A stretch of 64,000 nucleotides of DNA from an uncultured bacterium (GTDB taxonomy: Bacteria > Oederibacteriota > PGYV01 > CAWJRG01): NCBI GenBank assembly GCA_963845185.1, contig CAWJRG010000010.1, forward strand, positions 512,001 through 576,000, read 5' to 3'. This document shows positions 1 through 64,000 of the stretch, in pieces. Position 1 is the first letter of the stretch. The number at the start of each line of letters is the position of its first letter. The translations under genes were made by a program, and so were the position numbers. The notes beneath the pieces were generated by a model. That model was given only the letters and a program-made list of their open reading frames with translations. It ran no database searches and had not been told where the DNA came from.

Positions 1-1102
1 CTGAAAACGTCGGCGTTGCCGTAAGTGTAACCGTTAATGTGGGTGTGTCCGTAAAAGTGTAGGTGGGCGTATCTGTCTGCGTGACTGTATAAGTCGCCTG
101 AAAAAGGTCTGTTTCATTTGACGATGTTTCTGTTATCCCGTCGGCTGAGCCGTACGCCACATTTGCAAGCTGTCCTGTAAACGGCTGGGTGACGACCGCC
201 TGGAAACAGACCTGCAGCGGAGTTCCCCTGTCAATCTGGCTGTAATTCCATACAATTTCGTTGCCTACTACCGTACCGCCGTTTAAACTCCCGGTAACAG
301 GCGCAAGCTGGGGCGGCAGCGGGTCACGTAAAACGAAATTATTCATGGTCGCGACTGCCTGGCCTAGTATCTGAAGGAAAACGTCCCAGCCGCTGGCAGG
401 TGTGCTGTAATCAAGCCAGATTCCTCCGGCGAGCGGCGGCAGGTATATAGGATTGCATTTTTCGTAAAGGTCGCCTGTCCCGTACCTTGATGGGTTAAAA
501 GTAATGGCGTGTATTATTACGCCCTGGGAATAAAGGTCGGTCGCCGTCAGGCTCAAAGACAGCGGGTCACCGTCGGCCTCGGAACAGGGTATGGCCTCGT
601 CTGTAATCAGTATCATTGTCTTTGACGCATTCTGCCGCCACGGGAATGTATTCGCCACATACAGGGCCTCGAGGTCCTGTTCTATGCCGCCTGCACACGG
701 TATTCCAGCCAGCCAGCTTTCAAATTTACTGTCGGTTTCTGCGAAACCGTAGGAATCGTAATTGCCGTCGACAAAAGTCTCTAGCCCGTTCCTGTAGTCA
801 ATGTGCCTGCCTGAGAGCTCCTGGGTAAAATAATCAAGGTTTGCTATGATGTTATTTATGCCATAATTCATTGACCCGCTGCGGTCTATTACCCATATAA
901 TATCCGCCTGTGGTGTAACATACTGGGGGTTTACTGTAATGCAGTAATTAACAGTGTCTCCTACTGAAACAACATCTTTATCCTGGCTTTTCACAAGCGT
1001 GAGCACGCCTGAATAAAGGCTGCCTGTTATCCCCAAAAAAACGGATAAAAAGCACAAAACTATAAAAAACTTCTTGGTTTTTTGAGTGTTAATGAATTTC
1101 AA
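1..1102 (-). CDS. Secreted surface protein with DUF11-like Ig domain, inserted vWA domain and Thr/Pro linker (runs off the window start)
   Basis: Not in ORF track. Manual translation from TTG at 1102: MKFINTQKTKKFFIVLCFLSVFLGITGSLYS-GVLTLVKSQDKDVVSVGDTVNYCITV...DIIWVIDRSGSM (MIDAS DxSxS)...FVLRDPLPPQL...LANVAYG...TFTDTPTLTVTLTATPTFS. Confidence 0.8.
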   Translation of the reverse strand, partial: MKFINTQKTKKFFIVLCFLSVFLGITGSLYSGVLTLVKSQDKDVVSVGDTVNYCITVNPQYVTPQADIIWVIDRSGSMNYGINNIIANLDYFTQELSGRHIDYRNGLETFVDGNYDSYGFAETDSKFESWLAGIPCAGGIEQDLEALYVANTFPWRQNASKTMILITDEAIPCSEADGDPLSLSLTATDLYSQGVIIHAITFNPSRYGTGDLYEKCNPIYLPPLAGGIWLDYSTPASGWDVFLQILGQAVATMNNFVLRDPLPPQLAPVTGSLNGGTVVGNEIVWNYSQIDRGTPLQVCFQAVVTQPFTGQLANVAYGSADGITETSSNETDLFQATYTVTQTDTPTYTFTDTPTLTVTLTATPTFS

Positions 1103-1308
1103 TTAATTATCCCTTTGTTCCAGTGGAATCCCGCCGACTGAAGTTGGGGGATTTCTTTCTGGATTTAATCGTTTTTAATTCATTACATCTTTATAAGTTT
1201 ACATAATAATTAACGCAAAATCAAGTTATAATTTGAAGTGCTATTTTGTTGGGTTATATTAAGAAAAACTGCATTTTAAGCAGTTTAAGAACCTGTCAAT
1301 GCTTAGTA

Positions 1309-1809
1309 CTATAACCAGTATTCAAACCCTGCTTTTATGGTGATGTATGATGGTATTACAATGTCCAGGCCTTCGTCTTTTTCAGCTTTATCTGTGATTG
1401 TTTTATAAAACCACATATAACCTAACTCTGCAAAAATAGAAAGCCTGTCTCCCAGTCCTATATGCACGCCGGCCTGGGGTTCGGCAAATGATAACATGAT
1501 TGCGTGGTCACGGTCTGCATCCATATCTGCTGCGATAAATGTATTGCCCAAACCAGCATAATACAAATCCGTTATGTTGTAATGCAAATCCACTGAAGCT
1601 TCTGTTAGCCACGCCGGTGTTAAGAGGCGACCTCCGGCATCCACGGATATAGTCAATCGTCTGTTGAATACGAGATGGTTATATCCCAACAACCAAACGT
1701 TATATCCTGGAAATTCCGCCTGCACGAAAATCGAGTGGTCGTAAGCAATGCATTTAGCCGCCACGGCAATCAAGAAAAAAATCAGCATAATTTTTGTTTT
1801 CTTTCCCAT
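1309..1809 (-). CDS. Small secreted protein, probable outer-membrane beta-barrel
   Basis: Signal peptide, amphipathic strands, C-terminal AGFEYWL resembling a beta-signal. Confidence 0.55.
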   Translation of the reverse strand: MGKKTKIMLIFFLIAVAAKCIAYDHSIFVQAEFPGYNVWLLGYNHLVFNRRLTISVDAGGRLLTPAWLTEASVDLHYNITDLYYAGLGNTFIAADMDADRDHAIMLSFAEPQAGVHIGLGDRLSIFAELGYMWFYKTITDKAEKDEGLDIVIPSYITIKAGFEYWL

Positions 1810-1811
1810 AG

Positions 1812-2045
1812 TTATTCGCCGTTATTTCCTATTGAGGTACTCGGGCAGGATTCCATTGCCTCCGCGCACAGCTTTTCCTCCTGCGCATTTTCCGGCTGTT
1901 CATAAACATATGCGTGCGTATCGTCCCCGCTCATTTTAAAATTCGCCTGAGCTGTAACTACGCACAGTTCGCAGGCAATACACTGGTCGTCCACGTAATA
2001 TTTTCCTTTCACGTTGTCCGGTAATTTTGAATTTACGTTTGGCAT
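1812..2045 (-). CDS. Ferredoxin (single cluster)
   Basis: YYVDDQCIACELC...CPSTSI. Confidence 0.9.
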   Translation of the reverse strand: MPNVNSKLPDNVKGKYYVDDQCIACELCVVTAQANFKMSGDDTHAYVYEQPENAQEEKLCAEAMESCPSTSIGNNGE

Positions 2046-2117
2046 CTTTCTTTCTCCTGTTTAAATTTGTTTTAAGCCGTTGCTTGCTTGTTGCCAGTAA
2101 TTTTTTTCAGTAAATAT

Positions 2118-2969
2118 TTACTGAAACTTCACGAGTTGTATGCTGATGTCCCAGAGTCTTTTCGCGATTTCCTGATTCATTGATTCTTTTGAAGGCTTTG
2201 CTTCTTTACAATTAACGAAATATTTCCCCGTAACACCCTCAACTTCCGGTGACGAAGCCAGATATATTGATGTCCGCGCTCCCTTTTCCGGCGATACCAT
2301 GGCAAACGCGAAGGCCCTGTAAAAAAAACTTATTAAAGCTCCGCCGCCGCTGCCAAAATTCGTGGCCACTACCCCGGGATGCAGGCAGTTTGAAGTCACT
2401 TGCGTGCCTTGTAATCTTTTTGCCAACTCAGATGTAAAAAGCACGTTTGCGAGTTTTGACATGCCATACGCGCCCATCATACTGTATCTTTTTTCTGACT
2501 GAAGGTCGTCAAAATTTATATGACCTGATAAATGCGCCATTGAAGAAACCGTAACCACGCGCGAAGGCGCGCTTGATTTTAAAAGCGGTAGCAGCATGTT
2601 TGTGAGTAAAAACGGCGCGAGGTGGTTTACCCCAAAAGTGGTCTCAAAACCGTCCTTTGTAAGCGTACGCTTTCCAACCACGCCGCCTGCGTTGTTAACA
2701 AGCACATGGAGCTCCCTGTATTTAGCCAGTATTTCATTTGCCGCGGTTCTAACAGACTCAAGAGACGAAAAATCCACAATAATAAGCTTTATATTTTCAT
2801 TACCGCTTCTTTTTTTTATAGTTCCCATGGCTTCAAGCCCTTTTTGCTCGTTCCTGCACATCATAATAATTTCAGCGCCTTTTCCAGCGAGCCCAACGTA
2901 TGTCTCAAATCCTATGCCCGAGTTGGCGCCTGTGACTATTACTGTCTTTTCTTTCATTTCATCTGTCAT
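2118..2969 (-). CDS. SDR oxidoreductase (retinol dehydrogenase-like)
   Basis: TGANSGIG, NNAG, YGMSK, LHPGVVAT. Confidence 0.93.
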   Translation of the reverse strand: MTDEMKEKTVIVTGANSGIGFETYVGLAGKGAEIIMMCRNEQKGLEAMGTIKKRSGNENIKLIIVDFSSLESVRTAANEILAKYRELHVLVNNAGGVVGKRTLTKDGFETTFGVNHLAPFLLTNMLLPLLKSSAPSRVVTVSSMAHLSGHINFDDLQSEKRYSMMGAYGMSKLANVLFTSELAKRLQGTQVTSNCLHPGVVATNFGSGGGALISFFYRAFAFAMVSPEKGARTSIYLASSPEVEGVTGKYFVNCKEAKPSKESMNQEIAKRLWDISIQLVKFQ

Positions 2970-3289
2970 ATTTTCTCCTTTGTTAAAGCTTATTTAGCAA
3001 GCCGTAAAAAGGCGAAGCTAAATATTGCTTTTTGCTTGCTTCCATTCAAGTATAAAACTTGCAATGGACATATTATTTATACGTAATAAACTTATATATT
3101 GAAGGGTTTAAAATTTCAATCTTAAGATTCTGCTTTTTATTGACTTTTTTACGGAATTATTTTTATACGGACAGGCGTATTAAGACACAGCCTATAAACA
3201 AGAGCTGCTTGCGTGAAAGCGTTAATAATGGAATTTTGGGGAATATGCACAATTAAGGAAGCGTTTTTCCGGTTTTGGATATAATCCGT

Positions 3290-3811
3290 CTAATTTAAAA
3301 AATTTTTTAATAAAAGCTGTAAAGCTTTCTCCTTCATTGTTGAAAGGAAATTTTTTGCAAGTTGTTCTTCGAGTTTACCTTTTGAAACGCACACCAGGTT
3401 CATGCTTGTTGCCAGTATAGCCATGGTATCGGAAAGTTCAGGCACAATATCAGCCCTGATATTTATTTCATTATCGGTTACCCCCAGGACAAAAGTCACT
3501 TTTACCTTGGTTCCTTCGTTTTTTATTACAGGCATGCCCATGGCAGTGCCGCAGTCACAGCTTTCGGGCCCAAGGTTCATTTCAACAGGAACTGTTGTGA
3601 GCGTCCCTGCCTGCTCGTCACTGCTGTCTATTTTATAGCCAAGCATCGGCAGTATTTTTTGTGTGGCTTTCATTAACATCACCGCATTTCCCGGCACTGA
3701 CTGCCTGTAAAGCGTGACCGGGATTGTAGGCTTGATATAAGCTGATGAACAGGAACCCAGAATAAAAAACGCCGTAATTAAACCGGTAAACACTATAATT
3801 TTTCTTTTCAC
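3290..3811 (-). CDS. Hypothetical lipoprotein
   Basis: Lipobox LGSC after a hydrophobic stretch; CDCG motif; overlaps the upstream gene by 4 bp. Confidence 0.7.
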   Translation of the reverse strand: MKRKIIVFTGLITAFFILGSCSSAYIKPTIPVTLYRQSVPGNAVMLMKATQKILPMLGYKIDSSDEQAGTLTTVPVEMNLGPESCDCGTAMGMPVIKNEGTKVKVTFVLGVTDNEINIRADIVPELSDTMAILATSMNLVCVSKGKLEEQLAKNFLSTMKEKALQLLLKNFLN

Positions 3812-5259
3812 TTTTGCCTCCCTATAGTAATTTCAGTCGCCGCTGCAAACCCGTTGTTTGCAGCGATCGCCTCAAGCCTAACATATCGCCCTGCTACAGG
3901 GCCGAATGTTGCAACTTTCATGCTTGAATCAGCAGCCCATTTGCCTGATGCTGCCTTGATAAATTTTGAGCCATCCCCGCTTACATATATTACATAAGAC
4001 GTTATTGCTCCTTCTGATGTGGGCGTGGCGTTTACTATATATTTCGGCACATAACAAAGCATGCCGATGTCCGGGTATACCTGGCCAAGGTCAAGCGTTA
4101 TTGACTGCGGCAATTTCTTGTCCGATTCCCATGCCGTATAATAACCAGCGTCGTTTATGCCGTCAATGGCCAAAGCTGCATCGCCGCTTGTGGCTTCAGC
4201 GCTCTGCACTGCAATAGGAAATTCGTTTTGTAGCGGCTGTTTAGGCAAAGGCTTGCGTTTAAGGTTTGGTTTCCATTTCTTTCCTACTTCAGCAAGCCTG
4301 TCCACTATTTTGGAATCAAGCAGACCCTGCCTGTTCGGCGGGCAGTTTAAAATAAAAACGGTATAACGTTCCTCCAGCGGTTTTAAATGCTTTTCAACAA
4401 TGTCGTCAAGGCTCATTGGGTTTTCTTTTTCTGTTTGTTCGCCCCAAAACCAGTCATTGCCGCTGATAATTTTATTATCCTGCGCTGCCGCAAGCTTGTT
4501 GCCTGCTGGCGAGAAAACCCCTTTTGGCTCCTCAAATACAAAAATATCGTTGTCCCACTGGCACTGCAGATGAGTGTGGTCTATTATAAGGCAGTCGGGC
4601 TGAAGCGATTTTATATATGCCCTTATCTCCGCGTAAGGCATTGCCTTGTGCCCCATTTTCCACGACCAGCCGTCTAATATCAGGACAGGTATAGGCCCGT
4701 AATTTGTAAGCAGTTCTCTTAGCTGGGCTTTTACATAGTCAATGTCATCCCGGGTTATCGGTTTGTTGCCTATGCCTTTTGTGTTATCCCATATGGAATA
4801 GTAAAGCCCTGGCAGCAGGCCTTTTGCCCTGAAAGCTTCCACATATTCTCGTACAACGTCGCCTTTACCGTTTTTCCACGGTATGCTTTTAACGCTAAAA
4901 TCGCTTGTCTCTGTCTGCCACAGCGCGAAACCGTCGTGGTGCTTTGTCGTGAGCACGCCGAAAGTCATGCCTGCTGATTTTGCCGCGTCTGCCCACTGGC
5001 CCGGGTTTAATTTTTCCGGATTGAATTTTGTAATATCCAGGTTTCTCTGCGACCATACGCCTGTGTAAGTCAATATGCCGAAATGAATGAACATGCCAAA
5101 ACGTAAATCAACAAAATCCCTCTGTAATTCCTCAAGGCTTTTTCCCGAAGATTTAATTTTTGTGTCTGCTTTTGTTTCCTGTTTCACAACCTCGCCTCCT
5201 GCGCATAATAATAAACCAAGAAGAAAAATTATAACTGTTATTGAAATAGCTTTTTTCAT
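3808..5259 (-). CDS. Alpha-L-fucosidase GH29 with C-terminal F5/8 (CBM32) domain
   Basis: RFGMFIHFG, LTTKHHDGFALW, GLYYS, LDG; C-terminal AIDG...ITLDLG...RYVRL. Confidence 0.9.
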   Translation of the reverse strand: MKKAISITVIIFLLGLLLCAGGEVVKQETKADTKIKSSGKSLEELQRDFVDLRFGMFIHFGILTYTGVWSQRNLDITKFNPEKLNPGQWADAAKSAGMTFGVLTTKHHDGFALWQTETSDFSVKSIPWKNGKGDVVREYVEAFRAKGLLPGLYYSIWDNTKGIGNKPITRDDIDYVKAQLRELLTNYGPIPVLILDGWSWKMGHKAMPYAEIRAYIKSLQPDCLIIDHTHLQCQWDNDIFVFEEPKGVFSPAGNKLAAAQDNKIISGNDWFWGEQTEKENPMSLDDIVEKHLKPLEERYTVFILNCPPNRQGLLDSKIVDRLAEVGKKWKPNLKRKPLPKQPLQNEFPIAVQSAEATSGDAALAIDGINDAGYYTAWESDKKLPQSITLDLGQVYPDIGMLCYVPKYIVNATPTSEGAITSYVIYVSGDGSKFIKAASGKWAADSSMKVATFGPVAGRYVRLEAIAANNGFAAATEITIGRQK

Positions 5260-5288
5260 GTCCTCTTCTCCCTGCTGTATTTTTTAAC

Positions 5289-5317
5289 GTAGAGATGCAG
5301 CAACGCTGCGTCTCTAC
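5289..5317. repeat. GTAG-type REP palindrome
   Basis: GTAGAGATGCAGC-AAC-GCTGCGTCTCTAC, intergenic. Confidence 0.85.
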
Positions 5318-5340
5318 AAATATAAATTCATTATAAAATT

Positions 5341-6054
5341 CTATAACTGCCCTGCAATATTACTCATTATTTTGTTCATAATTCTGTTTATTTCCTCAAA
5401 TCTTGCTTTTTGACTTAAAATTTCCTTTTCGTCCTGAACAAACTTGTTTTTAATAAGCTTTTTTGGCCTGATTTTAAAATTTTCCGTTATATAATTTAAC
5501 GAATATTCAAAATGAAACTGCACTCCCGCGGCTTTTTCTCCGTAGGTAAACGCCTGATTACTGCATGCTTTGCTAAAAGCAAGATTTTTGCATCCTTTTG
5601 GTATTTCAAAAGTATCGCCGTGCCAGTGAAATAGATTTAATTTTGTGGCAAGGCCTTTAAACAGCCATGATTTTTTCCCCGCTTTTTTAAGCCAGACCGG
5701 GTAAAACCCTATTTCTATATGCTTATTTTTCTTTACTTTTGCGCCCAAGCAGTCTGCCATTAATTGCCCGCCGAGGCAGATGCCCAGTATGGCTTTGTCC
5801 GCTTTGATCGATTTTTTAATAAATTCTTTTTCCCTTTTCAGCCACGGGTACTTGCCCTCTTCATTAACACCCATGGACCCGCCCATTATGATGAGCCAGT
5901 CAAATTCATTCAGTCCCGGCAGATTCTGGTTTTTGTATAAAAGGGTTTTGGTTATTTTGTATTTTCTTTTCTTAAGCCATCCTTCTATATTGCCGAGGTT
6001 TTCGCTTTTCACATGTTGCAGATAGTGGACTCTAATATTTTTCGAGTGCTTCAT
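5341..6054 (-). CDS. Type 1 glutamine amidotransferase
   Basis: GICLGGQL, HWHGDTF, QFHFE. Confidence 0.9.
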   Translation of the reverse strand: MKHSKNIRVHYLQHVKSENLGNIEGWLKKRKYKITKTLLYKNQNLPGLNEFDWLIIMGGSMGVNEEGKYPWLKREKEFIKKSIKADKAILGICLGGQLMADCLGAKVKKNKHIEIGFYPVWLKKAGKKSWLFKGLATKLNLFHWHGDTFEIPKGCKNLAFSKACSNQAFTYGEKAAGVQFHFEYSLNYITENFKIRPKKLIKNKFVQDEKEILSQKARFEEINRIMNKIMSNIAGQL

Positions 6055-6077
6055 TAAAGCATTGCTTCGGTTAAAAT

Positions 6078-6740
6078 CTATATATGAAGCGGGTCTTTCA
6101 ATCCCGCTTCTTTAAATCCTTTTGCCCTTAATTTGCACGCGGCACATTTTCCGCATCCCGGCCTTTTGCCTTTATAGCAGGTATGTGTGTATTTTATGTA
6201 TTCCAGTATTTTTAATTTTGCAGCCAGCTGGACAATTTGTTTTTTTGACTTTTTAACCAGCGGGGTATGGATTTTTATTTTATATTCCATGCCGAGTGAA
6301 AGCGATTTTGCCATTGATTTTATGAATTCAGCCCTGCAGTCCGGATAGCCGGAATAATCCACCTGTGATACGCCTATGACAATATCATGCATTTTTTTTG
6401 TATAAGCGAGTGCCGCCGCTGTTGTGAGAAACAATATGTTCCTTCCGGGGACAAAAGAAGCAGGAAGGTTTTTGTTTATTTTGTCTTTTTTATTTAAATT
6501 TATTTTTTTATCCATAAGGGCGCTGTTTTTTATATATTTATATTCACATATGTTAATTATGTGGTGTTTTATTCCCGCAATACCTGCTATTTTTTTCGCG
6601 CTTTTAAGCTCTATTTTGTGCTTTTGCCCGTAATCAAAACTTACTGCTTCAACCTTTTTAAATTTCTTTTTTGCCCAGAATAAAGCCGTGGTTGAATCCT
6701 GACCGCCGCTGAGCAAAACAATCGCCGGAATATTTTTCAT
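6078..6740 (-). CDS. queC: 7-cyano-7-deazaguanine synthase
   Basis: SGGQDSTT, FVPGRN, SGYPDCR, TCY...CGKCAAC. Confidence 0.96.
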   Translation of the reverse strand: MKNIPAIVLLSGGQDSTTALFWAKKKFKKVEAVSFDYGQKHKIELKSAKKIAGIAGIKHHIINICEYKYIKNSALMDKKINLNKKDKINKNLPASFVPGRNILFLTTAAALAYTKKMHDIVIGVSQVDYSGYPDCRAEFIKSMAKSLSLGMEYKIKIHTPLVKKSKKQIVQLAAKLKILEYIKYTHTCYKGKRPGCGKCAACKLRAKGFKEAGLKDPLHI

Positions 6741-6765
6741 TCTTCACCTCGCATCTTGCGCATAT

Positions 6766-7461
6766 TCATACAGCCCTTGCAATCGTAATTGCCCTTACTT
6801 CCTTGGCTCCTGCCTTGATAAGTACTTTCGCTATCTCGTTTATCGTGCTCCCGGTGGTGTAAACATCGTCCACGATAACAATATTTTTGCCTTCAACTGC
6901 GCTGATAAATCCGTCTTTTATGCTGAAAGCGCCTTTTAGGTTTCCAAGCCTTTTTTCCCGCTCAAGCGAACTCTGGCGCTCTGTTTCCCTTGTCTTAACT
7001 ACAATGTTATTTGCCGGAATTTTTAGCTTAAAAGATATATGTCTTGCTAATAATTCGGTCTGGTTGTATTCTCTTTCTGCCAGCGATTTTTTGCTTAAAG
7101 GCGCCGGCACTATCAAATCAATGCCGTTAAAAATATTCTTGTCGATTTTATCAAGCAGAGTTTCGGAAAGCAGCTTAAAAAGCTTCTTTTTCTTGTTGAA
7201 TTTAAAAAAATGTATCATTTCCTTTAAAGCGCCTTCATATGTTCCCGCAGCCCTTGTATAAGAAAAATAATTTTTGCGTTCAAAACATTCGCGGCATATT
7301 GCCGTGGCGTCAGTATCAAGCGGCTTTTCGCATATTCTGCAATGTGGTTTAGGCAGGCTTTTTATCTCGTTGTAACATTTCTCGCATACATATAAATAAG
7401 TGAAATCCTTGATATACCTTTTGCACGACGGGCATGCGCACGGGAAAAGCAGGCTTAACAA
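6766..7461 (-). CDS. comF: ComF family protein (double Zn ribbon plus PRTase); start uncertain
   Basis: CxxC motifs, REYNQ, VDDVYTTGST. Confidence 0.88.
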   Translation of the reverse strand: MLSLLFPCACPSCKRYIKDFTYLYVCEKCYNEIKSLPKPHCRICEKPLDTDATAICRECFERKNYFSYTRAAGTYEGALKEMIHFFKFNKKKKLFKLLSETLLDKIDKNIFNGIDLIVPAPLSKKSLAEREYNQTELLARHISFKLKIPANNIVVKTRETERQSSLEREKRLGNLKGAFSIKDGFISAVEGKNIVIVDDVYTTGSTINEIAKVLIKAGAKEVRAITIARAV

Positions 7462-7534
7462 TCCGTTCTTTAGTATTTTCCGGCAGGCATTAAAGCAATC
7501 CCCGGCTGCTTCCGCACCCCTGTAAAGATGTATA

Positions 7535-8560
7535 TTAAATGTCTTTAAAAAGCTTTTTATGGTCTTTCACCCATTCATAAAGCAGTTTTACGCCTTCCTG
7601 CGGCGAAATTTTCGGTTCCCAGCCCAACATTTCTTTTGCTTTATCTATATTGCATATAAAAACCGGCTGGTCTCCCGGCCTCCACTCCGAGTACACAAGG
7701 GGTATTTTCTTGCCGAAAAACTGTTCAAGGAAAGCAATAAGTTCCAAAAGCGACATTGTGTTTTTTGGCCCCCCGCCTATATTGAATGCCTGGCCTTTTA
7801 CTTTATCAATATTTTTTATTGCTGACTCGTAAGCGTCAACAAGGTCTTCTATGAAAAGCACGTCCCTTACCTGCTTGCCGTCGCCGTATATAGTAAGCTT
7901 CTTGTCCATCATGGTTGCTATGGTAAACCACGCCACCCATCCCTGGTCTTCTATGCCAAACTGCCTGTAGCCGTATATGCACGACTGCCTGAAAACAACC
8001 GTGCGTAAGCCGTAAATCCTGGAATAATCTATCATGTACTGGTCTGCCGTGCCTTTTGAGCAGCCGTAAGGCGAATGGAAATCAAGCAACCGGCCCTCGC
8101 TTATTCCGCCTGGCAGGTCTGCATATTCATACCTGTTGTTGTTCTCGACGATTTTGATATCTGTCATTCCGCCGTAGACTTTATTTGTTGAAGAAAAAAG
8201 TATTACCGGGTTTGCCTTATTTTCCCTTATTGCCTCAAGCACATTAAAAGCGCCCAGCGCGTTTATTTCAAAATCTTCCCTTGGATTTGTGACCGACGTG
8301 GTAACAGCCACCTGTGCCGCAAAATGAAAGACTGCGTCAAAATCTTTTTCCTTTTTAAACAGATTGTATAAATCCTTGTACTTTCTCACGTCCCCCTTGA
8401 TAAAGACCATGTTGTTGTGCCTTTTAAGCCATTTTAAGTTCCATTCCGTTCCCCTGCGCGAAAGATTGTCAAAAATATAAACCCTGTCCCCTCTTTTTAA
8501 AAATCTGTCAGCCACATTTGCGCCAATAAAACCTGCTCCGCCTGTCGCAAGAATTTTCAT
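7535..8560 (-). CDS. NDP-sugar epimerase, CDP-paratose 2-epimerase-like
   Basis: TGGAGFIG, HFAAQVAVTTS, SSTNKVYG, SPYGCSKG, EDQGWVAWF. Confidence 0.85.
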   Translation of the reverse strand: MKILATGGAGFIGANVADRFLKRGDRVYIFDNLSRRGTEWNLKWLKRHNNMVFIKGDVRKYKDLYNLFKKEKDFDAVFHFAAQVAVTTSVTNPREDFEINALGAFNVLEAIRENKANPVILFSSTNKVYGGMTDIKIVENNNRYEYADLPGGISEGRLLDFHSPYGCSKGTADQYMIDYSRIYGLRTVVFRQSCIYGYRQFGIEDQGWVAWFTIATMMDKKLTIYGDGKQVRDVLFIEDLVDAYESAIKNIDKVKGQAFNIGGGPKNTMSLLELIAFLEQFFGKKIPLVYSEWRPGDQPVFICNIDKAKEMLGWEPKISPQEGVKLLYEWVKDHKKLFKDI

Positions 8561-8566
8561 TGGAAT

Positions 8567-9416
8567 TTAACTCCTTTTAAACTTGTATTTTATATATCTT
8601 CTGATGGCGTCCCTCCAGCCCGGCATTTCATCGCAGTCCATCAGGTGCAGGTGATAATTAAGCAGTGCTGAAAAAACAGGCCTCTTGGCCGGCCTTTTCC
8701 ACTGGCTCTGGTTCATGACTTTAACCGTTGTCTGCTTTTTCATTATCTTGAAAATTTCCTCAATCATCTCTACGCGTGACGCGTAGCCTTTGTTTACCAT
8801 GTGAAATATTCCCGTCTGGTTCAGTGTCATGAGTTTCTTTATTCCGTTTGCCATGTCAAACGAATACGTTGGCGAGGATACCATGTCTTTTACGGCCACA
8901 ATCTCGTCATTTTTTAAAATGCCGTTCACGACGTAATCTACAAAATGTGCCCTCTTTTCGCCGAACATCCACGCCGTCCTTATTATAAGAAAATCGTTCA
9001 GTATCGTCTGTACAAACTCCTCGCCGGCAAGCTTTGACATGCCGTAGACATCTATCGGGTTTGGCTTGTCAAATTCCGTATATGGCGCTCCCTTGGTCCC
9101 GTCAAAAACATAGTCGGTGCTTATATGTATCATTTTAACTTTATTGTCGCGGCATGCTATTGCGATATTTTTCAGGTCCTATGGCGTTTACGAGGTATGA
9201 AACATCCTGCTCGGTCTCGCATTTATCCACATCGGTTAGCGCGGCTGCGTTTATTACAACATCCGGCGCGTAATCTGTTATGGCCCTGTGGACATCTCTG
9301 AAATTTGTTATATTAATATCGTTTATGTCGGTAGCTTTTATTTCGTATTCACCATCACAGACTTTTATAAGATCTGACCCGAGCAGCCCTGTCGAACCAA
9401 AAATAAATATTTTCAT
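8567..9416 (-). pseudogene. rfbD: dTDP-4-dehydrorhamnose reductase split by a +1 frameshift at about 9168-9172 (real lesion or assembly error)
   Basis: N-part GSTGLLG...NAAALTDVDKCE; C-part HISTDYVFDG, YGMSK. Removing one A from GAAAAATATC gives continuous GPENIAIACRDNKVKMIHIS. Confidence 0.88.
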
Positions 9417-9513
9417 TGTGTCTCCTTAGTCGATGTTTTTGAGACAAACCCGAAGGGTGCAGTCGAAAATCACATTGACTTACACCCGGTCAAGTCCGAG
9501 GCTTCAGCCGAGA

Positions 9514-9579
9514 GTTAAAAAGTCCTGCGGACTTTTTAACGGGTAGTTTCCATAAGTTATTATAATATAAAAGCTACCC
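9514..9579. repeat. Double-hairpin repeat element, copy 1
   Basis: GTTAAAAAGTCC-TGC-GGACTTTTTAAC followed by GGGTAG...CTACCC; homologous copies at 37915 and 61160. Confidence 0.85.
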
Positions 9580-9601
9580 TGAAGCCGTATTATATTAGTA
9601 G

Positions 9602-10597
9602 TTATTTTCCATACCAGTTTTTATAATAGCTGTTAAAAGCCTTGCCTTTTAGTTTTATCCACCATTCTTTATTGTCTTTATACCAGTCTATCGTCTTTTT
9701 CAGTGCTTGGTTAAAATTGTACTTTGGTTTCCAGCCCATTTTTTTTATTTTTGCCGAATCAAGAGCGTATCGCCTGTCGTGGGCAGGCCTGTCTTTCACC
9801 GGTTTTATCAAAGTACCTGGTTTATGCAGTATTCTTGTTATTTCCTTTGCGACTTCTATATTCGGAACCTCGACATTGCCGCCTATATTGTATACTTCGC
9901 CATTCCTGCCTTTGCGTAACACATAGTCAATGCCTCTGCAATTGTCCCCGACATATATCCAGTTCCTTACATTTTTTCCGTCGCCGTACAAAGGAAGATC
10001 CTTGTCTTCAAGAGCGTTTGTTATAAATAGTGGTATAAATTTCTCGGGATGCTGGTAAGGACCGAAGTTATTCGAGCTCCTTGTAATTACCACAGGCACA
10101 TTAAAAGTTTTGTAGTAAGAAAGTGCTATTAAATCCGCAGCTGCCTTTGACGCCGAATAAGGGCTTGTGGGGTCAATCTGGTCGCCTTCCTTTGATTTCC
10201 CTGATTTTATGCTGCCATAAACCTCGTCTGTCGATATCTGAATAAATTTTTTCACCCTGTATTTTTTCGCTGCTTCAAGAAGGTTGTTTGTGCCTTTTAC
10301 GTTTGTCTCGACAAATATATCCGGGTTGATTATTGACCTGTCAACATGGGTTTCCGCGGCAAAATTGATTACAGCATCGGCGTTTTTGACAGCTTTATCC
10401 ACTTCCTTTATGTCCCTTATATCGCCTTTTATAAATTTAAAATTTTTATATTCGCCGAACCTTTTTATTGTATCCGGATTTGAAGCATAAGTTAAAAGGT
10501 CAAAAACCTCCAGTTTAAGGTTCTTGTATTTTTTCAGCATGTATTCCGTAAAATTAGAGCCTATGAACCCCGCCCCGCCTGTTATCAGTATTCTCAA
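9602..10597 (-). CDS. rfbB: dTDP-glucose 4,6-dehydratase
   Basis: TGGAGFIGSNF, FAAETHVDRS, ISTDEVYG, YSASKA. Confidence 0.95.
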   Translation of the reverse strand: MRILITGGAGFIGSNFTEYMLKKYKNLKLEVFDLLTYASNPDTIKRFGEYKNFKFIKGDIRDIKEVDKAVKNADAVINFAAETHVDRSIINPDIFVETNVKGTNNLLEAAKKYRVKKFIQISTDEVYGSIKSGKSKEGDQIDPTSPYSASKAAADLIALSYYKTFNVPVVITRSSNNFGPYQHPEKFIPLFITNALEDKDLPLYGDGKNVRNWIYVGDNCRGIDYVLRKGRNGEVYNIGGNVEVPNIEVAKEITRILHKPGTLIKPVKDRPAHDRRYALDSAKIKKMGWKPKYNFNQALKKTIDWYKDNKEWWIKLKGKAFNSYYKNWYGK

Positions 10598-10608
10598 ACC
10601 TGCCTCCT

Positions 10609-11064
10609 TTATCTGTCTTTCCTTGCCCAGTCATACGGTATCTCGCCGTTGTGGGCTTCAACCCTGAATTCGTCCGGTTTCTTGCTGTTATATGGCTCGG
10701 TGCATGTGTTTATTATTATCGCTTCCTCTTCTGATATTCCTTTAAAGCCGTGATGAACATAAGGCGGTACCTGTACCAGCATGGTGTTGTGCTTCCCTAA
10801 AAAAAACTCGTTTATCTCGCCTTTTGTTTTTGATTTTTCCCGCCAGTCATATAACACAAGCTTTATCATGCCCTGTACCACAAAAAAATTGTCATATTGT
10901 TTTTTATGGTAATGCCATCCTTTCACCACACCCGGATACACTGTAGTCATATATACCTGCCCAAATTTAACAAACAGATCGTCGTCGTTCCTTAATATCT
11001 CCACCAGTCTTCCGCGTTCATCAGGAATTACTTTTAAATTTTTTACCCTAACTCCTTGTATCAT
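10609..11064 (-). CDS. rfbC: dTDP-4-dehydrorhamnose 3,5-epimerase family
   Basis: DERG, GWHYH, VPPYVHHGF cupin motifs; start MIQGV follows GAGG RBS. Confidence 0.88.
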   Translation of the reverse strand: MIQGVRVKNLKVIPDERGRLVEILRNDDDLFVKFGQVYMTTVYPGVVKGWHYHKKQYDNFFVVQGMIKLVLYDWREKSKTKGEINEFFLGKHNTMLVQVPPYVHHGFKGISEEEAIIINTCTEPYNSKKPDEFRVEAHNGEIPYDWARKDR

Positions 11065-11080
11065 TGTAAAACCTCCGCTC

Positions 11081-11149
11081 AATGTTTAATGTTGAAAGTT
11101 TAATGTTAGAGTCTTAAACCTTGAACATTTAACTTTAAACCTTAAACTG
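11081..11149. repeat. Palindromic heptamer-period repeat
   Basis: (GTTTAAT)n-like left arm and (TTAAACN)n-like right arm; related arrays at 38425 and 63672. Confidence 0.7.
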
Positions 11150-11153
11150 GTTT

Positions 11154-11885
11154 TTATATATGGTTCGCTCCATGCTTTGCCACAAATATATTTGCCTCTA
11201 AAAGCGCATCTTTTGATTCGCCGCAGTCTTTCCACCAGCCGTCAAGTATATTGCAGGACAATTCATTTCTTTTTAAGTAAGCGTTATTGACATCGGTAAT
11301 CTCAAGCTCGCCTCTCTTTGAAGGTTTCAGTTTTTCTGTTATTTCAAAAACGTCAGGTGAGTAAAAATAAATGCCTATTACGGCAAAATTTGTCTTAGGC
11401 TTTCTTGGCTTTTCCACTATTTTTTTTATTTTTTTGCCTTTAAACTCGGCAACTCCGTATTCGCGCGGATTTTTCACCTCTTTTAGAATAACTTTTGCGC
11501 CGGATTTTTGCTTCCTGAATTCCTGCGCGAATTTTTTAATGTTTTTTTCGATAATATTATCCCCCAACGCCACTATCATCTTGTGATCGCCAACAAACTC
11601 CTGGGCCAGCTTCAACGCATCTGCTATCCCGCCTTCGCCTTCCTGATAGGCGTAATGAATATGGCTCAAACCGAATTCTTTTCCGTTGCCAAGTAACCGT
11701 AAAAAATCCCCGGAATTATTTCCGCCGGTCACTATCATGATATCGTCTATACCGGCCTTTACAAGCATTTCAATCGGGTAATATATCATGGGTTTGTCAT
11801 AAACAGGCAGTAAATGCTTGTTTGTTATGCGGGTCAGGGGATGTAATCTTGTTCCCAAACCTCCAGCCAGAATTATTCCTTTCAT
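11154..11885 (-). CDS. rfbA: Glucose-1-phosphate thymidylyltransferase (short form)
   Basis: ILAGGLGTRL, KHLLPVYDKPMI, PSKRGELEITD. Confidence 0.92.
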   Translation of the reverse strand: MKGIILAGGLGTRLHPLTRITNKHLLPVYDKPMIYYPIEMLVKAGIDDIMIVTGGNNSGDFLRLLGNGKEFGLSHIHYAYQEGEGGIADALKLAQEFVGDHKMIVALGDNIIEKNIKKFAQEFRKQKSGAKVILKEVKNPREYGVAEFKGKKIKKIVEKPRKPKTNFAVIGIYFYSPDVFEITEKLKPSKRGELEITDVNNAYLKRNELSCNILDGWWKDCGESKDALLEANIFVAKHGANHI

Positions 11886-11901
11886 TTTTCACCATTTATT
11901 T

Positions 11902-11929
11902 GTAGAGACGTTATGCATAACGTCTCTAC
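11902..11929. repeat. GTAG-type REP palindrome
   Basis: GTAGAGACGTTATGCATAACGTCTCTAC, perfect 28-bp palindrome. Confidence 0.9.
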
Positions 11930-11951
11930 TTTTGATTAAAAACTTACGCTA

Positions 11952-11980
11952 ATTATATAAAATAATGCTTGTTTTATCAA
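11952..11980 (-). promoter_or_regulatory. Sigma70 promoter of the rfb operon
   Basis: Minus strand TTGATA-17bp-TATAAT. Confidence 0.65.
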
Positions 11981-12231
11981 TAGTTATTGCTTTAAAACAC
12001 GGAGGGCTAAAGGGGCCTGAAACGCTGTATGAATATGGATTTGCTTTCAGGCTCGTGGATGGCGCGGGTAAAGGCCTCGTTTATCCGCAGAAGTTTTTAC
12101 GAAGGCGAAAATGCAGGAAAAATTTCTGGTGTATCTTTAGAGAAAGTGTAAACTTCAGCGCAGCCGGATTGAAATTAAAGAGCTTTTCTTTACACGTACG
12201 TACGAATCAAGGTCTCGCAGTAGATTTTTCC

Positions 12232-13821
12232 CTATCTATTAATTAAAAATATCTTTCCCGTGAAAACCTGGCCATTTGAATTATTAGCGATAATATAATA
12301 ATAAATACCAGAAGAAATATAGTTGCCGTAGCTATTTTTCCCGTTCCATATCACCATACCGCCCGCATGGCTGATTGTTATAACTAATTCTGCTGAAATG
12401 GTGTATATGAACACGGTCGATTCAGGGTACAGGTTCGCGAATTTTAATGTTCCTTTATGGGGATTGTAAGGGTTCGGATAGATAAGCAGGTCTCCAACAG
12501 GCCACGGCGTCATAGTCGGTGTAATTGTGGCTGTCCGGGTGATGGTCAGCGTGATTGTGAATGTATGGGTGACGGTAAAAGTTGGCGTTATTGTGGATGT
12601 TTGTGTGATTGTATTTGTGATGGTAAAAGTCGGCGTTATGGTGAAAATTTTCGTCATAATAAATGTCGGAGTATCGGTATAAGTCCGGGTGCATGAATAT
12701 GTCGCTATAATGGTCAAAGTTGTAGTTTCTGTATTAGTCGCTGTCATTGTCGGTATACATGTTGAAGTCAATGTAATCACCGGCGTGGCGCTTATTGTCG
12801 GCGTTTCGGTTATAATCAATGTTGCGGTCGCCAAGTTTGACGGTGTTGCACTTGGTGTGGCGGTAAATGTGTCCGTATAAGTATTTGTAACTGTTATAAT
12901 CAGGCTTGGTGTAAATGTATTGGTTGGCGTCAGCGTATATGTGTAGGTATCTGTTAGGGTAATCGTGGCCGTGCCTGTATATGTCCATGTGCATGTGTAT
13001 GTTGCGGTTATGGTATCGGTTATTGTGCTGGTTGGAGTAAATGTTGGGCTGAAGCAAGCGTCATCAGAAATAAGCTCAAAATCCGCAGTTATTAAACCCG
13101 ACCCTGAGCTATTTGAGTTTATTACATACGTGAAGCCCGGAGCATAATTGCCCGGAGCATTAGTTATTTGGTCGTAACTCAGTAAAGACCTGTCCGTATT
13201 GTTGCATTCTACAAACAATCGTATATTCAATGAGCTGTCTGTCGTTACGGTAACCGGATCGCCCCTGATTGCGAGTACCCCTGTTACCAGGCTGTTTGCT
13301 GTTGTCGTGGTAATAGTTGTTGAAAAATATGTCGTGCGTGAAACACTATTATAGGATAATGTTATTTGGCTGACCGACATTGCTCCGATTGTGCAGACAT
13401 TATAGTAACTAACCGCATCCATTATGGCGAAATCTGATGCAGAAAGAGTAATGCTTATGGGAAAATTGCCAGCCGGAGGTTTTGCCAGGGCATAAATTTC
13501 CATAGCAAACGGTTCAATAGTATCCGCAATCAAGTCTACGAAATTCATAGGAATATTGTCGTACGACATTGCGCTGACTGTCGGCGTAATTAATGTTCCT
13601 AAAGGTACACTATACACGGGTATTTCGTGCACATACACAAGAAGCATCCCGTCCGGGCCGCATGTATTTATTTTTGCGGACAGGTTGCTTGTTGTATTTT
13701 CATCGTCAGCAGATGCGCTGTCGCAGTAGGTAACCGGCGCCGCATGTAGGCCGTCAAAAAAAGCAATGCTAAAAATTAAAACCTGAAGGGCAACAGTAGT
13801 TTTAATTATTTGAATTTTTAT
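12232..13821 (-). CDS. Secreted protein with long Thr/Pro linker and C-terminal FlgD-Ig/T9SS-type-A-like sorting domain; probable non-canonical start
   Basis: TxTxTP repeats; C-term YPNPYNP...IYTISAELV...WNGKN...SGIYYY. Frame is open upstream of ATG 13647 to ATA 13821, which follows GGAGG and encodes a signal peptide. Confidence 0.8.
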   Translation of the reverse strand: MKIQIIKTTVALQVLIFSIAFFDGLHAAPVTYCDSASADDENTTSNLSAKINTCGPDGMLLVYVHEIPVYSVPLGTLITPTVSAMSYDNIPMNFVDLIADTIEPFAMEIYALAKPPAGNFPISITLSASDFAIMDAVSYYNVCTIGAMSVSQITLSYNSVSRTTYFSTTITTTTANSLVTGVLAIRGDPVTVTTDSSLNIRLFVECNNTDRSLLSYDQITNAPGNYAPGFTYVINSNSSGSGLITADFELISDDACFSPTFTPTSTITDTITATYTCTWTYTGTATITLTDTYTYTLTPTNTFTPSLIITVTNTYTDTFTATPSATPSNLATATLIITETPTISATPVITLTSTCIPTMTATNTETTTLTIIATYSCTRTYTDTPTFIMTKIFTITPTFTITNTITQTSTITPTFTVTHTFTITLTITRTATITPTMTPWPVGDLLIYPNPYNPHKGTLKFANLYPESTVFIYTISAELVITISHAGGMVIWNGKNSYGNYISSGIYYYIIANNSNGQVFTGKIFLINR

Positions 13822-13844
13822 ATATCCTCCATTTTGTTAAATAC

Positions 13845-13888
13845 AGTCTCTTGGTTTTAAAACTTAGAGACAAGGAAACTAAGAGACC
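13845..13888. repeat. Palindromic octamer-period repeat
   Basis: GTCTCTTGGTTT...AAACTAAGAGAC; related to 33224-33311. Confidence 0.6.
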
Positions 13889-13895
13889 AGGATAT

Positions 13896-14735
13896 TTATT
13901 TCCCAAAAATATCATTTAAAAGCTTTGCCAGCCTGATGCCTGCCTTTTTAAACTGCTCCTCAACTATCGGCCGCATACTTGAGTAATAATCTTTATCCAA
14001 TCTTACATCGTATTTTGTTGGGCCCGGATACGGAAAATCTTTGTATATTTTGGACTTTGCGACCCAGTAGCTCTCGAGCGCCCAGTCCTCAATTGACCCG
14101 TATTCCCATTTATTCCTGTCGGTTTTTGTAATTGATTTTTCAAGGTAAGCGGCAAAATCTTTCGGGTTTTCGACCGGCTCATATTCAATCAGGCAGTCCC
14201 AGAGCGCATGCAGGCTTATAGTGTTTCCATAGCTGTCTTCAGCAGGTATATAAAGCCTCACAACTTTTTTGTTTCCGCCACTGTCCGAATCGTTTGCACA
14301 GTGCAAAGGCATATGTATATCGCCGATAAAATGCACAAGGAATTTCAAATCTTCGTATCGCGTCTTTTTATCCATATTTTTGTTTTTTAGTTCGGATATT
14401 TCCTTATTTATCTGCGAAACAATGCAGTTGTTATAATAACAATATCTCATGACAACATTTTTGGTTATGTCTTTTCTTATCGGAAGGTTGATAAAATGCC
14501 AGAAGCCTGTTTCAGAATATTCAGGTTGGTTTCTTGCGTCATCCGCCCAAGTAGAAATATACGCAAGGTTCCTGTCGCCGTTTTCAGCGAGAATGTTATC
14601 GATTTTTTGTCTGGTTTTAGCGGTCAAATGGTCTTCAGCTATATAGGCTATTGCCCTGTGTCCGATAGCTCCCCAGCTAAAGCCCCATACAGGCAGGCTC
14701 AAAGCTAAAACAACAAGAATAAATCTTTTTCGTAT
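13896..14735 (-). CDS. S1/P1 nuclease
   Basis: WGAIGH, STWAD, WHFIN, HFIGDIHMPLH, LHALWD; signal peptide is complete only if translation starts near 14735. Confidence 0.92.
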   Translation of the reverse strand: MRKRFILVVLALSLPVWGFSWGAIGHRAIAYIAEDHLTAKTRQKIDNILAENGDRNLAYISTWADDARNQPEYSETGFWHFINLPIRKDITKNVVMRYCYYNNCIVSQINKEISELKNKNMDKKTRYEDLKFLVHFIGDIHMPLHCANDSDSGGNKKVVRLYIPAEDSYGNTISLHALWDCLIEYEPVENPKDFAAYLEKSITKTDRNKWEYGSIEDWALESYWVAKSKIYKDFPYPGPTKYDVRLDKDYYSSMRPIVEEQFKKAGIRLAKLLNDIFGK

Positions 14736-14764
14736 GCTATTAAAAAATTTAATAGTTTGAATTG

Positions 14765-15712
14765 TTATAATTCCGCTATTATTTTCTCAGCCGCAGCATA
14801 ATTATTCTCAATTTCCTTATCACCCGGCTTATAATCTGCAAATTTAACTATATCGCAATCCTTTAAAAAATCAGTGAGTTCTCTTAGTTTTGCCTTGGTT
14901 ATTTTTTTAGAGTCAAGCCTTGTTAATATTTCGAGTGTTGTAAGTTCGGCAAAGGATTCCTTGAAATTTTTGGATAAAAATTCCCTCACTGTTTCGTATA
15001 TTTCGTAATAAAAGGCCTTGCTGTCCCCTTCTTTGATGAGATTTTTTGCCTTTTTAAGCCTTTTTAATGCGTTCTCCCTGAAATCTGTATCTTCAACAAC
15101 AACCGGCTTTTCCTCGGGTTTTTTAAATATGTACCTGTATGCTACAATAACCGCTGTTATAAATATTGCAATCAATATTAAATACGGCGGGTAATCACCA
15201 AGCCTAAACTCAAGGTTTAATTTTATTTCCTTGATATCGCTGTATGCCTGCTGGGTAATTATTGCCGTAGGGGTTTCCTGCTGGCCTGTGTAAACTTTTT
15301 TCCCGCTCGTGACATGAATGGTTATAGGTTTTGTTTGTATTACATCGTATTGCTTTGTCACAGGGTTAAGTACCTGTATTTTTGCCGGTTTAATTATAAT
15401 GTCACCCTGCTTAATTGCCATAAGTTCAAAATCCTGCTGGTTTGTAATGTTGGCGCTTGAGTTAATAATGCTTATACTGCTCTGGGAGGATGTCCCCATT
15501 ACCCTGAATCCGGCAAAATCCGGAGCCTGGACAGCAGGCGACTGCTGGTTATTGCCCTGCCTTTTAATCACAAGGCTGTACCTTACTACATCGCCAAGCT
15601 TGACGTTTGTTTTGTCAACCGTCGCCTCTGCCTGCACAAGATTTTGTGCAAACAAAACGCTGCACAAAAAAATAAAAAAAGTACTTGCCAAAATTATCTT
15701 TCCTGCTTTCAT
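14765..15712 (-). CDS. BatD-family protein
   Basis: Signal peptide, ATVDK...Ig domain, TM helix, C-terminal DIVKFA. Confidence 0.75.
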   Translation of the reverse strand: MKAGKIILASTFFIFLCSVLFAQNLVQAEATVDKTNVKLGDVVRYSLVIKRQGNNQQSPAVQAPDFAGFRVMGTSSQSSISIINSSANITNQQDFELMAIKQGDIIIKPAKIQVLNPVTKQYDVIQTKPITIHVTSGKKVYTGQQETPTAIITQQAYSDIKEIKLNLEFRLGDYPPYLILIAIFITAVIVAYRYIFKKPEEKPVVVEDTDFRENALKRLKKAKNLIKEGDSKAFYYEIYETVREFLSKNFKESFAELTTLEILTRLDSKKITKAKLRELTDFLKDCDIVKFADYKPGDKEIENNYAAAEKIIAEL

Positions 15713-15754
15713 TTTCGAAAAATTCCTTTCTTCGTTTTTTTATAAATTCATTAT

Positions 15755-16597
15755 TTAAGCCGATGCCCTTATTACAAGCTCAGGCTTAAAAAGTATTTTT
15801 TTAGGCTCTTTTAAAATTTCTTTCTTGTCAAAAACAGCAGTTTCGTAAGCCTTAATCGCCATTTGTTCAATTGGCTGTTTTATCGTGGTAAGCGGGGGTT
15901 TCGCAGTTTTTGCTGCGTCTACATCGTCATATCCTATTAAGGCAATATCTTCAGGCACTCTGATTTTATAATCCCTAATACTTTTTAGAATACCCAGCGC
16001 GCACATATCCCCGGCCGCGCAGAAAATGGCGTCAATATCTTTTTTTTCGTTTTTAAATTTTTCAAAGGCTTCCGTACCTTCATTATATGCATAACTAATT
16101 ACCTCTATTAGATTGCCTTCATTAAATCCAATACTGCTGTCATCCAGTGCTCTTTTAAAGCCGTTAAAACGCATTTGAGCATTGTACCCGCCCTGAATTT
16201 TCATTCTGCCCGAGACAATGGCTATTTTTTTTCTGCCGGTTTTGATAAGGTACATAGCAGCTATGTGACCTCCTGCAAAATTATCGGTTGTAATTGTCGT
16301 ATGCCCCTCGACTTCCTCATCTATTAAAACAACTGGCACTCCTGAAATCCTGTATTCGTCAAGTATATCTTTGTCCGGCTTGACACACACGCCGATTAAC
16401 GCAATTGGTTTTTCCCTCTCAAGCACCCTTTTGAGCTTTTCCTTTTCGGGTTCCGCCAGCCCCGAAGTTGAAACCTGATAAAGTGCATATTCCGGGTCCA
16501 GCCTTGCTTCGACGCTTTTTAGTATTTGCGCCGGGAATACGTGCGAAAAATTCGCTGCCGCTATCGCTATAACAGGTTTAATTTTTTCTTCAGCCAT
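15755..16597 (-). CDS. LacI-type ligand-binding domain protein lacking an HTH
   Basis: TDNFAGG, DAIFCAAGD, VPEDIALIGYDD, PPLTTIKQP. Confidence 0.85.
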   Translation of the reverse strand: MAEEKIKPVIAIAAANFSHVFPAQILKSVEARLDPEYALYQVSTSGLAEPEKEKLKRVLEREKPIALIGVCVKPDKDILDEYRISGVPVVLIDEEVEGHTTITTDNFAGGHIAAMYLIKTGRKKIAIVSGRMKIQGGYNAQMRFNGFKRALDDSSIGFNEGNLIEVISYAYNEGTEAFEKFKNEKKDIDAIFCAAGDMCALGILKSIRDYKIRVPEDIALIGYDDVDAAKTAKPPLTTIKQPIEQMAIKAYETAVFDKKEILKEPKKILFKPELVIRASA

Positions 16598-16611
16598 TAT
16601 GAACCCTCAAT

Positions 16612-17049
16612 TCAGAATGTCTTATAAATCTGCAAGCTGTTTTGTTGGAACGCATCCTGGGCAACTTCGATTTTTTCAACTTTTCTTCCGTTTAAAATAA
16701 CTCCCACCACGTCAAAACGAATGAAATAATTAGATATATTATTTTTAACCATATATTCCTGCGCTGCCAGTATTATTTTTTTTTGCTTGTTCAAATCAAC
16801 GGCTTCAAAAGGATGCATGCCCGTGCTTTTTTCCCTTGCCTTTACTTCCACAAAAGTAATTAACTTGTTTTTTTCATCCTCTGCAATTATATCGATTTCG
16901 CCGTATTTTGAGTAAAAATTCCTCTTTATTATATTGTAACCTCTTTTTTTAAGGTAATTTACTACTTCCCCTTCATAAAAATTTCCCTTTTCTCTTCTGC
17001 TGATTTCGCCGTTATACATATTTATCACATCCTTTAGCGTATTTGACAA
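16612..17049 (-). CDS. yraN: YraN family endonuclease-fold protein
   Basis: KGNFYE, RNF...GEIDII, FVEVK, RFDVV. Confidence 0.9.
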   Translation of the reverse strand: MSNTLKDVINMYNGEISRREKGNFYEGEVVNYLKKRGYNIIKRNFYSKYGEIDIIAEDEKNKLITFVEVKAREKSTGMHPFEAVDLNKQKKIILAAQEYMVKNNISNYFIRFDVVGVILNGRKVEKIEVAQDAFQQNSLQIYKTF

Positions 17050-17066
17050 TCGGTTTCCTTCACGTT

Positions 17067-17690
17067 TTATCGTATATCCATCACATTTTTCACAGGTTTA
17101 TATGATTTCCTGTGTATTTCGCATACACCATATTTGCGTAAAGCTTTTAGGTGCGCCGATGTGCCATATCCCTTGTGCCTTGAAAACCCGTATTGAGGAT
17201 AAATTTTATCCTGTTCCCTCATTATTTTGTCTCTGTGCACCTTTGCAATAACTGACGCCGCGGCAATTGACATACTTTTGGCGTCTCCGTCCTCTATCGT
17301 TTTAATATTCAAATTTTTTACACCCGGGTTATTCCTGCCGTCAACAAGCACAATGTCGGGCGCGGGGCTTAATTTGCCTATTGCCTTCCTCATGGCCAAA
17401 AGGCTTGCTTGTAATATGTTGATTTCGTCAATTACCGTGCTGTTGATTTCCTCGATTGCGTAAGAAATACATGCTGAAATAATTATGTCAAACAATTTTT
17501 CGCGTTTTTTTTCCGCTATCTTTTTTGAATCGTCCACATCGCCGAGCGTGAATAACCTATTTTTATCAAGTATAACGGCAGCCGCGACAACAGGGCCTGC
17601 CCACGGCCCGACCCCGACTTCATCCACGCCCGCAATAACGCCCTGGTATTTCGAATCAAAATCGCAAAGGTTTTGGTAATTTTTTGACAT
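17067..17690 (-). CDS. rnhB: Ribonuclease HII
   Basis: GVDEVGVGPWAGPV, DSKK, GDAKS..IAAAS..AK, HKGYGT. Confidence 0.95.
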   Translation of the reverse strand: MSKNYQNLCDFDSKYQGVIAGVDEVGVGPWAGPVVAAAVILDKNRLFTLGDVDDSKKIAEKKREKLFDIIISACISYAIEEINSTVIDEINILQASLLAMRKAIGKLSPAPDIVLVDGRNNPGVKNLNIKTIEDGDAKSMSIAAASVIAKVHRDKIMREQDKIYPQYGFSRHKGYGTSAHLKALRKYGVCEIHRKSYKPVKNVMDIR

Positions 17691-17753
17691 TTTTATCCAA
17701 CCTTAATTAATTCTGTTTGCTTTTAAAAGGTAACAACGGATGCCGAAAAAAAA

Positions 17754-17993
17754 TTAATGCATTTTCCCCTTTTTCGGTTCTGCTATACGGACATCCGCCC
17801 TGGCCTGGTTTAAATTATATTCTTCGTATGGTTTGTCGTAAACCGCAATTTCGTTCTTTATTTCTTCAGTTTCCAGTTTTTCAATGATTGCTTCCTCTAT
17901 AAAATCTTTTATATCAATTTCCCTCGAATTGCAAAATTCCTCCATTATTTTAACAAGCCTTGCGTTTAATTTGAAAGCTGTCCTTTTGTCCAT
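17754..17993 (-). CDS. Small hypothetical protein, possibly ribbon-helix-helix
   Basis: KRTAFKLN strand followed by helices (DFIEEAIIEKL); operonic spacing. Confidence 0.55.
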   Translation of the reverse strand: MDKRTAFKLNARLVKIMEEFCNSREIDIKDFIEEAIIEKLETEEIKNEIAVYDKPYEEYNLNQARADVRIAEPKKGKMH

Positions 17994-17995
17994 TT

Positions 17996-18367
17996 TTATT
18001 TCCTCTTCGTTTTGCCCTTTGCAAGTATTTTTTCCACATTTTCTTCATGTTCGCCCCATAATTTTTCGAGCGAATAAAAGTTCCTCAGTTCGGGATCAAA
18101 AATATGTATCAGTACTTCCCCAAAATCCATGACAATCCACGACCTGTCAATGCTTCTGTCTTTATAAAGCAGCTCATAACCTTTCTTTCTCATTTCGCTT
18201 CCAAGGTAATCATGCAGTACATTGATATGGACATTCGACGTGCCGTTGCAAAGCAAAAAATAGTCCCATATGTCTGACGCCTTTTTCACGTTAAACACTT
18301 TTATATCTTCGCCCTTTTTTTCGTTAATAAGCATTATCGCATCAATCAATTTCTGCTTTGCCGTCAT
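17996..18367 (-). CDS. rsfS: Ribosome silencing factor
   Basis: KKGEDI, DYFLLCNG, WIVMDFGEVLIHIF, RNFYSLEKLW. Confidence 0.93.
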   Translation of the reverse strand: MTAKQKLIDAIMLINEKKGEDIKVFNVKKASDIWDYFLLCNGTSNVHINVLHDYLGSEMRKKGYELLYKDRSIDRSWIVMDFGEVLIHIFDPELRNFYSLEKLWGEHEENVEKILAKGKTKRK

Positions 18368-19065
18368 TTTTGCGCGCCGAATTTAAAAAGTAATATGCCC
18401 GCCTGCTCTTCCCTTTTGGCATCTTCCGGCAGTGGATCGAATTGAAGCTTTCTTATCTGGGAAAGCGCCATTTTGTCAAGTTCCGGATACCCGGACGTCC
18501 TTATTAATTTGACACTGCTTATTATTCCGTTTGGCTGGACAACCACTTCTATTGCAAGTTCTGTTTCTTCAGGAAGCTTTTTGGGAAACTGCCAGTCTAT
18601 TTTCTTGTATTTGCGTGTCGCAAGGTCTCCGGTAACGGTTGGAGCCCCTCCTGCCACAACCTCGCCTCCCTGTTCATAAGCTTGTTCATCTGTTGTTTCA
18701 ACTGCTTCCTGCGAGGCTTCTTTAAGGTTGTCCCTCGATATGCCGACATCCTCAAGCATTGCTTTTTGTTTTTGTATTTTTTTCAGGAGTTCTTTTGCGC
18801 TTGTGACTTTCACTTCCGTTTTCTTTTGTGTCTTTTCCTTTATGGCTTCCGGAATTTTTTTCTGTGTCTGTTCAAGGCCTATAACTTTCTCCTCCTGGCC
18901 TTTCTTTCCCATAAAATCTTTGGCGTCAATTAAAGTTACGTCTGTTATGAGCGCCACCTGGCGCGGATTTGATTTTATGAGTATATTCGTTAAAGCCAGT
19001 ATCAGCAGCGCGTGTATCCCGGCTGACAGGGCAAATGAAATAATATCGGTTTTATCTCGGTTCAT
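18364..19065 (-). CDS. TonB/TolA-like energy transducer
   Basis: TM helix with SAGIH (SxxxH), K/E-rich linker, TonB C-terminal domain (PNG...TSGYPELD); start MNRDK. Confidence 0.85.
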   Translation of the reverse strand: MNRDKTDIISFALSAGIHALLILALTNILIKSNPRQVALITDVTLIDAKDFMGKKGQEEKVIGLEQTQKKIPEAIKEKTQKKTEVKVTSAKELLKKIQKQKAMLEDVGISRDNLKEASQEAVETTDEQAYEQGGEVVAGGAPTVTGDLATRKYKKIDWQFPKKLPEETELAIEVVVQPNGIISSVKLIRTSGYPELDKMALSQIRKLQFDPLPEDAKREEQAGILLFKFGAQK

Positions 19066-19495
19066 TCTGGATCTGTTCCTGCTTTTGTTCTTCCGGTATT
19101 GTTGAAATTGCAAGTTTTTCAGCGCCAGCTGCCTTGGCCATGCCCATAATTGCAACAACCCTCCCGTGCAAAGCCATTTTATCCCCTTCAATTATTACGG
19201 TCTTGTCCTGCGCTGCGCTTAAAAGCTGTGTTAGCTGCGCGGACAATTCATCATCTGTCGCTACTTCCTTTGAGTTTAAAAAAGTCTTTCCGTCCTCGGT
19301 TATGCCTATTATTATATCTTTTTTCAGCATATTTTCAGACTGCGCATTTGCCGACGGCAGGTTTATTTTGATATTTCCCTGTATTATAAATGGGGTCGTA
19401 ACCATGAAAATAACCAGAAGTACAAGCATTACGTCGGTTAAAGGTGTGATATTAATCGCGAATATTAATTTTTCTCTTTGTATTTTTTTCAGCAT
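19052..19495 (-). CDS. exbD: ExbD/TolR family protein
   Basis: INITPLTDVMLVLLVIFM, INLP, IEGDK. Confidence 0.93.
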   Translation of the reverse strand: MLKKIQREKLIFAINITPLTDVMLVLLVIFMVTTPFIIQGNIKINLPSANAQSENMLKKDIIIGITEDGKTFLNSKEVATDDELSAQLTQLLSAAQDKTVIIEGDKMALHGRVVAIMGMAKAAGAEKLAISTIPEEQKQEQIQNEPR

Positions 19496-19501
19496 TTTAC
19501 C

Positions 19502-20122
19502 TTAATCCTCATCAATTATATCCAGCAATTCGGATGACGCGTTTATAGCCTCTGTTTCCACGTTATCTATCGCCCTAACAAAATAGTTGTAAGCTATAAC
19601 AGCCGGCACTGCAACAAATAAGCCTGTTGCCGTAGCTACAAGTGCCTCGGCTATTCCGTTTGCCACAACGCTTGGCCCGCCGCCTGCTGTTGCCGCAAGG
19701 TCGTGAAAAGCCCTTATTATTCCTATAACAGTCCCAAAAAGCCCGATAAAAGGCGCTACGTTTCCTATAGAACCAAGCACCCCAAGGTATCTTTGCATTC
19801 TCTCGACTTCTGAATTCAGAGTCCGCTGCATGGCATTTTCCGCCTTTTCTTTCCCTTCTTTTATATTTTTAATGCCTGTAAGCGTCACGGCGCTCACCGG
19901 ACCCGGTGTTGTCTCGCAAAAAGTTATGGCACCGACCTGATCGTTTTTGTCAAGTAATTTCCTTATTTTGTCGGTAAATTCCTGTGCTTTAATTCTCATT
20001 TGGGAAAACCGTATTGCGCGGTCGATTATAATCCACCACGATATTACCGAAATTATCAAAAGTATTATTACAGTTATTCCGCCTTTCATAAGCATCTGCC
20101 AAAATGAAAGTTCTCCGAACAT
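19502..20122 (-). CDS. exbB: MotA/TolQ/ExbB proton channel protein
   Basis: APFIGLFGTVIGII, GIAEALVATATGLFVAVPA. Confidence 0.93.
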   Translation of the reverse strand: MFGELSFWQMLMKGGITVIILLIISVISWWIIIDRAIRFSQMRIKAQEFTDKIRKLLDKNDQVGAITFCETTPGPVSAVTLTGIKNIKEGKEKAENAMQRTLNSEVERMQRYLGVLGSIGNVAPFIGLFGTVIGIIRAFHDLAATAGGGPSVVANGIAEALVATATGLFVAVPAVIAYNYFVRAIDNVETEAINASSELLDIIDED

Positions 20123-20267
20123 ATTTGCCTCCTGAAACTATTTTTTTTAATACCACAACTTGCTTTGTTTTTGAAAACTGTTAATGCCTGCGACCCGCAG
20201 GGTAAACTGATTAAACCATTGATTATGATATTTGTTGATTTTTTCTTTTAACATAGAAAATTTAAAA

Positions 20268-21971
20268 TCAGAAATTAAATATTACGCCAATGCCTAAATT
20301 TAACCCTTTTTCATTATAATAATATAACATATAATAATTATTATTCAATAAATTATTTATATAGCCTGAAACCGTCAGGATATCGTTGATTTTTCTCGAA
20401 ACGGAAAAATCAATTACGCAATACGCAGGAATAATGGCATTAAGCGTCCCGTATTGCGCCGTAAAGCCGTTGCAGGCAAGCGTAAAATTCCATTCTGATT
20501 TTTCAAGAATTATTTTGGCATCAGCTTTGTTTTCGGGAAAATATGTTTCTCTTGGCGTATCAATAGCCAGAATATTCCTGTGCTCGTAATCTGCTGATAT
20601 GCTTAAATTCATAATTTTTAAGGTTTCCAAGGAAACTCCAAACGCATTGTAGTCCAAATCATTGTTAAATAAAGAAAAAACATGGGGCATTGTTGGCATT
20701 TCATTTATATAAATATTGTCGCTTATGCTTTCGTATATGTAATACAGGTCGAAAAACAGGCTGAAAAAATTCAAATTAAAACCCGCTTTTACGCTTGTAT
20801 TTTCAACTGGCATTATCAAATTTTTATTTGGCGCTATAAATGGCGTGTCTCCAAGTATGTTTATGTAATCCACCGTCTTCATCTCGGGTTTAAAATCAAT
20901 ATATGCACTGATTGCCGGTGTTAGGTCATAATCAATGTTTAAATACGGGCTTACCCTGTAATAATTTTCAATCAAATTATAATCCTGAAATTTTATCCCG
21001 CCCTGGAATATTATCGGTTCAAAATGGAATATGCCTTTAAAAAATGCTGAAATGTTGAAAATATTTGTATGGGTTCCGTCTGTAAAACAAGGATCACCTA
21101 TGTAATAGTCTATTGAAAGCATTGTTTTTACCTTTCTTTCATTGCCTACTACAAAATCCTTTTCAAGCCCTATATTATTTGTAAACCTGTTTTCTTTATA
21201 AAAAATGTTGTTTGCATCATTGCTCTGTGCAAAATAATCGTACTGAAACAGGGCGTTTGTCTTTATTTCTTGTATGTTGGTCTCCACGTTGAATCCTGCT
21301 GTGACATTATTCGTTGAAAGATTGTTTTTAAACAGATTGTCTGCGTATGGATTGTCATAATCATTTAATTTAAGTTTCAGGTTATATAATACATCCAGAA
21401 AATCATATCGTGTATTATAATAACAGCTTGCCCTGTTTAAATTATCAACCACCACCCTGTCATTTGTATTATTGTAATAATTCTCGTGCCAAAGCCTTAA
21501 TATAAGCTTGTTGTCTTCATCGAATACTTTGCCCAGTATCGCATCTCCAAGCAAATCATTATATGTGCCGGCCGATAGCTTAATCTTGCCTACGAAATCA
21601 CGGGTAGACATAAGTTCCATCGCCTGCGGGGAAAGTTCCTCCTCGCTTTTTAAATAATAGTCTGGAACATTTATATTATCTTTCTCATATAAAATTTCTT
21701 TAATATTCTGGATGTCTTCAAAAGACTTCATTTCCCTTGTAACAAGAATATTTGTATCTATTTCCCCTGTTATCCTTATCTCCGGAACCTTAAAATCCAA
21801 ACCCTCTTCTTTTTTCACCGTCGGTGTAGTACCTTCGTAATCGGAAGTATAGGTTCCTTTTTCATATACCTGTTTTTCTTTTATGTCTGTTATTGCCTCT
21901 TTGTCCGCTTCTGCTGCAAAAATTGCGGCTGTAAGCAAAAAACAGGTGAAAAAGCACGAAACTTTTTTCAT
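20268..21971 (-). CDS. Outer-membrane beta-barrel protein (TonB-receptor-like C-terminus)
   Basis: Signal peptide, aromatic amphipathic strands, GYINNLLNNNY motif, terminal Phe. Confidence 0.7.
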   Translation of the reverse strand: MKKVSCFFTCFLLTAAIFAAEADKEAITDIKEKQVYEKGTYTSDYEGTTPTVKKEEGLDFKVPEIRITGEIDTNILVTREMKSFEDIQNIKEILYEKDNINVPDYYLKSEEELSPQAMELMSTRDFVGKIKLSAGTYNDLLGDAILGKVFDEDNKLILRLWHENYYNNTNDRVVVDNLNRASCYYNTRYDFLDVLYNLKLKLNDYDNPYADNLFKNNLSTNNVTAGFNVETNIQEIKTNALFQYDYFAQSNDANNIFYKENRFTNNIGLEKDFVVGNERKVKTMLSIDYYIGDPCFTDGTHTNIFNISAFFKGIFHFEPIIFQGGIKFQDYNLIENYYRVSPYLNIDYDLTPAISAYIDFKPEMKTVDYINILGDTPFIAPNKNLIMPVENTSVKAGFNLNFFSLFFDLYYIYESISDNIYINEMPTMPHVFSLFNNDLDYNAFGVSLETLKIMNLSISADYEHRNILAIDTPRETYFPENKADAKIILEKSEWNFTLACNGFTAQYGTLNAIIPAYCVIDFSVSRKINDILTVSGYINNLLNNNYYMLYYYNEKGLNLGIGVIFNF

Positions 21972-24958
21972 CTTTTTTTCCTTTTAACCGTTTTGTTTTT
22001 CTGGACCGGGTTTGATATTTTATATTCCTCGTCTAAAAGCTCCATTCGTTTTTTCGTTGTCTCCAGCCATTTCTGGTTTTTTGTTGCGCCTAGTATTTTT
22101 TTATAAACATTCATAGCTTTTTTTATTTCCCCGTTTTTTTCATAAAGTTTCCCAGCGTCGCTCAAAGCGGTAATTGCCCACATTTCTTCGCTGGGGAATT
22201 TTTTATATACATTAATATATTCTTTCACTGCCGTTTCCGTGTCGCCTTTTAAATTATAGGAATCAGCTATCCAGTACTGGGCCTCTGCGCCTGTTGAAGG
22301 CTGTTTGCCCGAATCAACTACTTGGCTGAAAAGTTCTATTGCCTTATCATAATTTTTCTCATCCTGGTAAATATATCCGAGATTCATATAAGCGTTCAGG
22401 AGTAATTCTGAATTTTTATATTCGTCAATAAGTTTCTGGTACCATTTTTTTGCCTCGTCTACATTGCTTAGGCGTTTGTATGACATGGCTATATTAAAAT
22501 AAGCGTCGGCTATATATTCGGAATCCTTGTGTGCGTCAATAAGTTGCTTGTAATAATCAATGGCGTTCTGGTATTCATGCAACTTATAGTATGAGTTGGC
22601 TGTTTTAAAAAGCGCTTTATCTGCAAAAGGGGTGGATGGATAATTTTTTATTAGAATCTTCATCGTATTGATTGATTCGCTGAATTTATTAATATTAAAA
22701 TAAGACATTCCCAGCCAGTAATATGCGTTATCCATAAGCTCGTGTTTCGGATATTTTTCTATAAATCTGTTAAATTCATCAACGGCTGTTTCATATTTTT
22801 TTATATTATAATAATGTTCCGCTATTCTGTATTGTATTTCCGGGGTAAAACTGCTTTCTGGATACTTATCAACAAATTTTTTTGATAACTCGATTGCCTT
22901 ATCGTAATCACCGAGTTGGTAATAAGACCACTGTATGCCGTATAATGCTTCCCCCACCCTGTAATGTGTCGGAAATTTATCCACTATTTCCTTATAATAC
23001 TGTATGGCCGTATTATAATCGTGTTTATTGTAATAGCTGTCGCCTGTTTTCAATATGGCTTCTTGGTAAAGATGTGTATTTTGAAATGTCTCGATAATAA
23101 CTTTGAATTCGTTTATTGCCTGATCAAAGTCATTTTTTCTGAAATAAGCCCAGCCTATCCGATATTGTGCTTCTGCTTTTTTTACTGAATCTTTTATAAT
23201 GTCGCGGTATCTTTTCCATAGATTTATTGCCGTATCAAAATTTTCCTTTCTGTAAAAGCACCACGCTGCATAAAACATTGACTCGTCCCTTATGTCCTGT
23301 GGGGTTTCCTTGCCGTTCATTATATCCGAATATATATTCAGTGCCTCGTCAAATTTATATATGGAATAAAGTGTGTTGGCTTTCATAAATTTTGCTTTAA
23401 ATCTTATATCGTTGTCTTTTGCCGTGCTATTTGACTTTGAGAATATTTTCAAAGCGTCTTCAAATTGACTATTCTTATATAAAATCCATGCTTTGCCGTA
23501 ATAAGCTTCTGCTGAAATATCCGGATAATTCATGTACTTGGCCGTTATTTCATCATAATATTTATTAGCTTCATCAAAATTGTTTAATTCAAAATAATTA
23601 TCTCCTATCTTTAAAGTGCTTTTGATTTTCAGGTCTTCCGGAGCGCTTTCAGAGGAAATAATATTATTATAAATTGTTATCGCATCGTTGTATTCTCCTT
23701 CCTTATAGAGAGACCATGCCTTTAAATACTCGGCGATAAAGTAATCCCCTTTGTACTTTTGCTCTATTTGGCCGTACATTTCCTCGGCTTTTTTAAATTC
23801 GTTCACAAGGGTATATATATCGGCGGTCATAAAATAAGCTGCTCTTGTTATTTCTTCTACATTGTATTCGTCGACAACCTTTTGGTATTCACGAAGCGCC
23901 GTATAATAATCGCCTGTCTTATAGTAATAATATGCTATTGCATATTGCGCATATGCGGATGGAATTGTATTTGGAAATTTATTTATTACTTTATTGTATT
24001 GTTCCATTGCTTTTTCTTTATTTGATAGAGCTTCATAGCAAAGCCCTTTTTTATATTCGGACCATATGCTTAATATTTCCCCTTCGTAATTTTTTATTAT
24101 ATCATCATATATTCCTTTAGCTTTATTATATTCACCAAGCATGTAATAATTCCATGCCTTGAAATAATCAAGAAGTACCTTAAATTTCCCATCTTTTTCA
24201 TTTTCCAGTATATTGTTTATTATGCTTATGGCCTTGTTGTAATCGCCCTGTGAATAATAAACATTGGCTTTCCAGTATTCGGAATGCGAAAGTATTTTGC
24301 TTCCCGGAAATTCCTCTTTTACCCTGTTAAAAAATTTTATTGCTTCATTCGAGTTTTTTTCTTTGTCATTGGAAGTCAACGATTTTTCATAATAAATTCT
24401 GCCTGTCAGATAATAAACATAATCAAAATGCTCGTAACTGCTGTATTTTTCTAGTTTTGCCGTCGTATTTAAAGCTTCGTCGTATTCCCCATTTAAGAAT
24501 AAATTTTCTCCTAATAACAAATATGCATCTTTCGAAAGATATGATTCCGGATAATCCGTAAGCAGCAATTGCAGGTATTGTATGCTTTTTTGATAGTCCT
24601 TAACTTGATAATAACATTCGGCTATTCTGTAATAAATTTCCTTTTTATATTTATTTTTTATCCTCGGGTATTTTTCTATTATGTCGAGGTAGGAATAAAG
24701 TGCGTCTTTAAAATGACGGTTATTGTACCGGCTCTCGGCTATCATAAATCCTGAATTCCCTGCTAATGCTGCTTCAGGAAACTCTGCTTCAAACTGTTTA
24801 AAAAGATTCTCCGCAAGATTAAAATTGTTGTTTAAATAAAGCACATAAGCAAAATCATATTGGTCTTTTTCAGAGGTTTCGTAGGAGCCGTAAGCTTTAA
24901 AAGGCATGAAAATAAATAAAACTGCGATAGTTATGCAAAATACGTTTTTGTAATTCAT
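21968..24958 (-). CDS. Large periplasmic TPR protein (996 aa)
   Basis: Signal peptide followed by many YfiO/CpoB-like TPR units (A.Y.IA..YY...Y..A...F...I..YP.S). Confidence 0.9.
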   Translation of the reverse strand: MNYKNVFCITIAVLFIFMPFKAYGSYETSEKDQYDFAYVLYLNNNFNLAENLFKQFEAEFPEAALAGNSGFMIAESRYNNRHFKDALYSYLDIIEKYPRIKNKYKKEIYYRIAECYYQVKDYQKSIQYLQLLLTDYPESYLSKDAYLLLGENLFLNGEYDEALNTTAKLEKYSSYEHFDYVYYLTGRIYYEKSLTSNDKEKNSNEAIKFFNRVKEEFPGSKILSHSEYWKANVYYSQGDYNKAISIINNILENEKDGKFKVLLDYFKAWNYYMLGEYNKAKGIYDDIIKNYEGEILSIWSEYKKGLCYEALSNKEKAMEQYNKVINKFPNTIPSAYAQYAIAYYYYKTGDYYTALREYQKVVDEYNVEEITRAAYFMTADIYTLVNEFKKAEEMYGQIEQKYKGDYFIAEYLKAWSLYKEGEYNDAITIYNNIISSESAPEDLKIKSTLKIGDNYFELNNFDEANKYYDEITAKYMNYPDISAEAYYGKAWILYKNSQFEDALKIFSKSNSTAKDNDIRFKAKFMKANTLYSIYKFDEALNIYSDIMNGKETPQDIRDESMFYAAWCFYRKENFDTAINLWKRYRDIIKDSVKKAEAQYRIGWAYFRKNDFDQAINEFKVIIETFQNTHLYQEAILKTGDSYYNKHDYNTAIQYYKEIVDKFPTHYRVGEALYGIQWSYYQLGDYDKAIELSKKFVDKYPESSFTPEIQYRIAEHYYNIKKYETAVDEFNRFIEKYPKHELMDNAYYWLGMSYFNINKFSESINTMKILIKNYPSTPFADKALFKTANSYYKLHEYQNAIDYYKQLIDAHKDSEYIADAYFNIAMSYKRLSNVDEAKKWYQKLIDEYKNSELLLNAYMNLGYIYQDEKNYDKAIELFSQVVDSGKQPSTGAEAQYWIADSYNLKGDTETAVKEYINVYKKFPSEEMWAITALSDAGKLYEKNGEIKKAMNVYKKILGATKNQKWLETTKKRMELLDEEYKISNPVQKNKTVKRKKR

Positions 24959-24973
24959 AATATCCCTATAAAG

Positions 24974-25012
24974 AAAAAAGCCCCTGACTTTTGGGAAGTA
25001 CAGGGGCTTTTC
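24974..25012 (-). terminator. Rho-independent terminator after the LysM gene
   Basis: Minus strand AAAAGCCCCTG...CAGGGGCTTTTTT. Confidence 0.8.
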
Positions 25013-25033
25013 ACTATGAATAAAAATTTATTT

Positions 25034-25756
25034 CTAATATTTAATTGGTAATTTTTTTCTTGGTTTTGAATGTGGTTCATAGCCTGGCGTTTCTTTTGCT
25101 TTATTAACAGCGTCGTCTATTTCTTCTTGGGTAAAACTGCGGCTTATTTTCAACAGCTGCCTTGGATAAATTAAATCCGGGTCATCAATATTTGCTCTGT
25201 TTGCTTTAAATATCAATGGCCATTTGAAATGGTCGCTGTATATGTCATCCACGCCGGATATCTTCCACAGTGTATCGCCCTTCTTTATTGAGTATTTTTT
25301 AAGTGATCCCTTAAGATTCGCTTCTTCCTGTGCAGGTTGTTCCGCAGCAGGTGGTGCTGCTGCTTCTCCTTCTGCTGGTGGTGGCGGTAATGTGCCTTCC
25401 TCTCCTCCTGCTGGTGCTGCTGCTTCTCCTTCTGCTGGTGGTGGCGGTAATGTGCCTTCCTCTCCTCCTGCTGGTGCTGCTGCCGCTTCTCCTTCTGCTG
25501 GTGGAGGCGGCAATGCGCCTTGATCTCCTCCTGCTGGTGCAGCAGCCGCTTCTCCTCCTGCTGGCGGAGGCGGCAATGCATCACTGTTGGGCGCTGCTGA
25601 TGTATTATCGCCCGGTGGTGGGGGTACCAGATCTTCATTTGCATCAGGTGGGGGAGGTAATGCTACATCATCCGCAGCTTTGACTACCGCAGGAACTAAA
25701 ATAAAACCAATTGCAAAAAAACACGCAAAAACAAAAAACCAAAACTTTTTACTCAT
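25034..25756 (-). CDS. LysM peptidoglycan-binding protein with Pro/Ala/Glu repeat linker
   Basis: Signal peptide MSKKFW, about 20-aa LPPPPAEGE repeats, YSIKKGDTLWKIS...IDDPDLIYP; AAGGAGG RBS. Confidence 0.9.
   Translation of the reverse strand: MSKKFWFFVFACFFAIGFILVPAVVKAADDVALPPPPDANEDLVPPPPGDNTSAAPNSDALPPPPAGGEAAAAPAGGDQGALPPPPAEGEAAAAPAGGEEGTLPPPPAEGEAAAPAGGEEGTLPPPPAEGEAAAPPAAEQPAQEEANLKGSLKKYSIKKGDTLWKISGVDDIYSDHFKWPLIFKANRANIDDPDLIYPRQLLKISRSFTQEEIDDAVNKAKETPGYEPHSKPRKKLPIKY
25346..25575 (-). repeat. Intragenic tandem repeat of about 60 bp (PPPPAEGEAAAPAGGEEGTL)
   Basis: About 4 units, two essentially identical at 60-bp spacing. Confidence 0.85.
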
Positions 25757-25800
25757 ACACACCCTCCTTCTAATTTTAATAAATATCTTACTCTTCATCT

Positions 25801-25875
25801 TGGAGCGGGAAACGGGGCTTGAACCCGCGGCCTTCTCCTTGGCAAGGAGACGCTCTACCGCTGAGCTATTCCCGC
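25801..25875 (-). tRNA. tRNA-Gly (GCC)
   Basis: GCGGGAATAGCTCAGCGGTAGAGC-TCTCC-TTGCCAA-GGAGA...GGTTCAAGCCC...TCCCGCTCCA. Confidence 0.97.
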
Positions 25876-25911
25876 CGCTTTTTGAAAACGAATTACAATA
25901 ATGTAGGCAGT

Positions 25912-25940
25912 ATTATAATAACTTTCATAATCATTGTCAA
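25912..25940 (-). promoter_or_regulatory. Consensus sigma70 promoter for tRNA-Gly and the LysM gene
   Basis: TTGACA-17bp-TATAAT, perfect consensus. Confidence 0.85.
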
Positions 25941-26154
25941 TGTAAAATTTAATCACTTTTATTATTTCTTATTGTAAAATTCAATTTTATTTACAAGTTA
26001 TTATCACACTTTACCATCCAATATTTTCGAAGACCGGTTAACCGCAAAAACGCAATTCCTCTTGTTCTTTTGCTATCTAGCAAAATTGAGCTTATTATTA
26101 TCTTTAGCTAGTATTTTTACTAGTCCTTGCAGATTTATAAGAAACAAACGGAAA

Positions 26155-27006
26155 TTATTGACTTTTTTCCCTGTTACTGATATTTTTTTGAAGAAAATTC
26201 TTTATTTTGCTCGATACCGATTTTTTTTCTTTAATGGTATTTATTATATTATCAATTTCCCCATCCACTATTTCAACACCTTTTGATATGATCTCTTCTT
26301 TTTTGCTAATATCAAAAGGATTATAATTTTTTATATCCGGCATTAGCATTATATCCGCAGATTTATAATCATTGCTATATCCTTTTAACGCGGTATTTCC
26401 CTGCATCATAAGTTGAAGGCTTTTCCATAATATATCAAAAATATCGTTTTTGCCCTGGTCGGCGACAATGGCTTTTGCTGTAACGTCAACGCCTATCACA
26501 AAATCCGCGCCCATTTCTTTTGCGATTTTTGCCGGTACATTGTCCAAAATTCCTCCGTCAACAAATATGCTATTTTCTATTTTTGCAGGTGTAAAAATAC
26601 CCGGGAGACTGCAACTTGCTCTTATTGCTTTGGCAAGCGATCCTTTATAAAAAGCTTTTTCAGACCCTGTTGAAAGGTTTGTCGCGATAGCGGCAAATTT
26701 TATCTTTGTATCCTCGACATTTTTTACAGCCGCATATTCTTCCACAAAATTTTCCAGTTTTTCCAATGAAATAAGCCCGTCTTTCGGCAGTATGGGTTTG
26801 AGTACTCCAAGCCATTTAAAATTAATGGCGATCTCTTCTACTTTTTCTATCGGAACTCCCGAGGCATATATACCGCCTATTAGCGCACCGACACTTGTTC
26901 CCGCTATTATATCGGGTTTTATTTTAAATTTTTCTAATGCTTTTATTACGCCTATATGCGCAAATCCGTACGCAACTCCGCCTCCTAATGCAAGCCCTAT
27001 TTTCAT
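26155..27006 (-). CDS. Patatin-like phospholipase (RssA-like)
   Basis: LGGGVAYG, GTSVG, DGG. Confidence 0.92.
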   Translation of the reverse strand: MKIGLALGGGVAYGFAHIGVIKALEKFKIKPDIIAGTSVGALIGGIYASGVPIEKVEEIAINFKWLGVLKPILPKDGLISLEKLENFVEEYAAVKNVEDTKIKFAAIATNLSTGSEKAFYKGSLAKAIRASCSLPGIFTPAKIENSIFVDGGILDNVPAKIAKEMGADFVIGVDVTAKAIVADQGKNDIFDILWKSLQLMMQGNTALKGYSNDYKSADIMLMPDIKNYNPFDISKKEEIISKGVEIVDGEIDNIINTIKEKKSVSSKIKNFLQKNISNREKSQ

Positions 27007-27017
27007 ATCATAGCACC

Positions 27018-27836
27018 TTACCTGCTGAAATTCATATCTTCAGCAACATTTTTTACTATCTCAACATTAACCATTTCCTTTTTCATTAAAAATGCCTCAA
27101 GCAGGCAGTTATCACAAATTGTATTTATTACTCTCGGTGTCCCTTTTGAATAAGCGTAAATTGCTTCCAGCGAGGCAAGCGTAAAAAGTTCTTTTGATGT
27201 TCCCGCTATCTTTAGCCTATGTTTTATATAATTAATGGTTGCTTCTTTATCAAGCGCTTTCAGTTTAAATTTTATAGCTACCCTTTGCTGGAGTGGAGGA
27301 TCCAGTGCGATATTCGTCTCCAGTTCCGACAGTCCGATTAGTACTATCGATATGAGTTTTCTGCCCGGTATTTCAAGGTTTAAAAGCCCCCGTAATTCCT
27401 CAAATATTTCTTTTGTCTTTAGCATGTTGGCTTCATCAATTAGTACAACTGCATTTTTCCCGCTTTCATAAATTTCCATGAGTCGCTTAAAAAACTGTGG
27501 TAAAAGGATTTCCTTTGAATCAGCCGGATTTTCTATTCCTATCTGAACGGCTATCCTTTTTAACAGCCATGCTGCGCTTATTTCGGAATGTACTATAACA
27601 AGAAGTGATTCCACATATTTTTCATCTTCTTCAAGTTTTTCAAGTACTTTCCTGGCAAGAAGTGTTTTCCCCGTGCCTATGTCTCCCAGCATAACAACAA
27701 GCCCTTTCATTGTTTCCAAAGCATGCATTATCTTTAACATGGCTTCTTGGTGTTGCTCACTTTCGTAATAAAATCTGCTGTCAGGCGCATTTGAAAACGG
27801 CTGTTCTGCAAGACCAAAAAACTGTTCGTAGCTCAC
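27018..27836 (-). CDS. ExeA/GspA-family AAA ATPase
   Basis: YEQFFGL..QPFS..PD, GDIGTGKT, LIDEA, GTPRVINTICD. Confidence 0.9.
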   Translation of the reverse strand: MSYEQFFGLAEQPFSNAPDSRFYYESEQHQEAMLKIMHALETMKGLVVMLGDIGTGKTLLARKVLEKLEEDEKYVESLLVIVHSEISAAWLLKRIAVQIGIENPADSKEILLPQFFKRLMEIYESGKNAVVLIDEANMLKTKEIFEELRGLLNLEIPGRKLISIVLIGLSELETNIALDPPLQQRVAIKFKLKALDKEATINYIKHRLKIAGTSKELFTLASLEAIYAYSKGTPRVINTICDNCLLEAFLMKKEMVNVEIVKNVAEDMNFSR

Positions 27837-27962
27837 TTTTTTGTTTCCTCCGCGAGTTAAAAATAATAACGCCGGTTAGATACTGCTGGAAAAACCCATT
27901 ATAACTTGATCGCTTATGTGTTTCTCGCAAACAGATTTTCCGATAGTATTCAGTACCGGCAT

Positions 27963-27991
27963 ATAATATCAATTTTTGCTTTTACTGGCAA
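27963..27991 (-). promoter_or_regulatory. Putative sigma70 promoter upstream of the exeA leader
   Basis: TTGCCA-17bp-TATTAT with TG extension. Confidence 0.55.
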
Positions 27992-28220
27992 CATTTCTTT
28001 TAGTCTTACGGCCTCTGATTCTGGTTTTTTAGTCTATAATTTTAATCTGCCAGCCAGTCCCTGAAATATTATTGATGTAATTACGGGAATTAAAAAATGA
28101 AGCGGATTAGTAAAGGATTAATTTTTTTTATATTTTTAATAATGAAAATATGTCTCAATGTTAAACCAATCTCGCAAATTCCACCCCAAATAGTTTTCCA
28201 GCAATTTCTGAGTAGTAAAA

Positions 28221-30542
28221 TTATATATATGATACCTTGCTTTGCTTTCCTTTTTTCCCCTGATCGTCGTCTTTATCTGGTTTTTTCTCTTCAGTTTCAG
28301 CTGATTTATCGTCTTGATCTTTTATCTTTTTGAGTTCTTCGAGCTTCATTCTTGCTTCAAGGTTGTTCATGTCTTTATTAACTATTTTGTTTAAAATTTT
28401 TTCAGCCTCGCTTAATAATCCCTGTTTCATGAATATCTCAGCCGTCGTAACGGTAATAAAATCATTGCCTATATCATCATTATCAATAATTTCTTCCGTT
28501 TTATCTGCTTTCATTGTTTTTGCTTTATCAGCTTCTTTTTTCTTTCGTTCTTCGTCCTCTTTCTTTTTCTTTTCTTCCTCAACTTTTTTCTTTTGTTCCT
28601 CTTCTTTCTTTCTGTGCTCATCGGCCTCTTTCTTTTTCTTTTCTTCATCGGCTTTTTTCTTTTGTTCCTCTTCTTTCTTTCTGCGCTCCTCGTCTTCTTT
28701 CTTTTTCTTTTCTTCCTCGGTTTTTTTCTTGTATTCCTCGGCCTCTTTCTTTTTATTATCCTCCTCGGATTTTTTCTTTGCGTTTATATCCACAGGTGGC
28801 AAACCGGCGTATTTTGAATAAACAAAATTAAGTTTGTTCTTTATGTCCTGATTCCCCGGATCAAGCGATGCAGCCTGCTGGTACATTTCTATTGCCTCGT
28901 CAAAAGACCCTCCAGCCACGTAACTGTCTGCCATGGCTATTAATGCAGGAACATCTTCCGCGCTTGCTTTTACAGGCGTAACAGTATCAAATACTGTCTC
29001 TGGTATTTCTTCAATTTTCTTTAATTGCTCTTCTTTGCTTATTGCTGGGGATTTAAAAAAATCCTCCTGCATAACCGGTTCAAATTTATTCACAGGTTCT
29101 TGTTTTAACAGCTCCGGTTCTGGCGAAGTCTCAGTCCGCCTAAACGACTGGATAATTGGTTCAATAATTATTTCCTTAGCCGGCGGTTTCTCAGCTGCCG
29201 GAAAAGCCGCAGGGGGGGTAGATTGTGTAATCGGTGCCGAACCACCCATCTTTTTTGACTTATCGATTAATTTTTGATGTGCCGGATTCATTTCTTCGGC
29301 TAACTTGTAATACTCTGTTTCCTTGTCGGGTATATTTTCCTTTTTATAAATCTCGGCTATTTTTATATAAACATTTGCCGCATCATTTTTCTTTATATCC
29401 TGTGACGCATATAAATCCCCAAGTTTTTGCAGGACTTCAATATTTTCCGGATCGTGTTTTAAAACATTATTTAAAACCTCCTCGGCTTTTGCCTGCTCGT
29501 GCTTTTTTATATATATATTTGCAACCATAATGTATTTGGCAACAGCTTCCTTTTTTAATCCTTTCTGCATCTGTAATTCCGCTATCATTTCATGTGCATG
29601 GGTATTATCTTCTTCAATCTTGATAACTTTATTAAAGGTCGAAATCGCATCGTCAATCTGCCCGCTACTCTTATAAATTTCGCCCATGACTAAAATTGCA
29701 CCCACGTGATTTGCCTTGAATTTAAGCAACATTTCCAGCTCTTTTTTTGCTTCGCCGTATTCTTTCCTTTCAAACATGGCTACGCCCTTGAAATAATGGG
29801 CTTCAATACTTTTGAAATCTATCGCTTTCTGGCTGTAAAAATCTGTCTTTTCAATGTTTTTTTGTTTCCAGAAATATTCGGCGAGAAAAAGATATTCTCT
29901 TTTTGCGTCGGATTCGTTGTTTTCCTTTTCAAAAATTTCAGCAATTCGTTCATGAAGCGATATGTCATCCGGTTGCAATTCAATCATCTTCTGGAAAATC
30001 GGCAGGGCTTTTTTAAAAATACGGTTCTTAAAATAAACATCGACTATTCTTTTATAATAATTTATTGCTTCTGTTTTATTTCCAACTTTGGTATAAAGAT
30101 CCCCCAATTTCTGGTAACTTTCAAAATCGTCAGGGTTTACTTTCAAAAGTTTGAGATATGTATCTATTGCCTTATCTATTTGTTTTTCTTCCAGGAATTT
30201 TTCTGCTTCAGAATGTGTTTTAATAACTATTTGCTTTTTTCTGTCAGTTTCATTTAATTTATCTGAATCTAGTTTGGCTATTTTTTTATATATAACGGCC
30301 GCCTTGTCTGCCAGTCCTTGTTTTATATAGGCTTCAGCGGCAATAAGGTATTCCTGGTAAGCATTGCTGTCGTCTTTTTTTTTCATGTAAATGTCGCCGA
30401 GCATATTATGGACATTATAATCTGTCGGATCAAGAGTCAGTAGTTTTTTATACTCCTGTATAGCCTTATCCCATTTTCCTTCCTGGGTAAAATTATAAGC
30501 GCTCTTTACAATGTCTTTTTTGCTTTCTGCACACATAAACAC
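28221..30542 (-). CDS. Cytoplasmic TPR protein with E/K-rich helical stalk
   Basis: No signal peptide; TPR array; KKKEEE repeats; terminal TVTTAEIFMKQG TPR. Confidence 0.88.
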   Translation of the reverse strand: MFMCAESKKDIVKSAYNFTQEGKWDKAIQEYKKLLTLDPTDYNVHNMLGDIYMKKKDDSNAYQEYLIAAEAYIKQGLADKAAVIYKKIAKLDSDKLNETDRKKQIVIKTHSEAEKFLEEKQIDKAIDTYLKLLKVNPDDFESYQKLGDLYTKVGNKTEAINYYKRIVDVYFKNRIFKKALPIFQKMIELQPDDISLHERIAEIFEKENNESDAKREYLFLAEYFWKQKNIEKTDFYSQKAIDFKSIEAHYFKGVAMFERKEYGEAKKELEMLLKFKANHVGAILVMGEIYKSSGQIDDAISTFNKVIKIEEDNTHAHEMIAELQMQKGLKKEAVAKYIMVANIYIKKHEQAKAEEVLNNVLKHDPENIEVLQKLGDLYASQDIKKNDAANVYIKIAEIYKKENIPDKETEYYKLAEEMNPAHQKLIDKSKKMGGSAPITQSTPPAAFPAAEKPPAKEIIIEPIIQSFRRTETSPEPELLKQEPVNKFEPVMQEDFFKSPAISKEEQLKKIEEIPETVFDTVTPVKASAEDVPALIAMADSYVAGGSFDEAIEMYQQAASLDPGNQDIKNKLNFVYSKYAGLPPVDINAKKKSEEDNKKKEAEEYKKKTEEEKKKKEDEERRKKEEEQKKKADEEKKKKEADEHRKKEEEQKKKVEEEKKKKEDEERKKKEADKAKTMKADKTEEIIDNDDIGNDFITVTTAEIFMKQGLLSEAEKILNKIVNKDMNNLEARMKLEELKKIKDQDDKSAETEEKKPDKDDDQGKKGKQSKVSYI

Positions 30543-30639
30543 AAGCCTCTTTTTTTGTTTATTCGTATCTAAAACAGCTCTTTAAACTTTTTGCCCAAAT
30601 ATTTGTATCAAAATATTACAAAAAATATCTCTTAATAAA

Positions 30640-30668
30640 ATTATAATATAATAAAATTGAATTGTCAA
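30640..30668 (-). promoter_or_regulatory. Consensus sigma70 promoter
   Basis: TTGACA-17bp-TATAAT. Confidence 0.8.
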
Positions 30669-30810
30669 ACTTTATAAAATTATAGTGGAAATTTCCCCTT
30701 TGCTTTAAATTAATTAAAATTCAATAAAAAAAAATTATAAAAATTAACCTCAATCAATAGAAGTGAACAGTTATTGTACCTCACCCGGAGTTGTTGGATT
30801 TCTTTTTAGA

Positions 30811-31872
30811 TTATTTGTTTCTGTTTAATGCAACCATAAGCCCTTTGAAAATTCCGAGAACACCCTGTTTCCATGCAACTCTGTGGGTTATACCCGAAGC
30901 GCCCTGAACTTCAGCTTTGTGCTGCATATACCAGTTATATGCCCTGGTCAGAGCCTGAGCCTCGGTAAATTTTGGTATCCACCCCAATTTTTTTTCTGCC
31001 TTTTCAATGGAAACAAATGAATCCTTGTGCGCTGTACCGTAAACCCATTTATATAAAGGTGATATCCTTAATGCCCAGAAAATTTCAAGAAAAAAAATCA
31101 AAAGCCCTGCCGGCGTTGTCATAACCTTTGATTTTGCGCCTACAGCGTTGAAAAATTCTGTCAAATATTCCTTTATCGGCTTGGTATCTTTGGCACCTAC
31201 GTTAAAGGTATCGTTTGCCACATCTGCAGGCTTTGTGAGCATCAGGTAAATGGAATCAACCAGGTCCTCGACTTCAAGCAGTTCGTAACGGTTTTTGCCG
31301 TTGCCTATTACAGGTATTAGCGCTCCGCTTTCCACCCAGTCGTACAGTATCTGAAACACGCCTAGCCGTCCTGTGCCTATGAATGTTTTTGGCCTAACTA
31401 CAGGTACTATCATTCCCTGCTTTCTGTAATCCTCGCATAATTTTTCCGCAAGTATTTTTGTCTCACCGTACGGTCCTACTCCTACCAGCGGGTCAGTTTC
31501 ATATAGCGGATGTTTTTCAGGGACACCGTATACCGCTGTCGACGAAACATAAACTACCCTTTTGATACTGTATTTTTTTGCTGTTTCAAGCACATTTTTT
31601 GTGCCGGCAACATTGACCGAATAAATATCTTTTTTCTTCCACAAAGGAAGCGCGGCAGCACCGTGTATGACATAATCAACATTTTTTAATGCTTCTTCCA
31701 GTTTAGGCAAATCCCTTATGTCCACTTTTTTATAAATAGCATTTTTCGGATATTCCGCCGGGTTAAAATCATCAATATCTATAACAATAATTTGTTCATA
31801 TTTATCCGCAAGCTGGTTGCAGATATGGTAACCTAAAAAACCGCATCCGCCTGTAACCGCAAGTCGCGCCAT
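30811..31872 (-). CDS. NAD-dependent epimerase/dehydratase (extended SDR)
   Basis: TGGCGFLG, SSTAVYG, YGETK. Confidence 0.9.
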   Translation of the reverse strand: MARLAVTGGCGFLGYHICNQLADKYEQIIVIDIDDFNPAEYPKNAIYKKVDIRDLPKLEEALKNVDYVIHGAAALPLWKKKDIYSVNVAGTKNVLETAKKYSIKRVVYVSSTAVYGVPEKHPLYETDPLVGVGPYGETKILAEKLCEDYRKQGMIVPVVRPKTFIGTGRLGVFQILYDWVESGALIPVIGNGKNRYELLEVEDLVDSIYLMLTKPADVANDTFNVGAKDTKPIKEYLTEFFNAVGAKSKVMTTPAGLLIFFLEIFWALRISPLYKWVYGTAHKDSFVSIEKAEKKLGWIPKFTEAQALTRAYNWYMQHKAEVQGASGITHRVAWKQGVLGIFKGLMVALNRNK

Positions 31873-31904
31873 GTCAAATTACCTCCGATTTTGAAATTTT
31901 CGTA

Positions 31905-31933
31905 ATTATATATTGTTTATTTCTTAGTGTCAA
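31905..31933 (-). promoter_or_regulatory. Consensus sigma70 promoter
   Basis: TTGACA-17bp-TATAAT. Confidence 0.8.
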
Positions 31934-32038
31934 ATAGTATTGCAAACCGGAAAACCGCTTTCAAAAAGATTGGGCGCTGAAGGTTTAGGTTGCGAAAGGG
32001 ATTATTTGAAGTTTATAAAATTTAACTGTACATTATTG

Positions 32039-33187
32039 CTATAATTCCATTTTCTCAAAAACCTCGGAATATATCTTATTCCACGAAAGCCCTGACGCGA
32101 ATTCAATAGCGTTTTTAAGGCATTTCTTGTAAAACTCATCATCACTTAGAAGCTTAATGCTTGCTTTTGCCACTTCTTCCCTGTTATATTTGCATACAAT
32201 CCCCATTGGCCTCGCCTTCACTTCCTCTGCTATCCATGCCACGTCTGTAATGACTATCGGCAGGCCACAGCCCAGATATTCCTTTGGCTTTGTCGGGTCG
32301 GCAAAATATGTGTAGTTATTTGCGTCATCAATATAAGGCGCCATGCCTAACCTGTGATGGGGTATGAATTTAAACAGCGAATCATGATCCATTAATCCCA
32401 TGAATTTCACATTATCTTCGAGTTTAAGTTTCTTCACCTGGTCCCGCAGGTTTTGCTCATAAGGGCCAGTACCTATTATGAGCAGCTCAGCCTCATTCAC
32501 TTCCTTTGTAATATCCTGCATCGCTTCGATTAAAAGCTGCACTCCTTTTGTCTCGTCGAGCATGCTCATGAGTATCATTGTCTTTTTTTTCAGCTTCTCC
32601 TCAACCGTAAATTTATCGACTTTGTCAAGCTCAATGCCCACAGGTACGACAAGGTTATTGCTGCCTTTCAGCTTGAATTTTGTGTTTTTGGCGTCTGCTA
32701 TCCTTTTTGAGAGCGACCATATATAATCGCTGTGCCTGCAGGCAAATCCGTCTATGGCCTCATATAAAAAATTAAATACCGGGTTTTTAAACCGCCGCGG
32801 AGTATGGTCTATAATATAGTAAACAACCTTGCCTACTTTTCCGAATTTTTTCATGATTATGCCCGTAAGCGTGTTCAGGTTGTCAACGCCTAAAAACAGG
32901 TCGATTTTTCGTTTTTGTTTGTTGATAAACCCCATATTAAAAAACATGTCTTTTAGCCATTGCAGAAGCTGGTTTTTGCCGCGTTTATGGCCTTTTTCCT
33001 GTTTATCAAGTACGCCATTTTTATAGTAATTAACCTCAGTGCCCTGCATTTTGGTGTAGGAAAACGGATGTGTTATATATATGAATTCTCCGGTGTTAGC
33101 CGTCAGGTAATTGCGTAAAGCCTGTACCGGGCCATAAACTTCAGTCACGTGCCCGACTTCCACGATGAATTTGTTTTTTAAGTCCAT
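32039..33187 (-). CDS. Glycosyltransferase family 4
   Basis: KGVQLLI, IIGTGP, PTKPKEYLGCGLPIV. Confidence 0.88.
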   Translation of the reverse strand: MDLKNKFIVEVGHVTEVYGPVQALRNYLTANTGEFIYITHPFSYTKMQGTEVNYYKNGVLDKQEKGHKRGKNQLLQWLKDMFFNMGFINKQKRKIDLFLGVDNLNTLTGIIMKKFGKVGKVVYYIIDHTPRRFKNPVFNFLYEAIDGFACRHSDYIWSLSKRIADAKNTKFKLKGSNNLVVPVGIELDKVDKFTVEEKLKKKTMILMSMLDETKGVQLLIEAMQDITKEVNEAELLIIGTGPYEQNLRDQVKKLKLEDNVKFMGLMDHDSLFKFIPHHRLGMAPYIDDANNYTYFADPTKPKEYLGCGLPIVITDVAWIAEEVKARPMGIVCKYNREEVAKASIKLLSDDEFYKKCLKNAIEFASGLSWNKIYSEVFEKMEL

Positions 33188-33223
33188 TTGTAATCACCCA
33201 TATACTTTTCTAATTTTAAATCC

Positions 33224-33311
33224 TGTGTCTATGTATCGTTTCTCAGTTTCTGTGCCTCTGCGTCTCTTAGTCTTAAAACTAAGAAACAAAGAGACTGTAA
33301 GACTTAGAAAC
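33224..33311. repeat. Palindromic octamer-period repeat
   Basis: GTTTCTCA/GTTTCTGT/GCCTCTGC/GTCTCTTA left arm and mirrored TAAGAAAC/AAAGAGAC right arm. Confidence 0.7.
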
Positions 33312-33328
33312 TTTTTTATCTGCCGTAT

Positions 33329-34981
33329 TCAGTCTTCCATTTTTTCCAGCCGCCTTATGCCCATTTCAAGCGTAGCGGCTATAATTATAATCGAAACAAA
33401 AATAATAAGCAAAAAATTCATTTTATAATTTCCAACAAAAAACTTTTGACCTTTCATGAAACTGTATAAGTAAAAATCCCTGACAGGCCCTGCTTCGAGC
33501 CACAAAACTCCGCCTATAAATATCGACGTCACGAACATGTAAATCAGCCCCGGCGCTCCGGTGATAAATTCCTCGGCGTTTTTTATGTTAAATTTTGCAA
33601 AGTATGCGCCGAAGCCAACGCCGGCGCCCGCTACTACAACTGTAATAAAAAATGCAGAAAATACCGTCATATTCCTTATAAATACGTCTGTTTTTAAAAT
33701 TTTGACCGATATAAAAGCCACTGCCTGTCCTATTATTACAAGCGGCAGCGAGTATAACAGGAATTTATAAAATATATATTTTCTGATTGAAAAAGGTGCT
33801 GCCTTTAATATCCAGAAAGCCTGCCCCTCTATGCTGATGACAGGCAAAACAAGCCTTGAACCTATTGCTGAAAGCACAAATCCCACAAATCCGATATTTA
33901 AAAAATAAATCAGGTTTTTCAGGCTGAATAGGTCACCAGGAAGCTTCAGCATATTGAAAAGGTAAATGCTCACAAGTCCCACTAAAAAGATTATCTGTAT
34001 CCATTGTGATGTGTCCCTTATGAAATATTTCAGGTCCTTTACTATCTGGGCGTAAAAAATGCTTTCCTTTTTATAGTTGTAAGCTGTCATTGGTTTTTCC
34101 TGAGTATATATGTCTTTCTTGCCGTAACCTTCAAAATATAAGAATCTTCCCATTGTTACCACAATGAAAAAAACTATTACGGCCGCCGCGGAAAAACCAG
34201 CGAAAAAAACCAGGGAATTGATGACGCCATAAGATGTGATATTTTGTATTATTTTTATAAGCCAAGTGTGCGGTAAAAAAATGCTGTCGCTCGTTCTTAG
34301 GTTTCTCACAAAATCCATTATTGCAGTATCCGAAAGGTTTGAGCCGGTTATCTTTTCGGGCTGCAATGCCCTGAAATATATTATTATAAATACCATGAAG
34401 AGTCCGCTTAAGACCACGGCAATGTTGCGCACATTTTCAGCCGGGAAAAATTTTACCAGTAGCATGGTGATTATTATACCTGCCGAGGACAGTAATATAA
34501 AAAATGGTATATGGCTCAATAAAATCATGGCAAATTTTGCTGTGCTTACATGGAGCACTTTTCCATAAGCCCCGAAAATAGGTATGCTCATTATAAATAT
34601 CATCCAGCAGGCGTTAAAAATAATTTTTAAATATTGCATTGTAAAAATATCCTCTATTTTCATCGGCATACTGAAAAGGAAATCCATATCCCTGCTTAAA
34701 TAAAGTATGGATATTGATGCCACTATGGAAGACAAAACCGTCATTATTGAAAAGGCCATGAATATGGAAGACAGTATCTTGTTTACCAGGAAACCCCCGA
34801 TTATGGGAGCCGAATAGAAATTTTTAATGATAAAATAAAACAGCTGGTATATGAGCCAGAAAAAAGCCGAGGCAAATATCAAAACCATTACAATGCGGAT
34901 TATATCGCGTGGTGTAGGGCTCTTAAACGTATTTTTAACCTGGGTGAAATAAAACTTCAAAAGCCAGCTCAAACCCTTCAT
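33329..34981 (-). CDS. ABC-2-type exporter permease
   Basis: Many TM helices, DMDFLFSMP, SIEGQAFWILK; adjacent ATPase. Confidence 0.85.
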   Translation of the reverse strand: MKGLSWLLKFYFTQVKNTFKSPTPRDIIRIVMVLIFASAFFWLIYQLFYFIIKNFYSAPIIGGFLVNKILSSIFMAFSIMTVLSSIVASISILYLSRDMDFLFSMPMKIEDIFTMQYLKIIFNACWMIFIMSIPIFGAYGKVLHVSTAKFAMILLSHIPFFILLSSAGIIITMLLVKFFPAENVRNIAVVLSGLFMVFIIIYFRALQPEKITGSNLSDTAIMDFVRNLRTSDSIFLPHTWLIKIIQNITSYGVINSLVFFAGFSAAAVIVFFIVVTMGRFLYFEGYGKKDIYTQEKPMTAYNYKKESIFYAQIVKDLKYFIRDTSQWIQIIFLVGLVSIYLFNMLKLPGDLFSLKNLIYFLNIGFVGFVLSAIGSRLVLPVISIEGQAFWILKAAPFSIRKYIFYKFLLYSLPLVIIGQAVAFISVKILKTDVFIRNMTVFSAFFITVVVAGAGVGFGAYFAKFNIKNAEEFITGAPGLIYMFVTSIFIGGVLWLEAGPVRDFYLYSFMKGQKFFVGNYKMNFLLIIFVSIIIIAATLEMGIRRLEKMED

Positions 34982-35697
34982 TTTTCATCTGTAAGCTTGA
35001 AAAATATCTCTTCAAACTTTTTTTCCTTGTTCCTTGATTTTATTTCCTTTACGCTTCCTTCTTCTATCAAAACACCCTTGTCTATTATGCCGACTTTTGT
35101 GCATACCTCTTCTGCCGTATCGAGTGAATGCGTGGACATAAATATGGTCATGCCGGATTTCGCGAGTTTTATAAATTCGTCTTTTAGTATGCGCATACTT
35201 TTGGGGTCGAGTCCGACCATTGGCTCATCAAGAATGAAAACATCCGGCGAATGTATCAAAGACGCTACTATTAAAAGTTTCTGGCTCATGCCGTGCGAAT
35301 AACCCTGTATGAAATTGTTCATAAAGCCGGCAATGCCGAAAATTTCCGCGTACTTGTCAAGCAGTCTTTTGAAATCTTCCCTGCCAACTCCGTATAGATT
35401 TCCTATAAATTTTATGAATTCAATGCCCCTTAGTTTCTCAAACATGTAAGGTTTGTCCGGTATCAAGGCTATTTTCTTTTTATACTCAACCGGGGTTTTT
35501 ACTATGCTTAAATCCCCCATTCGGACATCGCCCTTATCTATTGTAATAAGCCCTGACATCATTTTTATTGTTGTCGTTTTGCCGGCGCCATTTGGTCCCA
35601 AAAACCCGAAGATTTCGCCCTTTTCTATTTGCAAATTAAGGCTGTTTACCGCCGTAAAATTGCCGAATTTCTTGGTTAAATTCTCGATTTCTATCAC
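34978..35697 (-). CDS. ABC transporter ATP-binding protein
   Basis: GPNGAGKTT, YSHGM, LDEPMVGLD. Confidence 0.95.
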   Translation of the reverse strand: MIEIENLTKKFGNFTAVNSLNLQIEKGEIFGFLGPNGAGKTTTIKMMSGLITIDKGDVRMGDLSIVKTPVEYKKKIALIPDKPYMFEKLRGIEFIKFIGNLYGVGREDFKRLLDKYAEIFGIAGFMNNFIQGYSHGMSQKLLIVASLIHSPDVFILDEPMVGLDPKSMRILKDEFIKLAKSGMTIFMSTHSLDTAEEVCTKVGIIDKGVLIEEGSVKEIKSRNKEKKFEEIFFKLTDEK

Positions 35698-35721
35698 TGG
35701 TTTCCTCCGTTGCTGCCTTAA

Positions 35722-36894
35722 CTATTCCGGCAATTTTACCTGCTCGTCTTTTCCTGTTTCAATCTGCTTTACCGTGGCTTCGACTGCGTCAATTTTTTTG
35801 GATGTGTCGGCATATGCAGTCTTCGCGTTTTCTATATGCTTGCCGAGAATCGAAAACTTCTCTTTGACGTCGGTTATTTTGCCCTCGAGAGTCGAAAGGG
35901 TTCTTAATATTTTTTTTGCCTCTTCCTCTATTTTCATGCCTTTAAAACCCATTGATATGACCGCCAAGTAAGCGTAAAAAGAATTCGGCGAGACCGGCAC
36001 TATCCTTGCTTCCCTCGCCGCGGCCATTACCTCCGAACTTTTCATTATTTCATAATACACGCTTTCCGCAGGCACAAACATAAAGGCAAGGTCAAGGGTT
36101 TTATCCGGTATTATGTATTTTGATTTTATGCTGTTTATGTGCTTTTTTGTCTGGCTGTAAAAATTTTTCATGGCGTCTTCCCGTTCCTTTGGGTCCAGCG
36201 ACTCGTCCGCCCCCTTTTTATAATCTTCAAGCGGGAATTTGCTGTCTATGCACAGTATTCCTTCCTTTAAATATATGACCGCGTCCACAATATTGTTTTT
36301 GTCTATATTTTTCTGCATTTCAAATTTATCAACAGGTATTATCTGCGATATTATTTGCTGCAGGGTGAACTCGCCGAAATTCCCTCGCAATTTCGGCGAC
36401 GCGAGTATATCGGACAAACCCTTGATATCCTTTCCGACTTCTATGACTGTATTTACGCTGTCGTTTACCCTCGTGAATGTCTCGGCTATTTTCTGGAAAT
36501 CCTCGCTTGAACGCTCTATTGACTTTGTGAGCTTTGCCTCAACATTTTCCCTTATTTTTTCAAGATTTTCTTCGCTTGACTTCTGCAGTTTTTCGAATTT
36601 ATCTTCGAGCGTTTTTGAGACGGCATCAAGCGTATCCTTTATTTCCTTCCTGCCGCCGGAAAGGGAGTTATGAATACTTGCCTGAACGTCGTTGAATATC
36701 TTCAGCATGGCTTCTTTATTTTCTTCCCTTACTTTTCCAATCTCGGATGTAAGCACGCTGTTAAGTGAGATTATATTTTTATTTATGTTGTCAAGATGTA
36801 CCCCCGAGGAAGCATCCGGCCTGTTTTTAAAAAGCATAAGTATTATCAGGGCTATCGCCACTATAACCAGCCCCGTCAGCACGTAAATTACCAT
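35722..36894 (-). CDS. rmuC: DNA recombination protein RmuC
   Basis: N-terminal TM plus coiled coil, RGNFGE, IDSKFP, MFVPAES. Confidence 0.92.
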   Translation of the reverse strand: MVIYVLTGLVIVAIALIILMLFKNRPDASSGVHLDNINKNIISLNSVLTSEIGKVREENKEAMLKIFNDVQASIHNSLSGGRKEIKDTLDAVSKTLEDKFEKLQKSSEENLEKIRENVEAKLTKSIERSSEDFQKIAETFTRVNDSVNTVIEVGKDIKGLSDILASPKLRGNFGEFTLQQIISQIIPVDKFEMQKNIDKNNIVDAVIYLKEGILCIDSKFPLEDYKKGADESLDPKEREDAMKNFYSQTKKHINSIKSKYIIPDKTLDLAFMFVPAESVYYEIMKSSEVMAAAREARIVPVSPNSFYAYLAVISMGFKGMKIEEEAKKILRTLSTLEGKITDVKEKFSILGKHIENAKTAYADTSKKIDAVEATVKQIETGKDEQVKLPE

Positions 36895-36897
36895 ATT

Positions 36898-37641
36898 CTA
36901 TTCACCCTTTATTTCTTTTTCAATTTCCTGCTCAATGTCGTCTGTAATGAAAAACTTCTGCCTGAATCGTTTTATTATTGCCGGGATAAAAAAGGAAAAA
37001 ATAAAAAGTAAAAAAGGCAGTATTATGTCAGGCCTGAAAAAATCACCAAGCTGCTTATGGTGCAGCAGCAGGTCTTTTATCGCGCCCACAAAAAATGTGA
37101 TTACTACAAGTCCTGGTATTATGCCTACAAAAGTTGACCAGAAAAATGATTTGAACTTTATTTTTGAGAGGCCTGCTGCAAAATTCAGGTAAGTGAAAGG
37201 CACGAACATGAGCCTTAAATAAATCAGTATGCTGAACCCGTGTTCTTCGATTTTATCGTCGAATCTTTTAAAACGCCCGCTTTGCAGGATTTTAGCCGCG
37301 AAATCCCTGAGCAGGTACCTTGCCATTAAAAAAGAAAGAACCCCGCCGATATTTGCGCCTATTATGTTAAGGAGCATGCCGTACCATTGCCCGAATACGA
37401 CGGCGCCGATTGATGTGAACACGCTGGCAGGTACAAAAAAAATAATGCTCAAAGAATAAAGCAGTATGAAAACAAATGGAGCCCAGGGGCCCAGCCTGGT
37501 CATATATGTAGAAAATTTTTCGATAAATATGTCCCTGCCCTGACTTGTCAGTAAATAATAGGAAACCGGTGAAAACTTCAGCAGATAAATGACAAGCGCA
37601 ATAAAAAATGCGACTAAAATTACCCTCAGGCCTTTTTTCAT
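36898..37641 (-). CDS. TVP38/TMEM64 (DedA superfamily) membrane protein
   Basis: FVPAS..T, FLMARY, RLMFVPF..NFAAGL, GIIPG. Confidence 0.9.
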   Translation of the reverse strand: MKKGLRVILVAFFIALVIYLLKFSPVSYYLLTSQGRDIFIEKFSTYMTRLGPWAPFVFILLYSLSIIFFVPASVFTSIGAVVFGQWYGMLLNIIGANIGGVLSFLMARYLLRDFAAKILQSGRFKRFDDKIEEHGFSILIYLRLMFVPFTYLNFAAGLSKIKFKSFFWSTFVGIIPGLVVITFFVGAIKDLLLHHKQLGDFFRPDIILPFLLFIFSFFIPAIIKRFRQKFFITDDIEQEIEKEIKGE

Positions 37642-37647
37642 TATTTT

Positions 37648-37806
37648 TTAAATCTTTTCAAAATCCGATTTTGCGGCACCGCACTCCGGGCATGACCAGG
37701 AATCTGGTATTTGTTCGAACGCCGTGCCTGGGGCTACGCCGTTGTCCGGGTCTCCCTTGGCAGGGTCATAAACATATCCGCAAACAGTGCATTTGTATTT
37801 GTTCAT
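37648..37806 (-). CDS. Rubredoxin
   Basis: [12 protein letters not shown]...[11 protein letters not shown]; start MNKY after AAGGAG. Confidence 0.96.
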
Positions 37807-37840
37807 CGTATCTCCTTGTTGTTTAGCAATTTGCTGAATT

Positions 37841-37997
37841 GTCATTGCGAGCGACCAGCAGGAGCGAAGCAATCTCGTTTTTGCCTTTAGATGCGGGATT
37901 ATTTCGTCGCTTCGGGGTAGTTTTTATATCCTCTATAACGGACATGATGTAACTACCCGTTAAAAAGTCCACTGGACTTTTTAACTCTCGTAATGAC
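37841..37997. repeat. GTCATTGCGAG-type palindromic element carrying a nested double-hairpin element (copy 2, 37915-37985, inverted)
   Basis: Arms GTCATTGCGAG...GAAGCAATCTC and GATTATTTCGTCGCTTCG[insert]CTCGTAATGAC; uninterrupted half copy at 52421. Confidence 0.8.
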
Positions 37998-38075
37998 ACC
38001 TAAAAAAATTTTCCAGAACACTGTTAGATTTTAAAAGAAATTTATATTCGGGATTTTTATCGTACTTTAAATATA

Positions 38076-38411
38076 TTAGATTCCTACCTGTTTTTCCGCA
38101 AAATCCCCGGCATACGGCAGCTTAAATTTATTCCCCTTATATGCCTCGTACATAAGGACTATCCATAAAACCATTGAAAAAACTATCAATAAAAGCGCTA
38201 TGAGTTGTCCAAGTATGGGTAGTATATTCACGATTGTCATTGCGATAAAAATAGGGAGAAAAGTTGCTATTGACTGCATTGCGTGAAACCTGACAAACTT
38301 ATTTTCTTTTTCTACTATGAGAAAAACGATCCCTGTAATCCAGCCCAGGGAATAGCACAACAAAGCTTCCAGATTTTGGGATATTCCCATCTGTGTTTTA
38401 TTTTCTTCCAT
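38076..38411 (-). CDS. DUF4870-family membrane protein
   Basis: ALLCYSLGWITGIVFL.EKENKFVRFHAMQS. Confidence 0.85.
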   Translation of the reverse strand: MEENKTQMGISQNLEALLCYSLGWITGIVFLIVEKENKFVRFHAMQSIATFLPIFIAMTIVNILPILGQLIALLLIVFSMVLWIVLMYEAYKGNKFKLPYAGDFAEKQVGI

Positions 38412-38424
38412 GTTTTTACCTCCG

Positions 38425-38496
38425 GATGTTTAAAGTCCGCTGTTTCCTGTTTAATGTTTAAAACATTAAACTTCAACCCTTCAACTTCAAACTGGT
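38425..38496. repeat. Palindromic heptamer-period repeat
   Basis: GTTTAAA/GTTTAAT left arm, TTAAAC/TTCAAC right arm. Confidence 0.65.
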
Positions 38497-38503
38497 TTTA
38501 CAG

Positions 38504-38532
38504 AATATAATCTGATTTTTTGCTTTTGTCAA
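38504..38532 (-). promoter_or_regulatory. Sigma70 promoter
   Basis: TTGACA-17bp-TATATT. Confidence 0.65.
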
Positions 38533-38580
38533 TATGTATTCAGTGATAATGCGTAGCGATAGGGGCTATTTGGAAGTACG

Positions 38581-38608
38581 GTAGAGACGTTTTGCAAAAC
38601 GTCTCTAC
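38581..38608. repeat. GTAG-type REP palindrome
   Basis: GTAGAGACGTTTTGCAAAACGTCTCTAC, perfect palindrome. Confidence 0.9.
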
Positions 38609-38713
38609 TTCTAATTATAATCCTTCCTTATGGATTGTTATTGTAAATTTAATTTTTTTTTGTTAGTTTTAAGTGAATTTTAGCCAGAATCTCGAATTCA
38701 AAGGCGGTGCCAG

Positions 38714-39820
38714 ATGAAAAAAATCAAAGTTGCGTTCCTGGGCGCAGGCGAAATATCCGACAGGTTCATAATCCAGTCGCAAAAGTTAAAAGATATTGAA
38801 ACAGCTGCAATTTATTCGAGGCATTTAAAAAACTCAAAGGCAAAAGCGAAAAAATACTGCATACCTGCCTATTATGACGATTATAATAAGATGTTTAAAA
38901 CAGAAACCCCCGATTGTGTTATTGTGACGACGCCGCATCCCCTTCACGCAAAACATGCAATAGCCGCCATGAAAGCCGGTGCGCATGTGCTCGTTGAAAA
39001 GCCAATGTCCGCTGATTTTAATACGGCAAAGCAGATAGTATTGGCTTCAAAAAGATATAAAAAACTGCTAATGGTACTCCCTTTCGACCATTATCCGAAT
39101 TACCTGAGGGCCCTTGATTTTGTGCGGGAAAAATACATAGGCAAGATAACATCCGCCCATTCCGAACTATCCTTTCCCGGTCCGCCGAGGAACAATTGGT
39201 ATTATGACAGAAAGACCGCTGGTGGCGGCGCCATTCTTGATGTAGGCTGCTATGCCCTGTCAAGGCTTGTGTCCATACTCGGCCCTGCCAAAAAAGTCTC
39301 TGCTTTTGTGAATATGATAATTCCGAAAAGAATCCTGCCAAACGGTGATAAAATCAGGCCTGACGTGGATGATAATTCCGTAATGATACTCGAATTCGAA
39401 GGCGGGATTTTCGCCACGGTAAAAGCGTCCTGGTGCCACACTTATGTTGACAACCATACTGCGATATACGGCCGAAAAGGCGCCATATTTATCAATGCAG
39501 ACAATAATCCTCTGGTTATTAAAACAACCGGAAAGGTTCAGGGCAAAAAAATTGCCTTCAGGAACCTTGACAATTGTTATGTACCGTCAAAATTTCCCGG
39601 CTTTACGCCGGATGACGACATAATGGGCAAGTTTATCGGCTGGATAAGGCAGAAAAAGCAGCCTGTGTATAACGGAGAGCAGGGGCTTCACATAATGGAA
39701 ATAATGCACAAGGCTTATGTTTCCTCAAAGACCGGTAAAGTCCAGAAAATAAATACTCCATTTAAAATGTGGTGGCCAAAAGAAAAAAGAATTCAGAATT
39801 TAAAGGAAAAATTTATATAA
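38714..39820 (+). CDS. Gfo/Idh/MocA oxidoreductase
   Basis: LGAGEI, TPHPLH, HVLVEKP, GGGAILDVGCY. Confidence 0.92.
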   Translation: MKKIKVAFLGAGEISDRFIIQSQKLKDIETAAIYSRHLKNSKAKAKKYCIPAYYDDYNKMFKTETPDCVIVTTPHPLHAKHAIAAMKAGAHVLVEKPMSADFNTAKQIVLASKRYKKLLMVLPFDHYPNYLRALDFVREKYIGKITSAHSELSFPGPPRNNWYYDRKTAGGGAILDVGCYALSRLVSILGPAKKVSAFVNMIIPKRILPNGDKIRPDVDDNSVMILEFEGGIFATVKASWCHTYVDNHTAIYGRKGAIFINADNNPLVIKTTGKVQGKKIAFRNLDNCYVPSKFPGFTPDDDIMGKFIGWIRQKKQPVYNGEQGLHIMEIMHKAYVSSKTGKVQKINTPFKMWWPKEKRIQNLKEKFI

Positions 39821-39885
39821 TCATTGTTTTTTATATATTTGGCATTTAGTATTTCATTCTAAAACCAACAATTTAAACTCTAAAA

Positions 39886-42057
39886 TTACTTTACGTCCGC
39901 CTCATACCACAGCGTCTGGTATTTTTCGTTTATTTCAAATTTCGCCGCTGATTTGCTGCCGGTGACTGCCACTGCTTCCTTTGTGTTGCCGGTATTATCA
40001 AGCGCAAAAACACTCACTTTACCCGCGTCATATGGCAGGGTAATTTCCGCGTTTATTCCCTCGCACACGGATGGCGCCAATCCCCATTGGCTTCCAATAG
40101 TTATGTTTGAGTTTAAGGGCGGCGGAAAATCGAGCGGTTTGTCCGGGTAAATCTGCCAGACCATCTTTGTGTTTGCCACCGCGCCGGAGGCTGTAATAAG
40201 TATTTTGCCCGGGCCTTTTTTAAAATTATCCCCGTTTACAAGCGACATTGTAATCAGTGCCCAGTTCTGCATTGCCTTGCCTATCTTGAATTTAACCCCG
40301 GACAAATTAAAATCCTTGTTGCATATAAACCCGAGCAATGCCTTTTCTTTAGCCGAATTTATTTTAAAAACGCCGTCGCCGGGAGCCCATTCTATTTCCC
40401 TGGTGTCTGAAAAATAATCATCACCGGGAACTATGCTTTCCATGCTTATCGAGTTCACTGTCCCTGTAAACCCATCCGGTATTATTGCTGTCCTGTGTAT
40501 TAGCGCAGAGTCTTTTGCCACATCCTTGCTCTTCGCGTCAACCAGCACCCACTGCTGCGCAAACGGGAGCAATTCAAGCTCGTCCTGCTTTGTCAGCTTT
40601 ACTGTCGCAAGGGTTTTTGCGGTAGAGATGTCGCCGCGCCTGAAAATATATGCGGCAGGTATGAAGCTCACCATTTTCCCGGGGTGCGTGTCAAGGTCAA
40701 AAAAACCGTTTATTCTTTTTGAGCCAAATGCAGTGCTGAAGTCCGCATAAGTGTACCCGAATATCGCGTCCCAGTCCTGAAGGGCCGCGTATGCCGACAG
40801 GAATATATATGCCTCGTTTGAATAAGTGTTCGGCGCAGGATGGTTGTACTCTGAAACGCAAAACGGCTTTCCATACACCCGCCTCATAGCCAGGTCTCCT
40901 ATTGTGCCGCCGCCGAACTCGGTCACCATTGTCGCGTTCTTCTCGGACCAGTCAGTGTTGCTCCAGTCGGAATGCGGGAAAGAAGGGTGCTGCCAGTAAG
41001 CGTGCGCGTCCACCATGTCAAAGCCCGCCATCATATTCGGCGTGGAGCACCCGACTATCGTGCCCATTACAATGGATTTCATTTTCAGGTCGTCCTTGAT
41101 ATATGACCTCATTGTCTCCCAGTATTTTTCCTCTGTCGCGTACAAAAAACCAATCCAGTCGTTTAACTCTGCTTCGGGCACAGACGCCTTGTATGCAAGC
41201 ATGACTGTTTTCATGGTTTTTTCGTCAAGGCTTTGACCGCCTTTTGTAAAATCAACCCCGCCCCATGCGTCTTTTAACGCGGCGTTATTTTTGTATTTAG
41301 CTGTTAAATAATCGTTCCATTTTTTCCGGAGGTTGTCCAGTATGTCGCCCGTCACCTTGTCAAGGGTGCCTGTCAGCCATCCCTGCAAAAGCCCGTTTTC
41401 ATTTATTATTTCCACTATTGCCACTGCGGGGTCCTCGGTATAGTTTGTGCCTGTATAAGGATTTTTCCTGTTATAAAGTTTTTGCGCGTATTCCTTTTGA
41501 AGTTCTATGAGAGGCTCGTAATAAAAGCACGGTACCTGTTTTTGCTTCCATGAAAGACCGCTGATTTCGGCAGGCAGGCCGTCGCTTGTGGCAAAATCCC
41601 TGCCGCAGAGCAGGTTAAGGTCTGCGTATATTCCGTTTTCCTTTAACTGCGCGAAAAAATAATCAAGCCTGTCGAGTGAGTCAGGGTCAAGGTCCCTTGT
41701 GCTGCCTGGCTTGAATATGTAATTCTGTGACTGCATGTCCATGAGGTGGAACCTTACTATGTTTATCCCGAATTTTGCCATGCGCTTTGCTATTGCCCTT
41801 GCCTGGAACTGCTCGGGGAAGCATGATGCGCCTGTAATATCAACTCCGAAGAATTTTATGCGCTTATCTGCGGCATAAAGGTGCCCGTCCTGGCCAGCGT
41901 GTATAAACCCGGCGCTGCCTGCAGGCTTGTCATTCATCCAGCTTAGGTCAATAAAATTTTTCTCGCAGTCGTCCCACGGCAGATAAAAATCAAACGTACC
42001 AGCATTGATAACCGTGCAGAGTATTGCTGCTAATAAAACCATAAGTGTTTTTTTCAT
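39886..42057 (-). CDS. Secreted GH5-like (clan GH-A) glycoside hydrolase
   Basis: GINIVRFH, EIINEN (acid/base), HAYWQHP, VSEYNHPAPN (nucleophile); signal peptide MKKTL. Confidence 0.8.
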   Translation of the reverse strand: MKKTLMVLLAAILCTVINAGTFDFYLPWDDCEKNFIDLSWMNDKPAGSAGFIHAGQDGHLYAADKRIKFFGVDITGASCFPEQFQARAIAKRMAKFGINIVRFHLMDMQSQNYIFKPGSTRDLDPDSLDRLDYFFAQLKENGIYADLNLLCGRDFATSDGLPAEISGLSWKQKQVPCFYYEPLIELQKEYAQKLYNRKNPYTGTNYTEDPAVAIVEIINENGLLQGWLTGTLDKVTGDILDNLRKKWNDYLTAKYKNNAALKDAWGGVDFTKGGQSLDEKTMKTVMLAYKASVPEAELNDWIGFLYATEEKYWETMRSYIKDDLKMKSIVMGTIVGCSTPNMMAGFDMVDAHAYWQHPSFPHSDWSNTDWSEKNATMVTEFGGGTIGDLAMRRVYGKPFCVSEYNHPAPNTYSNEAYIFLSAYAALQDWDAIFGYTYADFSTAFGSKRINGFFDLDTHPGKMVSFIPAAYIFRRGDISTAKTLATVKLTKQDELELLPFAQQWVLVDAKSKDVAKDSALIHRTAIIPDGFTGTVNSISMESIVPGDDYFSDTREIEWAPGDGVFKINSAKEKALLGFICNKDFNLSGVKFKIGKAMQNWALITMSLVNGDNFKKGPGKILITASGAVANTKMVWQIYPDKPLDFPPPLNSNITIGSQWGLAPSVCEGINAEITLPYDAGKVSVFALDNTGNTKEAVAVTGSKSAAKFEINEKYQTLWYEADVK

Positions 42058-42487
42058 TTTAATTTTCTCCATTTATCTGCTTGCTAATTATTGAAATCCA
42101 CATTTTCTTATTTTCTTTTATCCAATTTGCCACTTTTTCGCTACAATGCGGACACTCCGATACGTCAATAGGTAATTTTAACAATTTTTCATAATAGTAT
42201 TCTTCTTTTTTATTGTTTTTCAATAAATAGCATAAATTGGCGCAATCGACCGAAATAGCAAAACTATCAGGATGCTTTTGTAGGTAACTTTCAAATTGAT
42301 CTAAGGAATTTTCATATGATCTCTCTGCTTTTTCTGAATTTTCCTCAGATTTTCCATAAATTTTATAAAAAGCATTTATAAGTTCTTTAATTTCATCTTT
42401 ATCCGCAACAAATTGTTGACCATTCCACCTATATTTTTGTTCATGATATATTTGCCAACTTTCAGGTGATTCAATAACACTATCTGC

Positions 42488-43982
42488 CCGCGTTTTTCAG
42501 CGATAGTGTCCTCAAACTCAAAAAGAATTGACTACTTGTATCAGTTAATTAATTGTACCAAACGTAAGGGTTTGCATAAAGCAAATTTTTATGTATACTT
42601 TCATCGAGGAGAGTGACAAATGACTGACAACCAACAGAATAACGGATTGAAGAAACCAAAGTTAACCCCAGAACAACTTTTTGATATTTATCAGGAATGT
42701 TCCTTACCCAACGCGCCAGTAAAAGCCATCCTGGAACGGTGCGGGCTTAAACCGTGGCATCTTATTGCCTTGCGTAAGAGAATCAAGCAAGCTGCCCTGT
42801 CAGAACTATCGAATCCGGCAAAATCCGGCAGAAAGAAGTCCATGGTTCCCGTAGAAAGCCTTGCTCAAGTGGATAAGGAACTTTCTCAAACAAAGGACGC
42901 GCTGGCTGCTGTCGGGCATGAGCTTGCGTTGTTAAAAAAAAAGATGAGTTGAGTCTCAAGGGTCCTTTGAAGGGGCACTATCCGGCCCAAGTTAGGCAGA
43001 TAGTTGTTATCACTATAAACGAAGCCGTACTATCCGGTTTCACGCAGAAAAGAGCTTGTTTGATCTTTGACATAGACGCCAGAAAATTCAGACGCTGGGC
43101 TAAACTAAAAAAGAGAACGCCAAGAACGGCATGTAACAAACTGTTGCCGTTTGAAAAGACATCGATTATTGACTCTGCCTTTAGACCTGAAAATATAGGC
43201 AAGCCATTGAGCCATATTTACGTATATGGCCATAATTCAGGCGCTTTTCATGCTTCTCTATCGACTGTATACAGGTATCTAAAAGCCGAAGATCTCGTAA
43301 AACCATTCGAACCCAAAAAACGGAAATCTAATCATGTTTCGGCTCACGATCTTTTGGATGCTGGATTTTCCCTTTTGACCTATGACGGTTCATGCTTCAA
43401 AACCGAGTCCGGCGTAACTGTTTGGTCCATACCGGTTCTGCTTCTGCCTTACAGGTATCTGCTGCATATCGGACACAGTTTACGCGGCGTCAGTTCAGCG
43501 GATTTACGGGATGCCGTTGCTCAAGCCATACTTGAACTGCCGGATGACTTTCCTGACAACATAGTGGCTTTTTCAGACCGCGGATCTGCTATGAAAGCCA
43601 AAAAGACTGTTGCCTTCCTGGAAGATGTGCTAAAAATTCCTGTACGCTACGGACGCCCAAACACGCCGGATGACGAACCATGGATTGAGGCCCTGAATAA
43701 AAACTCGAAGTATCACAGGGATGTGCCGGCTGTCTTTCCAACGGTTTCAGATGTACTGGACTGGTTAGAAAAATTTAAACCACTGCATAACAACGATCCT
43801 CATAGCTCGCTACATTATGTTACACCGGCTGAGGCGTTCGCGGGAAAAATGGAGGTGATTTTAAGCCAGAGAAAGAACAACCTGATCACTGCAAACATTA
43901 TAAGGTTGGAGGCTTTCAGGGCTTCCAAGCTTCAAGTAGTGATTGGGTGACGGTTTGAGGTCAATTAAGCTGAAAAACTCCG
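42488..43982 (+). mobile_element. IS3-family-like insertion sequence, 1495 bp, 4-bp TSD CTGC
   Basis: Imperfect 30-bp IR CCGCGTTTTTCAGCgatagtgtCCTCAAAC / CGGAGTTTTTCAGCttaattgaCCTCAAAC; CTGC at 42484-42487 and 43983-43986. Confidence 0.88.
42620..43950 (+). CDS. IS3-like transposase OrfA (42620-42952) and OrfB (42949-43950) with a predicted -1 frameshift
   Basis: A_AAA_AAG at 42937-42943, OrfB in the -1 frame; DDE motifs TYDGS, FSDRGS, DDEPWIE, HSSLHYVTP. Confidence 0.85.
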
Positions 43983-44586
43983 CTGCAAAGTTAATAACCT
44001 TATATGTGTTTTTCTCTTTGATTATATTTATATGGTCATTTCCAGACCTATCCAATAATATTTGCTTATATTTGCCATTTTTGAATTTGTAAATAGCAAT
44101 AGCATGCCCAGAACCGCCACAGGCAGATTCAACAATCATATCGTTTGAAAGTGATGATGTTAGGTTCCATAAATTTGACATCAAATATGCTATCACAAAG
44201 AGAATCAGTTTGAATTAATTTCCACGAATCATTATCCTTAGAAAATATCGCAATTCCATCTGACGCTCGATCATTTCCGTCTTTTATACATTGTAAAATA
44301 ACAATAAGATTATCGTTTATACCATCAAGTTTTCTTTTGATAATTTTTTGCACAATTAGCGAATCAATTTTATCATTCTCATCTACAGAGATTGACGGAT
44401 GAAATCTTGGTATAAGAGACTTTATACTGATATGTTCATTTTTCTCCAAATCTGCATTCAAGTTGCTTTCTTTGGAGTATAACAAATTCCAATTTAACAA
44501 AAATAAAATAAGATAAAAAATATAGGATTGCTTTTTCATTCTTTTCCCATTAATTTTTCGATTCCATGCAGCATTTTTTCACCACT

Positions 44587-45060
44587 TTATTTATTTAATA
44601 CACAAACCCCAATATTCAGATATGTCGCGAAACTGACCCATAAAATATACGGCATCATCATTATCGAGGCCGGCTTTGATATGCCCCAGAACAGGATTAT
44701 GCATGCAAGTATCGCAACCCAAAGCGCCAATATAATGAATATAGGAGCAAACGTGGTCCTCGCTCCGAAAAACACAACAGACCATAAAGTGTTCAGCACG
44801 AGCTGGGTCACAAATATGCCTGCTGCCATTTTTATTATATCTCCTTCGAAACCTTTTTTAATTATCATAAAAATCGCTATTGCCATCAGCGTGTAAAGCA
44901 GGGTCCAAACCGGGCCGAATACCCAGTTTGGCGGGTTTAACGGCGGCTTGTGCAGGCCCGCATACCATGTAGGTATCGAGGAAGTTGTAAATACTGTCCC
45001 TATGCCGCCTGCCGCGTAACATGCAATAATACAGCCTATAAAAATTAATACATTTTTCAT
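44587..45060 (-). CDS. tspO: TspO/MBR tryptophan-rich sensory protein
   Basis: WYAGLHKPPLNPPNWVFGPVWTLLY, PYILWVSFA. Confidence 0.95.
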   Translation of the reverse strand: MKNVLIFIGCIIACYAAGGIGTVFTTSSIPTWYAGLHKPPLNPPNWVFGPVWTLLYTLMAIAIFMIIKKGFEGDIIKMAAGIFVTQLVLNTLWSVVFFGARTTFAPIFIILALWVAILACIILFWGISKPASIMMMPYILWVSFATYLNIGVCVLNK

Positions 45061-45791
45061 TTTGTCCTCCTTTTTTTCCTTTTGTTTTTTGTTTTCATGC
45101 TCTCAAAAAATTTGCTGTAAACATTATAATGTCCCGTGTCTTTGTATGCAATGCTTTTTATACTCTCAGCATCAAATCCATATATCCGCGCGCCCGGCAT
45201 CGACAAAAGTATCGGCGAGTGCGTGGCAATAATAAATTGCGCGTGCCCTTTCAAATCGTTTTCCTTTAATATATCCAGGAGTTCAAGCTGTGTCTTCGGC
45301 GAGAGCGCGGTTTCAGGCTCATCCAAAAAATAAATGCCTTTCCTGCAGTACCTTGACCTGAAATAAGCCATCAAAGACTGGCCGTGCGACATAGAACGCA
45401 GCGACTTGCCCCCGAAATACCTGAACTGCCCCGGGTCGTCATGCGCCCATTCGTCAAGAAGCCCGGCAAACGTTTCAAATATCTGCGACCCGAAAAAACT
45501 CCCCGGCACTTGCCCGTCTGCCCACTCAAGGCTTATTGCCTGGTCAAGCATTTCTTCGTAAGGGTTCAAGTCGAATTTTACCCTGTTCTTGTCTTCCCAT
45601 ATATGCACCCCGCATGTCCTTGCAAGTGCTTTTAAAAGCGTGGATTTTCCCGTCCCGTTTTCCCCGGCGAAAAGAGTTACATTTGAATCAAAAACAATTT
45701 GTTTTGTTTTATTTAATATTTTTATATTAAACGGATACCTGTCTTTTACCGGAAATTTTTTGTGGTTGATTGTTATTTTTTTCAAATGCAT
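45057..45791 (-). CDS. Stand-alone ABC-like/AAA ATPase (COG3910-like)
   Basis: GENGTGKST, SHGQS, LDEPETALSP, ATHSPI. Confidence 0.85.
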   Translation of the reverse strand: MHLKKITINHKKFPVKDRYPFNIKILNKTKQIVFDSNVTLFAGENGTGKSTLLKALARTCGVHIWEDKNRVKFDLNPYEEMLDQAISLEWADGQVPGSFFGSQIFETFAGLLDEWAHDDPGQFRYFGGKSLRSMSHGQSLMAYFRSRYCRKGIYFLDEPETALSPKTQLELLDILKENDLKGHAQFIIATHSPILLSMPGARIYGFDAESIKSIAYKDTGHYNVYSKFFESMKTKNKRKKRRTK

Positions 45792-45874
45792 GCTTTGTTC
45801 CTTTAAAATTTAGTTACATGATTTATTATTTACATTATATGCCTTTCTATGCATATCTGCCTGGCACTTTGGCT

Positions 45875-46736
45875 TCAGACAAGATACTGTGCGAGTTTGT
45901 TGACCCTGTCGTTAAAAAAATCAACACTCCATAATTCCACCGATGGCAGTTCGTGGGGCTTGAGGAAGCGTCTTACGTCGTTCCTTGCTTTTTCCCAGTC
46001 AATTTCAGCCACCTTCTTTCTCAGGTTCTCCACGCACCATGCTTTATCGATTTTTAGATCCTTGTCTTTCCATGGCCCGACCTGGTCGATTGCGGCGGAA
46101 AGCAGCTCAAAATTGATCCCTGCTTTACGGCTCACATACCAGGTGAAATCATACCAGTCCCGGCCTTTCACGTATTCCCTGCATAAAAGAGCGTGGCACT
46201 TACCGGCGAAAAGTGACTCAATATCCTGCACCATGACCTCAAAAACAAAAGGATAATCAAGGTATTTAACCTCGGTTTTTCCTCCCATCGGCGGGTTGGT
46301 ATCAATCTCAGAGCTTGATTTTCACGCTGCGAGTATCCGCTCCGGGCTTAAAATGTTTGAAAGTGATGAGTTTCACGGCTGAATTGTCCTTGATAAACTG
46401 TTTTTGCACTGTCGCATCCGCGTCGCTCCTGTTCCCGAGCGTGAATTTAAAACCATACATTTTCAGTTCCTCGTGCAGGGCGCCTGTGTATTTTTCCAGT
46501 TCAAATTTCTCTCCGGTTTCCGTCAGCACAAAATCGAGGTCCTCTGAAAACCTCTCCATGCCGTAAATGACCCTCAGGCATGTGCCGCCCTGGAATGCGG
46601 CTTTTTTAAAAAACCCGGTGCGGGAAAGTCCGCTCAGCACGATTTCCTGCGCGATTTCCCGGATGGCGTTTTCCTCTTCCTGGGCTGTTTTGCATTCGTA
46701 GGAATCCAGGCGCGACTGGATGATTGAAATATTCAC
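45875..46736 (-). pseudogene. abiEii: AbiEii nucleotidyltransferase toxin split by a +1 frameshift at about 46310
   Basis: FQGGTCLR, RFSEDLDF in the N-part; KCHALL, KGRDWYD in the C-part. Removing one base restores KIKLEIDTNPP. Confidence 0.85.
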
Positions 46737-47365
46737 GCGATAAGCTCCTTTTTGCTTTTTTCGATAAACACTTTTACCCGGCTGTTCTGCGCCGAGTTAT
46801 AAAGCTCCTCAAGCTCCTTAAAATCTGTATTTTTAAAATTTTCCGGGTCGATTCTCAGGTCCTCAACCGCTGGTTTCAGGCCTTTCCATGTTTTCCTGTA
46901 TGCGTAAATGTAGTCTGCAAGCGCGCGCCAGGGCGAAGCCATAAGGAACACTCCGCTTTCATTCTCCACCCTGTCCACACCCGCGAAAAAATTTCTGAAT
47001 TTAACCGGGGTGTAACTAAAAACTCCGACAGGTGTTTTAATTTCTTTGCAGCGTTTAGCAACCGCGCTTGTGACTGTATGCACAGCCTCAGAGATCCATC
47101 CGTGATAAGACAGCGCGGATTCAAAGCTGATATAGGAAGGCCCGTAAAGCATTTGTGCTGCCTGGAAAAGATTTAGGCCCTTTTTACGGTTGTTGTCTCC
47201 GAGAGCATACAGCCCTTTTTTAAGCCGGATAATTTCACCCTGTTTCATCCAGCGTTTTACAAGGCTGTAACGGCTGTCCTCTGTGCCGCTGAGATAATTT
47301 TTTAAAAACGTATCGGTAAAAACATCTCCCGGCACTTTTTCTTTTAATTCATCAATACTATGCAT
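46733..47365 (-). CDS. abiEi: AbiEi-type antitoxin / transcriptional regulator
   Basis: IIRLKKGLY, PSYISFESALSYHGWI, ASPWRALAD; overlaps the toxin gene by 4 bp. Confidence 0.85.
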   Translation of the reverse strand: MHSIDELKEKVPGDVFTDTFLKNYLSGTEDSRYSLVKRWMKQGEIIRLKKGLYALGDNNRKKGLNLFQAAQMLYGPSYISFESALSYHGWISEAVHTVTSAVAKRCKEIKTPVGVFSYTPVKFRNFFAGVDRVENESGVFLMASPWRALADYIYAYRKTWKGLKPAVEDLRIDPENFKNTDFKELEELYNSAQNSRVKVFIEKSKKELIA

Positions 47366-47450
47366 TGATTTTCCACCCATGTTTATTATGTAACATACTG
47401 TCATTTCTACTAATATATAGCATATTAATCAAAATTTTTCAAGTATTTTT

Positions 47451-47485
47451 TGTAAGAAACTGTCAAATAATGACAGTTTTATACA
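47451..47485. promoter_or_regulatory. Inverted repeat, candidate AbiEi operator
   Basis: AAACTGTCA-AATAA-TGACAGTTT with imperfect extension; extra half-site ACTGTCA near 47397. Confidence 0.55.
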
Positions 47486-47539
47486 TAAAATAATAGATAA
47501 ATTAGTCCATTATCCCCGAATTTGTAGAGAGGCGGCTTG

Positions 47540-49153
47540 GAGTCTGTCTCAAAACTCTTTTAAACGCCTTGCATTGCCTACACTTATCGCGTTTTTTAGC
47601 CCCTATCTTTATTATTTCTCTTCTTTTCGATTTGTGGTTCTTTTCTTGTCAGGTTGCGAACCTTAATTTAACCTTACCTTCCCTCCACAAGGCATACATT
47701 GTCTTTATGTTATGGGCGGCGCATATAAAAGACCATTGTGTTTTTACGCTTTCGATTCCTCTAACACTAAATCTTGTAAAACCAAGTACGTTTTTTATAC
47801 GTCCCAATAATGGCTCAACTATTGTTTTTCTCTTTCGAAGCTGTTCTTTCCAGTTATTGACCCTAGCTTCTTCTCTGTATATTGACACTATCTCCTCATA
47901 CTCATGCTTATTTGCTTCTATTATCCTTCCGGATTTTACCTTGCTGCATTCGTATTTATAAATACAATCCCTATGATCCCCGCATCGGTATATCATTGTC
48001 TCTTTTCCGTTTTTCTTCTTCCTTATACTGGTATATTCAAGCCTGCCATTTTTAGGACATACATATTCGTTTTTTTCTTTGTCGTATTTAAAATGCGCTT
48101 TGCCATACGGCCTATCGCTGTCATCCTCCGGCAAGTTAACAATTATATTCCTTTTTTCTTCTTTGGCTTTTGCCAGTTCTTCCGGTGAATAATACCCTCC
48201 ATCCGCAAGCGTTACTCCTGATTTTTGTCCGGTATTCGACTCTGCTTTTTCTATCATATCATTCAGCATGTGAGCATCCGATTCCTTGTTTGTCACATTC
48301 TCTGCCACAATTATCTGTTTCTTTGCGTCCACAACAACCTGTGAGTTATATGCCTGTTGCAGTCCTTTACCTCTTGTCATCATGAACCGGCTGTCTCTAT
48401 CTGTGGGGTTTTCAGTTGTTTTTCCTTCACTTTTCATACGTTCTATATGTTCTCTTATTACCTGACGCAGTTTCTCCTTTTCCTGCAATTCTTTTGGCAT
48501 TCCGCACTTACTTTTGCCCTCTTCATCGTCTTGTTCGTCATTTTTCTCAATTTCCACCATTATTTTGTCTATTTCTCTGTCTAATTCTTGTATTTTTTTA
48601 TTCATGTCTTTTATTGTTTTGGTCTTTTCCTTATTTACATCTGCCTGTATTTTTGTGCCGTCCACGGCTTGAATTTCAAAACCAACCAAATTGTTGTTTG
48701 TTGCCACACGCACCGTCTCCTTCAGTAAAACCCTTATCTGCTCTTTATTTCCTTTAAAAAATCTCCATAGCGTATTATGGTCGGGATGATTATTCCCGGT
48801 TATCCATATCATCCCCATTGAATCGTAAGTCATTTTTTCAACTTTTCTGCTGCTCTTTTTTCCTTCCAGTATGCCGTACATCCATGCCCCAAGTAAAAGA
48901 TCTACAAAATATCCCGGTCTTCCGGTTTCTTCTTCCATTTTAAAACCCATCTCTTCAAGCGGTAATTCTTCTACGAATTCTACGACAAATCGAGCTAAAT
49001 GATCTTTTGAAACCCAATCTTCTATTGCCGGTGGCAGTAGATACATTTGATTTCTATCGGCTCTTATCGTTGGCATTTGGTTTCTCCTTCGCTAAATTTT
49101 GAAACCATTATACCATTTATGTCAAAGAATTAAGAGGCTTTTGAGACAGACTC
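47540..49153 (-). mobile_element. IS1182-family element copy 1 (1614 bp) inserted in a GTAG REP; TSD CTTG
   Basis: IR GAGTCTGTCTCAAAA / TTTTGAGACAGACTC; CTTG at 47536-47539 and 49154-49157. Confidence 0.95.
47649..49076 (-). CDS. IS1182-family DDE transposase
   Basis: LLPPAIEDWV..DHLARFV, SSRKVE, PDHNTL, AVDGTKI, ADGGY, RKTIVEP. Confidence 0.93.
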   Translation of the reverse strand: MPTIRADRNQMYLLPPAIEDWVSKDHLARFVVEFVEELPLEEMGFKMEEETGRPGYFVDLLLGAWMYGILEGKKSSRKVEKMTYDSMGMIWITGNNHPDHNTLWRFFKGNKEQIRVLLKETVRVATNNNLVGFEIQAVDGTKIQADVNKEKTKTIKDMNKKIQELDREIDKIMVEIEKNDEQDDEEGKSKCGMPKELQEKEKLRQVIREHIERMKSEGKTTENPTDRDSRFMMTRGKGLQQAYNSQVVVDAKKQIIVAENVTNKESDAHMLNDMIEKAESNTGQKSGVTLADGGYYSPEELAKAKEEKRNIIVNLPEDDSDRPYGKAHFKYDKEKNEYVCPKNGRLEYTSIRKKKNGKETMIYRCGDHRDCIYKYECSKVKSGRIIEANKHEYEEIVSIYREEARVNNWKEQLRKRKTIVEPLLGRIKNVLGFTRFSVRGIESVKTQWSFICAAHNIKTMYALWREGKVKLRFAT

Positions 49154-49220
49154 CTTGCCCCTTCTCTACAAGAGCGAAATAAAAAAAATCTCCATGCCTT
49201 TCCCTATTCCCTATTCCCGT

Positions 49221-50405
49221 TCATACGCCTTCCCAGGCGTACCTGTATATCTTCATAAGTTTTTCTTTTTCATCCTTATTTCCTTCCATATTTGCCATGC
49301 TCAAATATTTGTCAGCGAATTTTTCGAGCATTTTTTCTTCCACTCCCAAATCCTGCAAATTATCCTTTAAATTAATATCGAGTATAAAATCCTTGAAACC
49401 CACTATGCAGGTTGTTATATACATGCTGTCGTCAACCTTTTCGCATATACCAAAAATCCTTTTTGAAAGCTGTATCACCTTGTCCGGCTTTGTCTCGCCG
49501 AGGTATTTCAGGTAAGCCGGCAGGAGCGCTGCTATACCCGAACCGTGAGCTATATTGTCAAAGTAGCCCGTTATCGCGTGCTCCATCGGGTGCACAACCC
49601 ACGCGCCTGCCCTGCCTGCGTTCGGCAGTCCCATGAGCGCGACCGAGCTTGCGAGCGCAATGTTTGTCCTTGCCTGACTGTCAAACGGGTTCTCAAGTAC
49701 TTTGTACACGTTTTCCATGCAGGTCATTATAATTCCTTCTGTTATCCTGTCCTGCAAATCGCAGTCTGTATCGCCTGTAAAATATTCCTCAAGCACATGC
49801 ATTATTATGTCTATGACGCCTTCTGCCGTAGGTTTCGGCGGTATTGTAAGGGTAAGTTCCGGGTCAAATATGGAAATCTTCGGAAAAAGTTTATCCGGGT
49901 TGTAAATGCCTGCTTTCTCGTTTGTTTTCATGTTTGTAAAAACAGCCGCAGGGTTGCCCTCTGAGCCGCTTGCCGGCAGGGTCGGTATCATAATAATCGG
50001 CAATGCATTACCTATCTGCTTTGCTGTTTTTGAGCCGACAGACATATAATCCCATACCGATCCTCCGCTGCCTGCCACAATGGACGCTCCCTTTGCAGCG
50101 TCCATTGCAGAGCCGCCGCCAAGCCCGATTATGATATCGCAGTTTTCTTTGCTTGCCAGCCCGCCTGCAGCGTCGATCTCCGTGACTTTCGGGTTTGGAG
50201 TAATGTCCGAATAAATCACGAATTTTATACCAGCGGCATCAAGCGATTTTGTCACTTTGTCAAGCGTGCCGGTTTTTTTTACCGAGCTTTTGCCTGTAAT
50301 AATCAGGGCTTTTTTTCCAATGCTTTTAGCTTCTACGCCTGCCCTAGATACTTCTCCAGGCCCGAAAATAAATTTTACCGGGTTATTTAGCGTTATTGTT
50401 CTCAT
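49221..50405 (-). CDS. Iron-containing alcohol dehydrogenase (butanol dehydrogenase-like)
   Basis: GGGSAMDAAK, PTLPASGSE, HPMEH, HGSG. Confidence 0.92.
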   Translation of the reverse strand: MRTITLNNPVKFIFGPGEVSRAGVEAKSIGKKALIITGKSSVKKTGTLDKVTKSLDAAGIKFVIYSDITPNPKVTEIDAAGGLASKENCDIIIGLGGGSAMDAAKGASIVAGSGGSVWDYMSVGSKTAKQIGNALPIIMIPTLPASGSEGNPAAVFTNMKTNEKAGIYNPDKLFPKISIFDPELTLTIPPKPTAEGVIDIIMHVLEEYFTGDTDCDLQDRITEGIIMTCMENVYKVLENPFDSQARTNIALASSVALMGLPNAGRAGAWVVHPMEHAITGYFDNIAHGSGIAALLPAYLKYLGETKPDKVIQLSKRIFGICEKVDDSMYITTCIVGFKDFILDINLKDNLQDLGVEEKMLEKFADKYLSMANMEGNKDEKEKLMKIYRYAWEGV

Positions 50406-50441
50406 TTTTTCCTCCAAGAAAGAGTTTATTTTTTTTCTACA

Positions 50442-50512
50442 GTAGGGGTAATTCACGAATTACCCCGCATTTGTTCTTCATTCGTTTTGGGCGATTCGTG
50501 AATCGCCCCTAC
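50442..50512. repeat. Inverted pair of GTAG-type REPs (BIME/REPIN-like)
   Basis: GTAGGGGTAATTCACGAATTACCCC ... GGGCGATTCGTGAATCGCCCCTAC. Confidence 0.8.
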
Positions 50513-50602
50513 TCTTACCCGCTCAAGCCCGAGGCTTTAGCCCGACGAGCGGTATTAGCATTTTTATTTTACCATAAAAACCGATTTTAAAAACGATATT
50601 AC

Positions 50603-50630
50603 TTGACTTTACCGTTTTATCATATATAAT
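50603..50630 (+). promoter_or_regulatory. Putative sigma70 promoter
   Basis: TTGACT-16bp-TATAAT upstream of 50661. Confidence 0.55.
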
Positions 50631-50660
50631 TGTTATATATTTAATTCAAGGAGGAATCCC

Positions 50661-51464
50661 ATGAAAAGAACAGTGATTTTAATTTTTTCAGCCATTCTTG
50701 TTATTTCCCTTATTTTCAGCTGCAGTTCAAACAAAATCAGCCCAACTTCTCCTATCCAGCAGGTTTCAGCGATGAAGAATGGCTGCCAGCAAACGCCGAC
50801 ACTCACTCCAATAGGGCCTGAACCAATAGGGCCTGAGCACCCGTACCCATATGTACCAACAGCAACTGCGACAGCTATACATGTTTGCCCCGGATCAAAT
50901 ACCAATAATGCCTGTAGTTCAAATCAAGGAAATAAATGCGGCTGGGAAAAACACGATAAATTTACCAAAATGTGCCACATACCGTGCTCTGGCGAGCATG
51001 CCGAGGAGTTGAAATGCCTTGATGTGAACATTGTTATGGAAAATCCATATTTCTATACATCCGACAATTATCCGGGGTATTATATAGGCGACCCGATTAA
51101 TTTCGAAGTGCAAATAACAAATAATGGTAAAAAGGACTTTAAAAATCTTGAAGTCATAACAGTTCAGGAATATCATGATTCAGGAATATGCGACAGATGG
51201 TGGGATCCAAATCCTGAGTTTGTTACTATCACTGCAGGCGAGGCTTTGCCGGGTGACCCAACCACAATATGGAAAGATGTTACATTAAAACCAGGCCAGG
51301 AACTTGTGCTTGACGGCACTTATACCCCGCCTATATCCACATGCTCCGGTCTTGACCAGGTAAGCATTGCGATAAAACACGTTAGCGAATGCTCGCACAG
51401 GATGACAACCATATATTATAACCCGGATGCTACGATTTATTGCCCGCCTCCTCCGGCGAAGTGA
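50661..51464 (+). CDS. Cys-rich hypothetical lipoprotein with Ig-like C-terminal domain
   Basis: AAGGAGG RBS, lipobox IFSC, Pro/Thr linker, INFEVQITNNG strand. Confidence 0.75.
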   Translation: MKRTVILIFSAILVISLIFSCSSNKISPTSPIQQVSAMKNGCQQTPTLTPIGPEPIGPEHPYPYVPTATATAIHVCPGSNTNNACSSNQGNKCGWEKHDKFTKMCHIPCSGEHAEELKCLDVNIVMENPYFYTSDNYPGYYIGDPINFEVQITNNGKKDFKNLEVITVQEYHDSGICDRWWDPNPEFVTITAGEALPGDPTTIWKDVTLKPGQELVLDGTYTPPISTCSGLDQVSIAIKHVSECSHRMTTIYYNPDATIYCPPPPAK

Positions 51465-51515
51465 TAAGCCGGTATATTTACCAGTCTTTTTAATATTTAA
51501 CCGCCAAAAGAGTTA

Positions 51516-52247
51516 TTATTTATAGATATTCTTATCTATCATCCATATCAAATTTTCTTTTGCCTTAACCATGGCTGCCGGGTATTTCTTTTTTGCCTTT
51601 GCAGACGATGCCAGTATTTCCTTCATTATCCCGCCCTTGCCTTTGCCCGCTATAATATAGAGGACGGTTTTTGAGTTATTGATAAAAGGCAGGGTCATAG
51701 TTATTCTGTCGCGTACAGGGGCATAAGACGGGGCTTTAACCGCTATTATCAGCCTCTTTTTTTCGTTTAATGCTTTTTTATCCTTCGGGAAAAGCGAGGA
51801 TGTGTGGCCGTCCGGCCCCATGCCTGCTATTACAAGGTCAAAACTCGGTTTTGTGTTTATATCCTTGAAAAAATTTTTTATAATGTCCTCATAGCTTAAA
51901 GCCGACTTTTTTGCCGGGCTTATTTCATCCGGCGGCGGTATCATAAATACGTTTTCAGGTGGTATTTTTATTTTTGAAAGCATAGCGTCGTATACAAGCT
52001 TAAAATTACTTTTTTCGTCCTTGAAGCTCACATACCTGTCGTCCTGCCAGAATATAAAAACTCTGCTCCAGTCAATCATACATTTTACCAGGTCCCGGTA
52101 TGTTGGCACAGGGTCGCTGCCTCCTGATACAGCAAGCGTAAAATAACCTTTTTGCCTTATAGTTTTTTTTGCCATATCTGTTATCAAACCCGCTGCCTTT
52201 TTGCTCAATGTTTTTAAATTTTCAAAATGCATTGTTTTTGTTTTCAT
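51516..52247 (-). CDS. pgl: 6-phosphogluconolactonase
   Basis: LAVSGG, DDRYV, GMGPDGHTSSLFP, RITMT; start MKTKT. Confidence 0.93.
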   Translation of the reverse strand: MKTKTMHFENLKTLSKKAAGLITDMAKKTIRQKGYFTLAVSGGSDPVPTYRDLVKCMIDWSRVFIFWQDDRYVSFKDEKSNFKLVYDAMLSKIKIPPENVFMIPPPDEISPAKKSALSYEDIIKNFFKDINTKPSFDLVIAGMGPDGHTSSLFPKDKKALNEKKRLIIAVKAPSYAPVRDRITMTLPFINNSKTVLYIIAGKGKGGIMKEILASSAKAKKKYPAAMVKAKENLIWMIDKNIYK

Positions 52248-52276
52248 GTTTTGTCCTTTGTTTTGATTAGGAACAC

Positions 52277-52453
52277 CCTTCCCCCTCGACGGGGGAAGGT
52301 CTGGATGGGGGTGACGTAGCAGCTGAAAGTATCTATTTTTCAAGCATACCCTTTCTCCATTTTGCCGCTACTTCACCCTCTCCTTTTTCCTCTCCCGTCG
52401 AGGGAGAGGAGACCTCTAATATTGCTTCGCTCCATTTGGTCGCTCGCAATGAC
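52277..52453. repeat. Cluster of REP-like palindromes: two CCCTC-CC...GGGAGAGG-type and one half GTCATTGCGAG-type
   Basis: CCTTCCCCCTCGACGGGGGAAGG; TCCTCTCCCGTCGAGGGAGAGGA; ATTGCTTCGCTCCATTTGGTCGCTCGCAATGAC. Confidence 0.75.
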
Positions 52454-52466
52454 AAAATTGCACATC

Positions 52467-54017
52467 TTACACCCAGCTCCTGCCGTCTTTTTTTAAAAGT
52501 TCGTCTGCCTCAACCGGGCCCATGTTTCCTGATTCGTATAATTTCAGGAATTTTTTCCTTTTTTCATTGTTGTTTTCAGCGAGTTCATGCAGAACAGGCG
52601 TAAAAACCGCCCACGATGCCTCAAGCCCGTCCTTGCGCCAGAAAAGTGTTTGGTCCCCGAGCATTACGTCAAGCAAAAGCCCCTCATAATCGTCGATCAG
52701 TTCATAGCCCAGCAAATCCGTGTAATTAAAATCCATTCTCACGGTATTGATGCACGTTTTCGGGCCGGGATGTTTTACCTGTACCACGAGCGATACCCTT
52801 TGTTCAGGCTGTATATAAATCTCAAGTATATTCGACGCAAGTTCTGCTTCAGGTATAGGGCAGAACATGCACCGGAAAATCTTTTTGAAGACAACCGAAA
52901 TTTTTGTGCATTTTTCCCCCATCCTTTTCCCTGTTCTTATGTAAAAAGGCACTCCCTTCCACCTTTCATTGTCTATGAAAAGCCTCATTGCCGCGAAAGT
53001 CTCTGTTTTTGAATCTTTTGAAATGCCCGGTTCGTTTATGTACGCAGCCGCGTCCTTGCCCTGTATTTTCCCTGCTGAATATTGTCCAATTATAATTTCA
53101 TCTGTTTTTAACTGCATTATCGGCTTTATTATTTTTGTTCTCTCGTTTCTTGTGGACTCCGGGTCAAAGGCAGCAGGCGGTTCCATCGCAGTCATTGCCA
53201 CAAGCTGCATCATGTGGCTCTGGCACATGTCTCTTATAATTCCTGTTGTGTCAAAATATCCTGCCCTGTGCTCCACGCCTAGTGTCTCTGCCGCGGTTAT
53301 CTGCACATTGTCTATGTACTTGCTGTTCCACACAGGCTCGAATATTAGATTAGCGAACCTCAAGACAAGCATATTTTGTACTGCCTGTTTGCCCAGGTAA
53401 TGGTCTATCCTGTAAATCTGATCCTCAGAAATGAATTTAAGAAGTTTTTCGTTTAATTCCACTGCTGTATTTAAATCCCTGCCGACAGGCTTTTCAACAA
53501 CCACCCTTTTCCATGCTTTTGGATTTTTCTCCACAAGGCAGCATAAGCCAAGGTGTTCTACTATCCCGGGGTATAAATCCGGCGGAGTCGCAAGGTAATA
53601 AACCATGTTGTCCCCTGTATTGTTTCTGGCGCTTAAGTTGTTTATGTCCTGTTTTAGCCCGTCATAGTCTTTCTGGCTGGCGTAATCTCCGCAGTAATAA
53701 TGGCATTTTTTCGCGAATTCAATCCCTGTCGCGTTGTCAGCGCCGTTTGCGTGCTCCCTCAGGCTGGTTTTCACTCTTTCCCTGAAAGATTCGTCGCTCA
53801 TTTTTGTCCTTGCAAATCCTATAACAAAAAAATTTTCGGGAAGTTGTTTCTTTTTATAAAGGTTGTAAAGCGAGGGTATTAGTTTTCTTTGCGTCAGATC
53901 GCCTGACGCTCCGAATATTGCAAACCCGCATGGCCCGGGCAATTGCTGCTCGCAAAAGACAGGTTCTTTCTGCCCGGTTGCAAAGGGAATTTTGATATTT
54001 AAAAATTCTTTATCCAT
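52467..54017 (-). CDS. zwf: Glucose-6-phosphate 1-dehydrogenase
   Basis: FGASGDL, VEKP, RIDHYLGK, RWKGVPFYIRTGKR. Confidence 0.96.
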   Translation of the reverse strand: MDKEFLNIKIPFATGQKEPVFCEQQLPGPCGFAIFGASGDLTQRKLIPSLYNLYKKKQLPENFFVIGFARTKMSDESFRERVKTSLREHANGADNATGIEFAKKCHYYCGDYASQKDYDGLKQDINNLSARNNTGDNMVYYLATPPDLYPGIVEHLGLCCLVEKNPKAWKRVVVEKPVGRDLNTAVELNEKLLKFISEDQIYRIDHYLGKQAVQNMLVLRFANLIFEPVWNSKYIDNVQITAAETLGVEHRAGYFDTTGIIRDMCQSHMMQLVAMTAMEPPAAFDPESTRNERTKIIKPIMQLKTDEIIIGQYSAGKIQGKDAAAYINEPGISKDSKTETFAAMRLFIDNERWKGVPFYIRTGKRMGEKCTKISVVFKKIFRCMFCPIPEAELASNILEIYIQPEQRVSLVVQVKHPGPKTCINTVRMDFNYTDLLGYELIDDYEGLLLDVMLGDQTLFWRKDGLEASWAVFTPVLHELAENNNEKRKKFLKLYESGNMGPVEADELLKKDGRSWV

Positions 54018-54018
54018 T

Positions 54019-54993
54019 TTATTTTGGTTTTTTATCCGCAGCCGCATGCTTTACTCTGCCCGCGCCTGCATCACTTGTTTTTACGTCTTCGCCTTGTCTT
54101 GCCACTGCATGGCCGCCGAATTCGCGCCTCAGCGCCGCGAGCACCCTGTTGGCGAAAGCATCCTTTTGCCTCGAGTTAAACCTCTTATACAGCGCTGTCG
54201 TTATGACATCCGCGGGTACGCCCGTGTCTATGGCTTCTTTTATGGTCCATCTTGCCTCTCCCGAATCCTCTACAAAACCCTGTATCTCGTCCAGGCCCGA
54301 GTCTTTGTCGAATACATTTTCAAGCAGCTCCAGCAGCCATGAACGCACCACGCTGCCCTGGTTCCATAAATGGGCCACCTGCTGTAAATCGAGCTTGCCT
54401 GCGTAAGGCGATGCCTTTAAAATCTCAAAACCCTCGGCGTACGCTTCCATGAGCCCGTACTCGATGGCATTGTGTATCATCTTTACAAAATGCCCTGCTC
54501 CCGGGCCGCCGCAATACATATACCCGTCTTTCGGCGCCAGGTCTTTTAAAATCGGTTCCATGCGTTTAAAAATTTCTTCCTCGCCGCCCACCATGGTGCA
54601 GTATCCGATTTTAAGCCCCCATATTCCACCGGATACTCCTGCGTCAGCGTAATGTATTCCTGCCTTTTTCAGCTCGTCAAACCTTCTTATGTCTTCCCTG
54701 TATGGCGAGTTGCCGCCTTCAACTATGACGTCACCCTTTGAAAGCAGTTTAACAAGGTCTGCAATATGCTTTTCAGTTACATCCCCTGCCGGCAGCATAA
54801 GCCACACTATCCGCGGGGTTTGCAGTTTCTGTATGAATTCCGCCATAGAATATGCCCCAACAGCACCTTCCTTTTCTATTTCCTTTGTTTTTTCAGCCGT
54901 CCTGTTAAAAGCCACAATATTATGGCCTGCTTTGATGAGCCTTTTTGCCATGTTGCCGCCCATCCTTCCAAGTCCAATCATCCCTAATTGCAT
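54019..54993 (-). CDS. gnd: 6-phosphogluconate dehydrogenase (short type)
   Basis: GLGRMGGNM, GVSGG, HFVKMIHNAIEYG, DSGEARW, FGGH. Confidence 0.95.
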   Translation of the reverse strand: MQLGMIGLGRMGGNMAKRLIKAGHNIVAFNRTAEKTKEIEKEGAVGAYSMAEFIQKLQTPRIVWLMLPAGDVTEKHIADLVKLLSKGDVIVEGGNSPYREDIRRFDELKKAGIHYADAGVSGGIWGLKIGYCTMVGGEEEIFKRMEPILKDLAPKDGYMYCGGPGAGHFVKMIHNAIEYGLMEAYAEGFEILKASPYAGKLDLQQVAHLWNQGSVVRSWLLELLENVFDKDSGLDEIQGFVEDSGEARWTIKEAIDTGVPADVITTALYKRFNSRQKDAFANRVLAALRREFGGHAVARQGEDVKTSDAGAGRVKHAAADKKPK

Positions 54994-55021
54994 ATGTGCC
55001 TCCATTTTTTGTCTTTTATTT

Positions 55022-55049
55022 GTAGAGACACGCCATGGCGTGTCTCTAC
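55022..55049. repeat. GTAG-type REP palindrome (empty IS1182 target)
   Basis: GTAGAGACACGCCATGGCGTGTCTCTAC. Confidence 0.92.
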
Positions 55050-57049
55050 TTTAAATTTAAAATCTTCATTACCTTTTCAACGACATTCTCAACTGTAAAC
55101 CCGTATTTTTCCATTACTATCTCGCCCGGCGCAGACGCGCCGAACTTATCCACGCCTATCACGCAGCCTTCATCGCCTGCCAGGCCTTTCCAGAAATATG
55201 GCGAGCCTGCTTCTATTATAACACGCTTTTTTATTACCGAAGGTATCACGCTTTCCATGTATTGTTCTGATTGTTCCATGAATATTTCGTATGAAGGCAT
55301 TGATACGACCCTTGCTTTTATTTTTTTTGCTTTTAATTTTTCATACGCGCCAAGAGCCAGATGAACTTCAGAGCCTGTCGCAATCAGGATAACATCCGGC
55401 TTATCGCCCGCATCCAGAAGGATATATGCGCCCTTTTCTAAATTTTCAAATATTTTATATTTTTCAAAATCAAGCACAGGCAGATTTTGCCTGGTAAGGC
55501 AGAGTGCTATGGGCCTTTTATTTGCTATAGCATAATTCCACGCAGCCGAAGTCTCGTTTGCGTCAGCCGGCCTTATCACGGTCATGCCGGGTATCATGCG
55601 CAGCGAAGAAAGCTGCTCCACGGGCTGGTGCGTGGGCCCGTCCTGGCCCAGGCCTATGCTGTCGTGAGTAAAAATAAATATCGAGTGGGTTTTCATCAGA
55701 GCAGCAAGCCTTATGGCAGGCCGCATGTAATCGGAAAAAATCAGGAAAGTCGCGCAGTAAGGTATCAAACCGCCGTGAAGCGCGATGCCGTTTGTAATGG
55801 CTCCCATTGCGTGCTCGCGCACGCCGAAATGCATATTCCTCGCGCATCCGCTTGCCACGCCTATATCTCCGTAGCCGTGAAGCAGTGTTTTTGTAGACGG
55901 GCTCAAGTCAGCCGAGCCTCCCATGAATTCAGTCATGTATTTCTCTATGTTATTCATGACTTTTTCCGAAGCAACCCTTGTAGATACAGGCCCGTCCTTT
56001 GGGAAAAATTCCAGAAAATTTTCCGTCAGTTTCCTGTTCACGCGGCCTTCCATGTATTTGTTTAAAAGCTCAACCTGTTCCGGGTTATTTTTCCTGTATT
56101 TTTCCACAAGCTCGTGCCAGTTCTTTACTTTTTCATCAGTATCTGACTCAAGCCGTTTAAAATGCGCGTAAACTTCTTCCGGCACAAAAAAACTTTTATC
56201 AGCCGGCCAGCCGAATTTTTCCTTTGTTTCTTTCACGCCTTCTTCTCCCAGGGGCTCGCCATGCGCCGCGCCTGTATCCTGTTTTGGTGAACCAAATCCT
56301 ATGTGCGTGCGAACTATTATGAGCGAAGGTTTTTGTTTTTCCCCTCTTGCTTCTTCTAATGCTTTTGCTATGTCCTCAATGTCGTTCCCGTCTGCAATTT
56401 TAATTGTTTGCCAGCCGTATGCGTCAAAACGCTCAGCAACGTTTTCGCCGAAAGTAATCGAAGTATCGCCTTCTATTGATACATGGTTTTCGTCGTAAAG
56501 GTAAATGAGTTTCCCTAGTTTCATTGTGCCTGCAAGCGACGCGGCTTCAGAAGATATCCCTTCCATCAGGTCGCCGTCAGACACAATAGCGTAGGTATAA
56601 TGGTCTATTATTTTTAAATCAGGCGTGTTAAAGCAGTCCCCCAGCACTTTTTCAGCTATTGCCATGCCCACACCCATGCCAAAACCCTGGCCAAGCGGCC
56701 CTGTCGTGGCTTCGATTCCGGGCGTAAGCCCGTATTCGGGATGGCCCGGTGTTATGCTGCCATACTGCCTGAACTTTTTCAGGTCGTCCATTGTAATGCC
56801 ATAACCGTATAAGTGTAAAAGTGAATATAACAGCGCACAGCCGTGTCCTGCTGAAAGTATGAACCTGTCCCTGTCCACCCATTTCGGGTTTTCAGGTGAG
56901 TGTTTTAAAAATTTGGAAAATAAGACATAAGCCATGGGCGCTGCGCCAAGCGGCATGCCAGGATGCCCTGACTTTGCCTTTTCCACCATGTCTATGGAAA
57001 GCATGCGTAAAGTATTTATGCAAAGCTCGTCAATATTGTTTTCAGCCAT
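55046..57049 (-). CDS. tkt: Transketolase
   Basis: SGHPG, DRDRFILSAGH, GDLMEGIS, FGVREH, DGPTHQPVEQ; start MAENN. Confidence 0.97.
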   Translation of the reverse strand: MAENNIDELCINTLRMLSIDMVEKAKSGHPGMPLGAAPMAYVLFSKFLKHSPENPKWVDRDRFILSAGHGCALLYSLLHLYGYGITMDDLKKFRQYGSITPGHPEYGLTPGIEATTGPLGQGFGMGVGMAIAEKVLGDCFNTPDLKIIDHYTYAIVSDGDLMEGISSEAASLAGTMKLGKLIYLYDENHVSIEGDTSITFGENVAERFDAYGWQTIKIADGNDIEDIAKALEEARGEKQKPSLIIVRTHIGFGSPKQDTGAAHGEPLGEEGVKETKEKFGWPADKSFFVPEEVYAHFKRLESDTDEKVKNWHELVEKYRKNNPEQVELLNKYMEGRVNRKLTENFLEFFPKDGPVSTRVASEKVMNNIEKYMTEFMGGSADLSPSTKTLLHGYGDIGVASGCARNMHFGVREHAMGAITNGIALHGGLIPYCATFLIFSDYMRPAIRLAALMKTHSIFIFTHDSIGLGQDGPTHQPVEQLSSLRMIPGMTVIRPADANETSAAWNYAIANKRPIALCLTRQNLPVLDFEKYKIFENLEKGAYILLDAGDKPDVILIATGSEVHLALGAYEKLKAKKIKARVVSMPSYEIFMEQSEQYMESVIPSVIKKRVIIEAGSPYFWKGLAGDEGCVIGVDKFGASAPGEIVMEKYGFTVENVVEKVMKILNLK

Positions 57050-57096
57050 TTTTATACCACCGACTCTATATTTTTTAATTGTAGAGACACGCCATG

Positions 57097-58710
57097 GAGT
57101 CTGTCTCAAAACTCTTTTAAACGCCTTGCATTGCCTACACTTATCGCGTTTTTTAGCCCCTATCTTTATTATTTCTCTTCTTTTCGATTTGTGGTTCTTT
57201 TCTTGTCAGGTTGCGAACCTTAATTTAACCTTACCTTCCCTCCACAAGGCATACATTGTCTTTATGTTATGGGCGGCGCATATAAAAGACCATTGTGTTT
57301 TTACGCTTTCGATTCCTCTAACACTAAATCTTGTAAAACCAAGTACGTTTTTTATACGTCCCAATAATGGCTCAACTATTGTTTTTCTCTTTCGAAGCTG
57401 TTCTTTCCAGTTATTGACCCTAGCTTCTTCTCTGTATATTGACACTATCTCCTCATACTCATGCTTATTTGCTTCTATTATCCTTCCGGATTTTACCTTG
57501 CTGCATTCGTATTTATAAATACAATCCCTATGATCCCCGCATCGGTATATCATTGTCTCTTTTCCGTTTTTCTTCTTCCTTATACTGGTATATTCAAGCC
57601 TGCCATTTTTAGGACATACATATTCGTTTTTTTCTTTGTCGTATTTAAAATGCGCTTTGCCATACGGCCTATCGCTGTCATCCTCCGGCAAGTTAACAAT
57701 TATATTCCTTTTTTCTTCTTTGGCTTTTGCCAGTTCTTCCGGTGAATAATACCCTCCATCCGCAAGCGTTACTCCTGATTTTTGTCCGGTATTCGACTCT
57801 GCTTTTTCTATCATATCATTCAGCATGTGAGCATCCGATTCCTTGTTTGTCACATTCTCTGCCACAATTATCTGTTTCTTTGCGTCCACAACAACCTGTG
57901 AGTTATATGCCTGTTGCAGTCCTTTACCTCTTGTCATCATGAACCGGCTGTCTCTATCTGTGGGGTTTTCAGTTGTTTTTCCTTCACTTTTCATACGTTC
58001 TATATGTTCTCTTATTACCTGACGCAGTTTCTCCTTTTCCTGCAATTCTTTTGGCATTCCGCACTTACTTTTGCCCTCTTCATCGTCTTGTTCGTCATTT
58101 TTCTCAATTTCCACCATTATTTTGTCTATTTCTCTGTCTAATTCTTGTATTTTTTTATTCATGTCTTTTATTGTTTTGGTCTTTTCCTTATTTACATCTG
58201 CCTGTATTTTTGTGCCGTCCACGGCTTGGATTTCAAAACCAACCAAATTGTTGTTTGTTGCCACACGCACCGTCTCCTTCAGTAAAACCCTTATCTGCTC
58301 TTTATTTCCTTTAAAAAATCTCCATAGCGTATTATGGTCGGGATGATTATTCCCGGTTATCCATATCATCCCCATTGAATCGTAAGTCATTTTTTCAACT
58401 TTTCTGCTGCTCTTTTTTCCTTCCAGTATGCCGTACATCCATGCCCCAAGTAAAAGATCTACAAAATATCCCGGTCTTCCGGTTTCTTCTTCCATTTTAA
58501 AACCCATCTCTTCAAGCGGTAATTCTTCTACGAATTCTACGACAAATCGAGCTAAATGATCTTTTGAAACCCAATCTTCTATTGCCGGTGGCAGTAGATA
58601 CATTTGATTTCTATCGGCTCTTATCGTTGGCATTTGGTTTCTCCTTCGCTAAATTTTGAAACCATTATACCATTTATGTCAAAGAATTAAGAGGCTTTTG
58701 AGACAGACTC
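57097..58710 (-). mobile_element. IS1182-family element copy 2 (1614 bp) inserted in a GTAG REP; TSD CATG
   Basis: Same IRs as copy 1; flanks GTAGAGACACGC-CATG and CATG-GCGTGTCTCTAC. Confidence 0.95.
57206..58633 (-). CDS. IS1182-family DDE transposase (protein identical to copy 1)
   Basis: Identical 475-aa translation; one synonymous difference noticed (about 48672 vs 58229). Confidence 0.93.
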   Translation of the reverse strand: MPTIRADRNQMYLLPPAIEDWVSKDHLARFVVEFVEELPLEEMGFKMEEETGRPGYFVDLLLGAWMYGILEGKKSSRKVEKMTYDSMGMIWITGNNHPDHNTLWRFFKGNKEQIRVLLKETVRVATNNNLVGFEIQAVDGTKIQADVNKEKTKTIKDMNKKIQELDREIDKIMVEIEKNDEQDDEEGKSKCGMPKELQEKEKLRQVIREHIERMKSEGKTTENPTDRDSRFMMTRGKGLQQAYNSQVVVDAKKQIIVAENVTNKESDAHMLNDMIEKAESNTGQKSGVTLADGGYYSPEELAKAKEEKRNIIVNLPEDDSDRPYGKAHFKYDKEKNEYVCPKNGRLEYTSIRKKKNGKETMIYRCGDHRDCIYKYECSKVKSGRIIEANKHEYEEIVSIYREEARVNNWKEQLRKRKTIVEPLLGRIKNVLGFTRFSVRGIESVKTQWSFICAAHNIKTMYALWREGKVKLRFAT

Positions 58711-58762
58711 CATGGCGTGTCTCTACTTTAACTGTCCTTATGAAAATATCGTGGGATAATCG

Positions 58763-59338
58763 TCACCCTCCCAGTTCAGCGCTGTATTTGTCTATGGAAT
58801 ATATTTTATTCAGTTCCAGCCTGGGCGGCCTGTTTGCCTCGCCGAGCTTCATATTATCTGAAAGTATCGGGTTTAAGGTGTCGGATTTTTTTCCGACATT
58901 TATTATTGTTATAAGCGTATACTCGTCAGGGATGTAAAGCGCCTGCTTTGCTTTTTCCTGGTCAAATCCAGCTATTGGATGGGCGATAAGCCCCATTTCC
59001 GTAGCCCTGAGCACGATAAAGGCTGTTGCTATCCCTAAGTCAAACAAAAAATATTCCCTGCCGTCCTTATTATTAATGCAGTCTTTTTCCTTTTTGCTGA
59101 AAACCGCGATTATCAGCGAAGCTGATTTTACCCATGCGTTTCCCGGCGGAAGCGCTTCATGAAGCCTGCTAAGCGCGTCTTTTCCTCTTGTAAAAACAAA
59201 CCTCCACGGCTGGTTGTTATTGCATGACATGGCAAGCTGCGCGCATTTCGCGAAATCCTCAATCATTGCGTCCGTGATTTCAATTGGCGCAAAAGACCTG
59301 TATGCCCTTCTTTTTTCTATAGCTTCCTTTACATCCAT
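58763..59338 (-). CDS. Nitroreductase family protein
   Basis: IEKRRAYR, SCNNNQPWRF, RATEMGL. Confidence 0.9.
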   Translation of the reverse strand: MDVKEAIEKRRAYRSFAPIEITDAMIEDFAKCAQLAMSCNNNQPWRFVFTRGKDALSRLHEALPPGNAWVKSASLIIAVFSKKEKDCINNKDGREYFLFDLGIATAFIVLRATEMGLIAHPIAGFDQEKAKQALYIPDEYTLITIINVGKKSDTLNPILSDNMKLGEANRPPRLELNKIYSIDKYSAELGG

Positions 59339-59348
59339 TTTTAGCCTC

Positions 59349-59753
59349 CTATTTTTTTGTTTTATCCGTTGCCTTTTTCTTTTCCTTGGCCTTTACAGGC
59401 GCTTGAGACACAACTGTTTCCTTCGTGAGATCCCCATACTTGTTACAATCCGCGTCTATTGATACTTTATCACCGGGTTTCAAGCCGGGAATGATATACA
59501 TGACTTCCTGCTTATCCGCATTTAGCTGTTCGGTAGCTTCCTGTTTAATAAGCTTTTTCCCGTTCACCGATACCTGTATCAAATAAATAAAATGTTCCTT
59601 TGGGTTCTCAGTGGGATGCTCAATATCCGCCTTTACAATGGACTTCGCCATGTCAAAAGTAATAATAATATCGGTCGGCGGGGTAGCCAGAGCCGAAAAG
59701 CAAAAGACAAATAAAAAAATAACTGCCAGGGCTATCCCTTTTTCCATTTTCAT
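59349..59753 (-). CDS. Secreted protein resembling a superoxide-reductase-like fold
   Basis: Signal peptide; EHP...EHFI...DCNKYG echoes the SOR HPM...HWI...CNKHG motifs. Confidence 0.5.
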   Translation of the reverse strand: MKMEKGIALAVIFLFVFCFSALATPPTDIIITFDMAKSIVKADIEHPTENPKEHFIYLIQVSVNGKKLIKQEATEQLNADKQEVMYIIPGLKPGDKVSIDADCNKYGDLTKETVVSQAPVKAKEKKKATDKTKK

Positions 59754-59770
59754 TTTCTCCTTTTGGGTTT

Positions 59771-60244
59771 TTATTTATCTCTTTTTTTCAGGAATAAAAG
59801 CAGTTCATTAAAATCCGGTACCTGTGACATCGGATATATCTTGATAAAAATTACTTTTCTTTGCTCATCAAGCATTATATTTACCCTTCCTGATATCCCT
59901 GATTTATTTATGAATATGCCCAGTTTTTCCGCAAGCCCGCCATGCGGCCAGAAATCAGCCATCAAATTAAGCTTTGTTATTTTCAATGATTTTGCCCATG
60001 CTGCTTTTGAAGGCGCGCTGTCCACGCTGAATCCAAGCGGTATTGTGTTTAACTTTACAAATTTATTATAATTTTGGTCAAGCGCCTTCATCTGCTTTGC
60101 GCATACTGATGTCCACGCGAGCGGGTGAAAAGAAAGCAGGATTTTTTTGCCTTTGAACTCCGCAGTATTTATCTTGATGCTTTTGTGGCTCTCAAGTATA
60201 AAATCCTTTACTTTATCTCCCGGTCTAACAGGTCTGTTTGCCAT
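59771..60244 (-). CDS. Peroxiredoxin (AhpC/TSA, AhpE-like)
   Basis: FHPLAWTSVC (PxxxTxxC), SVDS, ADFWPHG. Confidence 0.9.
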   Translation of the reverse strand: MANRPVRPGDKVKDFILESHKSIKINTAEFKGKKILLSFHPLAWTSVCAKQMKALDQNYNKFVKLNTIPLGFSVDSAPSKAAWAKSLKITKLNLMADFWPHGGLAEKLGIFINKSGISGRVNIMLDEQRKVIFIKIYPMSQVPDFNELLLFLKKRDK

Positions 60245-60253
60245 AATACCCTC

Positions 60254-61111
60254 CTATGCTTTTTGTTTTATCAGTTCCTTTATTTTATCCATGCTTATTT
60301 GCTTTTCATACAACGGTTCCTTATATTGTTTGTATAAGCGCAGGTTGTCTTCAAAGGTTGTTTTATTTTCATTTATATAAAATATTCCAAACGGCAATTT
60401 TTCATTTTCCAGCGCGCGCTTGAATGCAGCGGCCCTGTCAGTTGGCTTGTATGTGTTTTCTATATAATAAGTATGCTCTTTAAACCATTTGAAGGTGTTT
60501 ATTTTATTGAAAGAAACGCACGGCTGGAAAACATCCACAAGCGCAAATCCTTTATGCCTGACTGCTTCCTTAAATATCTCTTTTGTCTTTTCGATGTCGC
60601 CTGAAAAGGCCCTTGCCACAAATGATGCGTCCATTGCTATTGCAAGCGCGATCGGGTTGAGAGCCGACTCAAAAACCCCGTCAACCTGTATTGGAGTCTG
60701 CATGCCCAGTTGCGAAGTAGGCGATGCCTGGCCTTTTGTCAGGCCGTACACCATGTTGTCGTGCACTATGACGGTTATGTCCGGGTTCCTCCTTATAGCG
60801 TGCAAAAAATGGTTTCCCCCCTCGCCGTACATGTCGCCGTCGCCGCTTTCTACAATTACCGTCAATGCCGGGTTGGCTGCCTTTATGCCTGTGGCTGGAG
60901 GCAAAGACCTGCCGTGAAGCCCGTTAAAAAAACTTACGTCCATATAATGCGGCGCTTTAGCAGCCTGGCCTATGCCTGAAACAAAAACAATATCCTGCTT
61001 TTTTATATTAAGCCCGTTTAAAGTTTCTATCATTGCCTTTCTTATGCCGAAATTTCCGCATCCCGGGCACCAGGTAATTTCCACGTCATCTTTGTTGAAA
61101 TCTTCAGCCAT
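60254..61111 (-). CDS. 2-oxoacid:ferredoxin oxidoreductase beta subunit
   Basis: [34 protein letters not shown]. Confidence 0.95.
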
Positions 61112-61159
61112 ATATCGCTCCTTAAATTTCGTTTACTTCGCCAAGCCGTCATTATGGCA

Positions 61160-61223
61160 GTCAAATAGTCCTGTGGACTATTTGACGGGTAGTCTCCATA
61201 AGTTATCATAATAAAAGCTACCC
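61160..61223. repeat. Double-hairpin repeat element, copy 3
   Basis: GTCAAATAGTCC-TGT-GGACTATTTGAC followed by GGGTAG...CTACCC. Confidence 0.85.
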
Positions 61224-61315
61224 AACAAAGTATTATGAAATCTTGTACCCACTCAAGTCCCGAGCTTGCGAGGGACAAGCGGTACTGTTATTATGTATTT
61301 TATCTTTTTTCAATC

Positions 61316-63022
61316 CTAAAATCCAAATTCCAAAATTTTCTTTGTTATTTCTTCCACTGAGAACGGCATGCCGTTGTATTTCAATATCCTGTTCTTTATT
61401 TCAATGCCTGTGCTGAGTTTGATAAGCTGACCGAACTGGCAGGTGGCATTATTCTCGATGATAATGGTATTTTTTGCCTTACTGATATACGCTGCCGTAC
61501 TTTCATGCAAAGGATAAACCTGGGAAAAATGTAAAAAAGTAATTTGTTTGTTGCCAATTTTTTCAAGAGCTTCCTTTATTATATTATATGTGGATCCCCA
61601 ACCTACCACCAGGGTTTCATAATCACGACTGCCTATAAGCTCGGGTTCGATTATTTCCTTTTTTATTTCACCAAGCTTCTTTAACCTTTTCTCAACCATT
61701 TTGACCCTTACATTATCCATGTCTTCGGTTATATAGCCGTCCTCGGTATGCTCGTCGCTGTCCGCATGTACCCTGCCTGTTCCGAAGCCCGGAATCCCGC
61801 GCGGTGATATGCCGTTTTCCGTAAATTTATACCTCTGGTAATCTTCCTTTGTTTCCACTATAAACCTTTCTATTTTTAAGCCGTCAACTTTGAATTCAGG
61901 GGTATTATAATACGTGTCAGCCAGATATTGATCGCTTAAAATAATCACAGGGCTCTGGAATTTATCAGCCATATTAAAAGCTTTTTGTGACATGTAAAAC
62001 GCCTGTTCTGTATTTCCCGGAGCCAAAATAATCCTGGGGAATTCGCCATGCCCGGAATAAAGCGCGAAATTCAAATCCCCCTGTTCAGTCCTGGTGGGCA
62101 GCCCTGTCGCCGGCCCCGGCCTCTGCGCCAGGTAAACCACAATTGGCAGCTCAAGCATGCCTGCCAGGCTCAAGCCCTCGACCATTAAGGCAAACCCGCC
62201 GCCTGATGTCGTAACAAGCGCCCTTGCGCCGGCGTACCATGCTCCAAGCGCCATGTTTATCACGCCTATTTCATCCTCGACCTGCTCTACAACTATATCA
62301 AGATTTTTTGAGTACGCCGCCATAGCTGTAAAAACGCCTGTCGAAGGCGTCATGGGGTAAGCGCACGTGAAATCGCATCCGCCCGCGATTGCCCCGAGCG
62401 CAGCGGCGTCCGAGCCGCTCATCATTATTTCATTTTTAGCAACCGGATCCTTATCTATTATTATGCTGATTATTTTATTCTTAATTAATTCCCCGCCTAT
62501 GTTATAACCTATGCCTGCGGCTTCAATATTTTTATCAGAAATTTCCTGCCCCTTTTTGTGAAAATAACCTAAAATAAAATCAGCCATTGCTTTTTTATCA
62601 ACCTGCAGCAAGCCGCATATTGCGCCTGTAGCTATGGTACTAGAATAAATGGCATTGCCTATGTCTGAGGCAAGTTTCTGGAAAGGTATATTTAGAACAC
62701 GGCTGTCTTTCAGCAGGTCTTTTTCACCCAGTATGACCGTATCTTTTGTTATCCTGTTTTGAAGGTGAGGTATCGAGTCTTTGTCGAGCGGCACCAGTAT
62801 ATTTATCCTGTCCACATAAGCAGAGGCTTTTTTTGACGAAACCCTGATTTCCGTAGAGTTAGTGCCACCCCTTATGCGCGACATGTATTCCTTTGTAGCA
62901 AAAACATTATAGCCGTCTTTTTTCAGGATATTTACAAGCAGGTTTTCTATGGACTGTATCCCCTGCCCTGCTTCGCCAGCCAGCACTATGGATACTTCAT
63001 TTTTAAATTCAATAGTTGACAT
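61316..63022 (-). CDS. 2-oxoacid:acceptor oxidoreductase alpha subunit (gamma-alpha fusion)
   Basis: [42 protein letters not shown]. Confidence 0.95.
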
Positions 63023-63046
63023 TTAAACCCCTGATTGTTTATAAAT

Positions 63047-63074
63047 GTAGAGACACGCCATGGCGTGTCTCTAC
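63047..63074. repeat. GTAG-type REP palindrome (empty IS1182 target)
   Basis: GTAGAGACACGCCATGGCGTGTCTCTAC. Confidence 0.92.
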
Positions 63075-63084
63075 ATTAGTGCAA

Positions 63085-63663
63085 TTAATAATTTTCCTCT
63101 TTTATCTCGTAATAAGCAGTCGGGTGCAGGCATGCAGGACACTTTTCCGGCGCCTCTTTTCCCTCGTGAACGTAACCGCAATTCCTGCATTTCCACCTGA
63201 CCACTTTATCCTTTTTAAAAGCAAGGCCTTTTTCAATATTTTCCAGAAGTTTCCTGTAACGCATTTCATGCTGTATTTCAACTTTTGCAATATACCTGTA
63301 ACAGGCCGCGATTTCCTTGAAACCTTCTTTTTCAGCTATATCAGCTGCGTCCGGATAAAGCTTTGTGTGCTCCATCCTTTCGCCGTCAGCGGCTTCCTTC
63401 AAATTTTGTGCCGTAGTCCCGATTATACCGGCAGGAAAACTTGCGGTTATTTCCACTTCCCCGCCTTCCAAAAATTTAAAAAACCTCTTGCCGTGCTCTT
63501 TTTCATTCTCTGCGGTTTCAAGGAAAAACCCTGCTATTTGTTCATACCCTTCCTTTTTTGCAGCTGATGCGAAAAACGTGTACCTGTTCCTTGCCTGAGA
63601 CTCGCCTGCAAAAGCCGCGAGCAGATTTTTTTCTGTCTGTGTGCCTTTAATGCTTGCCATCAT
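63085..63663 (-). CDS. rbr: Rubrerythrin
   Basis: AFAGESQARNRY, ENEKEH, EIQH, WKCRNCGY...CPACLHP. Confidence 0.96.
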   Translation of the reverse strand: MMASIKGTQTEKNLLAAFAGESQARNRYTFFASAAKKEGYEQIAGFFLETAENEKEHGKRFFKFLEGGEVEITASFPAGIIGTTAQNLKEAADGERMEHTKLYPDAADIAEKEGFKEIAACYRYIAKVEIQHEMRYRKLLENIEKGLAFKKDKVVRWKCRNCGYVHEGKEAPEKCPACLHPTAYYEIKEENY

Positions 63664-63671
63664 TACCTCCG

Positions 63672-63749
63672 GTTTAATGTTTTGTGTTTAAAGTTTAATG
63701 TAGCGTCTTGTGTTCAACCTTGAACATTAAACTTTCAACTTTAAACAGT
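63672..63749. repeat. Palindromic heptamer-period repeat
   Basis: GTTTAAT/GTTTTGT/GTTTAAA/GTTTAAT left arm; CCTTGAA/CATTAAA/CTTTCAA/CTTTAAA right arm. Confidence 0.7.
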
Positions 63750-63751
63750 TT

Positions 63752-64000
63752 TTATTTCGTCCACAGTCCGTGCTTATTGCATAACTCCCTTGCCTGCGCA
63801 ACATTCCCGATGGCAACGTTAAAAATTGCCTCTGGTTTATTACCTGGGCTAAGGTCTTTTCTCAAAACATATCCGTCTTTTGTTATAACCTCGATAAATT
63901 GAATCCAGTGGTCAGTTTCCATAGGATGCGGCACTGCCCCTATTTTTACAATCACGCCGCTGCCTGATGCTTCAACAACAGGCAAATGCTTTTCTCCCGC
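63752..64000 (-). CDS. Desulfoferrodoxin / superoxide reductase (5' part outside the window)
   Basis: EKHLP, HPMETDHWIQFIE, CNKHGLW. Confidence 0.93.
   Translation of the reverse strand, partial: AGEKHLPVVEASGSGVIVKIGAVPHPMETDHWIQFIEVITKDGYVLRKDLSPGNKPEAIFNVAIGNVAQARELCNKHGLWTK

Follow-up and report, generated by a model that had tools for sequence, protein, structure and literature searches.

Two copies of one insertion sequence (IS), each lying at the exact center of a different palindrome, raise the question of whether the palindrome halves are ends of the element or target DNA and, if they are target DNA, what the transposase reads. Both copies occur in the window, i.e., the whole stretch of 64,000 nucleotides analyzed here, and share 99.9% mutual identity (Table 1). 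The first-pass annotation had given their positions and 1614-bp length correctly. Copy 2 lies between GTAGAGACACGC-CATG and CATG-GCGTGTCTCTAC, and removal of the IS with one CATG restores, as that annotation stated, the 28-bp palindrome found empty at two other places in the window. The flanks of copy 1 are likewise as described, GTAGAGAGGCGG-CTTG and CTTG-CCCCTTCTCTAC, but the class-B palindrome so restored has no empty counterpart in the source genome (0 exact matches and 0 with up to 6 mismatches). Contigs from one DNA sequencing run (0.22 of sampled words) lie on positions 46500-50200 as five short pieces, with no joint across copy 1.

Table 1. IS copies, palindrome halves, and empty REPs in the window.
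Feature	Position	Strand	Description
Left half of class-B REP and first CTTG	47524..47539	+	GTAGAGAGGCGG plus first CTTG of the duplicated center; half found next to 3 IS copies in the genome
IS copy 1	47540..49153	+	1614 bp; IRL 47540-47554 = GAGTCTGTCTCAAAA, IRR 49139-49153 = TTTTGAGACAGACTC
Transposase gene, copy 1	47649..49076	-	475 aa, IS1182 family, DUF772 + DDE_Tnp_1_6; candidate DDE residues D139, D292, E421
Second CTTG and right half of class-B REP	49154..49169	+	CCCCTTCTCTAC; borders IS copy 1
Empty class-A REP	55022..55049	.	GTAGAGACACGCCATGGCGTGTCTCTAC; 12-bp stem, 4-nt center; minus-strand ORF on either side; DNA fold -13.4 kcal/mol, z -9.6
Left half of class-A REP and first CATG	57081..57096	+	Borders IS copy 2
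IS copy 2	57097..58710	+	1614 bp; one SNP versus copy 1
Transposase gene, copy 2	57206..58633	-	475 aa
Second CATG and right half of class-A REP	58711..58726	+	Borders IS copy 2
Empty class-A REP	63047..63074	.	Identical to 55022-55049; DNA fold -16.5 kcal/mol, z -10.5

The element belongs to the IS1182 family. Its copies are multiple and dispersed, each with a single ORF between perfect 15-bp terminal inverted repeats (IRs), and the encoded protein matches the curated NCBIfam model NF033551 transpos_IS1182 over residues 6-462 (E 1.4e-105; 354 bits versus a cut-off of 270). It combines an N-terminal DUF772 domain (PF05598, E 7e-11) with a C-terminal DDE_Tnp_1_6 domain (PF13751, E 2.6e-21), and the three residues assigned by position as the candidate DDE triad are invariant in four proteins of 31-76% identity. 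The element boundary, previously ambiguous by 1 bp, is probably settled by comparison with the flanks of relatives, which favors 15-bp IRs and a 4-bp duplication.

Flank extraction from every copy in the source genome (G000), which holds 14 full copies that are 99.75-100% identical and 1 truncated copy, bore out the proposal of site-specific insertion at the palindrome center. In 14/14 full copies, the insertion point is exactly the dyad of an RGAGA-N5-CNNG-N5-TCTCY palindrome, with GAGA and TCTC in the same register and C..G at the center. The central 4 bp are present as a direct duplication in 12 copies; the other two carry inverted 4-mers (CAAG/CTTG or CTTG/CAAG). A 600-kb inversion between the two oppositely oriented C9 copies is not supported as the source of these inverted 4-mers because GC skew is uniformly positive over 0-730 kb. 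Seven copies have the class-A flanks of copy 2 and three have the class-B flanks of copy 1, the class-B halves being identical among copies and imperfectly paired. Another lies in a single-copy, terminator-like hairpin, between AAAGAGACGGGA-CCAG and CCAG-TGCCGTCTCTTT, with convergent ORFs on either side and A- and T-tracts, and the remaining three are in REP-B-like sites. Most copies thus occupy a fixed position in REPs that also occur empty, as in REP-targeting ISs: 13/14 are in GAGA-armed REP-type palindromes and 1/14 is in the motif-bearing terminator-like hairpin, with the position constant.

If the halves belonged to the element, it would be about 1646 bp long with about 31-bp inverted repeats, and the empty REPs would be footprints or solo ends left by excision of the inner IS. 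The identical halves around seven copies, the second identical pair around three more, and the lack of an empty class-B copy in the source genome fit such an element, as does a Pfam Y1_Tnp search of this genome that found no RAYT. Against it, six flank types surround near-identical copies that vary at 8 positions, and haplotypes are shared across flank classes, with the consensus haplotype in A, B, and terminator-type sites; one of the flank types is the unique terminator-like hairpin. Direct repeats do not occur in excess beyond the 28-bp REP (4/28 have at least 3 nt versus 3.8 in shuffles), a result that also led us to discard joint movement of REP and IS as a composite unit bounded by outer duplications. 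Moreover, the REPs do not depend on the IS for their existence. Motif palindromes are abundant in genomes that carry no relative of it (24 in G002, 27 in G019, and 52 in G023; 0-3 for the reversed-pattern control).

The negative Pfam result is a sensitivity miss, since a protein search of the source genome with a relative's RAYT-like gene later found two such genes. One of them, C1:234014-234571 (185 aa), has the HUH motif PNHMHG and a YDHIIR motif. Upstream of it lies a variant of the class-A REP and downstream a class-A REP filled by the IS, an arrangement expected of the cognate Y1/HUH RAYT of the target REPs. It scores 53 bits against NCBIfam REP_Tyr_transpos (E 2.8e-14), below the cut-off of 80, and the RAYT-like proteins as a group score 53-73 bits. 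Target REPs also flank RAYT-like genes in G019 and G021, where REP-B-type empties lie 60-105 bp from them. Class A has the attributes of a REP, being short, stable, multi-copy, and extragenic (15 exact and 6 variant empty sites, 7 filled); its members lie outside long ORFs, except for one copy within the RAYT-like gene and a few in opposite-strand ORFs that are probably spurious. The empty sites, the six flank types, the haplotypes, and the IS-free relatives with the same palindromes all identify the halves as target DNA, as originally suggested, and make an element that includes them very improbable. The target status of class B rests on empties in other genomes that are similar, not identical.

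All 14 sites are intergenic, which would also be expected if insertion were random and only insertions in REPs survived. Survival alone cannot explain why one and the same phosphodiester pair within a 28-bp palindrome is hit in 14/14 copies, insertions elsewhere between genes would be no less neutral, and the copies are near-identical and recent; we consider this scenario extremely unlikely. The earlier view of the REPs as a safe harbor for the IS holds as far as intergenic location is concerned. They may act as a harbor, with polar effects possible because the sites, despite being free of ORF overlap, are often 10-50 nt from gene ends within same-strand gene runs.

Across 3.5 Mb there are 21 empty occurrences of the motif RGAGA-N5-CNNG-N5-TCTCY, versus about 2 expected from base composition, and this excess together with the 14/14 centered copies excludes chance. 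Purely structural targeting, as proposed for IS1272 and TnSha1, would make the REPs dominate as the commonest strong hairpins. Class-A REPs do fold strongly, a relative in G006 and a second IS1182 element of the source genome (IS-2) use unrelated palindromes, and the available text of PMC4923244 and PMC5678879 has IS1272 and TnSha1 using hairpins with little primary-sequence conservation. Yet 403 of the 426 comparable empty palindromes in the source genome lack the GAGA register and CNNG center, which the other 23 carry, and 0/14 insertions are in palindromes lacking them. Furthermore, 22 other GTAGAGA...TCTCTAC REPs with equally long stems are all unoccupied (0/22 versus 7/28 class-A sites; Fisher p = 0.014). 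Ten of these have identical spacing and the center TGCA; GTAGAGACGTTTTGCAAAACGTCTCTAC is one natural unoccupied REP. Occupied sites X and Z, both REP-B-like, are poor palindromes that pair at 8/12 arm positions and still keep GAGA/TCTC and C..G; good hairpin pairing is therefore not an absolute requirement. Targeting is thus selective among palindromes and not directed to any hairpin, and a purely structural rule is improbable. These comparisons also revise what the first-pass annotation took the element to recognize. The GTAGAGA outer arms with their geometry are insufficient, given the 22 unoccupied REPs; the hairpin alone does not suffice either (motif in 23/426 empty palindromes versus 14/14 insertions); and the GT head is dispensable, with occupied sites starting AAAGAGA, GCAGAGA, AGAGAGA, or CCGGAGA. 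Beyond a preference for the class-A REP, the seven class-A insertions provide no independent evidence of sequence reading, and clearly independent target families number only about three.

Taken as a whole, the site data make it likely that this IS1182-family IS integrates across the central CNNG of RGAGA-N5-CNNG-N5-TCTCY palindromes, mostly class-A REPs. Its DDE transposase would make a 4-bp staggered cut exactly over the central CNNG, and the 4-bp center, which would form the hairpin loop, would be duplicated on both sides of the IS. Class-A REPs would form a repeat family in their own right, with members on either side of a RAYT-like tyrosine-transposase gene; they provide most landing sites because most motif palindromes in the source genome are class-A REPs, and the terminator-like hairpin, a single-copy site that carries the same motif, is used as well. 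A symmetric (dimeric) transposase complex may read the GAGA/TCTC arms at a fixed distance from the dyad, either on duplex or on extruded cruciform DNA, and the IS would benefit from plentiful, gene-sparing sites. The near-identical sequences of the copies indicate that they are recent and that the element is recently active. A model of blunt insertion at REPs whose center is 8 nt long, CWWGCWWG, was rejected (0 sites in 24 genomes).

Relatives of the IS were found only in G014 and G006 in class and phylum searches (3/99 genomes, including the source genome). The G014 copy (76% aa identity) lies within GAGAGGGGG-CAAG / CAAG-CCCCCTCTC, and a REP of this type lies empty at a distance of about 60 bp. 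The G006 copy (47% aa identity) lies within CGCGAAC-TGAA / TGAA-GTTCGCG, whose arms lack GAGA; the GAGA motif is therefore not a clade-wide rule. A transposase search of the contigs of other genomes returned only 2 distant matches (25-33% identity), which were left aside. Among 8 metagenome loci recovered by a right-end pattern scan, a related transposase was present only in L045, with flanks as in the G014 copy; the other 7 had no left end or transposase. Target arms and IS ends both contain GAGAC/GTCTC, in registers that match only under a 16-bp IR definition. Mimicry of the IS ends by the target arms was set aside as a weak lead because the register fits the 16-bp IR only and no similarity of this kind is seen in the G006 relative.

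A broader reading, which we offer as speculative and rather doubtful, is that IS1182 transposases read a short, fast-diverging bipartite sequence code arranged symmetrically across a palindrome, which would let coresident members partition the palindrome families of a genome. Such a partition may be exemplified by the element described here (IS-1), with GAGA...CNNG...TCTC REPs and a 4-bp duplication, and IS-2, with CCACGG/CCTCC palindromes and a 3-bp duplication. Inverted central n-mers (2/14 in IS-1, 3/9 in IS-2) could be the signature of cruciform integration or of later conversion of long quasi-palindromic ends; to our knowledge, there is no precedent for either in a DDE IS.

No new class of mechanism is opened by this element. 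It does supply an unusually clean natural data set on IS1182 target choice, with 14 near-identical copies and 21 empty sites alongside several hundred unused control palindromes and two relatives with other arms. It also suggests a compact motif for the targets of a site-specific DDE transposase. A practical use is the annotation of REP/IS junctions in uncultured lineages.

Palindrome targeting in the IS1182 family, by IS1272, and REP targeting in five other families are already published. According to the available text of PMC5678879 and PMC4923244, the staphylococcal IS1182-family elements IS1272 and TnSha1/TnSha2 target inverted repeats or hairpins, often terminators downstream of genes, and Siguier et al. 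2015 is credited there with palindrome targeting by some IS1182 members. IS1272, as far as that text goes, deletes or replaces the stem-loop with no target duplication and no primary-sequence preference. In contrast, the element described here retains both arms, duplicates the 4-nt center (directly in 12/14 copies), and has GAGA...CNNG...TCTC in common at all sites. Apex insertion with loop duplication distinguishes it from published cases and matches the "pathway c, loop-only duplication" that the IS1272 authors drew only as a hypothetical pathway (Wan et al., Fig. 13 legend). The likeness to REP/RAYT (REPIN) systems is confined to the target, i.e., short, GTAG-headed, extragenic, multi-copy palindromes that flank an HUH/Y1 RAYT-like gene.

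Among REP-targeting ISs, IS1397 and ISKpn1 enter the loop of the REP and generate a short duplication, and IS110 elements lack inverted repeats and rely on a DEDD recombinase. IS1397 and ISKpn1, IS3-family DDE elements of enterobacteria specific for REP/BIME palindromes (PMC1525189, available text), differ from the element described here in transposase family, hosts, and REP families. REP-specific insertion is also shared with IS621, ISPpu9, and ISPpu10 of the IS110 family, ISPpu9 being located in REPs in the available text of PMC12288879. The available text of Tobes and Pareja 2006 (PMC1525189) reports REP targeting in five families (IS3, IS110, IS4, IS256, and IS5) and contains 0 occurrences of IS1182, which lies outside these five. 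Within the literature searched, our findings thus add IS1182 to the families that colonize REPs.

The two 1614-bp copies of an IS1182-family element in the window, each with a single 475-aa ORF and perfect 15-bp terminal inverted repeats (GAGTCTGTCTCAAAA ... TTTTGAGACAGACTC), sit at the exact centre of REP palindromes. A first-pass annotation had placed both copies and two intact empty sites correctly to the base. Copy 2 splits the class-A palindrome GTAGAGACACGC-CATG-GCGTGTCTCTAC, with CATG on either side of the element, and copy 1 splits the class-B palindrome GTAGAGAGGCGG-CTTG-CCCCTTCTCTAC, with CTTG duplicated likewise. The window corresponds to C10:512001-576000 of the genome (G000). BLAST of the whole genome retrieved 14 full-length copies of 99.75-100% identity and one 5'-truncated copy without its first 163 bp; the latter and a full copy whose transposase has two in-frame TGA codons are decaying copies alongside intact ones. 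At all 14 sites, the left GAGA lies at -13 to -10, the right TCTC mirrors it, and the centre reads C-N-N-G. The terminator-type site is a single-copy hairpin between convergent ORFs, with an A-tract before and a T-tract after, and the three copies in REP-B-like sites are all on contig C9. No ORF of at least 100 aa spans any of the 14 reconstructed sites.

The transposase has DUF772, DDE_Tnp_1 and DDE_Tnp_1_6 domains and passes the NCBI IS1182 equivalog model (354 bits vs a cut-off of 270). D139, D292 and E421, invariant in an alignment of four relatives (31-76% identity), are the likely DDE triad. Of the 15 G000 copies, 12 have this gene on the G-rich strand, presumably the leading one; local skew is about 0 at one of the other three. 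Such a strand bias at a symmetric target suggests either that copies are selected to run in the direction of adjacent genes or that target capture is strand-specific.

An identical-halves check on all flanks put 10 of the 14 copies into two identical classes; whether the halves belong to the target or the element was therefore tested directly. G000 holds 15 exact empty class-A palindromes and 6 one- or two-base variants, with a single centre each. Only 8 positions vary among the copies, and haplotypes cross flank classes: the consensus is present at sites of class A, class B and the terminator type, and another haplotype both in class A and at two REP-B-like sites. Direct repeats beyond the 28-bp palindrome are not in excess (at least 3 nt in 4/28 vs 3.8 in shuffles). 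The motif RGAGA-N5-CNNG-N5-TCTCY occurs 24, 27 and 52 times in the related genomes G002, G019 and G023 (reversed-pattern control, 0-3), where a search for relatives of the element found none, and IS-free related genomes hold empty REP-B types (e.g., AGAGAGGCGGCTTGCTGCCTCTCT, AGAGAGGCGGCAAGCCCCCTCTCT). From this evidence and the RAYT-like genes described below, we conclude that the halves belong to the target, as first proposed. Class B is the remaining weakness: G000 has no empty copy, exact or within 6 mismatches, and all three occupied copies have one and the same pair of imperfectly matching arms, so its presumed target status rests on similar, non-identical empty sites in other genomes; in G014, for instance, a GTAGAGAGGGGGCTTGCCCCCTCTC site stands empty some 60 bp away from the IS copy.

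The GAGA-armed targets are REPs in the strict sense: genes resembling HUH/Y1 REP-associated tyrosine transposases (RAYT-like genes) adjoin them in G019, G021 and G000. The G019 and G021 gene encodes 174 aa, is of the HUH/Y1 type and stands 60-105 bp away from a REP-B; its best family is the REP-associated tyrosine transposase (E 3e-15 to 3e-17, below cut-off). The homologous 185-aa gene of G000, with PNHMHG and YDHIIR, has a class-A variant directly upstream and an IS-occupied class-A REP downstream. A complete class-A REP also lies in frame within this ORF, directly after the HUH motif, and encodes VETRHGVSLQ. At the same position, a second RAYT-like gene of G000 carries an insertion of ~70 aa that consists of REP-like palindromes (GTAGAGACGGGGCTCTGTCCCCGTCT...) and that the G019 and G021 relatives lack. 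A Pfam Y1_Tnp search of G000 gave no match despite these two genes, probably because the insertions lowered the score, which calls for caution in RAYT surveys.

The class-A REP forms a hairpin with a stem of 12 bp and a loop of 4 nt (DNA folding energies of -13.4 and -16.5 kcal/mol, z about -10), and the hairpin itself had been proposed as an alternative signal. Among 426 comparable empty palindromes of G000 (12-nt arms, at least 10/12 paired, 4-nt centre), 35 have GAGA in register, 47 a CNNG centre and only 23 both, whereas 14/14 insertions carry the motif. By arithmetic from these counts, a sequence-blind element would hit it with a chance of (23+14)/(426+14), about 0.084, per insertion, and ~6e-4 across class A, REP-B-like and terminator-type, the three target families that are clearly independent. 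Structure alone thus does not explain target choice. Arm pairing is 8/12 at two occupied sites, which retain GAGA/TCTC and C..G; therefore, sequence seems to count no less than the quality of the stem. Nor do GTAGAGA outer arms at the right distance suffice, as had been suggested: other GTAGAGA REPs are occupied in 0/22 cases vs 7/28 for class A (Fisher p = 0.014), comprising 0/10 of the GTAGAGACGTTT-TGCA-AAACGTCTCTAC type and 0/12 with a 15-nt interior; the 10 same-spacing TGCA-centre REPs alone give p = 0.16. The flanks of the 14 copies show the GT head to be dispensable. Since neither structure nor the outer arms suffice and the GT head is dispensable, the proposed target signal narrows to a symmetric motif in two parts, the GAGA arms and a C-NN-G centre; the first-pass interpretation was otherwise largely right. 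The copies and empty sites of G000 provide a clean data set on target choice.

G000 has many REP-like families. The window contains unoccupied GTAGAGA...TCTCTAC REPs of other subfamilies. It also contains a further palindrome family, GTTAAAAAGTCC-NNN-GGACTTTTTAAC (two copies) with the similar GTCAAATAGTCC-TGT-GGACTATTTGAC.

Genomes with a match at E 1e-90 or better number 3 of 99 in the phylum, G000 included. The G014 element (76% aa, same inverted repeat) sits in GAGAGGGGG-CAAG / CAAG-CCCCCTCTC, and that of G006 (47% aa, inverted repeat GAGACTGTCTCAAAAC) in CGCGAAC-TGAA / TGAA-GTTCGCG. Insertion at the apex and duplication of 4 bp are therefore conserved, but the sequence of the arms is not. 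The 1-bp boundary ambiguity had left 4-bp and 2-bp duplications fitting equally well. If the duplication is 4 bp, both elements compared start 5'-GAG; if it is 2 bp, each gains a further terminal base, G in one and A in the other, that varies along with the target. The comparison favours a 15-bp inverted repeat with a 4-bp duplication.

A second IS1182-family element of G000 (~1630 bp, inverted repeat CAGACTGTGTCATAA, transposase 32% identical, 3-bp duplications) lies at the centres of other palindromes, e.g., CCACGGGC-GAT / GAT-GCCCGTGG and CCTCC...GGAGG types. Thus, two co-resident family members use different palindrome sets. Central n-mers are inverted in 2/14 copies of the first element, where the arms look like natural partners, and in 3/9 full copies of the second (e.g., AAA-TTT, TTC-GAA). 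Possible origins are an exchange of flanks through deletion or recombination between IS copies, a conversion that made the 31-nt quasi-palindromic ends a perfect inverted repeat, and a peculiarity of cruciform integration. GC skew does not support a 600-kb inversion between two C9 copies, and REPs with an 8-nt centre as targets were found in none of 24 genomes of the order.

Coordinates of elements, sites and neighbouring features (window positions unless a G000 contig is given)
Feature	Position	Remarks
IS copy 1	47540-49153	1614 bp; 475-aa ORF, minus strand
IS copy 2	57097-58710	1614 bp; 475-aa ORF, minus strand
Empty class-A 28-mer	55022-55049	intact
Empty class-A 28-mer	63047-63074	intact
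Class-A sites		7/14 full copies; CATG-CATG
Class-B sites		3/14; CTTG-CTTG
Terminator-type site		1/14; AAAGAGACGGGA-CCAG / CCAG-TGCCGTCTCTTT
REP-B-like site	C9	GCAGAGATGCGG-CTTG / CTTG-CTGCCTCTCGTA
REP-B-like site	C9:5406-7019	IS copy in AGAGAGAGGCAG-CAAG / CTTG-CCGCCTCTCTAC
REP-B-like site	C9:604166-605779	IS copy in CCGGAGAAGGAG-CTTG / CAAG-CCCCTTCTCTAC
IS pair	C9:604166-607429	same orientation, 36 bp apart, in two adjacent REP-B-like palindromes
IS with in-frame TGAs	C5:41091-42704	
Truncated IS	C6:25533-26983	
GTAGAGA REPs, other subfamilies	5289-5317, 11902-11929, 38581-38608	one with 15-nt interior, two with TGCA centre
Palindrome family and similar copy	9514-9540, 37959-37985, 61160-61186	
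Class-B left half	C5:33868-33920	runs into longer palindrome (GAGAGGCGGCTTGCCATG ... CATGGCTTGCGGCCTCTC), not IS; GTACAGAC...GTCTGTAC palindrome directly upstream
RAYT-like gene	C1:234014-234571	
Class-A REP in RAYT-like ORF	C1:234271-234298	
Second RAYT-like gene	C5:416745-417438	
Second IS	C5:708742-710371	
Second IS	C10:60644-62273	inverted n-mers (C10:62273)
Second IS	C10:72401-74030	
Second IS	C9:498201-499830	
Second IS	C9:831078-832707	inverted n-mers (C9:832707)
Second IS	C1:81820-83449	
Second IS	C11:41430-43056	
Second IS	C11:38295-39921	inverted n-mers (C11:39921)
Second IS	C6:134328-135954	

REP-specific insertion is documented in five IS families (IS3, IS110, IS4, IS256 and IS5; PMC1525189), and IS1182 is absent from that paper. 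The full-text literature searched, mostly without subscription journals and without ISfinder, held no report of a REP-specific IS1182-family element. Palindrome targeting by some IS1182 members comes from a 2015 review, as quoted in passages of PMC5678879 and PMC4923244. According to the same passages, the family members IS1272 and TnSha1 target hairpins with no sequence preference and delete the stem-loop partly or wholly, with no duplication; in contrast, the G000 element inserts at the apex, duplicates the loop and shows evident sequence selectivity. This outcome matches a hypothetical pathway in which the loop alone is duplicated (Wan et al., Fig. 13 legend, PMC5678879). The mechanism class is already known, and it is the integration outcome and the sequence selectivity that set the G000 element apart.
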